NCBI GenBank assembly: GCA_951406725.2
Contig: OX597817.1
Location: 88,536,001-88,600,000 of the forward strand
Direction: 5' to 3'
Length of the DNA stretch: 64,000 nt
Source: Octopus vulgaris
Taxonomy: Eukaryota
Shown: positions 1 to 64,000 of the stretch, one piece after another
Layout of the letters: every line of letters begins with the position of its first letter
Numbering within the stretch: the first letter of the stretch is position 1
Program-made: the position numbers and the translations under genes
The notes under the pieces: generated by a model
Database searches by the model: none
The model's input: the letters and a program-made list of their open reading frames with translations, nothing else
Told to the model about the DNA's origin: nothing

Positions 1-890
1 TATCTTGTATTTCCCAACTTGTTCAGTTTCCAGGCTTCTATTCTACTCAGATCTTATCTTAAAGTCTTCACTTTATTTTGTAGTGTTCTTTTCCACATTT
101 GCTCTTTTTTAATCTTTCCCTGCAAGATATCTAACCTTCTAGTGACTACTGCCCCTCCTACATAAATCAATAAGTTAGTGTCTCCTATATTTTTAGTATC
201 TATCCTACTGACAACAGAATCTACTTTCCTAGTCATTTCTGTCAGCCTCCTTCTGTTGGTGCCTTTTAATGCTGACAATCTTTTTCATACTCCTTAACTC
301 ATTACTTCCTGCAACTCATCCGATATCTTCTCATCTTCCTCACTTAAATCACTTAAGTCACTGGTGCTAGTTGTCCCTTCCTTATTGATAGTACAATTAT
401 TATTTTTTCCCTTAGGTTCTTGTTTGGTTTGAGCTATATCACTTATGTTGTTGTTTGTCTTTCCTACTTCCTGGTCTTTCTTTTCCAGTTCTTATGTGAT
501 ATCTTCTACCTCCAATCCTATCATCCACTTTCTTCTCTTAATAGCATTAGCGTGATCTAATAATCTCTGCTGTATCACTTTAAACATACCCTTCTCTACT
601 CAAAGTGTTAACATCCATTTTCTATAGCCCCTTCTTTTAGGTTCACTTTCTAAGTAGCATTGTATCACTATCCTGTCTTTTTTTTCTGGTCCATTTCCTC
701 CTCCTTGCTCTATTATCTGCTGATGCTGTATTATGATAACAGCTGTAGTCAGTCTACATCTTTACTGAACCACTGCTGAGCGAGAGGCCTTTCCTGAAAG
801 GTCTAGCTTCATTTTCACTGTTACAACCGAGTTTATTCGGAAACTCTTGTCTCTCATAAACTGAGGTAAGGTAACGTTTGTCACCAACAT
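1..890 (-). mobile_element. 5' part of a degenerate R4/Dong-type (RLE) non-LTR retrotransposon, continuing off the window edge
   Basis: Minus-strand remnants read like the N-terminal region of R4/Dong ORFs (..CYLESEPKRRGYRK..; TNLLIYVGGAVV..KKEQMWKRTLQNKVKTLR); many stops. Confidence 0.6.
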
Positions 891-904
891 CATCACCACT
901 ATTA

Positions 905-3370
905 TTTTTCAACACCTGATAGTTTCAGGCAATTTTCTATTGTATCATTTGTTGCACCTTTGTGCTGGTGGGGTAGTGTGTGCTGCATATTTTTGCAAGG
1001 GTGGGGTGATATTGTATTGTATCAGTATGTTTTGCTATGGAGTTTGGTTTGAGTCTTCTATTGTATTAGTTTTTGTACTGTGTGTTTATTATTATTATTC
1101 TTATTATGAAAGCCTCTTATGATAGTTCTTAATTACAGGTTATTCTTTACCTGAAAGCAGGCAACAACAAATCACCAAAGGTTTCAATTAGTGCCTTCTC
1201 CTGTGACTCAAAGAGACAATACTGTCCTTAGAATGTGAGCTGTACCCAACAGTGCTGTCTTCTGGATCACTTCGAGCCTTACAGTAGCTCCAATATTCTT
1301 AATATGTTTTTCAAAGCCCTTGGAAACTTTTCCTAATGCTCTAATTACCATCGGTATCACCATTACTTTCCTATCTTGTCCCACAGTAGCTGATATTTCT
1401 CAATCTTTTCTGTTTCCTTATCTCTCACCCTCGAATCATCTGGTACTGCAACACCTACTATCTTTACTGCTTTCTCATCTTTATGGATGAGCACAATATC
1501 TGGTCGCCTCTATGACTAGGTCACACTGCATGTTAAAATCCCAGAGTATTTTGTAATGTTCATTTTCCATTACTCCTTCTGGCTTGTATTTATACCATTG
1601 TTTGGCTCTCTTGGGATTTGCTTTACCTCACAACAGTGAGTGGACATATCTGGCCACATTGTTGTGTCTCCTTTTATATTCGTGTTGTCTGAGCTTACAG
1701 CACTCACTAACATTATGGTTCATACTTTCTCCCTTCTCAGAGCACATCCTACACTGTGGTGAGCCAGTGCTTTTATCAATGTGATATTTGGAGTAGTTTG
1801 TTCTGAGAGCTTGTTCTTGAGCACTGCACACTAATGCCTCAATGGGCCCTTTTAAGTCTCCTTTCTGCAGCCATTGCCAGGTCCTATTCCAATCAATCTC
1901 ATCTTTATTCTTCAAGAACTGACTGCGCATTTTCTTGTCCTGCCAAATTTTCTTCATCTGCTCTCTCTGGTCTTTCTTAAATTGTATTGGATCTATGGCT
2001 TCATTCACTTTTAAGGTTCCCTGCATTTTCACTGCTTCAATTATTCCTTCTTTACTCTCCTTGACATATCAATCCAGGTTATTCTCCTCTTCTCTTACAC
2101 AACCTTCACAACACACTATTCTTCGTCCTCCTTCTTTCCTCTTTACATACAATATCGACACATCACTCTTAGAGTGTAGTTCCTTGTTCATTGTTATTAA
2201 TTTACATGTTCTCCTGTCTATCTCTTGTCATTCATGCTTCTTCCAAGATACTATTTCTACCCCATATCTCATCAAAGCAACAGCCCATGTGTTAATTGCT
2301 CTAATCTTATAGCGACCATTTAGCTTCAACTGGAGCACAAGCCAAGTTCTCAAATACTCTTTCTTGTACATTTCTTTCATCTTGTGTTCATTCATCTTAT
2401 CTCTTTCAATGATACCCAGGTGTTTATATCCTTCCTTCATAGTTTCACCACCTTCCAGCTTGATCCCATGGCTTTTACTGATTTTTCCCCTTTTGAGAAT
2501 CATTACACCACATTTCTCAATCCCAAATTCCATGCCAATATCTTTGCTAATCCTCTACACATTTGCCATCAAACTCTCAGTTTCTTTCTCAGTCTTAGTG
2601 GATAGCTTTAGGTCATCCATAAACCACATGTTGTTTACTTTCACCCTGCCTAGCATGTACCCCAAGCGCATCTTTCTTAAAACATTCGTTAGCGACAGTA
2701 TACAGACAACAAATAGGAGAGGTGATAGACTGTCCCCTTGGAAGATTAGATTCCTCTTTTGATATTTACCTCTCCCAGTTTATCTCCCCATGCTATGAGT
2801 TCAGTTTGCAACATTGTCATTGAGTTTTGTATTAGCTTCAGGATATTGTGTGAGACCTTAAGCAGTTTAAAGCATTCAATAATCCGTGGGTGTGGAACCA
2901 TGTTATATGCTTTCCTGTAGTCCACCCATGCCATCACCAAATTTTTGTGTCTCTTCTTGCAATCAGCCAGGATTGTCTTATCGATTAGTAATTGATCCTT
3001 TGTTCCTCTGCTCTTACGTCACCCTTCTTGTTCCACTGGTAGTAGATTGTTCTCATCTAGAGATGCTGTTTGATATAATGCCTGTCATCAGTTTCCACAT
3101 CAGTGGCAAACAAGATATTGGTCAGGAATTTCCAACAACATTCCCTTTACTTGGGGCCTTCTGGCATAATACCATTCTTCCTTTTGTCACCCAGGCCAGT
3201 ACTTGAATGTCACTATTCAGTATTTCGTCTAGCTGTCTCACAATTCTCCTGTGCAGTGCTGTCAAGTTTTTAAACCAAAAGCCCTGAACCTCATCTGGGC
3301 CAAGCACTTTCCAGTTAGGAATTTTCCTGCACTAATCTCTACTCATCCTCTTGGTTATTCTCAATTCCTC
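905..3370 (-). mobile_element. Degenerate R4/Dong-type RLE LINE (RT, CCHC, restriction-like endonuclease, 3' UTR)
   Basis: ORF pieces [53 protein letters not shown]; frameshifted. Confidence 0.9.
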
Positions 3371-3371
3371 C

Positions 3372-5416
3372 TGTCATGTATGGGAAATAAAAAGAGAACA
3401 GTCCTCTCCAGCTGACGTTAGTATCCAGCTCTGGAATCTCATTCCCCCTACAAAATACCAACACACCTGTTCTGTCTCTTTGAAGCTTAAGCCCCATTGG
3501 CTCCAGTGGCTTTGCAATCAGCCTGAATTTCTTCAGATGTCTCACAACCTCTGTGATCATTGTTGCCATGATCTTTGGCACAGAACTCAGCCCGAAACCC
3601 AACCTTGTCAGACAATGTGTCCGTCCTTTGTATTGCACCAGCTGGTACTGCCACAGTCTGTCACTCACATGGAGCTGCAAATATGCCGACTTCAAGTTGG
3701 CGATCATTGTGCCTTAGTTAACTGTCTCCATATGTGCAGCATCTCATTGCAGACGTTGGTCACCTTTCCACCTGTGTGACACGATACATGGCCATTCATC
3801 TCCCAAAAGTCCAGTACCGGTCTGACTTTGCCCTTTGTTGGCTGTACCACTGCCATTAGAGGTAGCACTCCACTCACCACCTCCTCCTTCCATGGGATAA
3901 GGACACCTCCCTTACTCCACCTCTCTACCTCTTCTTCAAACTCGCTCCTGGCATATCCTTTCAGGGTCTGCTGGTAGCAGCTCACCCTGTTCTTCAGCAT
4001 CAGGGGCTCCCCTTCCCATCGCAACTCTATCATCCACTGCTGACCATCGAATGCCACCTGAAAATCCTTGTCTTCAATGGTGTAGGCAGTGCAGCTCCTC
4101 ACGGAGCACTGCTCCCACTCACATTCCTGACTCATGACACACGACGCCCCCACAGTACTAAACGAAACCACGTCTCCCTCAACACTGACACCTCCAAGGC
4201 AGTTGATCACATCCATCCCCATTATCATATCAATCCCATCTACCACGTGGTTGATTACGATCACCTGCAGCCTTAGCATTGTACCTCACACCACTATCTC
4301 CACATTGCTGCTACCCTTGCATTTGATTTTGCTGCCATCAGCTGACTGAACACTACTTGTCTCCTTCCATTTCTTTGTCACAAGAGTCGTTGTGCAGCCT
4401 GTGCCTATGAGGACCTTGAACGTGTTTTCTCTGACCATGACCTCAACCACAGACAGCGACTTCACCAACACCTCTACTCGTTCACTGGGGAAGTTTGAGA
4501 GGCAGCAACTTCCCTGTGGCTTTTTCCCAGGGCACAATTTTGGGTGATATGCCCAATCTGTTTGCACTGGTAGCAAACCATTCCTGGCTCCACACAGTCC
4601 CTTGCCATGTGCAGTCACTGGCACTTAAAACACTAGCCTGTGAATGGCTGCTGTCATTCCACAGCAGGCCTCTTTTCGTCTTTCACCGGCTGTCATGGGC
4701 TTTTGCAGCTACCATCACCACTGCCTTCTGCCCAGTGTTTTGTATCAATATATGGGCTTGAATGATAAGCTCACTCATTGCCATTTTTTTTGCCGCCTGG
4801 CAATTGTTGTACTGACATGTCATCAGGAAAAGCCATTCATAAAAGCCAGTCATGCTACCTTCTCCAGTCCCACTCCAGTGAGACCAGACGGCATAACCAG
4901 CCTCCTTACCTCCACAGCATATTCATCAACCTGTTCCTCTGTCCATCTGACTGTTCCTAGCTTAGCAAAAGTGGTGTACTCTCCATCTCCCAAGTGCTGT
5001 TCGATCTTTGCCACACTCAGTTGTTCTTCATTCATTTCGAAGTACAGTGCCAGTGCACTCCCCTCTAACTACAGTGCCATGAGGCTTGCTACATCTTCAA
5101 TGCCTTGCAGCCTGGCCACAACTTTGACCTTTCAAATCCAGGTTATTACGTCTCCTTCACCATAGAAATGTCTGATGACATCACTGGCGATCCTTATCTT
5201 TGCTACCATCGTATATCAAGGGGACAATAATGTCTGTATACGGTTGCTGAAATAGCTTGTCATGCATGGGAAATGAAAAGAGGTTCACTACTTTCCTCTC
5301 TCGTCTTCACCTGTCTAGTAGTAATCTCTCTGGTGATCCTGCTCTACCCCTGTCACCCAGTTTAACCAGATGCTATCTGACCAACCTGAGAGTGAATTCC
5401 CTGATGTCTGTTCACA
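3372..5416 (-). mobile_element. Internally deleted Ty3/gypsy-like LTR retrotransposon (gag, protease, RT)
   Basis: Decayed protease motif KVLIGTGCTTTLV; RT KGKVRPVLDF, NLKSAYLQ, RLGFGLSS; LTR-end sequence tgtcatg(c/t)atgggaaat(g/a)aaaag at both 3372 and 5258. Right boundary uncertain. Confidence 0.8.
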
Positions 5417-5624
5417 ATGTCTCTGGAGGGCAAGAAGAGGCCAACCCCTCACCTCTCCCCCTACTCCACTTCCCCTCTTGTGCTTCCTCTTCCTGTCAGT
5501 CCCTTGACTATTGATGTCATGAACCTTTTCTTCCATCTCATCCCCGCACATCCTGGTATTGTTGTTGTTGTTATTATTATTATTATTATTATATTATTAT
5601 TATTATTGATGATGATGATGATGA

Positions 5625-7640
5625 TGATGTTTGATTTTGCTTTGTATTTGTACAAGTTGGTTCCAAGTCTCACCCAGAGACCTCAAGAGACAACAAGTTA
5701 GAAGTTCATGTTGGTGTTATGCCTAGGGTGTCATATATTTGGTTTTGCACATAGTAATGTTCTAGAGAATGTTTAAGAACACATAAGAAAATTATAAATT
5801 TGTTTTAAAATTTGATATTACATAGACAGTATTTTATGTAGGATAATGGTAGTTCTGATGAGCACTATCTTTTGAATTTCTGCCATTTTGGGGTTCCTGG
5901 TATCTGAGCTAGGTAGCAATCAGCCCCTTTTGCTATCATTCCTAGTCTACCTATGACAACAGGTGTTGTTTTAGTCTTGAGGTTCCACATTTTACCAATT
6001 TCTGTTTCAAGATCTTTATACTTGCTCAGTATTTGGTAGGTCATGACAGATACATTTATATCAATTGGGACACTCATATCAATGAGGAGACGTGATTTTT
6101 GACTGAAGTCTTCCAATATAATGTCTGGCCTATTTGCATCTGTCTTTCTATCAGTTTGAATTGTGAAGTTCCAGAGGAGTGAGATGTGATCATTTTCAAG
6201 CACTGGAGGTGGTGTGTGTTCTCACCATGTTTTTGCAAATTACCCAGTGAATATATTGTGCTGCTCTATCATGTCTGTTGAGAAACTCTGAAGGCACAAG
6301 AAGACTGCACGGGGAGATAACACAATCAATGGGTTCCTTTTGTTGTTGACATTCATGACATGTTGGGCAGCTATCATTCTTTAATATGTTGGCCTGGTAG
6401 TTTCTTGTAGGTAGGCATTGATCTTGGGCTGCTATGATAAATCTTTCTGTTTCTGATTTTAAGCCAGAAGCCGCTGACCATTGATGGGTAAGGGCTTTGT
6501 CAACATTGGCACTATTAGGTTTTTCTTGCCATTTATCATTAAGAATATCTAAAGCAGCAGTTTTGGCATGGGTTTTCATACGCTTAGCTTTTTCTGTGCT
6601 TGTTTCTAGTACATCTAATTCTGGAATTTGTTGTATCTGGAATTCACGTAGATATTCCTTTGCCTGTTTTGTTACTGAGTATGATGCTTTCTTGTTTTCA
6701 GCTTTGAGACAAGTTTTAACATCCAGTCGTCAGAGTTTTTCAGGTAGGTATCTAGGCTGATTGTGGCAATCATCATTGTTAATTCCAGTTGTAAAAGTCC
6801 ATGGCCTCCTTCTTTTCTTGGTAGATAAATTTGTCTTATATCTGATTTAGGGTGGTGCATTCTATGATTTGTCAATAATTTCCATATTTTTCTGTCAAGA
6901 TTTCATATTTCAGTAACTGACCAGTTAATGATATTGAAACTGTAAGTCACAACTAGTATGGCTAAAGTATTGATTGCTTTGATCCTGTTTCATGCACTCA
7001 GCTCTGTCTTGAGTATTGCCCTTATCCTGCGATAACATTCTCTTCCGATTGTTTCCCTCATCACTGAATGTTTGATTCTGTCCCCTTCAAATACACCTAG
7101 TTATTTGTAGCTCTCAACTGGTTCTAATTCCTTTATGACATTTTGCGGGTCAATATTAACATTAGATGTTTCTGTCATTTTTCTTTTGATAAAGGTAGCT
7201 TTTGCACATTTATCAAAGCCAAATTGCATCCCTGATGTCATCACTGAATTGTTTAACAATTGCTAATAAGCCCTGTAGTTGTTGGTCATTTTTTGCAAAG
7301 AGCTTTAAATCATCCATATAAATGAGATGATTTATATTTTTATCATACATTTTATAACTGTATTGTACATCATTGAGCAATTTCCAGAGAGGTATTAAAG
7401 CTAGACAAAAGAGGAGTGGTGATAAAGAGTCACCCTAGCAAATGCCACATGAAATTCTTACATCTCCAGCATTAAGAGATTCATTGTCACTGTTCAAAGT
7501 CAGTGTAGTTCTCCATGATCTCATACTTACAGACAAGAATTTTTGCAAAGTAGGAGCTATTTTATACATTTCCAGACATTTCTTAATCCAGCTATGTGGT
7601 AGACTATCAAAAGCATTTTTAGGCTATTGACAAGTTTTAT
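5625..7640 (-). mobile_element. 5'-truncated R4/Dong-type RLE LINE, flanked by (ATT/GAT)n and (GTT)n tracts
   Basis: HRMHHPKSDIRQIYLPRKEGG, CPTC..C, LLWNFTIQTDRK..ANRPDII..LLIDM; same family as 16590-18450. Confidence 0.9.
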
Positions 7641-8171
7641 TATTATTGTTGTTGTTGTTGTTTTTGTTGTTATTGTTGTTGTTGTTGCTGCTGCTGCTGC
7701 TGCTGCTGTTGTTGTTGTTGTTTTTGTTGTTGTTGTTGTTGTTTTGATAGTTTCAGGCAAATTTCTACTCCATCCCCTGCAACAACTTCTGCTGCTGGGG
7801 TGTGTGCAGCATTGTGTGTTCTTGTTCCTTTTTTTTATTGGTGTGGGAGTACTCTATTGTACTCTGAGAGGCCCCTGCTGAGTGCAGGAGATTCGGTATC
7901 TTGGACATCCAGGGGAGTCTTCCCATTTATCCCATTATTTGGATTAGCATTAGTTATCATCATTGTAATGAATGAGAATGATTTTCTGCAGGGTTTGCTC
8001 CCTGGGTGTATTTAGTTGAGATTTTCATGTAAAGGGTCACCCCAAATACAACACCAACTGTAACTTAGTTGCTAGCTAAAGCTAGGGACACCAAATTTGC
8101 CTTGTATAACTTGCCACAGGACTCCCACAGATGCAGAGGTTACACCAGTCTATTATTATTATTATTATTAT

Positions 8172-8202
<31 letters not shown>

Positions 8203-8355
8203 TCAAAGAAGGTTGTGAGCATGCAGAACTGTAAGCATACTGGACAAAATGCTTAGTGACATTTCATCTCTCTTTATATTCTGAATTCAAATTTTGTTGC
8301 GGTTGACTTTACATTTCATCCTTTTGGGATCAATAAATAAGTACCAGTTGAACAC

Positions 8356-9098
8356 AAATGCCCCTGTGGAGCTGTAGTAAATGAATTCAGCCTGTACCCA
8401 TTATACCCATTATCATGCTACCATAGCATGAGCTGGTCATCCAGACATGCAGCTCTGAATGATATCATCAGAAGGGGCCTCGATGTGGCTGGGTTTCCCA
8501 CCACAACTGGAGCCAGCAAGTCTCGACTGCAAGGATAGTAAGTACCTCAATGGAATAACCCTCTTCCCATACAAGGGAGGTAAATCCCTAATCTGGGATG
8601 CAATATGCTGTAACATATTTTCTCAGTTTCCAACTTTACATTTGCCTCAAATCCAGGTGTTACCACCCGCAATGCAGAAAAGATAACTGAGTACTGGAGT
8701 TCAGCCAGCCACTATCTATTTACACCAGCCACCATTGAAGCTTTGAATGTTCTTGGACCCTGCATTGATGATTTCATCCATAAAATCAACCTCATAAGGC
8801 TGATGCAGTGAGTGCCGCTGACCATACACTATGGCAATGCCTTTGCTTTGCTATTATGTCTGTGGAGTGCAGCTACCCACACCTTTTGGACTGAAGTGTA
8901 CAGCTTGTAACTCCTTCCTCTTTCTGTTCCTTTCATTGCTTAATTTCCCCTTTGTCTTTCTTTGTTCCTTGTTGAACTGATTTTAGGTTTGCTGTTTTGG
9001 TGGTTGATTTCTGATCTCATATTTTTATAAAATGAAAGATCACCTTAAATTTTTTATAATTTGATCATTTATACTTTCAAGGTAAAATGAAATATAAT
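8356..9098 (+). mobile_element. 3' fragment of a CRE-clade RLE retrotransposon inserted into a SINE
   Basis: Decayed EP.GL.R.DGKRPDG.TL.PW..GK.L.WD motif (LEPASLDCKDSKYLNGITLFPYKGGKSLIWDA); flanked by gttgaacac/gttgagcac; host SINE halves at ~8205-8355 and 9099-9172. Confidence 0.65.
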
Positions 9099-9423
9099 GT
9101 TGAGCACTAGGGTTGATGTAATTGACTTTCCTTTCCCCTAAAAAATTGCTGGTCTTTTGCCAAAGTTTGAAGCCATCATCATCATCATCATCATCATCAT
9201 TATTGTTATTATTATTATCAAGGTGGGATTAATCATTGTTAGATGACCTTTACATCAGATAATTTACCTTTTTATTTGGATTATACACATTGATACAGTT
9301 AGATAAAAAAAATAGGTTTCTTCTCATAATATTTCATAAGATATGAGTTGGAAGAATTTCAAATTATATTTTCATTTTCTTTTCCTTTCTGAAATATTTG
9401 AAAACTTTCATCAATTTCATAAG

Positions 9424-9519
9424 TCAACAATGAGGCTGAATCTTTTGTTAAGGATGAAGATAGCAGTGTTGGATTAGTTTATTGTTCAATAGCGTCCAGC
9501 CGTCAAGGAAATAAGGAAG
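9424..9519 (+). CDS. CFAP54: CFAP54 exon, 96 nt, phase 1-1 (NNEAESFVKDEDSSVGLVYCSIASSRQGNKE)
   Basis: Acceptor tttcataag|, strong donor GAAG|gtaagt; open frame compatible with the next exon. Confidence 0.7.
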
Positions 9520-9619
9520 GTAAGTGAATTCTAAGAAATTTTAGTCTTTCATTAAATCTTTTAGAAATTATAATTGTAATGTTGCTAGATATATTTCATA
9601 TTCTTTTATTATTTTATTA

Positions 9620-9995
9620 GTTTACTTGTTTCAGTCATTTGACTGTGGTTATGCTGGAGCACCACCTTGAGGGGTTTTAGTCAAACAAATTGATGCCAGG
9701 ACTTATTATTTAAGCCTAATACTAATTCTATCTGTCTCTTTTGCTGAACTACTAAGTTACAGGGACATAAACACACCAATACCGGTTGTCAAGCATGATG
9801 GTGGGGACAAACACAAACACACATAGATATATACATATATATATGACATGCTTCTTTCAGTTTCCGTCTACTAAGTCCACTCACAAGGCTTTGGTTGGCC
9901 CAAGGCTACAATGGAAGACACTTACCCAAGGTGCCATACAGTGGGACTGAACCTGGATGTAGTTGGGAAGCAAGCGTTTTACTGCACAGACCGTG
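9620..9995 (-). mobile_element. Two adjacent SINEs (octopus-type tRNA-derived families)
   Basis: Same sequences recur at 25375-25560, 46296-47380, 53390-53760 and 63135-63490. Confidence 0.8.
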
Positions 9996-10617
9996 CCTAT
10001 TCACACCTGTTTCTATCCACACCTGTGTCTATCCACATCTGCACTTATCCATGCCTGTGCCACTATTTTAATAGATCTTATATAAATGATGGAATGATGA
10101 AATCATGTTTTATGAAGCATGTTTTATTGCTGTTAGTCTTTTGACTTTAACAGAAAAAAATAGTATTTGATCTTGAATTCTCAACATTCATGAATAATTT
10201 TGATAATACTAACTCTAGGGATGTTTGTGTGTTACCAAAATATCTCAGAAATAGTATATTTTATCTTAATTTTTTTTACATATTTATTTTCATATTTACT
10301 TTCAGCAGTACAGTATAACTTTTTGTGACATTTGGACCTCTATTTAAGTGATTAAATACAATTTTTGTTATTTTTTGATGAAAAAGTACATGGCTTCCAT
10401 GACATCAACACATATACAGAATACACACACATATAATGGCTTGTCAATCAACACAAACACACGTTCACTATCTGTGACATGTACACACAAATTGTCTTTG
10501 TACTCTCTAAGGAGGGGGAAAAAAAGCTTTGACTTTTTGACGTACACAATATTTTAATCATTTAGAAATATTTTTAACTGAATGTGATTTCATCATTCGG
10601 AGTTCGTTAATTTCTGT

Positions 10618-10975
10618 AAAAATTTTATACCTATTTACTTTTGTTTTAAAATGAAAGAGAGGACAAAGTGAAAGATGTATGTTCGTGTATATGAAATAGA
10701 TGTGTGTGTGTGAAAGAGAGAGCGAGAGAGAGAAAGAGAGGAAGAGAGAGAAAGAGAGAGAAAGAGAGAGGAAGAGAGAGAAAGAGAGGAAGAGAGAGAG
10801 AAAATAGAGAGTGAGAGTGAAGGGATGTATTGTCATATATACATACATACATCAATACATATGCCTACATCTTTTTTTGTAAGTATGTGTGCATGTGTGT
10901 GTGAGACTGAGAGAGAGAGAGGGTGTGTGTGAGTGACTGAACATGTGTTCTCATGTATAGGTATGAGGCACACTT

Positions 10976-11006
<31 letters not shown>

Positions 11007-11097
11007 TCTATTTCATATACATGTTCATACATCTTTCACTTTCTTCCCACTTTCACTTTAAAACAAAAGTAACAGATGATTTTCAGGATAAAAATTG
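10618..11097. repeat. Foldback/MITE-like element with ~100-bp inverted arms around a GA/GT microsatellite core
   Basis: ttacttttgttttaaa..aaagtgaaagatgtatg..tgtatatgaaatagatgtgtgtgtg is reverse-complemented at ~10980-11075. Confidence 0.75.
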
Positions 11098-11519
11098 TTA
11101 AAAAAAGGCTTCTACTCATGTAAACTGATTACTATTGTTTGGATCGTTCCAATTAAATAAGTTCAGAAGTTAGGTTAAATATATGTACATGCATAAGTAC
11201 CGTGAATACCCATTCTACAAACTGGCAAACATTTCCATGAATACTTTATTAGGTAAGGCTGGGTAGTAAGTCTAGTAAGCAACTAAAAATTATCATTTGC
11301 TTGCCTTTACACTACTTAGATATATGGGTCACAATTCCCCATATCTAGAACTAAATTGCTTGTCACTCAATATTCCTGATATGTCTGAGTGAAAGCTATT
11401 TGCATGCAATCCCTTTACAAACCTGCTCACTGATTCTTGCTTTTCTCATTATATTTGACTCCTTCAAGATCTTCTACCTCAAAATTGCATTCCTCTAAAA
11501 CCCCTTCTGTTTTCATTAG

Positions 11520-11750
11520 TGGAGATGCATGGCTTAGTGGTTATGTTATTGGACTCATGATTGTAAGATTGTAGTTTTGATTCCTGGACCAGGTGATATG
11601 TTGTGCTCTTGAGCAAAACAATACATTTCATGTTGCTCCAGTCCACTAAGCTGGCAAAAATGAGTAATCCTGCAATGGACTGGCATCTCATCCAGGTGGG
11701 GAATATATACACCATGAAACAGGAAAACCAGCCCTTATGATTCAAGAAGG
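11520..11750 (+). mobile_element. tRNA-derived SINE
   Basis: A-box-like tggcttagtggtt and B-box-like ttgattcctgg; near-identical copy at 20675-20860, related copy at 42920-43240. Confidence 0.8.
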
Positions 11751-12554
11751 TAACTTTACCTTTACTTTACCTTCTGCCTTCATTACACTTTTCTCCTTGA
11801 CCAATCACTTGAAAAAATTCAATTTGAATATGGCTGGAACTTTGTCTAGATCTTCAAAGTGCTTCTTCCATGATTCAATCCTCTCTTGTTGACTATGAGC
11901 CTTCAGTCTGCAAATATTTCACTTCTTCCTTCAACTGATTTCATTTACTGCCTTTCATGCTGCTGCTAATTTCTTGTTATCAGCTACAAGAAGCACTGCA
12001 TAATGTGTGGTTGCTTGTTGGGCAGTTGCAATGAGGTACTGATTAGATGATCCAATAGGTGCAGAGACAGTAGTGAATTTAGTAGGGGTTACATTTTGAG
12101 ACACTTGGGGGTGTCTGGAGTGTGAGTAGAAGAGTGTGTGTAAAGAGTTGACGAAAGTAAAGGATTCATCTTCCACACCAGCACCATCTTTTAATATCCA
12201 TCTTCCATTAGAGGATCGAGTCTGAGGACTTTGTGTTCCAGTGTCTACTTCGGCAGGGTCTCTGCAGTGATACCCTTCTTAATGCTGATGACTTATATGG
12301 TGTAATGGGTGCATTTTTTTATGGCACCAGCACTACTGATGTCATTATACAGCTCACAAGATTAAAATCCCATTTGATTGAATGGGGCAACAGTGAAGAG
12401 AGAGGCTGCTTTATGTGAAGAGATGAGAGATTAGTGTATGAAAGAAGGGGCCAGAACATGATGTAGAAAGATTTATGAAAGACTTTTGGCCAATACAACT
12501 TGTCTAAATAAGTACATAAATTTATGTTTCAGTGTCTAATTATAGATACATATA

Positions 12555-12901
12555 CACCATGTGATCAAAAGTATCCAGACACCCACCTGATAATGAAGTA
12601 CAAGTTTGGGCCAACCTCCATCAGGAACACTGGCAGTCACTACAGTGTTGGCCCACCCTTAGCTTTGATGACAGCCTCCACTCTTGCAGGCATACTTTCA
12701 ATCAGGTGGTGAAAGGTTTCAACACTTGACAGTCTCTAGGGGCTAACATGGGAGGTCGGCCAGAATTCTGCTGCCTAGCACTGTCTGCCAGCTACTAAGA
12801 TCTCTGAGCATGTGTTCTGCATAGTAAATAGTAGTATTGTGGCAGCCTCTATGGTAAACACACGTTTCACAGCGTGTCCGGATACTTTTAATCATATAGT
12901 G
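12555..12901. mobile_element. Non-autonomous Tc1-like DNA transposon (~347 bp)
   Basis: TIRs caccatgtgatcaaaagtatccagacac / gtgtccggatacttttaatcatatagtg, with TA on both sides. Confidence 0.85.
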
Positions 12902-13824
12902 TAATTGTGAATATTTGCAAAGGGAGAAATAGGAATTTAATTACACGTTCTGGTTAAGAAACATGTGTGCTGGTGCCACATTCATTCTGGTACCATGTTT
13001 TGTACTGGTGCTATGCTAAAAGCACTGTGCTGATTCCACAAAAACAAAGCACCCAATATACACTGTAAAGTGGTTGGTGTTAGGAAGGGCATCCAGCCAT
13101 AGAAACCATGCCAGAATAGACAGTAGAGTATGGTGTGGGCCCCTGGCCTTACCAGTTCCAGTCAAACTGTCCAACCCATGCCAGGATGGAAAACAGACAT
13201 TAGATAGTGATGATGTTGGTGAGGATGATGATGGTGATGATGAGGAGGAGCAGGAGCAGGAGGAGGGGGAGGATGACATACTGTTGTGAAAGTATTCTGA
13301 CCACCCACATATGACTAAAATCGGACTGACACATTGCTATAAAATAAAGAACTGTCAGCAATTCAGGAAGCAGTTTGCTATGAGCCGTTGGCAGAGAGCA
13401 TTTAACCTCATGTAACAGTAACATTAGTGCGTTGTGTAAATACTTCTTTCCCCCTGCTTTGTTAAATTACATATCTAACTCCAGAATATAAAACATACCG
13501 ACCATATGTTTGATGGTCTGAGAGAAATATGTGCATTCACCCTTACTACTGACCAAGCCTCCTTTCTACTGAATCTTTTAATTTAATATTACAATGTGTA
13601 ACAAGGTTTGTTAAGCAATATTTACCACATATCATGTTATTTTCATTTCTCTGGGTGTTGGTAATTAAATTATCAAATTTTTCAATTGCCTGGGACAAAA
13701 TATAGCTATTTAACTTACAAACCCTATTTCTGTGCATTTTTCTATTTGTTGTTAATTATCGTTTACCATAAAGATATTTGGTTAATAGGCTTTTTTTGTT
13801 TTTGTTTTTTTTTGTTTTTTACAG

Positions 13825-13951
13825 CAAGCAAACACAAAAAGAAAATGAGTTATCATGAGTTCCTAATCCGTGTCCTCCACCAAGCCATTCATGAAAGAGA
13901 ATATGCTTCTATTGAAAGTCTTTGTGATGAGTTGCATAATTTTTATGGCAG
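13825..13951 (+). CDS. CFAP54: CFAP54 exon, 127 nt, phase 1-2 (ASKHKKKMSYHEFLIRVLHQAIHEREYASIESLCDELHNFYGR)
   Basis: Long polypyrimidine tract plus acag| acceptor, CAG|gtaaaa donor; bridges the phase-1 and phase-2 neighbours exactly. Confidence 0.85.
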
Positions 13952-14116
13952 GTAAAACTACTAAGCATTCAGTACACTCTGTAAGGAGGTTGGTGTTAGG
14001 TAGGGCATCCAGTTGTAGAAATTATGCCAAAGATGACATTGGAACTTGGTGCAGCCCTGCAGCTTACTGGTTCCCTGTCAAACTGTTCTACCTATGCCAG
14101 AATTGAAAGCAGATGT

Positions 14117-14171
<55 letters not shown>

Positions 14172-14959
14172 TGATGATGATGATGATGATGAAGATGGCA
14201 CCCACAGCAGCATATTGGCTGAGAGGACAGCCTCCCCCTCCAGTCACTAACTAGGGATTTTACTTACTTACTACTTAGTATGTAAAGTGAATAGATATTT
14301 ATCTTTATTAGAGTTAAGATGTTTGAAATTTCATCTTAAATTGAAATAAATTACAGTTCTGCCTGACTTTGACATGAGTCCTTAATCCTGTTCATAAAAT
14401 TAGGCTAAATTATTGATTTCTGTTTTACTAGTTAATTTCCTGTGAAGAGGAGTCTTTGTGTAAAATGAAAAATAAACATTACTGTAAGCTATAATAAATA
14501 TAATGTAAAACATATCTGTAGAATTTTTAACCAGCACTGTATGTTACAATGAAAGTAAATGTTACATCTGTATATACAATATGTTATGGAGATAAAATGA
14601 AGAAACAACTGTACATGCTGCTTATTTCAATTCTAGTTGAAGTTTTGTCAGTAACTGTGCACCTTTGTCAGTAACTGTGCACCTTCCTTAATTATCTACA
14701 AACACACTGCTTATAAACCCATTGAAATTAGTGGCTAAGGTAAATAGATAATTGTATATTTAACACTTTCTTGGCAGCTGGTTTGAATATTATGTTACTG
14801 GTATGTTAACAGCATTTACCATTTCATCTTACACCTCCACCCATCTGAATAATACTTACATTGGTATGAGGCCACTGCATATTTGTAGAAGAAGGCATAG
14901 TCAACTGAATTCCTGAGCAAAGTCATCTACCTGGATTTCAATTGAGAATGGCAAGAAAC

Positions 14960-16517
14960 ATGGGGTACTTGGAGCACTAACAACTAAGTTTGAGAAATAT
15001 GTCAGAGAACTTGGAATTGACAAGAGGATAGAGCATGCTCTATTGGGGATAGCAAAGAGTTTGAGATTGGTATTTGGATGTTAGGTATCTTCCATGATAC
15101 TTAACATCTAGGTACCAAGTCATATAATTCATGAGAAAGAGACCCTGTAAGACATTTGACAACAGATGGCTGTCTGCTCTCACACAATTAACTGGAACAA
15201 GTAAAATTAAGAACTTTGAGAAGTAAAATATTATAATAATAATAATAATAATAATAATAGAAGATTGTCGCAAGATTATACCTACCTAGAAAGGAAGGTG
15301 GAAGAGGGTTAATATCAGTAGAAGACTGCATGGAGTTAGCTAGAGTAGATGTAGACTCCTATGTAGGTAATAGTGAAAAAAGTTTATTAAAAGCTGCTAG
15401 AGTCACAGCAAGACATAGGGAAACTAAAAACCTAAATGAAGTTAAAAACCAGAAAAAAAGAACAGAAATTATCTAACTAGAAAGAAAAGGCGTTTCATGG
15501 TAGATTCCCAAAGATAGTTGCAGCAGATAGTAGTAGTGAGACATGGTTATAGTAGCAGAAAGGAAAGATAAAGAGGTAGACAGTCATTTTGTTAGTAGCT
15601 GTACAAAATCAAGCATTAAGGACTAATTGGATATAAGCCAAGATAGACAAAAACCAAGTAGATTCCCAATGTAGGTTATGCAGATCAAAAGAGGAAAGCA
15701 TTACCATTATAGTAAGTGAATGTAGCATGCTGGCACAGAAAGAATACAAGTAAAGACATGACAATCTAGGGAGAGTAATCCACTGAGAGCTAAGTAGAGA
15801 GCTAGGATTTGAACTTACTGATAAATAGTATGAACATGGACCCAGTAAAGTACTAGAAAGTAAGAAATATAAGATGTTGTGGGACTTGAACATTCATACA
15901 GACAGAGTAATAGAAGCTAGAAGGCTTGATTTGGTAGCAGTAGATAAAGAGAATAGAAAGTGCCAGAAAACTGACTTTATAGTCCCAAATGATGAAAACA
16001 TTAATATGAGAAGTATGGAAAAAAATAGCAAAGTACCAGGACCTAGCTATTGCATGACAGAGACTATGGAATATGCAGGTAAAATGTATCACAGTAGTTA
16101 TAGGTGCATTGAAAACTACCCTAAAGATCTGAACAGATGAATAGAGAAAAATAGGTATAAAATCCAGTTTAGTACAGCTCTAGAAAACAGTGTTATTAAG
16201 GACAGCTAGAATACTTAGGAGGGTTCTTGCCACCTAAGGTTACTTGTTGTAGCCCAATGTTTTGCTTTTCAAACAGTCTCATCTGTTGAGTGTATATGAA
16301 AATAATAATAGGACATGCTCAAAAAACTGCTCTGCTGAGGATTGTGAGGAGTTTGAGATTGGTGCTTGGGTGTTAGGTATCTTTCACAATACTTAGCATC
16401 TAAGTGCCAAGTCTTATAATTTGTGGAAAGAGACTCTGAGAGAGACAATAGGTTGCTGTCCACTCTCACTGAATTAACCAGAATAAGTAAGATGGAGTGT
16501 TCTGAGAAGTGAAATTT

Positions 16518-16520
<3 letters not shown>
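14960..16520 (+). mobile_element. Stack of three 5'-truncated R4/Dong-type RLE LINE ends separated by (AAT)n
   Basis: Short 3' ends of one family at ~14960-15230 and ~16300-16520 (shared 3' UTR); a second family at ~15260-16270 (LWDLNIHTDRVIEARRLDLV). Confidence 0.8.
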
Positions 16521-16568
<48 letters not shown>

Positions 16569-16589
16569 TATTATTATTATTATTATTAT

Positions 16590-18450
16590 TCTATGTTTGA
16601 CTTTTGCTTTATGTCTGTACAAGTTGGCTCCAAGTCTCACCCAGAGACCTCAAGAGACAACAGGTTAGAAGTTCTGTGCCATATATTTGGGTTTTTTTTC
16701 TTTTTTTTTTTCTGGTGTTGTACTAGTGAATGTCTAATACATAAAAAAAAAAAAAATAAATAAATAAATAAAAAAAAAGTTTGTTTTAAACCTTGGGATT
16801 ACATAGAGAGTATTTTGCGTAGGATATGAGCAGTTCCCATGAGCACTATCTTTTGAATTTCTGCCATTTTGGGGTTTCCTGGTATCTGAGTTAGGTAGCA
16901 ATCAGTCCCTTTCGCTATCATTCCCAGGGCACCTATGACAACAGGTATTGTTTTAGTCTTCAGCTTCCACATTTTGCTGATTTCTATTTCAAGATCTTTA
17001 TATTTGCTCAGTTTTTGGTAGGTCATGACAGATACGTTTATATCGATTGGGACAGTCATATCAATGAGGAGGCATGTTCTTTGTCTGAAGTCTTTTAATA
17101 TAATGTCTGGCCTATTTGCATCTATCTTCCTGTCAGTTTGAATGGTGAAGTTCCAGAGGAGTGAGATGTGGTCATTTTCAAGCACAGGAGGTGGATTGTG
17201 TTCCCACCAGTTTTTTTCATGGGGCAAATCCAGGTTTTTGCAAATTACCCAGTGAATATATTGTGCAGCTCTATCATGCCTACTGAGGTACTCTGTAGGC
17301 ACTAGAAGACTGCATTTGGAGACAACATGGTCAATGGTTTCATTTTGTTGTCGGCATACACGACATGTTGGGCTACTGCCGTTCTTTAATATGTTGGCCT
17401 GGTAGTTTCTTGTTGGTAGGCATTGATCTTGAGCTGCTATGATAAACCCCCTGTTTCAGATTTTAAGCCAGAGGCCATTAGCCATTGATGGGTCAGGGCT
17501 TTGTCGATATCTGCATTATTCGCTCTCTTTGGGTTATTTGCCATAGAGAGGTTTTTCTTGCCATTTATTATTCAGAATATCTAAGGCCGCAGTTTTGGCA
17601 CGGGTTTTCATGCGCCTAGCTTTTTCTGTGCTTGTTTCTTGTATATTTATCTCTTATTCCGAAATTGGTTGTATTCGGAATTCACTTAGATATTCCTTTG
17701 CCTGTTTTGTGACTGAGTATGATGCTTTCTTGTTTTCATGTTTTGAGACAAGTTTTAACATCCAGTCGTCAGAGTTTTTCAGGTAGGTATCTAGGCTGAT
17801 TGTGGCAATCTTCATTGTTAATTCCAGTTGTAAAAGTCCATGGCCTCCTTCTTTTCTTGGTAGATAAATTTGTCTTATATCTGATTTAGGGTGGTGCATT
17901 CTATGCATTGTCAACAGTTTCCTTATTTTTCTGTCGAGCTGACATATTTCAGTAATTGACCAGTTAACAATATTGAAACTGTAAGTCACGACTGGTGTGG
18001 CTAATGCATTGATCGCTTCGATCCTGTTTCTTGCATTCAGCTCTGTCTTGAGTATTGCTCTTACTCTTTGATAGCATTCTCTCCTGATCCTTTCCTTCAT
18101 CTCTGAATGCCTTATTCCGTTCCCTTCAATTACCCCTAGGTACTTGTAGCTCTCCGCTGGGTCTAGTTCTTTTATGACATTCTGTTGGTCAAGGTTAACG
18201 TTAGATGTTTCTGTCATTTTTCCTTTGATAAAGGTAGCCTTTGCACATTTATCGAGGCCGAATTGCATTCTGATGTCGTCACTGAATTGTTTGACTATCG
18301 CTAGTAAGCCCTTGAGTTGTTCGTCATTTTTAGCAAAAAGCTTTAAATCATCCATGTAAACGAGATGATTTATATTTTTATCAAACATTTTATACCCGTA
18401 CTGCGCGTCATTGAGCAGCTTTGAGAGAGGTATTAAGGATAAACAATTAT
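16590..18450 (-). mobile_element. Young 5'-truncated R4/Dong-type RLE LINE between (TTA)n tracts
   Basis: RT HLVYMDDLKLFA..QFGLDKC..YKYLG; CRVC..H..SKC; RHD; RPDII..IDM..K..KY; few frameshifts. Confidence 0.95.
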
Positions 18451-18473
18451 GTTTATTATTATTATTATTATTA

Positions 18474-18526
<53 letters not shown>

Positions 18527-18826
18527 TCTACTGTAGGCACAGTTCACCTTTGGAAACAGAAATGTTTCGTTCAACATTCTTAAACAAACCTTATTCAGAG
18601 AGCTTTTGAGTGGGATGGGCTACTTGACCTGAAGAAAATTCATACTGGGTCCCACCTACAAAGTCATGTGCTGTTTATCTTGATATAGGATCACCATGTC
18701 ATGCACATATGGTTGCAGTACATGTGCCTGGTGTATCCTTATCAGATAGGTAGGCATGATGGGTATACTGGACTTCATATATTTTACCCCAGTGTTACTT
18801 TGATGGCATGCGCTGCTCTCTCACTC

Positions 18827-18857
<31 letters not shown>

Positions 18858-18858
<1 letters not shown>

Positions 18859-19500
18859 GTAGAATATAAAGCAAGCCATGACAGAGTCGGCCAGTATTTA
18901 CACTGGACAATATGTCAGCATTATAAAATCAAAACCGCTGACAAATGGTATAAACACCATCCTGAAACTGTGACTGAGAGAGAAAATGTGTCGATTCTAT
19001 GGGACTTACCCATACATACCGACAAAACTATAAAAGCTAATGAACCAGATATTATCATAAAAGATCAGACAAAAAGGATGTGTTTATTAATTGACATGGG
19101 TATTCCTTGTGATCACAATATAGCGGCGAAAGAATTTGACAAGATCAGTAAATATAAAGACTTGCTAATAGAAATTGAAAAAATGTGGCATCTCAAGGCG
19201 ACTAAAGTATCAGTGATTGTAGGATCTCTAGGAATGATAAAAAAAGGTACTGAAACCTATTTGAAGATGATACCAGGCTTACCATCCTTACAGGAAGTGC
19301 AAAAATTGTGTTAACTGGAACAGCTCATGTACAGAGAAAAGCATTATCACTGTGAAAACAACATCCATTCATGAATTTATTTATTCATTAATTTTTTAAA
19401 TACATATTTTACCTGTGAATTTGCGTAATCTGGGAATGCATACAATGAGCTTCTCTGCCCTAGGTGTACGGAAAACACTCAGCGAGAAACAGAAGAAAAT
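18858..19500 (+). mobile_element. 3' end of another R4/Dong-type RLE LINE between (AAT)n tracts
   Basis: ILWDLPIHTDKTIKANEPDIIIKD..LLIDMGIP..KISKYKDL..VIVGSLG. Confidence 0.9.
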
Positions 19501-19523
19501 TTGAAGAAAGAAGGAAAAAATAA

Positions 19524-19554
<31 letters not shown>

Positions 19555-19562
19555 AATAATAA

Positions 19563-20400
19563 TTTGTTCGTTTATTGGCCACAAGGGCTAACAAAAATCA
19601 ATTAAAACATAAAGGGACAAAAACACAGGACGAAAGTTATAAAGGGTTTTGTCTGTTTGAAAAAATCCGTGTACAAAAGCAGGATAACAACGAAATGTAA
19701 GTAACAATTAAAACTCCCAATAGAGGGAGGCACTTCGAAAGGTTACTTGTGGAAAAACCCATAAAAGCCACGGGAGCCTGGTCAAAAGGGGGGGGGGGTA
19801 GAGAGCCCCTTTCTCCTTTTATATTTCCTTTTAATTTTTCACAGGTGTATCCTCAGAATTGGTCCGTTCATACTGGCCATTCTTGCGACATTCACCCACC
19901 TTTCAATAAACTTGCTACCAGACATCACTTCCCTCTCTACTCTCATCTTCCTTTTCAAGTGAAACTTGAAAAAGTTGATGAGGCCTTGGCCAAAGAGGAA
20001 AGTGTCTGACCTTAGCCCTTTCAAACGGGTCCACCATATCACCTCTTTCGCTACAGCCACTAGGCAAAGGAAAACTGTCTTGCCCTCCTGGTTAAAGGAG
20101 GTCGGCGGGGCAATCCTCACTATGGATTCAGCTGATAGCCGGATCCGTCCTTTATGCGACAGTAGCTGAACATAAACCCATAGTTCAGCAATACTCGGGC
20201 ACTGGACGAGTGCGTGCAGAATGGTTTCGTCATCCTGGGTGCACCTCGGGCAGGCCCGTCTGATGGCACTTCCATGCCAGTAGAGTTTATCTCGAACAGG
20301 CAGAGCCCCTTGGTAGCACTGCCAGGCGAGGGACCTTTGGAAATTATCCATTGGCCCCCGGCCCGAAAGTTTTCCCGAACAGACTGTTTAGCTCGTTATC
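19563..20400 (-). mobile_element. 3' end of a Tx1/L1-clade LINE (zf-RVT region plus 3' UTR)
   Basis: W...GALPVRDKL....CPRC....ETILHALVQC zinc-binding motif; 3' end abuts an (AAT)n tract. Confidence 0.85.
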
Positions 20401-20564
20401 GTCAACGCCTAGAGTTTCCCCTAGAGTTTCAAGATTCCTTTACTTCATTTACTTGTTATTAGGTTAATTTCTAATTCTAAAGGTTTTTCACTATAATTTT
20501 GGTATATGTAAGCAATTTTGTAAAATGATACTATCTTACTAATATTGAATTATTCTCATTTTAG

Positions 20565-20640
20565 GAAATTAAATCTTTCTCCAAAACCTCCAATTAAAGG
20601 TAAAGGAGCTGCAACTATGGTGGAATACAATAAAAAACAG
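20565..20640 (+). CDS. CFAP54: CFAP54 exon, 76 nt, phase 2-0 (KLNLSPKPPIKGKGAATMVEYNKKQ)
   Basis: ctcattttag| acceptor, CAG|gtaaag donor, open in the required frame. Confidence 0.8.
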
Positions 20641-20674
20641 GTAAAGTAAATTAAGTTTATATTTTACGAAATGT

Positions 20675-20860
20675 GGAGGTGCATGGCTTAGTGGTTAGGG
20701 TGTCAGCATCATGATTGTAAGATTGTGGTTTTGATTCCTGGACTGGGTGACGCGTTGTGTTCTTGAGCAAAACACTTCATTTCATGTTGCTCCAGTCCAC
20801 TCAGCTGGCAAAAATGAGTAACGCTGCGATGGACTGGCATCCCGTCCAGCTGGGGAACAC
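20675..20860 (+). mobile_element. tRNA-derived SINE
   Basis: Matches the copy at 11520-11750. Confidence 0.8.
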
Positions 20861-21335
20861 ATCTCTGTAAGGCAGACACCCCTCAAAATAGAGTGTCTCC
20901 CACTACCCCTGCAAACAAATTGGATCCCCACACATGCACAGACCCCCAACATTTACATTACACACAAATTACACACAGCATGCTAACAAAAAAAACCACG
21001 ACTTTATCCTTTATACAAAGAAAACAAATCAATGAACACAGCTATATATACCTACACCCCCAGATAGAATTATGCATAAGACACCACTTCACATATCACA
21101 CACCCCATCCTTGCATGAGCACCACATTAATAATACACACCTTCCCCAATTCAAGATAACTCATGCCTGCTTAACAGCACAGCTAACCAAGGAACATAAC
21201 TCTTAACCTAATCCCCTAGCCCTTTTTTTTGTTTCACCACCTTTTTCACAGCTGCCACTGATCGGTTGTGCTAATCCACCTCCAACAATAGAGAGCAGTT
21301 GCCATATTCCTTTCCATATGGGCTAACTCTGATGA

Positions 21336-21608
21336 ACAATTGCAGCGTGGAAGGTGTTTGTAAGCCATTTAAGAAACACACAAAAGCCGTTCGATTCCCT
21401 TCAACATTTAAGTTTAATTTGTCAAAATATTTTCATCGCTTTAAGACTGGGACCTGTTCACTGACAGAAATCCGTGCTAAATGTTGAAGTGAATCGAATG
21501 GCTTTTGTATGTTTCTTAAATGGCTTACAAACACCTTCTACGCTGCAATTGTTTTCATTTCAGCACTCGATCTCAGGTCAAATCACTTGCTATGCAAGTA
21601 CATCTCCA
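21336..21608. mobile_element. 273-bp foldback element with 76-bp inverted arms, 12-bp target-site duplication and hammerhead-like loop (Penelope-derived by inference)
   Basis: Arms 21335-21410 and 21478-21553 (72/76 identical); direct repeat taactctgatga at 21324-21335 and 21609-21620. Confidence 0.75.
21420..21466 (-). ncRNA. Putative minimal type I hammerhead ribozyme, G3:C8 core variant
   Basis: Minus strand UGUCA-GUGAACA-G GUC..GAU-GAAA-AUAU-UU-UGACA: 5-bp helix I, weak helix II, palindromic helix III (AAUAUU). Confidence 0.5.
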
Positions 21609-21671
21609 TAACTCTGATGAGTTATATATGTATATATACATATATATACTGTGTGTATATATACATATATA

Positions 21672-24177
21672 TCATCATCATCATCATCATCATCATCGTT
21701 TAACGTCCGTTCTCCATGCTAGCATGGGTTGGACGGTTCGACCGGGGTTCGAGGCGGTGCTGGCATCGGCCACGAGTCGATTTCGATTTCGATTTTGCTT
21801 GCCCCAACATGTCTTCACAAGCAAAGGGGGTTGGCATGGGTGCCTGTCGTACGGTCGGATTGGAGTATTTTACGTGCCACCAGCACGGAAGCCAGTCGAA
21901 GCGGCGCTGGCATCGGCCACGAGTCGGATAGTGCTTTTTACGTACCACCAGACCAGGGATCCTGGCTGGTTCAATTCGGTTTCGATTTCGCTTGCCCCAA
22001 CATGTCTTCGCAAGCAGGGGGGTTGGCATGGGTGTCTGTCGTCGGATGAGGTTCTATATCGACTTCGCTTGCCTCAACAGGTCTTTGTGTCCAAGGGAGG
22101 AAAGGCATTCATAAGTGGGCTGGGCTCACTTGTCCTGCCTGGTCTTCTCACGTACAGAATATTTCCAAAGGTCTCGGTCGCTGGTCATTTCCTCAGTGAG
22201 GCCTAAAGTTCGAAGGTCGTGCTTCACCACCTCGTCCCAGGTTTTCCTGGGTCTACCTCTTCCACGGGTTCCCTCAACTGCTAGGGATTGGCACTTTCTC
22301 ACACACCTATCTTCATCCATTCTTGCCACATGACCATACCAGCGCAATCGTCTCTCTTGCACACCACAACTGATGCTTCTTAGGTACAACATTTCTCTCA
22401 AGGTGCTAACGCTCTGTCGAGTATGTACACTGACATTACACATCCATCGGAGCATATTGGCTTCATTCCTCACGAGCTTACGCATGTCCTCAGCAGTCAC
22501 AGCCCATGTTTCACTGCCACGTAGCATGGCTGTTCGTACATATGCGTCATACAGTCTACCTTTTACTCTGAGCGAGAGGCCTTTAGTCACCAGCAGAGGT
22601 AAGAGCTCCCTAAACTTTGCCCAGGCTATTCTTATTCTAGCAGTTACACTTTCAGCGCACCCACCCCCACTACTGACTTGGTCACCTAGATAACGGAAGC
22701 TATCAACTACTTCTAGTTTTTCCCCCTGGAAAGTGACGGAAGTTGTTTTCTGCAGATTTTCGGAGGTTAATGCTCCTGAGCATCTGCCACATACAAAAAC
22801 TATCTTCCCAGTTAGCCTACCTTTGACATTGCTGCACCTCTTATGTGTCCATAGCTTACACTGGGTACATCTTATAGAGTTTCTACCTACACCTTTTCTA
22901 CAGATCGAGCAGGGCCATCTTCCTGAAGACATTTGTGGATTGTCTATCTTCCTACTTATTAGTACTTTGGTTTTAGCTAGGTTGACTCTAAGGCCCCTCG
23001 ATTCTAAACCCTCCTTCCACACCTGGAACTTCTCCTCCAGTTCTGATAGTGACTCAGCAATAAGAGCAAGGTCGTCAGCATAGAGGAGCTCCCAGGGACA
23101 GCCTGTCTTGAATTCCTCCGTAATTGCTTGGAGTACTATGATAAATAGGAGGGGGCTGAGTACTGAACCCTGGTGGACCCCAACCTCTACTTTGAATTCT
23201 TCTGTGTACATGTTGCCAACCCTAACCTTACTTACGGCATCTCTGTACATGGCTTGCACAGTCCTCACCAGCCATTCATCTATCCCTAATTTCCTCATTG
23301 ACCACCAGATAAGGGATCGGGGGACCCTATCAAAAGCTTTCTCCATGTCAACGAAAGCCAGGTAAGGGGCTTATCTTTGGCTAGGTATTTCTCCTGCAGC
23401 TGCCTTACCAGGAATATAGCATCAGTGGTACTTTTCCCTGGCACGAACCCAAACTGCATCTCATCTAAACTAACTCTCTCTCTAATTAGTTGGGCTATGA
23501 CCCTCTCCGTAACCTTCATTACTTGATCCAACAGCTTGATACCTCTGTAATTATTTGTATCTAGGGCATCACCTTTACCTTTGTAGCAGTTGACTAGTAT
23601 GCTGCTGCACCAGTCATTGGTTATGACTCCTTCGTGTATCACCTGGTTGACTATACGGGTGACTAGGTTATAGCCGACACTGCCAGATATTTTGAGCATC
23701 TCTGCAGTAATTCCTGATGGGCTTGGGGCTTTCCCTGTCTTCATGCTTCTAATTGCCTTAGCTACCACGGAACTATCAACTCGGATAGCTGGTCCCTCTG
23801 TTGGGTCAACATTCGGCAGACTCTCTTTATCCCATTCATTTTCTTTATTCAGCAACCTTTCATAGTGGCATCTCCAAACCTCTCTCTTTGCATCCTCATT
23901 TAGCGCAAGTGAACCATCATCCATGCGAACACACTTCTCTCCTACCACATCACGATTCTCTCTCACACACTGTCTTGCAACACGAAATACCTCAAGTCTT
24001 TCATCCTCACGGCTCAGAACATTGGCAAATTTTTTCTTATCCGCTTCCCCTCTGGCTAAATAAACCTGTCTCCTATCTTCCCTTCTGGCTGTCTGATACC
24101 ATTCCCTGCTACCACCGTTCTTCCAGTCCTTCCAAGCCTGTCTCTTTTGTCTAATAGCCCTGTCAACCACAGTGTTC

Positions 24178-24180
<3 letters not shown>
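21672..24180 (-). mobile_element. RTE-clade LINE, 5'-truncated, near-intact RT (one frameshift near 23360), 3' UTR and (GAT)n tail
   Basis: NYRGIKLL, QFGF..GKSTTDAIF, KAFDRVP, GVHQGSVLSPLLF, LYADDL, FRYLG, RRLRWYGHV..RGRGRP..W. Confidence 0.97.
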
Positions 24181-24241
<61 letters not shown>

Positions 24242-25179
24242 CCTACCTTAAAATTTACTGTACAACCTATATAAAACTTATCTAAATTATCCTCATCCTT
24301 AACAACGCATTTATAAATTGCATTAGTAATTAGTTAGACCCCCATCAAGGGGACATAATCCATGGTTTCTATAATTACATGGTTTCCCAGGGCCATTCCT
24401 AACATTATTTCTACTACCAATATTACTTGTCCGATTTCCCACATTCACTCCTTCACGTCTCTCATTACTGGGGTTCGATACACCCAGCGGGAGCAACATG
24501 TTGGCATTACTAACCTTAGACGTATCAGAACTTACCTGCTCAGAACCGGGGTTTCCATCAGCAGAATAAATATTTTAAAAAAATGTTTTTTTTAATTTCT
24601 AAAAAATATTTTAATTTCCTCTAAAACTTTTTTAGTCGGTAGATATTTATTTTATTTTTATTTTTACCTTTACTTATTTCATATTTGTCTATTAGGTTTT
24701 TTGGTAGTTTTTGTTTGAATGTTTAGCCGTTTATATTTAAAATTTTTGATAGGCTGTTCTATTAGTATTTTATTCGATTATATACTTTTACTTTCTGTGA
24801 TTTTATATGTATTATTTTTTATGTGTTTTGGAACCATGGTGATTTTTATATATGGTTAAATGTTTGAGGGGTGGTGTTGTATGTAAAGTCGTTGACCCAA
24901 ACTTAATATTTGTTCTATAACCGATTCTTCTTTATCTTCATCTCATTTATATTTGAGCCCTTCTTTAAGTCCTATAAACCTTTTTGTTTCTATTAGAAGA
25001 GACAAATATTATTTCTTGTTATATATATATATATATATATATAACAAAACTATTGAAAAGGTTGCAAGACGCAATGAAAATTTTAGAAAAATAAAAAAGA
25101 AATGATTGGAAATTTTACTGGTGAGTGTGTTAAATTATAAGGCACCAAAAGAGAATGACTCTCCCCAGACACAACAGTA

Positions 25180-25234
<55 letters not shown>

Positions 25235-25633
25235 TATGTATATACATGTATATGTATGTATATATGTATATGTATAAATATATATATATGTATATATATA
25301 AATTAATATATGTATGTATATGTATATGTGTGTGTGTGTGTGTGTGTCTGCATGTGTGTGCATGTGTGTCTATGTTTGTACCCCCACCATCACTAAATAA
25401 CTGATGTTGCTGTGTTTATGTCCCCATAACTTAGCCGTTCGGCAACACATACCGATAGAATATGTACCAGGCTTGCAAAGAATAAATCCTGGTGTCGATT
25501 TCTTTGACTAAAAGTGGTGTTCTAGCTTGGCTACAGTCACATGACTGAATCAATTAAAACAATAAAAAACTATGCCATTTTAATCCCAAGCAATGCTACA
25601 TGTTTCTCCTAGTACATATATATATATATATAT

Positions 25634-28600
25634 GAAACACTGACGGGGTTGGAGGCGTGGGTATACTTCTTGCTGAAAAATGGGTAGATAAGGTACTTGA
25701 GGTAATCAGAGTAAGTGACAGAATACTTAAGATTAGAATAGTGCTTCATCATGGATTAGCAACCATTATATCGGCCTATGCCCCTCAGCCAGGGCTACCT
25801 GATGGACAGAAAGACCAATTCTATGACGCCTTACTGCAGACTACCTCGTTGACGAACAACAGAGACCTCTTTGTGGCTGGTGATTTCAATGGGCATGTTG
25901 GAAAACATGCTGGGGGCTTCCATGGTGTACATGGAGGCTATGGCTATGGTTCCCGCAACAAGGAGGGAACCAGGCTCCTGGAGTTCTGCGACGCAAATGA
26001 TCTCATGGTTTGCAACACTAACTTCAGGAAACCTACCAGCCACCTAGTCACCTACCGATCGGGTCGACATACCAGCCAAATTGACTACATCCTTGCCAGG
26101 AAAAGGGAAAGATGGCTGCTTATAAATGCCAAAACCTTCCCAGGCGAAGAATGTACCCCACAACATAGACTGGTAGTTAGTGACTTTAGGATCAGGACTA
26201 AGAGGATGACCAGAAGACGACCAACATGGAGAAGAAGGATCTAGAAGCTTAAAGATCCTGCAAATGGACAGAGATTTAGGGACATATTACTTGAAACCTT
26301 TGACGAAGTAGAAGGGGATAGAGCATCACAGGGTGTAGAAGACAACTGGACGTTTCTAAGGGACAACCTGCTGAGAGCCACTGACCAGATCTGTGTCTGG
26401 TGCAAAGTCCCCTCTCGACCTAGAATAACGTGGTGGTGGAACAATGTTGTAGACAGGGCTATTAGAGAAAAGAGACAGGCTTGGAAGGACTGGAAAAATG
26501 GGGGTAGCAGGGAATTGTATCAGACTGCCAAAAGAGAAGCTAGGAGACAGGTTTATTTAGCCAGAGAGGAAGCAGATAAGAAAAAATTTGCCAATGTTCT
26601 GCGCCGTGAGGACCAAAGACTTGAGGTATTTCGCATTGCAAGACAGTGTGTGAGAGAGAATCGTGATGTGGTAGGAGAGAAATGTGTTCGCATGGATGAT
26701 GGTTCACTTGCGCTAAATGAGGATGCAAAGAGAGAGGTGTGGAGACGCCACTATGAAAGGTTGCTGAATGAAGAAAATGAATGGGATAAAGAGAGTCTGC
26801 TGAATGTCGACCCAACAGAGGGACCAGCTATCCGAGTTGACAGTTTCTTGGTAATTGAGGCAATTAGAAGCATGAAGACAGGGAAAGCCCAGGCCCATCA
26901 GGAATTACTGCAGAGATGCTCAAAATATCTGGTAATGTCGGCTATAGCCTAGTCACCCGTATAGTTAACCAGGTGATACACGAAGGAGTCATACCCAATG
27001 ACTGGTGTAGCAGCATAATAGTCAACTGCTACAAAGGTAAAGGTGACGCCCTAGATACAAATAATTACAGGTATCAAGCTGTTGGATCAGGTAATGAAGG
27101 TTATGGAGAGGGTCATAGCCCAACTATTTAGAGAGAGAGTTAGTTTAGATGAGATGCAGTTTGGATTCATGCCAGGGAAAAGCACCACTGATGCCATATT
27201 CCTGGTAAGACAGCTGCAGGAGAAATATCTAACCAAAGATAAGCCCCTGTACCTGGCTTTCGTTGACATGTAGAAAGCTTTCGACAGGGTCCCCCGATCT
27301 CTTATCTGGTGGTCAATGAGGACATTAGGGATAGATGAGTGGTTAGTGAGAGCTGTGCAAGCCATGTACAGGGACGCTGCTAGTAAGGTGAGGGTTGGCT
27401 ACGAGTACAGTGAAGAATTCCGGGTAGAGGTAGGGGTCCACCAAGGTTCAGTCCTCAGCCCCCTCCTATTTATCATAGTCCTCCAGGCAATAACGGAGGA
27501 ATTCAAGATAGGATGCCCCTGGGAGCTCCTCTATGCTGATGACCTTGCTCTAATTGCTGAGTCACTATCAGAACTGGAGGAGAAGTTTCAGGTGTGGAAG
27601 CAAGGATTAGAATCGAAGGGCCTTAGAGTCAACCTAGCTAAAACCAAAGTCCTAATAAGTAGGAAGGTAGACAAGTCACAAACGCCTTTAGGTAGATGGC
27701 CTTGCTCGATCTGTAGGAAAGGCGTAGGTAGAAACTCTATAAGATGCACCAAGTATAAGCTATGGACACACAAGAGGTGCAGCAACGTCAAGGGAAGGCT
27801 AACTAGGAAGATAGTTTTTGTATGTGGCAGATGCTCAGGAGCAACAAACACCGAAAATGCTCTGAGACCAACTCCCGTCACTTTCCAGGGAGAAAAACTA
27901 GAAATAGTTGATAGCTTCCGTTACCTAGGTGACCAAGTCAGTAGCGGGGGCAGATGTGTTGAAAGTGTAACTGCTAGAGTAAGAATAGCTTGGGCAAAGT
28001 TCAGAGAGCTCTTACCTCTGCTAGGGACAAAAAGCCTCTCGCTCAGAGTAAAAGGTAGACTGAATGATGCTTGTGTACGAACAGCCATGCTACATGGCAG
28101 TGAAACATGGGACGTGACTGCTGAGGATATGCGTAATCTCGCAAGAAATGAAGCCAGTATGCTCCGATGGATGTGTAATGTCAGTGTTCATACTTGACAG
28201 AGTGTAAGTACCTTGAGAGAGAAGTTGGACCTAAGAAGCATCATTTGCTGTGTGCTAGAGAGACGTTTGTGCTGGTATGGCCATGTGGCGAGAATGAATG
28301 AAGATAGTTGTGTGAAAATCAAAAAATCAAAAAATCAAAAAATCAAAAATCAAAATTGATCAACATGAATGGAAATTGTCGCTGTGATATCAGTGTTGGT
28401 GGCACATAAGAGAACCATCCGAACGTGGCCGTTGCCAGTGCTGCCCTGACTGGCTTCCATGCCAGTGGCACGTAAAAAGCACCATCCGATCGTGGCCGTT
28501 GCCAGCCTTGCCTGGCCTCTGTGCCGGTGGCACGTAAAAAGCACCATCCGACCGTGGCTGTTTGCCAGACTTGTCTGGCACCTGTGCAGGTGGCATGTAA

Positions 28601-28773
28601 AAAGCACCCACTACACTCATGGAGTGGTTGGCGTTAGGAAGGGCATCCAGCCGTAGAAACATTGCCAGGTCAGACTGGGCCTGGTGCAGCCTTCTGGCTT
28701 CCAAGACCCCAGTTGCACCGTCCAACCCATGCCAGCATGGAAAGCGGACGCTAAACGATGATGATGATGATGA
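25634..28773 (+). mobile_element. RTE-clade LINE with APE endonuclease and RT, several stops/frameshifts, 3' UTR and (GAT)n tail
   Basis: APE motifs SAYAPQ, GDFNGHVG, SQIDYIL, QHRLVV; RT LYADDL; closely similar to 21672-24180 in opposite orientation. Confidence 0.97.
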
Positions 28774-29428
28774 TATATATATGTGAGGGGAAGTCAAAAA
28801 TTATTTACACTTTTGCCATTATATATCTTTATTATTGTTATACTGTTTTTTGGGCATATGCGCTTATATTTGGCACTTTTGTGGTCCTGTGATTGAAGTT
28901 TGAGCACTGTCTCTTTATTGTGCTAAAAGCTTCCTATGAATTTCAGCACCTGACACACCTTCTGACCAGAGAAATCAGATCATTGATCTTTGTTCTTCTT
29001 TGGTGCACATTGCTAGTGGAGCGAGCATGTTTACACTGTAAAACCAGAAAGAAAAACAGCATAGTCTGGCTCAAACTTCAATCATGTGACCACAATAGTA
29101 CCAACTATAAGCGTGCATGTGCAGAAGGCAGTGTGACAATAATAAAGATATGTCTATATATATATATATATATATTGGGTCATCCCATAAATAATGCAGT
29201 TTTTTTTATACTTCTTTTATTTTTCATAATTAAGAAAGTTTTTTTTCATCTAAAATATACTCTCCTTCATTTTATACAATGCTATTACATCTATCTGGTA
29301 GACTTGCAAGGCCCCTCTTCCAAAATTCACTCATCTGTGATGAAAAATACTCCTGCAGTACTGTTCTGGCCTTGTCTACAGAATTCATATATTTTCTGTC
29401 CGAGTCTGTTACACATCAGAAAAAGATA

Positions 29429-32032
29429 CATCATCATTGTTTAATATCCACCTTCCATGCCAGTATGGGTTGGATGGTTTGACAGGAGGCAGGCAGGTAG
29501 AAGACTACACCAGGTTTCTGTGTCTGTTTTGGCATGGTGTTTATGGTTGGATGCCCTTCCTAACACCAACCACCCCACAGAGTGGACTCAGTGGTTTTTA
29601 TGTACCACCAGCACAAGCAAGGTTGGTTTTGGCATGATTTTTACAGCTGGATGCCCTACCACTTCACAATATAGACTGGATACTTTTTACATGGCACCGG
29701 CAAGGTCACCAAGACAAGGAATTTTTGAGAGGGGAGGAGGCATTGGAGGAGGTGACCATATGTCAGATGATGAAAGGTTATAGTGAGACAGAGACAGAAA
29801 CAGAGAGATAAATTGTAGCAATTGCCAGTGAATGCCTTCAAGGTATGGAGGTCATAATATATGTGGCCAGGTATTGCCAAGAAGGCATGAGTAGGGAGTA
29901 GTGGTGGGGATTGCAGTGACTGGTGAGAACCTGGGTATAAAGTGGGGGAGGGGAAACAGTGATACAGTGAGCAGTGCAGGGAGGGCAGGGATGGCAAGTG
30001 GGAGATAATCATAATGTATGAAGAGGAAATGTGAGGAAGAGAAAAGATTCAGTTTGGAAGAGGAGATGTTGATTGGTTTCTTGAGGTAGGGTGTGTGAAA
30101 ATTTTATCCTTACATATGGGTGGGACATAATTTTTCTAGCACTCAATTTCACTGACATAGGCAGGTCTTCTCTAGAACCTCATATCACCAAACATCTCAG
30201 GCCATTGTCTTTTCTACATGACCTGCAACAGTCCTGAGATCTTCCTGGGTCTCCCTCTTCCACAGGTACCATCCACTTTTAGTCACTGGCACTTCTTTAT
30301 ATAACTGTCTTCATTCATATGCATTACATGTCCAAATCAAAGTAGTCTCCTCTCCTACATGCCACATTTAATTTCTGTTATACCTAACTTTTCTCTCAAC
30401 ACATTTGCACTTTATCTTGTACACTGATGTTGCACATCTTAGCGAAGCATACTGCCTTCATTCCTCTCTAGTCTATGCATGTCTTCTGCATTCTGAGCCT
30501 ATGTTTCACTACCATGGAGTAAAGCCGATCATACACAAGCATCATACAATGTATCTTTCACACTGAGAGAGAGTCCTTTTGTTGCCAACAGAAGTAATAG
30601 CTCTCTGAACTTGTTCCATCTTATTCTTATTCTAGAAACAATACTTTCAAAGCATCTACCACCATTACTAATCTGGTCACCTAAGTAACAGAAACTATCT
30701 ACCACCTCAAGAGAGCCTTCTGGGCATTTGAGAGGGTCTAAGTCTAGAGTTCTCTTAGTGCTTGTTGTTCCTGCACATCTGCCACACATGCAGGTGACAT
30801 TATCTGTTAATCTGCCTGTGATTCCCTTATGTGTCCATTGCTTACACTGGGTGCAGTATATGGAATTACTTCCCACTCCTTTCCTACATATTGAGCAGGG
30901 CCATTTACTTGATGGAAAGAGAGTCTTATCTGCTTTCTCGCTGACAACAACTTCGTTATTTGCTAGGTTAACTTTAAGGCCCTTTGATTCTAGGTTTTGC
31001 TTCCATACTTGGAATCCAGTTTTGAATTCCTCTGTTATGACCTGGAGGACTATGATGAATAAGAGTGTTCTAAGAACTGAGCCCTGGTGAACCCCTACCT
31101 GTATGCTAAATTTATCACTGTATTCATGGCTGACTCTCACCTTACTAACAGCATTGCTGTACATGGCTTTTACAGCTCTAACAAGCCACTCCTAACTTCC
31201 TTAGAGACCACCAGATAACAGCAGGGAACTCTGTCAAAAGCTTTCTCCAGGTCAATGAAAGCTAAGTACAATGGTTTACTTTTGGCCAAATACTTTTCTT
31301 GTAACTGTCTCACTAGGAAGATGGTATCTTTAGTACTCTTCCCAGGAACAAAACTACACAACATCTCATCTAGTTTAATTCTATTCCTAATCAATTGAGC
31401 TCCAACTCCCTCAATAAATTTCATGACCTGGTCAAGCAGTTTGATACCACTGTACTTGTTTCTATCTAAGGCATCACCTTTACCCTTGTAGCAGCTAACT
31501 ATAATACTACTACACCAATCATTGGGGATGACACCTTCCTGAGTAACCTGATTAACTATGTGAGTGACTAGGCTGTATCCCACACCACCGGATATTTTAA
31601 TCATCTCAGCAATGATACCCAATGACATAGGGGATTTCCTTGTCTTCACATCCTTAATTGCCATATCTATTATACTACTATCAATTCTGATGACTGGTCC
31701 CTCAATTGGTTCAATAATTGCAAGACTCTCCCTGTTTCATTCATTTTCCACAGTTAATAACCTTTCATAGTGGCACCTCCATGCATCTTTCTTTTCTGAG
31801 TCACTAAGTGCAAGCATACCATTATCCATTCATGCACATTTCTCATCCACCACATTTCTATTCTCTCTGATACACTGCTTTGCAATCCTGAACACCTCAT
31901 GCCTCTGATCCTCATGCTGTAGAACATTTGCAAATCTCTGCTATTCCTTTCACTATGTAACCATGTCGCCTAGCTTCCCTTTTGGTTACCTGACATAATT
32001 CTCTGCTTCCATAATTTTTCCAGTCTTTCCAG
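29429..32032 (-). mobile_element. Older RTE-clade LINE, 5'-truncated
   Basis: DLEKAFDRVP, GVHQGSVL, CSIC..CTQC; YADD segment deleted; (CAT)n tail at 29429. Confidence 0.9.
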
Positions 32033-32193
32033 GGATATTTATTTCTCATTTTTATTGTAATAAAGCATTTGTCCCAGAATAGTTAAAAATTTTACTTTCT
32101 GTGTGAGACTAAAAGTAGATTTTGTGTTGATAACTGTGGGTAGTAAACAAAATTCTCTAAGTATTCTTAAAATAAATATCTTTGTATTTTTAG

Positions 32194-32226
32194 AGTCTGA
32201 CTGAGTCAATGGCACAACGGAAAAAG
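32194..32226 (+). CDS. CFAP54: CFAP54 microexon, 33 nt, phase 0-0 (SLTESMAQRKK)
   Basis: tttgtatttttag| acceptor, AAG|gtacag donor, frame-preserving. Confidence 0.7.
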
Positions 32227-32406
32227 GTACAGATATATTTATTTCCTATTCTTATTGCAATAAAATGTTTGTCTCTCAAAAGTTGAAAATTTTACTTTTA
32301 GTGTAAGACTAAAAAGAAAATCTTAAGCTGTTCATCTTCAAAAGTTTGAGCATTAAAAGTTTCCAGAATTTAAAAATGAGAAGAGCATTTTTGCAATGGC
32401 TAGGTA

Positions 32407-33695
32407 CGAGGGACGTTCAATAAGTAATGCCTCTGACCCACTTGCAGTTGTTTGATCTAGCTGAAATTTTGCATGTGCAATCATTTATATCTCTATAGAA
32501 TAAATGGCAAATTACAGCTCTGAATTAATTGTGGTTTCTGATTTACAGGTGTTTGAACCGAGTCAAGTGTGAAATGGAGCCTGTTGAGTGTTGAGCAGTG
32601 ATCCGGTTTTTGTATTTGAAAGGACGCACACCACGGGAGACTTTTGATGAAATGAAAGTAACTTGTGGTGATGATGCCCCATCATATGACCTTGTAAAAC
32701 GCTAGCATCGTGAATTCAAACATGGTTGGAACTCTGTGGAAACAGCTCCCAGATCTGGTCGCCCCCTTCTGCCATTGATGAGGCATCTGTCCGTCAAGTT
32801 GAGGCTGCCATTTTGGAAGATCGATGCATAATTATTCGCGAAATAGCCCATGAGGTCAAGATTAGTACCGGGTCTGTGGAAACTATCATTCATGACCATT
32901 TGCATATGCAAAAGGTGTCTGCCAGATGGATTCCCAGGTTGCTCACGCCTTTCCAGAAGCAAGAACGCGTCGAGTGCTCGAGGGTGAATTTGGAGATGTG
33001 CCAAGAAGATGAGTCAAAATTTTTCAAAAGACTGATTACACAAGATGAAACCTGGGTCCATCACGATGATCCAGAGACCAAAGCCCAGTCAATGCAGTGG
33101 AAGCACCATGACTCACCCCCTCCAAAGAAGGCAAGGGTGCAGCCCTCCACTGGCAAGGTCATGCTCACAGTCTTCTGGGACCAGGACGGAGTAGTGATGA
33201 CAGATTTCTTGACAAAGGGTACCACAATTGCAGGAGCCTATTATGCTTCACTTTTGAGGAAATTAAGAGAAGTTATCAAAATCAAGAGGTGGGGTAAGAT
33301 CAGCAAAGGCATCCTCCTCCTACAGGACAATGCTCCGTCCACAACTCGCTTGTCGCCAGATCAGAAGCACAGGCGTATGGCTATGAACTCCTCCCATCCC
33401 CCCTACTTTCCTGACCTTGCACCCTCTGATTTTCACCTCTTCCCAATCATGAAGTTGTTTTTGAAAGGAAAGCGTTTCCCAGATGATGCAGCCTTGATTT
33501 CTGAAGTCACGTTGAGGTTGGAGGACCAAGCTGGGTTCTTCTACAAAAACGGTCTCCAGAGCCGCATCAAATGATAGGAGAAATGCGTAACTCTGGGTGG
33601 TTCCTATGTAGAAAAAGACTAATAACTGTGCCAAGTTTTGTTGCTCTACTGCTATGGGAAGTGGGTCAGGGGCATTACTTATTGAACGCCCCTCG
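32407..33695 (+). mobile_element. Full-length (1289 bp) mariner DNA transposon, D,D34D transposase pseudogene
   Basis: TIRs cgagggacgttcaataagtaatgcctctgacccac / gtgggtcaggggcattacttattgaacgcccctcg with TA duplication; WIPRLL, TQDETW, QDNAP, YFPDLAPSDF; stops and frameshifts after the ATG at ~32574. Confidence 0.95.
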
Positions 33696-35049
33696 TAATA
33701 TGAATCATGCTGAATGGATAGGGACAGTCAACAAAAGATCAAGACAAAATGAAAATGTTGAAGAAGGAAATTGTCTTCCAGAAGCCAAGCCATGAAATCA
33801 AACAACAAGAAAAGAAGAGTGGAAAGTTGAAGAAAGACCATCATTTGAATATAGCATCATTTGAATATAGCAAAAACACAACTTATGAATCTGATCCAGT
33901 TGACTTTATTGGTAGAAGTGGTCAGGTTATGTTTCTCAGTCCAAAAATCAGACTGAAACCATCTTGATGAAATTATGCCTTACCAATAGGAAGTTATATC
34001 AATATTGATAACAGAGGGTAAGATGGCAAGCTAGTAGAATCATTAGCATGCCAGGCAGAATGCTTAGTAGCATTTCATACATCCTTACGTTCTGAGTTCA
34101 AATTCTGCTGAGATTGACTTTGTCTTTCATCTTTTTGAGGTTGATAAATTAAGTACCAGTTGAACACAGGAGTCGATGTAATTGACTTAGCCTCTTCCCC
34201 TGAAATTGCTACCCTTGTGTCAAATTTTGAAACCAATATCAATGACAGAGGGTAAAGAATCTTGAAATTACCCATGAACAGCACCTGAGTGTGATGCATT
34301 TCAATGTTTATTTAAAAAATAGTGAAAAGGTTTAATTTACTTAGGAAAATACCTATAACTGCATCCAGCGAAGACCTATTCCAAGTTCACAGCGCTCTTT
34401 CAAGTATGTTAAATTGATCAATTTGCCCAAGCTCTTCTATACTGCAATCTTCCAAGATATTACATTTGGTAGGACCAAAGAAAATGGAGGTTTATTCATA
34501 CCTAGGTATCTGGTTGTTTGATCAAGTGATACTCTCAGATGCATTGACACAATCTACCCAAATAAGTTTATTTTTAATGAGCCTTTTGTTTCATTGTTTC
34601 AACATATGAAAGTTCCTACATCTTTAGAATTTCTGGAAATTGAGAATGGAACACAGTTCAGTACCATTAGAAAAGTATGCCTACAGTTGAGGCTTTTGAG
34701 AGATGTTCGAAATCTGAATGCTATTTAATATTCTATTAATTTTTTTTTTGTTTTGTTTTCTGGGGTATCTCAATTTTCATTATGTTTTATTTGATATGAA
34801 TAGATCCCAGTGGGAAACAGTATTCTTGCTATGACCATACAAAGGCAGAGAAAAGGGGATGATGACACTCATATCTCTGGACCAGAAAGTTCTGAGGATC
34901 TAGAAACTCATCTTGCAAGCCATATTGACTTTATAGTTGATGTGGTTGCTTCAGCTGAGGTTGTCACAGTTCCTCCTAAATCTCTTATATTGTTGGTTAT
35001 TGTCATTGGTTCTTGTGAAGAAAGAGAGCATGGCTATTTGAAAACATTC

Positions 35050-36080
35050 TCTTTTCCAAAGTGCATGAATTCAAATTTTCCCTAATTTAGCAGCATGTTG
35101 TTTTCGTTTGTTCACCCATTGGCTTACAGCATGTAGATTAGGCTGGAGAAGTTTTATTTGATCTTCTTCTCCATTAATAATTTTTTGAAGCTTGAGTCAT
35201 TTGTGAATATTTTTATTTCACTGAGCTTGATGACATTTGATATGTGTCTGTATAGCCTATGAAGAGAAGCGGGCCTACTGCAGTTCCTTGGGAGACACCA
35301 CTGGTAACTTTTGCTGGGTTTGAGTGGGTTCCATTGAATATAGGCTGTTGGATTCTGCTCACCAAGAAATACTTGATCCAGTGCAGCAGTTTTCTACAGA
35401 TTTCGATGTAGGGCAATTTTAACAGTAGGAAATTGTGGTTGACTCTGTCAAAGGTTTTGATGAAGTCAAGAAATATAACGTCAGAGTTTGAGTCCTCAAT
35501 CAAAACTTTAAAACCTTTTAGTGTTCAAACTGGCCATATCTGACCAAAATATTCTGCCTCTTTTATGTTCAAACTGGACAGATCCAACATTTCACACCTG
35601 CCTTACAATGTCATAGTAAAAATAAACAATCATATCACTGAAATCTCAAAGCTATAAGGTAATGTATGATTAATTCAAGACAATGTGAATAAAAAAGCAT
35701 TAGATTTGCCAGAGAAATCTGAATACTAAAGGGTTAAGGATGTCATCAAATTAATGCAGAAGCTGTTTAAGGTAGTCAGTCTCTGTCGCAACAAAAATCA
35801 TGTTGGTTGTAATTTAGGAGACTGTTACTCACCAGGAAGCCAGTTGTTCTTGATTTCACCATCCTTTCAAATACTTTCAAATACTTTAAGAGAGGCGAGT
35901 GACTTTGGGCCTGCTTCCATTTTGAAAACTGGAATGACAAATTGTGACAAATGTTTGAGCATTATTACTAAGAGTAGTTGACAGCTTCTATTTCTAAGGG
36001 AGCATAATTAATAAAAGAAGTGGTTGCTCTGAAAGTTTAGTAGCTAGGGTAAGAACAAACTGGAAAAAGTTCAAGTGCTT
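35050..36080 (-). mobile_element. Decayed CR1/Jockey-group LINE RT fragment interrupted by a MITE
   Basis: VIFLDFIKTFDRVNH..LLLKL, VTSGVSQGTAVGPLLF. Confidence 0.75.
35514..35733. mobile_element. piggyBac-like MITE (~220 bp)
   Basis: Ends cctttt agtgttca / tgaatactaaaggg|ttaa; TTAA-type flanks; LINE sequence resumes on both sides. Confidence 0.6.
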
Positions 36081-36529
36081 ATTATCTTTGCAAGCAACAA
36101 AGGTTTTCTCACTCAAAGTTATAGATTGTATGAAACTTGTATTCAACCTCAATGATGAATGGTAGTGAGTGAGACACGGGCCTTGAGTGCAGAAGACTTG
36201 CTGAGACTACATCAAACAGTCCGTGCCCAATACACTCTACCTTCCCTTATCTGTACATTCTTCATCTCCTTCTCTCTCTCTCTCTCTCTCTCCAATCTGG
36301 ACCTCTTTGTTTTGTCCCTCTTATGTCCTGTCCACTTCTACCCTCCCATTCCCACCCCAATAATTCTACCTATACCATCTGTCTCTTAAAAAACGGTGTT
36401 GAAACATATTGTGTATTGTAGAAATATAACCAATTTATTGGGCATAAATTTATCATCAAAATCTTATGTGGACCCCCAAGGACCATATAGACTCTTGTTG
36501 AGAATCACTGCTTTAAGTAATGTTTATAC

Positions 36530-36585
<56 letters not shown>

Positions 36586-36698
36586 AAACACCTCTTCATA
36601 AAAACAAATTTATGAATTTGATTTTAAGACATTTTCATGATAATTGGAGAAAAATATTCTAAATTTAAATTATTTGGTTTATGTTATTTATATTTCAG

Positions 36699-36740
36699 GG
36701 TGGAAAATCGAAGCCGAAAGAAAAGAAGCCACAAACTAAA
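36699..36740 (+). CDS. CFAP54: CFAP54 microexon, 42 nt, phase 0-0 (GGKSKPKEKKPQTK)
   Basis: tatttcag| acceptor, AAA|gtaaga donor, frame-preserving. Confidence 0.75.
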
Positions 36741-39700
36741 GTAAGATTGATGTTTGCTTTAATTTTTTTTTCTTTATATTCTAGTAAGAAAAACTCTTTT
36801 ACAGTTACAACACCTCCTTTGTACAAGAAGTTAGTTTGTTGATTTATAGTTCATATTTTATATGATCCATTGCATGATAAGTATGTATGGAATAGATTCT
36901 GAAGTGGCTGGTTGGTTCCTCTGTCATTTACTTCTTGTGTTTCTTTTTAAAGGATTCAAAATTATGAATACTTTGACTGACTTCTATTTAAAAAGAAAAA
37001 AATACCAAAATGTTTGGTTTGAGCTACGCTATCTTTTATTTTTTTAAAATTTTCCAGTCATTGGACTGTGGCCATGCTGGAGCACTACTTTGATCAGTTT
37101 ATTTTAGTCGAACAAATCTATTCCAGAACTTATTTTTCTAAAACAAGGTACATATTCTACCAGTCTCTTTTGCTGAAATAAGTTATGGAGACATAAACAA
37201 ACCAACAATGATTGTTAAGCACATAGATACATACATATATAAACACACACACACACACACAAGATCTAAAATAAGGATGGAGAATTGTACATGTATACAA
37301 GATATTCTCTTTAAATCTCTGTCCAATATGTGTTTCAACTGTGTAGGTATCCTAGGTTGTGGTATCCAGTAGCATCCTGTTGTTTCAGTCGCATTATGAC
37401 TTCATCCAAGTTGAAGGTGTTACTATTACAGGTCATTGAAGCAAACTGAAGTATAAGGGATTTTGATGGTCTTATTCTATGTATATCTTTGGTGGAGGAT
37501 ACATGTGTTTAGCAAAGGTAGTTGAGAAATACAATATGGTTGTAAAGATTATTATGATTTAACCCTAGAGTGACACTAATGTTTTAAAGGGTTATCTCGA
37601 AAGAGTTTAGTAGTCATGAAAGTGCAAACTAGGTCAAAGTGTGCTTGCTCATTGGCTGCAAACGATATAGACAGATAGAACTTCCAGGACAAATAGATAC
37701 GTTAAGATTGGTTATGTTAGTAAGAAATTACATAGGAGATGCAAAAATTTATTTCTAGTAACCAGGGAAAGGGGTTCATATTATGTTAGTTACAATATAA
37801 CTATAGTACAGCTATAAATATAGTCTAGTTGATGACCCTGAGCAGTCGTCCCATGCCACAGTGGTGAACCCAAGTTAGAACATGCATCTACGGCCATTTT
37901 CCTTCACCACGTGCAGTTTTCTCCTAATGGCAATGTCAAGATGTATCTGTGTGTTCGTCACACATGAACTTTTTCTTTTCAGACTGTATAAACTCTTCTT
38001 CATAGACTTTTCATCTTTTTGTTTGCATTTTTTTTTCTCTCTGTTTTGCTCCATTTATTTCAGTATGTTGCATTTATTTGCTATGTTATGTTTGTACATG
38101 CCTATATTGTTATATTTCATTTATTCACACGCATTCACTCAACATAATGACACATTACACAACATATAACATATGTGGGTTATTCTAACTGAAAATTTTT
38201 CTCAAGCCTTTTCTCATCCGGCAAAAGCTGTTTTGCATGTTATGACATGCGTTTTCTTCACTGGTTTGTAGGATGCACACACCACCTCTTATCAATGCAT
38301 TTTTCTTGGCTTCACATAGCATTCCTTGCATTTTTTCATGCATTTTCTTCTTTTGGTGCCTGATCAACACCAAATTTCTTGCATGTTGGAACTTCTTTCT
38401 TTTGCCACTACCTTCATGACCTGACTTGCTTTGCTAGTATTTTGTATTGCCTCTCCTGTGAGATTTTTGCCCAGCTTCTATTAGTTACTGTCACTTTTCT
38501 AGCACCTACTGCCTTTGCCACTGCAAATGACTCTCTGTTTTGCAGGCAAATTCTTAGCTGTGCTCATTCTCACAGCAGCCAATATTCTTCTCTCATGTAA
38601 CTTGATTTTTTGTATTCCCATGATTTCCACTTAGCTAGATGTAAGTTAACCATGCTTGCACATCAAGTTTTGCTGACTACATGACCTTGTTCATCTCTCT
38701 TTGGGCTTTAGACTCTCATAAGACCAACTCAGAGGTCAGGCAGTATTACGATAGTTCTTTCATACTCTTTTGCATTACTCATTTGAAGCACAGTGCTCTC
38801 ACACTTATTTCATTATCCATCTTTCCATGCTACATTTCTTTCGTTTGTATTGTTCATTTGTATCATTTATTTTGCCTACCAGTTTATTCTTTGAGGGTGG
38901 CTCTGTAGCATGTCTGCATTAGCTTAAGTTAAAACATGCATTTTTGGATCTTAGGGTAGGTTCAAACGACACTGTTGGTTTACAGCTCTACTCAGTCTGT
39001 GATTGGCTGAATTAACAAGCTCCTTCGGACAGGTATTCTCTGCTATACCCGATTGTCACTTATATAGTGTAGCCTGCTGCCATGTTTGATGGAGTTCCTT
39101 TCAGTTCCTGGTCTTGTTTTTCTAAAGGACTCCTGGCATGTAGTTTTGTTCTATCACATTAAAGCAGACCTTATTCTTCATCCACATGCACTGACAGAAT
39201 AGACCAAACTCAATGTCGTTATCTCAAGCTATCTAGAAACACTTCTATCAAGTCTTCTTTTTATATATACAAAGCATAACTAATGTCTTCACATGTTCCT
39301 TCATAGACATTTCACACAAACACTGCACATCTCTATACAGAACTCTATGCAAGGCAATTCATGTGTAACTCACTACTACAATTAAAACTTTTAATCTTAA
39401 AGTGAGTTGTTATTGTATATCATCACCGTTGAATGAACACATGAATACTGTTAACGATGTCTGTCTGTTGCACATGACTATCAACAACTCCGTTGCCGAT
39501 ATCGTCATCTTCAACCAGCATGGAGTCAACCTAACGTGAGAACAACTTCTGTCAAACTAATAACTAATGAACTATGTTAAGGTGGTGGTATTCCACTAAC
39601 CGTTACACTGGTGACCTTCAGCGAACCATTATCACATACAGCAAACCATACTTTGCTAGATCCTACTAAATATTTTTACTAAGTATTTTAGTAAATATTT

Positions 39701-40343
39701 TATGTAGGAAATATTAAGCATGAAAAGGAATTAGTAACTGTTGAAGTCCAGACTAGGTCAAGAAAAGAATCACCCACAAACCAAGAACTTTAATGATAAA
39801 TATATATATTATGAGGAATTAATAAATTTATGAATTGAAGATCAAGAAATAATTGAGTAACGGTATGGGAGGAAGGGTAAAAATTACTACTAGATTATTA
39901 AAGGATAACTGCACTAAATCTCGTTTTTAGATTTGGTTTGCAAGATTCTTTATATGAGTGTGTGTGTGGAAGCATATTCTGTTGTGTCTGGGGAGGGTCA
40001 TTTTCTTTTTGGGCCTTATAACGTAGTAAATCTACAAACTTTGCTCAGGTAAATTTTGAAGAGTCTCTTATGTAAGTAATGTCTTAATAAAAATTTTTAT
40101 TGGGGAAACATTTGAACACTATTTTGAGATAATGCAAGCATTCTAGAGCTAATTCTTGACTATTATTCAATAATTTGTGTTTAGAGGTAAAGATGTGGAA
40201 AATTTCTTCCAAACATGAATTTCATTTTCTATTCCTAGTTATATAAGGTAACACCCTACGTATTATTTGCCATTTAGTATCAAATTTTGTGTTTTTATCT
40301 TTTAAGGACCATATAAATCCTACTAAAGCTGATGCTATACATA

Positions 40344-41558
40344 CAAGGGTTGGCTGAAAAGTTCATAGGCTGACCAAATGAGGTTTATTTTTCATCATAC
40401 ACCCCTTGTGGTCCACACATTGGTGTTGCAGCACTTGGATCCCATTGGTGAAGAAGCTTTCATCCTGTTGCTCAAGAAAGTCATCAACAGCAGCTATAAC
40501 ATAATCATCCCTGCAATACTGGTTCCCAACCAAATGTTTTCTCATATTGGAGAACAGAGGATAGTCAGATGAGGCCAAATCAAGAGTATAGGGAGGCTGA
40601 TCAACCAGTTCAAAGCCACAGTCATGCTCAGCAGCCATTGAAACCAAGGACTTGTGTGCAGGATCATTGCCCTGATGAAACACGACCCCTTCCATCAGTT
40701 TTCCTGGGTATTTGGTCTTGATAGCCCTTTGTAACTGCCTCAGCAAGTTGGCACAGTACTCTCCATTGATGGTGTGACCCTTTTCAAGATAGTCAATAAA
40801 CACAATGCCTTTTGCATCACAAAAAACTGAGGCCATTGCCTTCCCTGTAGATGAAAAGACCTTGGCCTTCTTTGGAGCAGGTGAGGAGGGGTGTTTCCAT
40901 TGCATGGATTGTCTCATTGTCTCTGACTCAAAGTGATGAACCCAAAGCTCATCCTGGGTTAGGAAATGTTCAAAGAAACCAACTAAATCTGTTACAAACA
41001 ATGTCAGATTTTCCCATGATATGATCAGCCATGTACTTTTGATCAGGTCTCAGAAGACATGGCACCCACCCAACAGAAACCTTCATTAGGCCAAGTTCCT
41101 TATGCAGAATATTCTTAACTCTCTCACAAGATATACTAATGCCATTGGCTATTTGATTTATAGTCAATTGCCTATCATCTGTCACCATGTGATGAACACA
41201 TGCAATATTTTCCTCAGTTGTGACAGTTGCAGGATGTCCAGACCTTAGGTCATCTTAATGACTCCCTGCTCCTCCTAAATTCAGCTGCCCACTTTTGCGT
41301 TGTTGATAAAGCTGGACCATCTTCCTCTAATATAACAACTATGTTGGCATGTTGAGTGCTATACCACAATGCTAAATTTTGTTGATTTTCAAGAGAAGCC
41401 TCTACTAGTCACTTTTGAAATCTTTGAACAATCAGATGTCAGTTTAGGTGGAAAGAAACAATACAATTGTTAATAAGAAACATTGAAATTAATGGATGTA
41501 AGATTTTGCAGCTTCAGCAATACTCCTTCATATTCAGGCTATTAACTTTTTAATCCAC
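40344..41558 (-). mobile_element. Degenerate mariner transposon
   Basis: WVPCLL, TQDELWVHHFE, YTLDLASSDYPLF; TIR ta|caagggttggctgaaaagttcataggctg with a decayed complement at ~41535-41558. Confidence 0.9.
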
Positions 41559-41631
41559 AAATAAATAAGTCAACATTTTAATATCCTAAACTTGATGAAC
41601 CGACTAATGTGCTTCTCCATTTTCTTATTTG

Positions 41632-41700
<69 letters not shown>

Positions 41701-42024
41701 ATATTTCAGGATGGTCATTTTCCTTTTGTCAAATAAACACACACTGTATATTCAGTCTTCACTCATTTATTTCTGTTCTTATTTTTATCTTATGTCCATT
41801 GTCTGGAAATCTTTTGTCACATATCTATGACCTCTTCAATGACCTTTTCTGTCCAAATGTATTCTCCCACTCTGCTTGGTCCATTCACCACTTAATCCAT
41901 TCTCTGCTTAGTACATGTCTTTATTTGGCAAAAAAAAAAAAAATGACCACCCCAAAATATAACAATATCTGTTTCAACACACAGTTTCACATCAGGAATC
42001 TTGCAACACATATTCATAAATGTG

Positions 42025-42071
<47 letters not shown>

Positions 42072-42075
<4 letters not shown>

Positions 42076-42890
42076 TCATCATCATCATCTAACGTGTGTG
42101 GTTGGACAGTTTGACTGAGGTCTGGAGAGCCAGTGGCAGCAACAGGCTCCAATCTGATCTGGTAATGTGTCTACAGCTGGATGCCCTTCCTAATGCCAAC
42201 CACTCCGAGAGTGTAGTGGGTGCTTTTTACATTCCATTGGTACAGGAGCCAGTCAGGTGGGCCTGGCATTGATCACATCCAGTAACTACTTTTTACATGC
42301 TACTGGCGTGGGGGCCAGTCAAGGGGTATGGGCATCGGCCAGGCTTGGTTGGTGCTTTTTACATGCCACTGGCACCAGAGCCAGTCATGGGGTACTGTCA
42401 TCAGCCATGTTTGGATGGTGCTTTTTACATGCCACCAGCACAGGAGCCAGTCAGGCAAACCTAGCATCAACCACATTTGGATGGTGCTTTTTACATGCCA
42501 CCGGCACAGAGGCCAGTCAAGTGGTCCTAGTGTCAATCATGTTTGGATAGTGCCTTTTATGTGCCTCCAGGATGGGAACCAGTCAGTGGGTACTGGCATT
42601 TGCCACGTTTGGATGGTGCCTTTTACATACCACTGGCATGGGAGCCACAGCTATGATATTGGTTTTACTTGACTTAACAGGTCTTCTCAGGCATATCATA
42701 TAGCACAATGCATCAGGAATACTCTTAACTAGGCCGGATATGCGTGGCTGTGATCTCACTTTAGTTGCTGGGTCTTCTCAATCACAGCATATCTCCAAAG
42801 GTCTCGGTCTCCTGTCATTGCCTTTATGAGGCCCAATTATCAATGGTCATGCTTCACCACCTCATCCCATGTCTTCCTGAGTCTACCTCA
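42072..42890 (-). mobile_element. RTE 3' end carrying an expanded ~63-bp minisatellite
   Basis: (CAT)n tail, RTE 3' UTR, about 7 copies of ggtgctttttacatgccactggcac..gccagtca, and the last RT codons at ~42780-42890. Confidence 0.85.
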
Positions 42891-43245
42891 TATATATATA
42901 TGATGATGATGATGATGATGAAGACACATGGCTTGGTAGTTAGGGTATTTGGCCCACAGTTATAAGGTCATGACTTCAATTCCTGGTGGCACATGTGTCC
43001 TTGAACAAGACACTTTATTTCACATTGCTCCTGTCCAGTCAGCTGGTAAGAATGAGTTGTCCCTGTAATTCAAAGGTCTGGTCATGTCCCATTCTGTGTC
43101 ATGCTGAATCTCTTGAGAACTATGTTAAGGTTTCATGTGTCTGTGTAGTACTCAGCCACTTGCATGTTAATTTCAGGAGCGAGCTGTTCTGTTGATCAGA
43201 TCAACTGGAGCACATATTATAACCAACAGAGTGCCAGTTGTGTAT

Positions 43246-43283
<38 letters not shown>

Positions 43284-43878
43284 CTAGCTCTTTAAGAAAA
43301 TTTCTATTAGAAATGAAAGCAGTGTTTATGCTGAGAAGTAATGTTTATTGCCACATAAATGTGAGTGTTCTATAAAAACAGACAATACTACTATTTTAAC
43401 TCCAGGAGGATGCCTCCTTCAGCTGGTTATTCAACATACTTCACACTCAATATATATTGTAAGTGGGGAGAGTACTCCCTACTAATCTAGCACTGAGATC
43501 ACCTGATAATGTGATTTCAACCTCATTTTGATAATCTTCAGTGATAGGTACTCAACTGCTTGACATTGCAGCAGTTCACTCCAGCTTGCAATATATAGAA
43601 AAACAGTGCCACACATCCACTAGGTTTGCAGTTAGCAAGATTTTGCAGCTCCAGCATCACTGGGTTTGCAATTAGCAAACGATATGAACTTTCACATCAC
43701 ATCTTCATTTCAAGATCTTCCTTCCATTTTTGCAGACCTTGCAACAAATGAGAGAAAAATATTGCATGAGCACTGCACTGCCCTAAGAGATTTTTTTTAT
43801 AAAATGTCCCCTTATGTTCCATTGTACATTACAAACTTCACTTTCAGTAAAATTATTTTGTTTCTTTTGTTATTTTAG

Positions 43879-43929
43879 AAGCGAATTTTTGCAAATGACC
43901 CACCTGATGTTGAAGCTGTCAAATTGAAG
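43879..43929 (+). CDS. CFAP54: CFAP54 exon, 51 nt, phase 0-0 (KRIFANDPPDVEAVKLK)
   Basis: tttcttttgttattttag| acceptor, AAG|gtaagt donor. Confidence 0.85.
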
Positions 43930-44002
43930 GTAAGTTAAAAAAAATATATACACTGCTTTTTCTTCATCTCTCATCATTTTGGAGTTGTTCCATTAGGTAT
44001 CT

Positions 44003-44042
44003 GATACTGATGAGAGTGTAAATAACATGAAATGCATATATC
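44003..44042 (+). ncRNA. Decayed minimal type I hammerhead-like motif
   Basis: GAUA-CUGAUGA-gagUGUaaauaACAu-GAAA-UGCA-UA-UAUC; 4-bp helix I, palindromic helix III. Confidence 0.35.
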
Positions 44043-44691
44043 TGTTCATAAGGAGCATTCTGAATGGCTTTGGTGTTTTTCACTTTTTGTTTAAAGTGTG
44101 AATTTTTCTTCTTGACAAATTGCAGTGAAAATAGCCATTTTGCAGGTGAAATATGTTACAAACGTATTTGAACTGATCTAAAAGTTTATTTGTTTTTCCA
44201 CTTTGTAAAGCTTTCTTAAGGATAAATGGAGACTGAACTTCACTCTGATCTGCACAGATGCATAAAGATATGTGTAAAGGTTAGAACATGCAAATCTAGA
44301 ATTCATTATTTACAAGTGTATATTTAACATTAAATGCCATGCAAAAATTTCTTAGATTTTTTTTCAAGATAATCTTTTCTATTTATTGAGTATTATTAAA
44401 ATTATGAAAGTGGGGAGCTGGCAGAATCATTAGCATACCAGACAAAATTCTTAGCAACATTTCTTCTGGCTGTATGTTCTGAGTTCATTGCTGAGGTCTA
44501 CTTTGCCTTTCATCTTTTAAGAGTCAAAAACATAAGTACCATTTGAACACTGGGGTTGATGTATTTGACCTATCCCTCTCCTCCAAAATTTCAGGCCTTG
44601 AGCCTATAGTAGAAAGAATTATTAATATTATAAACTTTAATATATTTGTGTGGTAGTTCATCAACTTGTATGTTTTATTGTTTATCTCCAG

Positions 44692-44796
44692 GCCTTATCG
44701 GTTCTCACTAAATTTGTACCTAAATGTGTCAAGAACTATCTGAATAGAAAGCATACCAGACAAGTCCTGGAAAAAGAACTACCATATAAATGTCAG
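44692..44796 (+). CDS. CFAP54: CFAP54 exon, 105 nt, phase 0-0 (ALSVLTKFVPKCVKNYLNRKHTRQVLEKELPYKCQ)
   Basis: tatctccag| acceptor, CAG|gtgagc donor; similar to CFAP54 RQ..EEMPWRAQ. Confidence 0.9.
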
Positions 44797-46295
44797 GTGA
44801 GCAACATCATCATGATCATCATCATCATCATCACCACCACCACTATCATCATCATCATTTAATGTCTGTCTTCCATGCTGACATAGGTTGGATGGTTTGA
44901 CAGGATCCAACAACCTAGAGGACCTTGAAATCCAATGTCAATTTTGACATGGTTTCTATAGATGGATGTCTTTTCTAACACCAACCCCTTTACAGAGTGT
45001 TATCTGGGTGCTTTTTTTGTGGCACTGACCACAAGTGAAGTAACTTGCAAGACAAAGAAAAAGACCCCTTGACTGAGTGAGATTGTTGTTGAGAGGGAGG
45101 TGGCTTTATGCCAGATGTTGAGAAGTTAAAGTATGACTGAGGGACAGGCCCAGGAGATACATGGCTGCATAACATTATTCAAGGGTGAGTGGGAATAGCT
45201 GGGAAGAAGACAGTGATGGTAGGATGACGATCTCATAAAACATTGTGCCATAGAGTTATTTCCAATGAATTTCTTTTCAGTTAGTAAATTTGTAGCAAGT
45301 TAGATCACCCTTATCAGTGTAGTTATGGTAGTGAATTATATTGTCAAATTCTTGGATTGCTTTACATTTACCACACACACACTCTTACACACAAGACTAC
45401 AAAGTAAAACTGATTGATTAACTGAATGACTAATCAAAAACATTGGTCAGTTAATTGGTTAACCAATTGAGGAATAATAAAGAGGTGAAATAGAACTAGT
45501 GAATGTGTTTTGTATTGGCATAATAACCTTGCTAAGATACAATAAAAACTGTTTCAACACACAGATTCACATCAAGAATCTTACAATCCAAATACACCAA
45601 TAAAACTTATTCAAAATGGAATTTTAAAAGAAGCAAGCCTCAATGAAATGTTGGAAAGAATGAACAAATAATAAAAGATGTCAGATCAGTGACTGAAGAG
45701 TCAGAAGTTTTAATTCTTATGGTTCACTGAGCAATAAGCAGTGTCTTTGAGACAATTGTATGGTTGTTAAGGATCATGATTAAATCTGAAGTTGGTAATA
45801 ACAATGAATTTGTTGCAAGTGAAATTATTCCAGCTCAGCAGGGAGTGTGTAGCTGCAATGATCTTGCTGGTCTCAGAGGGCCATGGGCACAGCAATTCTT
45901 TCAGAACAAGCCAATAAGAATGAAAAGAGAAAAGTACTGGAAACTAAAGATTTAAATATGCTGTGAATGTAGCTTTTCTGTGTTAGTTTTTAATAAACTT
46001 TATTAACATGTCATCATTGTTATTTCACTCCAGGTCAGCTCTGATTGTGAAAGCTTATGATCAAAAGTATTCTTGCTATAACTATTTTGCCTTTTCTCAT
46101 TCTCTGTGTGTGTGTGTGTGTGTGCCTGTGTAGACAAAGAGAGGTAATTATGCAGATAAACAAATTAGATATATCAAATATATTAAATATGTTAGTTTAT
46201 GTATGAAATACTAATATGTATATATGTATGCATGCAAAATGAGAGAAAGCAAAAAGTGGAGACTTTCAGATGATAAATTTTTAATTATAAATATG

Positions 46296-46452
46296 AGTGG
46301 CTGAATGGTATGTAGCTTGCTTACCAACCACATGGTTCCGGTTTCAGTCCCACTGCGTGGCATCTTGGGCAAGTGTTTTCTACTATAGCCTCGAGCCGAC
46401 CAAAGCCTTGTGAGTGGATTTGGTAGACGGAAACTGAAAGAAGCCCGTCGTA

Positions 46453-46495
<43 letters not shown>

Positions 46496-46941
46496 GTGTG
46501 TGTGTGTGTGTTTGTGTGTGTTTGTCCCCCCAACATCACTTGACAACCAATGCTGGTGCGTTTATGTCCCCGTCACTTAGTGGTTCAGCAAAGGAGACCG
46601 ATAGAGTAAGTACTAGGCTTACAAAGAATAAGTCCTGGGGTTGATTTGCTCGACTAAAGGCGGTGCTCCAGGATGGCCACAGTCAAATGACTGAAACAAA
46701 TAAAAGAGTAAAGAGATATCTATATTAATCTGTATACACACAGCCACACACTTACAGGCATGACTTGGCACAAGAACTGTTATGTGGTTGAGAAGTTTGC
46801 TTCCAAACCAAATTGTTTCAGGTTCAGTCCCACTACATGGCACCTTAGACATGCGTCTTCTACTATATTCCCAGATGAACAGAATCCTTGTGAGTGGATT
46901 TTGATGGACATAAAACTAAGAGAGGCTCATTGTATGTATGT

Positions 46942-46978
<37 letters not shown>

Positions 46979-47380
46979 AACCACATGGTTCTGGGTTCAG
47001 TCCCATTGCATGGCACCTTGGACAAGTATCTTCTACTATAGCCACAGGCCAACCAAAGTCTTGTGAATGGATTTGGTAGATAGAAACTGAAAGAAGCCCA
47101 TCTTATACACAAACACACACACACACACACATACATATTTATGTATATATCTATGTGTATGTGTCTTCATGCCTGTGTTTGTTCCACATCACCACTTGAT
47201 AGCTAGTGTTGATGTGATTATGTCCCCATAACTTAATGGTTCGGCAAAAGAGACTGATAGAATAAGTACTAGGCTTTAAAAAATATAATAAGTCCTGGGG
47301 TCGATTTGTTCAACTAAAACTCTTCAAGGCAGTTCCCCCGAATGGCTGCAGTCAAGTGACTGAAACAAGTAAAAGAGATA
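46296..47380 (+). mobile_element. Cluster of SINEs with (TG)n/(TA)n spacers
   Basis: Repeated ggttcagtcccactgcgtggca..tagacggaaactgaaagaagcc and caaaagagactgatagaataagtact..aaaagag units. Confidence 0.85.
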
Positions 47381-49351
47381 TTTACAGGCCTACAATATGA
47401 TATTAGAATAGATAACCCAATACATGTTGAAGAGCTTATTCATTTAACTGAAGCCAAAAATTCACTCTCTTAACTCTGAGCCTCACTTGATGAATTATTG
47501 CTAAATAGATTGTCAAGATCATGAAACTGGGAGTTAGTAAGTATGTATGGGTAAGAAGCCTGCTTCACAACCATGTGGTCTTGGGTTTATCTCCACTGTG
47601 TGGAACCTTGGTTAAGTATCTTCTACTACAGCCTCAAGCTGACCAAAGCTTTGTGGATGAATTTGCCAGATGGAAACTGTAATGAGACCAGTTATTCATA
47701 GGAAAGAACTCAATACACAGGAATCCCACTTAGAACTTTCCCTCAGAAAGCAGCCCCCACAATGACAGGAAACTATGCACACTAGCCAACTACCTGTTCT
47801 ATAACACAGCCAGGTGCCTGTGCACTACATAATATATAAAATACAATGCTCTAAATGCATCATCTTTGGAAACATATTGTGAAGTATGTGAACACCAACA
47901 AGTTCATAGCTTCCACTGCCTTGGTCACAGAATGCAATGTAGGGAATCTATGAATTATTGAAGTGGTCCTAATTAAACAGCACAAACTGACAATACACAA
48001 GAATTGGCCAAATGACTAATTTAACCAGAACATTGCTATTGCTGCTGCTAACACCAGCAGCAGCAGCAGTAGCAGCAGCAGCACCACCATCACCACCACT
48101 ACTAACAACACATCTGTCTCTGCTGTAACTTATACCAGCTTTAACAACTACAGTGGTTCTAACTTGACTTAATGCTGCTCTTCTGCTACTACTACTATGA
48201 CATTTGTTGAGGATGAGATTTGGCCAGTTTGCTCTCTTCAGTTTTTAACTGATGTGAAGAAATATTAAATGAAAGTTTAAAATTTTCTCTGATCATTCTC
48301 TGCATATCATACATTCTTCTCTGAGGATCTGGTTGGGATGATGGCTCGTGTTGGTTGGCCACATGGTCATGGTGGATAAGGAGGTTTCTTGCTGAGATGA
48401 AGACTGACTGGTACAATGCTGAGAGGGTTACCACAGAGAACCAAAGTAAATACCAACAGTTTCTACCATTGATGAAGCAATGATAACTCAAACAATACCA
48501 CCTCCTCACAGTCTTTATTGAGAGTTATTTACTTTTTACTTGCTGAGTCTGGAGGAACTGGCATTGCCTAAGACCTTTGTAAGTTTTCCAAGACTGGTGA
48601 TTTTGATGTTGTTAATGTTCCATTTAAATTGTTGCAATTCAACAGATGCAGGAAGGACATGAATGAACAGGGACAAGATTCCAGTCGGTCAATGTTCTGG
48701 GGAGAAAGGGCTGGGAAAAGCAGTTAGTGTCAGCCCAGGGAGGAGTGGACACAACAGAAGTAATTAGAGGTTGAGAGATAATTGGATCAGGTGTGCCTAA
48801 ATGGAGGAGGTACAAGACCAGCCAACTCTAAGGAACAAACACTATTATAGTAGTGACAGAAAAGACAGAGAGAAGAGACAGTTTGCCTGTGAGCATGAGG
48901 CTAGAGTATGTGTGTTAGTGATTTATTGTCAATCAGTTGAGTGACCCTTCTCTGGATACAGTTTTGGATGTCTGTCTGCATAGCAGCTGTTCTATCTCAG
49001 ATGTGGACCTCCCTTGAGCTTTGTCAGCAACTATTGGAGACTGACATATTTTCTGGACCTGAAGAATTAGTCTTTGCTACTCACACTCACATCTGCAGGA
49101 TCAATTTCACCATTCATAGAGGGCCTGTTGCCAACTTCCTTTTGACTAAAATCATAAAATGAAAATCTTATATCTCTGCTCAGAGCAAACAACACTATTC
49201 TAGTACTCATGTTCTATAGAAACAGATGTGAATGAATAGAATTGAACGTGGCTATAATATATTTCCTCTTTTCACGCATTTTTGGTTTTTTATTTACCTT
49301 TACTTTTGTGTAATAAATTACCTAATTAACATAATGCTCTATGATTTTCAG

Positions 49352-49446
49352 CTCAACATGTTGCAAGCTATTGCACTATTTAATTCCTTATTGGATAAGT
49401 ATGAACAATATCTAAGAATTCAAACCAATGTGACAACTGAAAACTT
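49352..49446 (+). CDS. CFAP54: CFAP54 exon, 95 nt, phase 0-2 (LNMLQAIALFNSLLDKYEQYLRIQTNVTTEN)
   Basis: attttcag| acceptor, TT|gtaagt donor; continues the homology. Confidence 0.9.
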
Positions 49447-50502
49447 GTAAGTACCAGCTAAAATATAAAACATTGCAATTATGAAATTCTTTTGATCAAA
49501 TCATTGCTGTCTGCTTTATTTACTCTGGACAGATAAAAGGCAAACACAGAGTTGGCAATATCTTAACCCAGAATAAACATTTCATTGAAAACTACATATT
49601 TTGAGCTGATGCTTACTTGTGTCAACCACCTCTACTGTAATAAATATTAATTACAAATATAAACTGCACAATTAATTGTTAAAAGTCAATTAATATGTGC
49701 AGAACAGATCTTAAGAAATCATAAACAATAACAAGAAAGTATTATCAAGAAATAATTATCTAGTACTTCTGTTCTCTTAACAATAACAAATATTGATTTC
49801 TTACAATGATATATGGGTAAGTTTCCCAAAGAAGAGCTGAATTTGATTTATTTGACCACAATATATCAATAATAATATTGGTATTTAGTTTATTGATTCT
49901 GGGCAACTGAAAATTCAAAATCAAACCATTTGGTAGTTTTGATTTTAAATATGAAACAAAACTAAGTCCTGAAATGCATTAAATCCATTTTTCCAGTATT
50001 TTGGCTAACCTGCCAGATACAGATTAATAATTAATAATTATATAAAATAGGATTTGAATATATATTAATAATGTTTAAACAACTGAAGATTTTTGTTTCT
50101 ATATAACATTGATAGTTAATCTTTGTTTTAAAATAATAATAACCATGCAAATGTTTCCTAATTGAATATAACCTAGTTATATACAATTTATTTATTCATA
50201 TGTTTTAAAGCATCTTACGTAATTATTTTGTACTCTTATGGTTAAATCTACACTTCATGATAATTAACTTATGTGAAGAAGCTAATATAAGTTATGAACA
50301 TATAGAGCTGACTGAAAAAATCAAACATTGAAGCTCAAGGAGATCCAACTGGATTAGAATAGCTGGCCTTTACTTGATTAAAGTTTATAACTGCAAAATA
50401 TTTTTAATATTAGTTTATATGAAAGCTGGTGAGCTGGCAGAATTATTAGCATTCCAGACACAATGCTATGTGGCATTTCATCCATCTTTATATTGTGGGT
50501 TC

Positions 50503-51575
50503 TGTGGTGTTAGTGGTGGTATGGGCTGTGATGAGCTATGTGGTGTTGGTGGAGGGGATTGCAGATGAAGTAGACAGAAATGAAGACTTCAGGGGCCTGT
50601 GGGACAGCCATGTGTGGGCAGGAAGCACGTGTGGTCAGTTCGAGCAGAAATGGCAGCAGGGCAGCATATCGGCTAAGTGGAAATGGGGTGGTGGAAAGGC
50701 ATCATTGTACCATCAAGACCATGGCAGAGAGGGGCCACATTTCACCAATCGAGGCCGTATTTTGGTACAATATGTCGCCCAGGTCAGGACAGGCTGAGGT
50801 GTTGGTGCCACACAGGGCAATATTCAGGTATGAGTGGAGGCATCTGTGTACTGCATCAATGCAACCCGGGGCAGAAGAAGAGCATGCCTTTGTGCAGGTC
50901 AGGGAAGAAGTTTGGGTAAAACCCCCAAACGCACAATGGGGAGAGGGAAGAATAACCTCCATCAATTTGAAGAACAACGTCTCTGTTGATGGTATGCCAT
51001 GCCACATTTTTGATGTACGGAAGATTGTCCATGCTTCAGAGGATGGAACCAGCAGCAGTGGGCAAGAAGATGAAGACAGCAACAGTAGGCAAGAATTTGA
51101 AGACAGCATCAGTAGACAAGATGATGAAACCAGCAGCAGTATGCCAGGAACTCAGGCCAGTCCCAGGGTCGCACGGCAATCACAGAGGGAGTGGAACCCT
51201 CCTCCCTGGTTGGCTGATTATGAAACCAGTTAAGGTGTGAGTTCAGGAGCGAGGAGTGAGTGGGAAAGCTAGTTGAATGATCTGTAGATCAGGATGGGCG
51301 TGTGGTGTTATGGGCTGTGATGAGCTATGTGGTTTTGGTGGAGGTGATTGTAGATGAGGTAGATGGAAGTGAAGACTGCAGGGGCTTGTGGGACAGCCAT
51401 GGGGCATGCGTTGGCAGGAAGCACATGTAGTCAGTTCAAGCAGAAATGGCAGCAGGCAAGGATGTGTTTATTTCTTGACAGTGATTGCTCATCCTGCCTA
51501 GGTCAACAGGTAAGGTCTTTGTATTTCTTTCTCCTGTTTGCTTTTTCTATTGTCCTTTTCCTCCATCACACTACA
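50503..51575 (+). mobile_element. Heavily deleted Ty3/gypsy LTR element (partial 5' LTR, integrase C-terminus, 3' LTR) inside a SINE
   Basis: TG...CA ends (tgtggtgt/acactaca); 5-bp TSD ggttc at 50498-50502 and 51576-51580; LTR repeat ~50510-50660 vs ~51301-51457; integrase AAYRLSGNGVVERHH.TIK. Confidence 0.9.
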
Positions 51576-51956
51576 GGTTCAAATTCAGCTGAGCTTGACT
51601 TCATCTTTCATCTCTTTAGGATTGATAAAATAAGTACCAATCGAGCATTGGGGTTGATGTAATTGATTGTCCCCTCCTGCCATAATTTCAGGCCTTGTCT
51701 GATAATAGAAAAACCTGTTAGTTTATATGTTGTTTAGTGTGTTACATCATTTTTTTAGTTTTTCTTAAACAGAAATTCTACTCACAAATAGATATAAATT
51801 AGTGGTTTACTTGTATTTTCTTGATTGACTGGCTAAAGAAAATGTTGTTTATACTTGGAATCTAAATGCTTTATAAATTTTGAAGTAAAACATTGATTTT
51901 GAATCAATTGTAATGAATATTCATACATTATTTTTTCCTTATTTGCAAATTTTTAG

Positions 51957-52060
51957 TGGCAAAAGTTTTGATTACGAGTGGATTTCATTTGAAAACAGTG
52001 GCCTCTTCCTCAATTATACAATGATAAATAAAACGACAGATACGATAGTATTGAAACAAG
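51957..52060 (+). CDS. CFAP54: CFAP54 exon, 104 nt, phase 2-1 (FGKSFDYEWISFENSGLFLNYTMINKTTDTIVLKQ)
   Basis: aatttttag| acceptor, AAG|gtacat donor; the only open frame is the one the preceding exon requires. Confidence 0.8.
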
Positions 52061-53273
52061 GTACATCTTTATTATTCAAGCTAAGATAATGTATTTTAAT
52101 TTCAACTAGATAAATTTTGTTTTGATCACTTTCATTATTCTATGCTAATATATTCCTGTATGTTTACTAAGCTATTTGATCTCTAATACTTTAGCAAGTC
52201 ATGATAATTCTGCATTTTGCAGGAGAGTTGCAAATAGAAAAAAGCATGCATAGAGTTGCCTCCCATATTTGCTGAGGTGAAGCTAATGTTCATTGTCAAA
52301 TAGTTTGGGTTTTTTTCTCTTTAACTGCATATGTAATCATAATTTGGCATTTTTAATGTTTAAAGCTCATACTTTCTGACATTTTCTTTTATTCTCTTAC
52401 TGGTTTCAGCCACTCAAAACTTTTGTTGCTTTCTCATTTTAAATATTTATTAAAGTATGGTACCTATTGCATCAATTTCTAATCCACCAAATGGCTATGT
52501 TGTATTTTATGTGTGAAAAGAAACAACTTGAGACACCATTTTACATTGCAATAGAAAAACAGACATACTCACACCAATGTGATGGTGTGGTTAAGAAGCA
52601 TAGTTCCCAAGACCACAAATTTTTTGCCACATGAATTCATATAAAGAATCTTGCAAACCAGACACAAAAATAAAGTCTTATATTTATATTTTCCTAAATA
52701 GAAGAAAAACCTCACTCCACAAAGTACTCATCAGCTCATTCCAAACCTCATATTGAAATAAATCCTGAAAGCACTTATGAATGCTTAGGTAAAATGTTCA
52801 TTCTCTTCAGAACAGCACTTGTGAGTATTATTCCATACTTTTTACTTCTACATTTGTGTTCAATCTGCACGAAATAACAGCCAAATATCTTTCAAATACT
52901 ATTCTTTTTTTTAAAAAAAAAGGGTTGTGTGGGGGAAAGGACATATCAAATAATTTTATCTGGGATACCCATAAGAAAAGATGGAATGGCTATGATTGGA
53001 ATGCCTTTGATCTGTAATAATTCAGATAAATTTATTATCATTGTTTCAACATTCACTTTTCCAGGCACACATGGGTCAGCTGGAGATTTGTTGACATGAC
53101 TTTCATACAGCTGGGTGCCCTTCCTGTGGTCAGCCTTCACTTGTTTCCATGTATAGTACTATTTTCCCATACCCAGACATGTTTTTGTGGAAGATTAGGA
53201 ATAAAATGCACTGCTTGCATGATGATGACATTCATTTACAGTCATCACGCAATGTCAAGGCAAAGAGACAGTG

Positions 53274-53316
<43 letters not shown>

Positions 53317-53868
53317 GACACACACACACACACAGACACACACACACACACACACACACAAGCATGCATGCATACACACATATGCACAACAAGTTTCTGT
53401 TGATGAAATCCACTTACAAGGTTTTGGTTTGCCCAAGGCTATGATAGAAGACACTTGCCCAAGGTGCCATGCAGTAGAATTGATCCCAGAACTAAGTGGC
53501 TGCGAAGCATATGTCTTACTACTCAGCCACATTGAAGCATAATGTTTTATTCTTTTATTCTTTTACTTGTTTCAGTCTTTTGACTGCAGCCATGCTGGAG
53601 CACTGCCTTAAAGGGTTTTAGTTGAAAATATTGACCCCCAGGACTTATTCTCTGTAAGCCTAGTACTTATTCTATTGGTCTCTTAGCTGAACCGCTAAGT
53701 CATGGGGACATAAACACACCAGTATCAGTTGTCAAGTGATGGTGGCAGGAAAAACACAAACACAAAGACACACCCATAAATATATACATACATACATATA
53801 TATATATATATACACACACACATATATAGAGACGATGATATACGTACATATATCATCGTCATATATCA

Positions 53869-53968
53869 NNNNNNNNNNNNNNNNNNNNNNNNNNNNNNNN
53901 NNNNNNNNNNNNNNNNNNNNNNNNNNNNNNNNNNNNNNNNNNNNNNNNNNNNNNNNNNNNNNNNNNNN
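53869..53968. other. Assembly gap (100 N)
   Basis: Run of exactly 100 N, a typical placeholder for a gap of unknown size. Confidence 1.
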
Positions 53969-54059
53969 GTATGAATAAACGTAGTAACAACGAATGGAAA
54001 TATTAAGATAAATTTGTATATATATATACATATATAACAAGCATCCACTTCAAACGCAA

Positions 54060-55790
54060 CCTGCTACAAGTTTCCTCATTGACCACAAGGTAAGGGATTG
54101 GGGAACCCTGTCAAAGGCTTGTTCTAAGTCAATAAAAACTAAGTATAGGGGTTTATCTTTGGCTAGGTATTTCTCCTGCAGTTGCCGTACCAGGAATATA
54201 GCATCAGTAGTGCTTCTACCTAGTTATTACTATCTAAAGCATCACCTTTCCCCTTGTAGCAGTTGACTATGGTGCTGCTATGCCAGTCATTGGGTATGAC
54301 TCCATCATGAACTACCTGGTTTACAATACGGGTGACTAGGCCATAGCCCACACCACCATATGTTTTAAGCATCTCAGAAGTGATTCCTGATGGGCTTGGG
54401 GCTTTTCCTGGCTTCATAACCTTAATTGCTTTATCTACCCAATTTCTGTCTGTTCGAATAGCTGGTCCTTCTACTGGGTCAACATTTGGCAGGCTCTCCT
54501 CCTCCCATTCATTCTCCACATTCAGCAGTCTTTCATAATGGCTTCTCCAAGCCTCTTTCTTTTCAGAATCATTAAAAGCAAGTGCACTTTCATCCATGTG
54601 GACACATTTCTCTCCTGTGACATCACAATTTTCTCTCACACACTGTCTTGCAATCAGAAATACTTTAGTTCTTTGGTCCTCATGTCACTGGACATTGACA
54701 AACTTCTTCTTTTCTGCTTCACCCTTGGCTATGTATACCTGTCGCCCAGCCTCCCTTCTGGCTATCTGGTACAATTCCCTGCTACCCCTACCCTTCCAGC
54801 CTTTCCAGGCCTGTTTCTTTGCTTTAATGGCTTTGTCTACCATATTATTCCACCACGTCACTTTAGGTCTGGAAGGGACTTTGTACCATCCACAGATTTG
54901 GTCTGTGGTACTCAGTAAACTGTCCCATAGGAATTTCCAGCTACCTTCTATGTCCGAGTTCTGTAGCTCCTCCTCCTTCTCATCAAATTTCTTGATGAGG
55001 ATATCCCTAAATCTCTGATCATGTGAAGGGTTCTTTAGCTTCCAAATTCTTCTTTTCTGGATTGGTCTGCTTCTTGGCATCCTTCTGGCCTCGAGTCTAG
55101 AATCACTAATGACTTGGTGGGTACATTCTTCACCTGGGAGGGTCTTTGTATTTAAGAGCAGCCCTGTGTCCCACAGTCTGGTGATGATGAAATCAATCAC
55201 CTGATTAATAGGTTACCAGGTTGCTGTCTGTCTTCCTGAAGTTAGTGTTGGAGATTAAAAGGTTGCATGCATCACAGAACTCCAGTAGCTTAGTTCCCTC
55301 ATCATTTCAGGAACCAATATTATGGCCCCCATGCATACCAGTGATATACCAGATTGCCACCCAACATGCCCATTAAAATCTCCAGCCGCAATAATGAGGT
55401 CACTGCCACTCATCTTTGAGGTAACCTGTAGAAGGGTATCATAAAAGTGGTCCTTCTGATCATTTGGTAGGCCCACTTGTAGGGCATAGGCAGAGATAAT
55501 TGTAGCTGTGCTGTTCTGCAGGACTAGCCTAAGCTTAAGCACTTTATCACATACCTTGACAACCTCTATGACCTTATCCACCCATTTCTCTGCAAGGACT
55601 ATGTCTACATCCTCTACTCCATCCATGTTTCCTTGCCAGAAGATTTTATATCTATATGCTTTGCCTGTGAGGATCCTAGCTGAAGCTCCTCTCCATCTTA
55701 CCTTTTGTATGCAGCATACAATGACACATCTCCTTTCAAACATCTCTACAATCTCACTAGACCTACCTTTCAGTACCAACTCTGAAAACT
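54060..55790 (-). mobile_element. RTE-clade LINE, 5' half (APE endonuclease to start of RT)
   Basis: CCIQKVRWRG, AAGDFNGHVG, MIDFII, KVTWWN, GKAPSPSGI, KAFDRVP. Confidence 0.92.
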
Positions 55791-56333
55791 GGGAAATGAA
55801 TCTGGGGTGAGGCTTGGGGAGGAGAGATGTTATTCAGCGCCTGAAAAGAAGAGGGTGGATGTCGTGTTTGTATTTTAGGCATGATTCACCTGTTCTCACA
55901 TCCGACCTGACATCATACAAACATTCAAGCGTGTTCAGATTGTTGCCCCTACTGGAGGTAGGAGTAGGTGTTAGAGGCATTGTAAGTATAAGTATTATGG
56001 TCATCGTAAAAATGTAAATTTAAGCGATGTTGCAAATATGGATATTCCAATGTTAGATTAAGTAGGGAGTCAGCTAAACTGGTTGAGTTTTTCCAGGGAG
56101 AGGGGATTGTAGGTATGATGGAGGGTACCACCGGTGGTGGGGGGATGTTTCAGACAGAGAAAGAGAGGAAACAAGCTCAACCATACACACAAGCACGCAT
56201 GCATGCACACACACACACACTCACACACACACAGAGGAACAAACACACATGTACAGCCCATTAGCTTTCTCCTTCACTTGATATGTCCATGAAAAATTAT
56301 CAGGTAGTTGTTGGCATATTTCTAGATGGAACG

Positions 56334-56650
56334 AAATGAAACATAGCTGGTTAAGTGGGTGGGCAGCTAACCTAGTTGCATTTGTCCCAGGAGAGAGAGA
56401 GAAAGTGCAGGTAATATAGAGAACAGCACTAGTGGGGAGGATTGAGAAGAGATATCTGGTAATGGTGGTGACAAATTTCTAGACAGAACAAAACAAAATG
56501 AAAGATAGCTGGTTAAGTAGGTGAGCGGCTGAGCTAGTTGCATTTGTCCCAGGAGAGAGAGAGAAAGAAAGAAAGAGTTCAGGTAATGCATAGAGAACAG
56601 CCCAGTGAGGAGGAAGGGTTGGGAGAAAAGAGATCAGGTAATGGTGGTGG
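56334..56650. repeat. Two diverged tandem copies of a ~163-bp unit
   Basis: aaatgaaa(c/g)atagctggttaagt..ctagttgcatttgtcccaggagagagagagaaag..ggtaatggtggtg occurs at ~56334 and ~56497. Confidence 0.85.
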
Positions 56651-57180
56651 GAGGAGAGAGAGATATATCCGGTGTAGATGGTGGGAAGATAGAGATAGAG
56701 ATATCCGGTATTGGTGGTGGGGGCGGGAAAGGGCAGGCACACTATGAACAAGCAAAGTTTAATTTGGAGAGATGGTATGAGGAACGAAAATAATAGTAAT
56801 AATAATAATAATATACATTCAGAGTGTTCATGGTGGATGAGAACTGAGATCACAGAAATGAGAAATTAAACCAAAGAAACAAGAAATTTTAAACAAACCA
56901 AGAAATGAGTAATTATCTTCGTGAAATTACATGAGAGATGAAGAAGTTATATATTGAGGGGTCAGCTTAAATGGTTAGCTTCTGAAAAACTAGCTGTTAG
57001 TAGCTAATACATTTAAAGTGTTAATGGCGAATGAATGTATGAAAGATCGAAAAAACGAGAAAATCTTAACTTAGCATCATTTTGCGACTGGGCAAGAATA
57101 TGTAGGAGGTGTGTGTAAACAGAACCAGATGAATGGAATGGAATGGAAGGGAGCACATGGGAGAAAAATTTTTAAATATA

Positions 57181-58672
57181 TATATGTAAATATAATATGT
57201 GACAATTATTCGGTAGCCATAAAATTCTGAGTTTTGGATGTCGAGGCGGAAACCCACGCCGCCACATCTTCAGTTATCTGGCTATTGAAAAAATGCTATG
57301 AAAATGACCGTTAAACAAAGGGAAATTACTGTGTGATTGACCATTATTAAGAAAAAAGAGCTTTTAGAATGACTGCTAAGTAAGGAGAGGGAGTAAAGGT
57401 AAGGGAGTAAAAATGTTCATAGCAATCACGTAAGCGCGTATGTCCATACCTACACATGCGCACCCACACACCCACTTACATGCGCCTATAAGTATTTACT
57501 CATCCACCCTCACTTGAAACACACACATGCTCACCCACGCATTCGCCAAAAAATATATGCATACCTGCATACACGCTTGCACACACACAGCACACAAAAA
57601 AGGTTCATGCACACGTCTATATATGCACATACTCACATGCACGCCCACACACACGTCTATATACACACAAACCCACACACATCCACACGTGCGCACAAAA
57701 GATTCCATATACATGTCTATATACACACAGGGAAAATGTGGGGTGGAAGGTAGAATACAGAAAAATATGTGTAAAAAATATATGAGCAATAAACCTATAA
57801 AACAATATCTCTATAAATATGTAAAAAATATATATATGAAAAATATATAAATATATATATCAAAAATATATAAGAAATATAAGTAAAAAGTATAGAGAGA
57901 TAAAAAGCTTGTACGTGGACACAATATAGAAAGCAAGTCCTATCTGTAATCTCGGTAGGAACAAAATCATAACAAATATTTAGCTACATATGGACATGAT
58001 CCAAAATGTTCAGTTCTTGAATTCAGACATGTGGCGGGGTCTAAGCTGCTTTTCCAGATGAGCCATCATGTGTGCGTATATAGATGTGTGTGGGTATGCA
58101 TGTATATAGACGTGTGTGTGTGTATGCATACGAGCATGTGCGTATATAGACGTGTTTTACTCTTATTGCTTATTTTTTTATACTCCTTTACACATTTTTC
58201 TGTATTTTGCCTTTAGCTCTGTTTTTCTTGTGCATGTGTGCATGTAGACGTGTGCATGAACATTTTTTGTGCATATGTGTGTGTGTGTGTGAGCAGGTAT
58301 ACGGGTATGTATATATTTTTTGGCGAATGTGTGGGTGAGTATGTGTGTGTTTCAAGTGAGGGTGAATGGGTATATACTTATAGGCGCATGTACGTGGGTG
58401 TGCGGGCGTGCATGTGTAGGTATGGACATGCATGCTTACATGATTGCTAGGAAGATTTTTACTCCCTTACTTAGTGGTCATTCTAATAGCTCTTTTTTCT
58501 TAATAATGGTCAATCACACAGTAATTTCCCTTTGTTTAATGGTCATTTTCATAGCGATTTTTCAATGGCTAGATAACTGAAAAGATGGTAGTGTGGGTTT
58601 CCACCCCGACATCTGAAACTCGGAGTTTTATCATGGCTACCGAATAATTGTCACATACTATATTTACAGATA
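57181..58672. repeat. Long imperfect inverted repeat (arms ~57181-57700 and ~58068-58672)
   Basis: For example tgtgacaattattcggtagccat vs atggctaccgaataattgtcaca, and ttaaacaaagggaaattactgtgtgattgaccattattaagaaaaaagagc vs its complement at ~58490-58540. Confidence 0.92.
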
Positions 58673-58906
58673 AATTCCTCTATTTACATAATATCGAGGT
58701 CTCTTTCATTCTTTTGTTGTCTTACCATTTCTATCTATTTATCTATCTATCTATATCTATATATATATATATATATATATAGGGAGAATTCACAAAAAAG
58801 CAAAAGACGAAGGCAGGTGGTGTAGACAACATACAGATGTATTAGTATAACACTCAGGAAGTGAAAAAATATGTATAAATATATATGTGTGTGTGTGTGT
58901 GTATAA

Positions 58907-58964
<58 letters not shown>

Positions 58965-59036
58965 CACTGAATAGCACTGGCTCAATTTTTAAAATTATAA
59001 TTAACAATATAACACTATACTTTTTGAACATTTCAG

Positions 59037-59279
59037 ATTTTGTCACACCGTGGAGAACTGTGGTCAAGTTTCCAAAATATGAACAAATTATTGTGGGATA
59101 TTATCCAAGCAATGAAATTACGGCTTGTAAGAATTCATCTGGAACCTACACCTAATAGTATCTTTATTACTTTGGAATGCTATCAAACCTTGATTTATCC
59201 AGTATTGGCAACAGCAGCTGATTTATTATTGGATATGTTAAAGAGATTTAAGAAAACCACTGAAGAATCTAGCTCAGCA
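59037..59279 (+). CDS. CFAP54: CFAP54 exon, 243 nt, phase 0-0 (ILSHRGELWSSFQN...AADLLLDMLKRFKKTTEESSSA)
   Basis: catttcag| acceptor, GCA|gtaatt donor; corresponds to ORF-track 59040..59321 and to the CFAP54 LxHRG..W..QN..LW motif. Confidence 0.85.
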
Positions 59280-59427
59280 GTAATTTTCTTTCATTTATTT
59301 TTAAAACTGATTATTATATAGTATATATAATATTATTATATTGTATATAGTAGTCAATTATTGAACTTCTAATTTGTGTTACTTCCTCAAAAATAAAAAT
59401 ACATTATAATTTTCTTTTCTCTGAATA

Positions 59428-60730
59428 CAGGGTGTGGTGAATAAATTGTTGTTTAAATTACGCAAAAATGAAAATAACACTGACATCTCATTTTAACAGA
59501 CGTATTTACTAAAATTGCATTAAAATATCTTGAAATACTAAAGAATAAATTTATTCAATAAAATTGCCATTGGCTTCAACCACGGCCTCCAGACAACTTC
59601 AGAATCTCCTGCAACTCTTCTAGAAGGTCTCCTTGTTTAAGTTGGTGAATGCTGCCATAATCCTTGCTTTCAGTTCATCTTTGGTGTCACAAGGAGTTTT
59701 GTCAGTCTCTCACTCAACTGCACCCCACACATAATAACCAAGGAAGTTGCAGTCTGGGGAGTTATGTGGCTGGGATGTTAAGAGTGATGTGAACACAGAA
59801 ATTGTGTGACAGCCATGACTGGGTTGTCCTGCTTGTGTGGCATGGTGCAGAGTCTTGTTACTAGATATAGGGTCTTCCAGCAGCTACCCTCTTGACCCAG
59901 GGCAGCACTACTTCCTCCAGGCACTTAATGTAGGCTTCTGTGTTGAGTCTGAGGCCGTGTGGGAAGATGAATGGAGATATAATGTTGCCATTACTAGTGA
60001 TCCCTCTAGACACCATAATGTTGACTGGATGGTTGATTTTTTTATCACTCTCAGTACATGTTTTGGGGACATGGTAAACCAATGGTAGTTCTGTGTGCTC
60101 ACCATCTGATCTTGGCAGAAATTTTTCTTGTCTGAGAAAAACCAAAGCATGTTTGATTGGAGGGGATGCTTGAGTTTGTTCAAAAGCTTTGTAGCATGGT
60201 CTTTCATCTTGTCCTTGATAGCTTGGGATAAAAATTGGCCCTTTCTCAACTTGTATAAGGAATACTGAATGGCTTCATGCAATACCTGCCTGATAAGAAA
60301 CTCAGACACTCTTATGTCCTTGACAATCAACCTAATTGACTTGAAGGGATCATTGTCAATCATAGCCTAGATCTCACCAACAAATTCAGGAGTTCTTTCC
60401 TTATCAGAACGATAAGAGGGAATTTTTTAAGCTGCTGTACCTTCATAATTACCATTTGACTCATTCAACTGTTTCCGAATCTTCTGCACTGTCCTCAGAT
60501 TGACACCCAAACACTCTGAAATGTTTGTGTTGGAGCTTCTGGCATGAATGCCAAGCAGTACAGCGTGTTTCCAAATTTTTGGCAGAGTGAATTGCGTCAA
60601 GGTGCTGTTTTTCTCACAGATGGTGCCCAACCGACTCTACTATACTCTATAATCAACAAATCAAAAACAGACAATGTGCATGCACAAAATTAAAAATATA
60701 AAATGGCAACAATTTACCCATCACACCCAG
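59428..60730 (-). mobile_element. Full-length (~1.3 kb) degenerate Tc1/mariner-superfamily transposon, probably maT (DD37D)
   Basis: TIRs ta|cagggtgtggtgaataaattgtt / aacaatttacccatcacacccag|ta; WFFSDKKNF, QDSAPCHT and SPDCN..GYYVWG motifs. Confidence 0.88.
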
Positions 60731-61601
60731 TATAAGTGAAATGTAGATTGTAAGCTTGTGTATTTTAAGTATGACTGAATTGTGGAAAACAATTTAGATT
60801 CCTAAATGTTTCTTGATATTATGCTGACCAAATTGTTGATAGTATATTCTCTGAAAATGTGACTGGTTCAACCTAACTTCAGTGCATCTTCACACATTAA
60901 TTTATTTCTTTGTAAAGAGTAGCCATGTCATCTTCCAAAAGGTTAATGGCTCGTTCTTTTACTTGACTGTAAAATATATCACTGTTTTAAGTAATAAAGG
61001 CCTATATTAACCTCAATCAGAACTGCACATTATTTTCCATTTGAATAGTCTACGATACAACTTCCAATCTGCTAGATTGAGTCTTCTGCAGAACATCTTC
61101 AAATTCTTTATTTAAAAGAAGAAAATCAAAATGAAATCTGTTCTTGTGATATCTAAACATCATGAGTACATTTAGACTTGTCACTTAGGAAGATTTTAGC
61201 ATAAGTACCAATTCAAGTACCCAAAATACTTTTCTATTTTGTTCCTGTTTACTTCCATTCTTTTGTATATACATGTAACATACATTTTGTTTTCGGTCAA
61301 ATAAGGATATTATCTAAAAGTTCGGTTTCAGCAATCTGAAATTATGACATTCATAAATGTCATTTCTCAATCTCATTAAATTAGAGACTTTGTGGTTATT
61401 TAAGAAGTCATTTATAGACAAGGATGAACTGAAAGCTAACAAGAAATCTGGCTAGGAATAGATCTAGAATAAAGTGTCTTAATAGCAGATATGTAAAACA
61501 AAGCTTTAAAATGTAATTGTTTTAGTTTATATACTTCCAGCCAATTCTTTTGGAATAGCAAACTACATTTGTTTGATGATTCATTGAGAAATGGCTCTAT
61601 A

Positions 61602-61701
61602 TTTATTCAACTTTTACAAGGAAAATGTTGACAGTGATTGAAGTTTCAGCTTGCTCACTTTGAACTCACTGTCAGCCTATTCCTTGTAAAAGTTTAATAA
61701 A
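61602..61701. repeat. 100-nt hairpin (36-bp stem, 3 mismatches, 1 G-U)
   Basis: tttattcaacttttacaaggaaaatgttgacagtga pairs with tcactgtcagcctattccttgtaaaagtttaataaa. Confidence 0.85.
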
Positions 61702-61889
61702 CATGTACTCTTCTAAAAAATATTGAGTAATCCTTCAGTTTAATGCTAATTGTTTTTATATATAACTTTACATGAAAACAAAACATTAATATATATACAT
61801 ATATATTTATTCATCTAGTTACTGTTATCTGGCTTATACTGTGTCCCTTTCTGTTTGAAGCATTGATAGTTAATAATAGTATCAAACTT

Positions 61890-62070
61890 TAGCACAAGGC
61901 CTGTAATTTTGGGGAGGGTAAGTCGATGTCATCAACCCCAGTGTTCAACTGGTACTTATTTTATCAACCCTGAAAGGATGAAAGGTAAAGTTGACCTTGA
62001 TGGAATTTGAACTCAGAGCATAAGGATGAGTGAAATGCCACTAAGCATTTTGCCTGGTGTGCTAATAATA
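61890..62070 (-). mobile_element. SINE (same family as copies at ~34020-34240, 44410-44620, 50425 and 8205)
   Basis: Reverse complement of gagttcaaattc..tgactttgcctttcatcc..gataaaataagtaccagttgaacactgggg. Confidence 0.8.
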
Positions 62071-62699
62071 CTGCATTATTGATGGTTAATATTATCAGCA
62101 GTGCTATTTGGTTGTCCACAGTCAGGACTCCTCAATTTGCTGTCTCTTCTCAACTGAAAATTAATAGGTACCACAACAGAGCAATACTGTTATAAATGAC
62201 ACAAACTCTTAGTGTGGGAGTGATATGTCATCAGTTTGCAATATTTAGCTTAGTTGTTTTTAGAAATATAACTTGTAGAAGTTATCTCTCTCTCTCTCTC
62301 TCTAAATACACACACACACACACACATAAATGTATAAACATATATACACACAAACTACGTATACCTTACTTTTGATAATTAGTCAAAGTCAGTGTTCATT
62401 AAGTTTCAAATCACATTCTATTATTTACTAATACTAATTAATTGTCTTTATATCATTTGCTAATACCAATTAATTGGTTCATTTGTAAAAAGCATGTTTA
62501 TAGAATAAGAATTTCTGACTGACTAACAACTTCAAGATTTCTAGAGAAAACATTTAACCCCCCCCCTCCTCAAGATATTGTATTGTCTCAACTCGTCCCT
62601 TGGGCTATTGTAACTTCTATTACTACTATCATTATTATTGTTACTACAACGATACTCATCCACCGTTCTCATTACTACATTATTTTTTATCTTTTACAG

Positions 62700-62920
62700 T
62701 CAACAGAAAATGATTCTTTTAAAGCTGACCCTTGGTCTAATACACAGACTGACCTTAAAGGGAGTTGCAATCTCCATTTTGATCCAGTTCTTGATGATGT
62801 CACTGTTGTTGATGGTCGTATTATTGAGAAAATCTGCAAAAGAGCCATAATTGTTCTTCAGTATAAGCAAAAATGGGAGACTCTTGTTGATATTATTCTT
62901 CGCTTCAATGCTTTGACAAA
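62700..62920 (+). CDS. CFAP54: CFAP54 exon, 221 nt, phase 0-2 (STENDSF...FDPVLDDVTVVDG...KWETLVDIILRFNALT)
   Basis: cttttacag| acceptor, AA|gtaaac donor; strongest CFAP54 motif match. Confidence 0.9.
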
Positions 62921-63134
62921 GTAAACATAATTTGTATTTCATTTTATCTTTTTTTATTGTAATCATTATTCAAATGTTTGTACCGTCTTTAATAATTCTT
63001 TTATAAGTCTTTATAGATTATGATATGAACTCCCCTTATTATATAGACCCCTGCCCACCAGAAGATTGTTGTTCAAATTCTACTTTGCTTATAATCAAAA
63101 ATCTTCCTCTCTTAGCGTTATAGATTATATAGGC

Positions 63135-63490
63135 ACATGTATGACTGTGTGGTAAGAAGTTTGCTTCCCAACCACATGGTTTCTGGTTCCGTCTCACTGT
63201 TTCATAACTTGGGTAAGTGGCTTCTACTTTAGCAGACCAAAGCCTTCTGAGTGGATTTGGTAGATGGAAACTGAAAGAAGCCCATAGTATATATGTGTAT
63301 GTGTGTGTGTTTGCTTGACAATTGGTGCTGGTGTGCTTATGTTCCCATAATTTAGTGATTTGACAAAAGAGACTGACAGAATAAATACCAGGCTTAAAAA
63401 ACATAATTACTGGGGTTGAGCCATTTGACCAAAATTTCTTCAAAGTGGTGCCGAAGCATGGCTGCAGTCTAATGATTGAAACGAGTAAAA
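63135..63490 (+). mobile_element. Two adjacent SINEs
   Basis: Same units as 46296-46700. Confidence 0.8.
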
Positions 63491-64000
63491 AATTAAAGAA
63501 AGCTACAGGCTATATAGGTCACTGGCTATATAAGCCACTGGATATATAGGCCACATGGTGTGTAGTTAGGTTGCATTACTTAATAATAAAATAAAAGGTG
63601 CCCTATACTTTGAAACAACTCAAGAGCTCAGTATCATGAGTATTGAATAGTTACATATGTTACTAACAGATGCAGTGTTAATACCAAGAGGTAATATTTA
63701 TCCCCACTTAAATGTGGATGTTCTGTGAGAACAAACTACACAAAGGTAGACACCATGAGTGTTCACTGGCTAATTGTGACACCAGCACCTGTTCTGGCAC
63801 TGTTTTCCTATATATACTGCTGGCAGGGAGATAGGTTGCTACTATCTCTAACAGTTGAATGTCCATTATTGATAAGGCCAAAGAAGGTTGAATACATGTG
63901 ATGGGTGGTTTCAGCACTGAAGGTTGAGGGGATTTATTTCGCCACTAATGGTATAAACAAGAGTGCATTTTGCACCAAAAGCCTGTATGTAAGTTTCTCT

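What the first reader, a model, noticed from the sequence alone, without database searches (positions are those of the whole stretch)
21324..21620. Small mobile foldback element carrying a hammerhead-like ribozyme with a swapped G3:C8 core pair
Seen: a 273-bp insert bounded by a perfect 12-bp direct repeat (taactctgatga), with 76-bp inverted arms (72/76 identical). The 67-nt loop, read on the minus strand, is UGUCA-GUGAACA-GGUC..GAU-GAAA-AUAU-UU-UGACA. Established: the hammerhead core is C3-U-G-A-N-G8-A...GAAA..UH; C3 and G8 form a tertiary pair that tolerates compensatory exchange; Penelope-like elements and retrozymes carry minimal hammerheads with a palindromic helix III that work as dimers. 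Here both positions are swapped together (GUGAACA), helix I closes, and helix III is the palindrome AAUAUU. Inference: a non-coding, ribozyme-bearing mobile unit (Penelope-derived or retrozyme-like) that motif searches for CUGANGA would miss. Helix II looks damaged in this copy.
Basis: partly seen in the sequence, partly recalled or inferred. Interest (0 to 1): 0.75.

Follow-up and report, generated by a model that had tools for sequence, protein, structure and literature searches.

The report
Swapped-core hammerhead in Penelope insertion
This is a short, back-to-back double copy of the front end of a common Penelope-type jumping gene, and it carries a hammerhead RNA motif whose two paired core letters are swapped in thousands of copies; the motif is likely a real self-cutting RNA kept by selection, but cutting is untested and this copy is worn.

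Summary
The 273-bp insert is not a unit that moves as a foldback, nor a retrozyme. It is two antiparallel, 5'-truncated copies of the pLTR/ORF start of a Penelope-like element (telomerase-like RT plus C-terminal GIY-YIG) with about 11,000 arm copies in this genome. The arms end at two fixed sites, about +33 and +90 of the ORF (the PLE 'tail'), and central junctions differ between insertions. The minus-strand loop is the family's minimal type I hammerhead. G3:C8 is the family norm (7,411 G3 versus 238 other; 64 of 71 sampled arms), subfamily changes avoid the structure (1/41 versus 9/45), and related PLE families keep C3:G8 or U3·G8 with compensatory helix changes. Copies begin about 22 nt upstream of the core and hardly ever at the cut site (2 of 127), so they derive from uncut RNA. 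This copy's helix II is damaged. I found G3:C8 in print only as a lab mutant with partial activity; key papers were not held. The scan noted the same swap before, on other DNA of this genome and in other genomes. Cleavage is untested.

The parts
21147..21335 (+). Host repeat ('family E'), an older hammerhead-bearing, PLE-like repeat into which the element inserted; cut off at its own CUGAUGA core
   Evidence: 649 candidates; 86% identity to L263 over 189 nt; other copies continue into a complete type I hammerhead
21324..21335 (+). Left target-site duplication (12 bp)
   Evidence: 11 of 17 antiparallel insertions outside TA repeats have 11-14-bp duplications
21336..21478 (-). Antisense arm: 5' UTR with hammerhead plus first 11 codons of the PLE ORF; its RNA 3' end is at +33 of the ORF (site 1), its 5' end about 5 nt short of the common start
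   Evidence: 90% identity to L090:1186-1325; ATG at 21368
21420..21466 (-). Minimal type I hammerhead motif (helix I 5 bp here, 7 bp in intact copies)
21455..21461 (-). Core positions 3-9 with G3 (21461) and C8 (21456), followed by one extra G before helix II
21435..21453 (-). Helix II with loop; damaged here (one C-C mismatch, G10.1-U11.1 wobble)
   Evidence: comparison with family copies
21425..21431 (-). Palindromic helix III hexamer and U17; predicted cut between 21425 and 21424
   Evidence: sequence; register by alignment A1; cut site inferred from the hammerhead consensus
21478..21608 (+). Sense arm: 5'-truncated downstream of the hammerhead, ATG at 21520, about 30 codons, RNA 3' end at +89/+92 (site 2)
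   Evidence: 91% identity to L090:1253-1384
21554..21608 (+). PLE 'tail': the 55 nt between the two end sites, present in one arm only
   Evidence: bimodal 3' ends; concept from PMC11167929 and PMC8557442
21609..21620 (+). Right target-site duplication; its first 3 nt also match the element's end
21621..21672 (.). Last 8 nt of the host repeat (after a 7-nt gap relative to other copies) and a TA-rich microsatellite
   Evidence: 42 of 72 insertions have a TA repeat at a flank

Best explanation
The insert is two antiparallel, 5'-truncated copies of the start of a Penelope-like retroelement between a 12-bp target duplication, likely made when the element's own enzyme primed both cut target strands at two internal sites of an uncut transcript, and its loop is the family's minimal hammerhead motif with a family-wide G3:C8 core pair that is predicted to cut weakly and only as a dimer or with protein help. 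Shown: family membership, linkage to the RT/GIY-YIG ORF, the two end sites, unique junctions, fixation of G3:C8 and covariation with sister families. Inferred: (1) transcription starts about 114 nt upstream of the ATG, 22 nt before G3; (2) RT starts internally at about +33 on one target strand and +90 on the other, copies only the RNA's short 5' end, and the two cDNAs are joined head to head, which explains the foldback, the 55-nt tail and why short copies vastly outnumber ORF-start copies; (3) the core passed through a mismatched state, tolerated because cutting is not needed for each insertion, and was compensated; (4) in tandem source elements two motifs pair through AAUAUU and cut after U17. 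The window copy itself is probably inactive.
For: Linkage: L090 and L089 run from the hammerhead through the same ATG into the ORF; the unit lies downstream of the GIY-YIG end in 23 of 24 long loci. Protein: YxDD-type motif, GIY-YIG PF01541 at 25.5 bits (cut-off 22.6); model pLDDT 88.8, top two fold hits are telomerase RTs (E 6e-6, TM 0.26-0.27). Anatomy: in the first 100 hits on C1 (77 insertions, 127 arms), 47 are antiparallel pairs; 3' ends fall at +28..37 (53) or +83..95 (68); 40 of 47 pairs have one arm at each site (34 of 41 after collapsing a 7-fold segmental duplicate). 42 of 127 5' ends lie at -120..-111 and 2 of 127 within 3 nt of the cut site; 11 of 23 arms that start at that point carry an extra G (p 0.002, post hoc). 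11,072 hits for the ATG region against 24 for the ORF stretch just downstream. Core: 7,411 G3 versus 238 non-G3; 98 of the first 100 G3 hits have C8; 64 of 71 sampled arms are G3:C8; non-CpG subfamily polymorphisms hit 1 of 41 structural and 9 of 45 free positions (p 0.016; the one structural change keeps a U-G pair). Covariation: sister family B (54% aa identity) and metagenome locus L112 (41%) have C3:G8 at the same place; 18 of 30 loci have C3:G8 and 12 have U3-G8; on alignment A1 (8 hand-picked rows) 10 of 16 pairs change on both sides, 0 of 500 shuffles as high, and 3:8 pairs in 8 of 8. Literature: C3G/G8C partly restores cleavage of an anole PLE hammerhead, cleavage needs the PLE protein, mutants still insert, both strands are extended, two RT start sites define the tail (PMC11167929).
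Against: No cleavage data. Almost no copies start at the predicted cut site, which fits slow or dimer-only cutting but also a ribozyme that no longer cuts. Folding predicts G3 pairing with U17 as an eighth helix I pair in intact copies, which would compete with G3:C8. The helix III palindrome is very weak (-0.2 kcal/mol) and the predicted dimer minimum is not the double-hammerhead fold. Alignment A1 is small, hand-picked and related by descent, so its shuffle test is not a probability. The 5' cluster also looks like a 3' splice site (branch-like motif, pyrimidines, CAG), so it need not be a start site. No run on record as RNA holds the sequence, so transcription is not shown. The ATG region is under coding constraint but the hammerhead is not; still, a protein-binding role for the UTR could also explain conservation.
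Confidence: 0.78

Rival explanations
1. Same PLE origin, but the hammerhead is catalytically dead or negligible; the fold is kept as a binding or translation-control hairpin in the 5' UTR and the double swap drifted in.
For: 2 of 127 arms start near the cut site; predicted G3-U17 mispairing; weak helix III; hammerhead mutants still insert in vitro (PMC11167929); sister family B has a further core change, A9 to C.
Against: All other core letters are intact while flanking sequence has diverged beyond BLASTN recognition from sister families; two transversions that restore a Watson-Crick pair between two formally unpaired positions are unlikely without selection on the catalytic fold; 3:8 pairs in all 8 rows of A1.
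Confidence: 0.17
2. A small non-autonomous foldback (MITE-like or SINE-like) element that is itself copied as a 273-bp unit.
For: Long inverted arms, target duplications, thousands of copies of similar size.
Against: Junctions are insertion-specific; the only repeated junction sits in 1.2-kb duplicated flanks; arms are asymmetric by the 55-nt tail; 28 of 77 insertions have one arm only; the same layout occurs in ORF-bearing copies.
Confidence: 0.03
3. A retrozyme: a tandem, non-coding unit that self-cleaves, circularises and is re-inserted.
For: Type I hammerhead with palindromic helix III; one locus holds a tandem run of about 175-nt units (L103); a preprint derives animal retrozymes from PLE pLTRs (part 1 of 5).
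Against: Sampled copies are dispersed, not tandem (1 of 77 is '++'); ends map to the ORF-internal sites and the 5' cluster, not to cut-to-cut monomers; the sequence is the ORF start of an autonomous element.
Confidence: 0.02

Closest known systems
Minimal type I hammerheads in pLTRs of metazoan Penelope-like elements (Cervera and de la Pena 2014, PMC4209133; read parts 1-2 of 4 and supplement parts 1-2 of 3)
   Same: Position in the pLTR, short helix I without loop, extra nucleotide between 9 and 10.1, G10.1-C11.1, palindromic helix III, U-rich 5' flank, motifs on opposite strands 100-700 bp apart.
   Different: Core is G3:C8. The 56 motifs listed in their Fig. S3 have C3 or U3 with G8 or A8; the only 3:8 swap described is U3-A8.
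Poseidon PLE of Anolis carolinensis, PAc (Frangieh et al. 2024, PMC11167929; read parts 1-2 of 4)
   Same: Hammerhead at the pLTR-ORF junction, two RT start sites inside the ORF that define the tail, AT-rich targets, both strands extended, uncut RNA as main template.
   Different: G3:C8 there is an engineered double mutant with partial activity; here it is natural. Start sites are at about +33 and +90, 55-60 nt apart; the ATG lies 56 nt past the cut site; the ORF has a Cys-rich linker before GIY-YIG.
C-terminal EN+ PLEs of the Neptune/Nematis type (Craig et al. 2021, PMC8557442; passages and supplement part 54 of 59)
   Same: RT then CX2-5CxxC linker then GIY-YIG; 5' truncation, inverted 5'-truncated copy, tail at one end, (TA)n preference.
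   Different: Clade not resolved here; linker spacing resembles Nematis by eye; tail is about 55 nt rather than 30-40.
Natural U3-A8 hammerheads (Perreault et al. 2011, PMC3088659; passages)
   Same: Natural compensatory change at the 3:8 pair.
   Different: U3-A8 needs two transitions and can pass through a U-G wobble; G3:C8 needs two transversions and a mismatched intermediate (my inference).
Metazoan non-LTR retrozymes (bioRxiv 10.64898/2026.07.22.740005, part 1 of 5 read; PMC7229834 seen in search listing only)
   Same: Type I hammerhead, pLTR ancestry.
   Different: Not tandem, contains the ORF start, not copied as a unit.

Membership tests
Penelope-like element (EN+, C-terminal) | Single ORF with telomerase-like RT | tested here: met
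   998-aa model, top fold hits are TERTs; Pfam RVT_1 not hit for this protein and only weakly for 2 of 5 homologues
Penelope-like element (EN+, C-terminal) | C-terminal GIY-YIG endonuclease | tested here: met
   PF01541, 25.5 bits over cut-off 22.6
Penelope-like element (EN+, C-terminal) | pLTR continuous with ORF start and repeated after the ORF | tested here: met
   L089, L090; unit downstream of the ORF in 23 of 24 loci
Penelope-like element (EN+, C-terminal) | Inverted 5'-truncated copy and a tail at one end | tested here: met
   47 of 77 insertions antiparallel; 40 of 47 with one arm at each end site
Penelope-like element (EN+, C-terminal) | Placement in a named clade (Neptune, Nematis, Poseidon, Hydra) by RT tree | not tested
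   No named reference proteins in hand; only the Cys linker was compared by eye
Minimal type I hammerhead ribozyme | Core U4 G5 A6 A9, G12 A13 A14, A15.1-U16.1, H17 | tested here: met
   each is the majority letter in at least 69 of 71 arms
Minimal type I hammerhead ribozyme | Canonical letters C3 and G8 | tested here: not met
   G3 and C8
Minimal type I hammerhead ribozyme | Watson-Crick pair between positions 3 and 8 | tested here: met
   64 of 71 arms G:C; C:G, U-G, G:C across related families
Minimal type I hammerhead ribozyme | Helices I and II supported by covariation | tested here: met
   4 of 7 and 3 of 5 pairs change on both sides in 8 rows; outer two helix I pairs are not kept; small hand-picked set
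Minimal type I hammerhead ribozyme | Palindromic helix III allowing a dimer | tested here: inconclusive
   perfect palindrome in at least 69 of 71 arms per position, but duplex energy only -0.2 kcal/mol and the dimer minimum is another fold
Minimal type I hammerhead ribozyme | Self-cleavage after H17 | not testable with these tools
   needs an in vitro assay; copy ends give no sign of it (2 of 127)
Non-LTR retrozyme | Tandem non-coding repeats, one hammerhead per unit | tested here: not met
   1 of 77 insertions has two same-strand copies; arms contain the ORF start
Non-LTR retrozyme | Circular RNA monomer | not testable with these tools
   only assembled contigs were available
MITE / foldback DNA transposon | Terminal inverted repeats with a fixed internal structure copied as a unit | tested here: not met
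   inverted part is not terminal on the right; junctions unique

The most novel reading that the evidence does not exclude
An active natural hammerhead with a purine-3:pyrimidine-8 core, fixed in a retroelement family of thousands of copies after crossing a catalytically dead intermediate; and a genomic record showing that a PLE enzyme primes the two target strands at two different internal sites of a capped, uncut RNA, so that the ribozyme does not make the template but acts as a dimer- or protein-gated switch on tandem transcripts.
Probability: 0.4. Interest if true: 0.6.

Novelty: new variant of a known kind. Interest (0 to 1): 0.42.

Why it matters
Descriptor searches for hammerheads fix C3/G8 (or U3/A8), so families like this are missed and PLEs may be wrongly called ribozyme-free. 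A compensated double transversion is good evidence that the catalytic fold of PLE hammerheads stays under selection, which is an open question because these motifs cut poorly and are dispensable for insertion in vitro. One genome offers C3:G8, U3-G8 and G3:C8 versions on homologous scaffolds, a ready natural series for kinetics. The insertion anatomy gives in-genome support for two-site internal priming and a simple cause for PLE inverted repeats and SINE-like short copies.

Tried and rejected
Rfam found no hammerhead in the window, nor in L256, L207 (damaged core) or the canonical-core L112, nor in three family E copies; so the Rfam miss is not due to the swap alone. The miRNA hits reflect the long hairpin only. 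A guessed pattern for the ORF continuation gave 3 irrelevant hits; one search was a wrong frame. No RNA holder listed; contigs laid on the family and on family B cannot show expression, ends or splicing; one search listed no other letter at G3 or C8 in four runs with four organism labels, but showed only 40 of 86 rows. My strict descriptor missed family B's motif because of A9C; it was found by eye. The peak of 22 5' ends at -99 is an alignment artefact of the reference copy and was not counted as an end; some ends at -111 run into the other arm. No C3:G8 subfamily of family A was seen (0 of the first 100 of 238 non-G3 hits; 5 were U3-G8). Targeting of other hammerheads was considered because the duplication is a CUGAUGA core; family E matched none of the other fetched loci at E 1e-8, so I treat it as coincidence. 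Single-sequence PDB search gave nothing; the profile gave only two bacterial defence RTs. Literature searches for a natural G3:C8 core gave only engineered cases (PMC11167929; PMC3884650, passages). Lunse et al. 2017, Przybilski and Hammann 2007, Martick and Scott 2006 and Weinberg et al. 2015 were not held and not read; the first, with its supplements, could already contain G3:C8 motifs.

Full report
Observation. The direct repeat, the 273-bp insert, the 76-nt arms and the minus-strand motif are all present as described. The window lies on C4 of a 2.8-Gb animal genome; the best named protein relative of the parent ORF is from Octopus vulgaris (54%). The neighbourhood is nested repeats: an older hammerhead repeat on the left, a TA run and LINE-like ORF fragments on the right.

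The family. The insert has 3,397 first-look candidates. Among the 30 best, both outer ends are constant, but the central junction differs from copy to copy: 21 distinct junctions among 22 that could be parsed, and the window's own junction occurs in no other fetched locus. So the foldback is not inherited as a unit. Read in one direction, the two arms are overlapping pieces of one sequence: about 22 nt of leader, the hammerhead, 56 nt, an ATG and the first codons of an ORF.

The parent. Longer copies carry a GIY-YIG ORF end about 1 kb upstream of the hammerhead. L076 holds a 998-aa stretch with an RT, a Cys-rich linker and GIY-YIG (PF01541 above cut-off). Its model (pLDDT 88.8) has telomerase RTs as top fold matches. 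L089 and L090 continue without a break from the hammerhead region through the ATG into this ORF. This is a C-terminal EN+ Penelope-like element; its clade was not resolved.

Insertion anatomy. I took the first 100 of 11,072 exact hits of a 23-mer at the ATG, which are 77 insertions with 127 arms. 47 are antiparallel pairs, 28 single arms, 2 other. 3' ends fall at +28..37 (53) or +83..95 (68), 6 elsewhere. 40 of 47 pairs have one arm at each site (34 of 41 after collapsing seven copies that share duplicated flanks). The same holds in all 12 of 24 long loci that show both arms. The window copy fits: +33 on the left, +89/92 on the right. Duplications of 11-14 bp were found in 11 of 17 antiparallel insertions outside TA repeats, and 42 of 72 insertions touch a TA repeat. 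5' ends cluster at -120..-111 (42 of 127) and only 2 lie within 3 nt of the predicted cut site. 11 of 23 arms beginning at the cluster have an extra G, as expected from a copied cap (p 0.002, post hoc); the site also resembles a splice acceptor. Frangieh et al. (PMC11167929, parts 1-2 of 4) showed that a PLE enzyme extends both target strands, starts at two sites inside the ORF that define the tail, and uses uncut RNA. Craig et al. (PMC8557442, passages) describe the inverted copy, tail and TA bias as typical. I infer that each target strand is primed at a different site and the two short cDNAs are joined head to head.

The ribozyme motif. G3:C8 is the family state: 7,411 hits with G3 against 238 with another letter, and C8 in 98 of the first 100 G3 hits; 64 of 71 arms from 71 insertions (12 duplicate loci dropped) are G3:C8. 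Subfamily polymorphisms other than CpG decay hit 1 of 41 structural positions (keeping a U-G pair) and 9 of 45 free ones, mostly loop II (p 0.016). Intact copies fold into helices I and II (z -3.5, -2.9); the window copy does not. Related elements keep the same layout with other letters: family B in this genome (54% aa) has C3:G8 with A9C; a 16-mer search gave 508 hits against 3 controls, of whose first 30 loci 18 are C3:G8 and 12 U3-G8, with homologous ORF starts; metagenome locus L112 (41% aa) has C3:G8. On 8 hand-picked rows, 10 of 16 pairs change on both sides and 3:8 always pairs. Since the outgroups have C3:G8, the swap is probably derived. Against activity: predicted G3-U17 mispairing, a very weak helix III and no copy ends at the cut site.

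Comparison and novelty. Every feature except the 3:8 letters matches the minimal PLE hammerheads of Cervera and de la Pena (PMC4209133), whose 56 listed motifs include no G3:C8. Natural U3-A8 is published (PMC3088659, passages). G3:C8 appeared in my searches only as a lab mutant: partial rescue in the anole PLE motif and a remark in PMC3884650 (passages). Searches. Lunse et al. 2017 and three other papers were not held, so prior report cannot be excluded. PMC6765202, PMC6155905 and PMC10085705 were seen as passages and added nothing on this point. The scan's own notes record the same swap several times in this genome and in others; I read them after forming my view and do not count them as support.

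Verdict. An ordinary, worn PLE insertion that exposes a real natural core variant of a known ribozyme class. New variant of a known kind; interest 0.42; cleavage is the missing test.

Noticed in passing
window 21147-21335 and 21621-21628; L258-L268: The host repeat (family E, 649 candidates) carries a canonical C3:G8 type I hammerhead with a long helix II, a 2-bp-plus helix III and an internal loop in helix I; it also forms antiparallel pairs with two end sites (L260/L263), so it is probably another PLE end. The 12-bp duplication is its helix I strand plus CUGAUGA.
   Followed up: partly
L114:1442-5377, L115: Sister PLE family B: many near-identical 1,311-1,312-aa open frames with a long Asn-rich insert, tandem copies, and a hammerhead with C3:G8 but A9C; looks young.
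   Followed up: partly
L177, L181-L185, L193, L194, L197, L200: Older related family D with U3-G8 core in most sampled copies and the same helix I as family A; whether U3 is ancestral in it was not tested.
   Followed up: partly
L175-L203 (17 loci): Family C with C3:G8 whose helix I closes imperfectly next to the cut site (extra nucleotides after C17).
   Followed up: no
L195 and four further hits: Family A copies with U3-G8, more than independent mutation would give; possibly a small sublineage.
   Followed up: no
L103:1744-3070: Tandem run of about seven 175-nt family A units, a possible seed for a retrozyme-like array or natural hammerhead dimers.
   Followed up: no
L161, L206, L239, L240, L244, L245, L250 (C1): One insertion carried in at least seven copies of a larger duplicated segment (92-97% over 1.2 kb).
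   Followed up: partly
L039 minus strand, after the TA run: A different PLE RT ORF (about 400 aa) abuts a family A copy in the same TA microsatellite.
   Followed up: no
window 16802-18619, 22129-24242, 25636-28194, 30532-31191: LINE-like RT/endonuclease ORF fragments; the one at 22129-24242 (minus) ends near the (TCA)n run beside the finding.
   Followed up: no
window 32714-33571, 40366-41049, 50574-51230: Two mariner-like transposase remnants and one integrase-like remnant (judged by eye from translations).
   Followed up: no
window 44001-44045: A CUGAUGA...GAAA pattern with a closing helix I but no clear helix II; probably chance.
   Followed up: no
P0057: An annotated dynein regulatory complex subunit 6-like isoform matches 15% of the PLE protein at 66% identity: possible exonised PLE piece or annotation artefact.
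   Followed up: no
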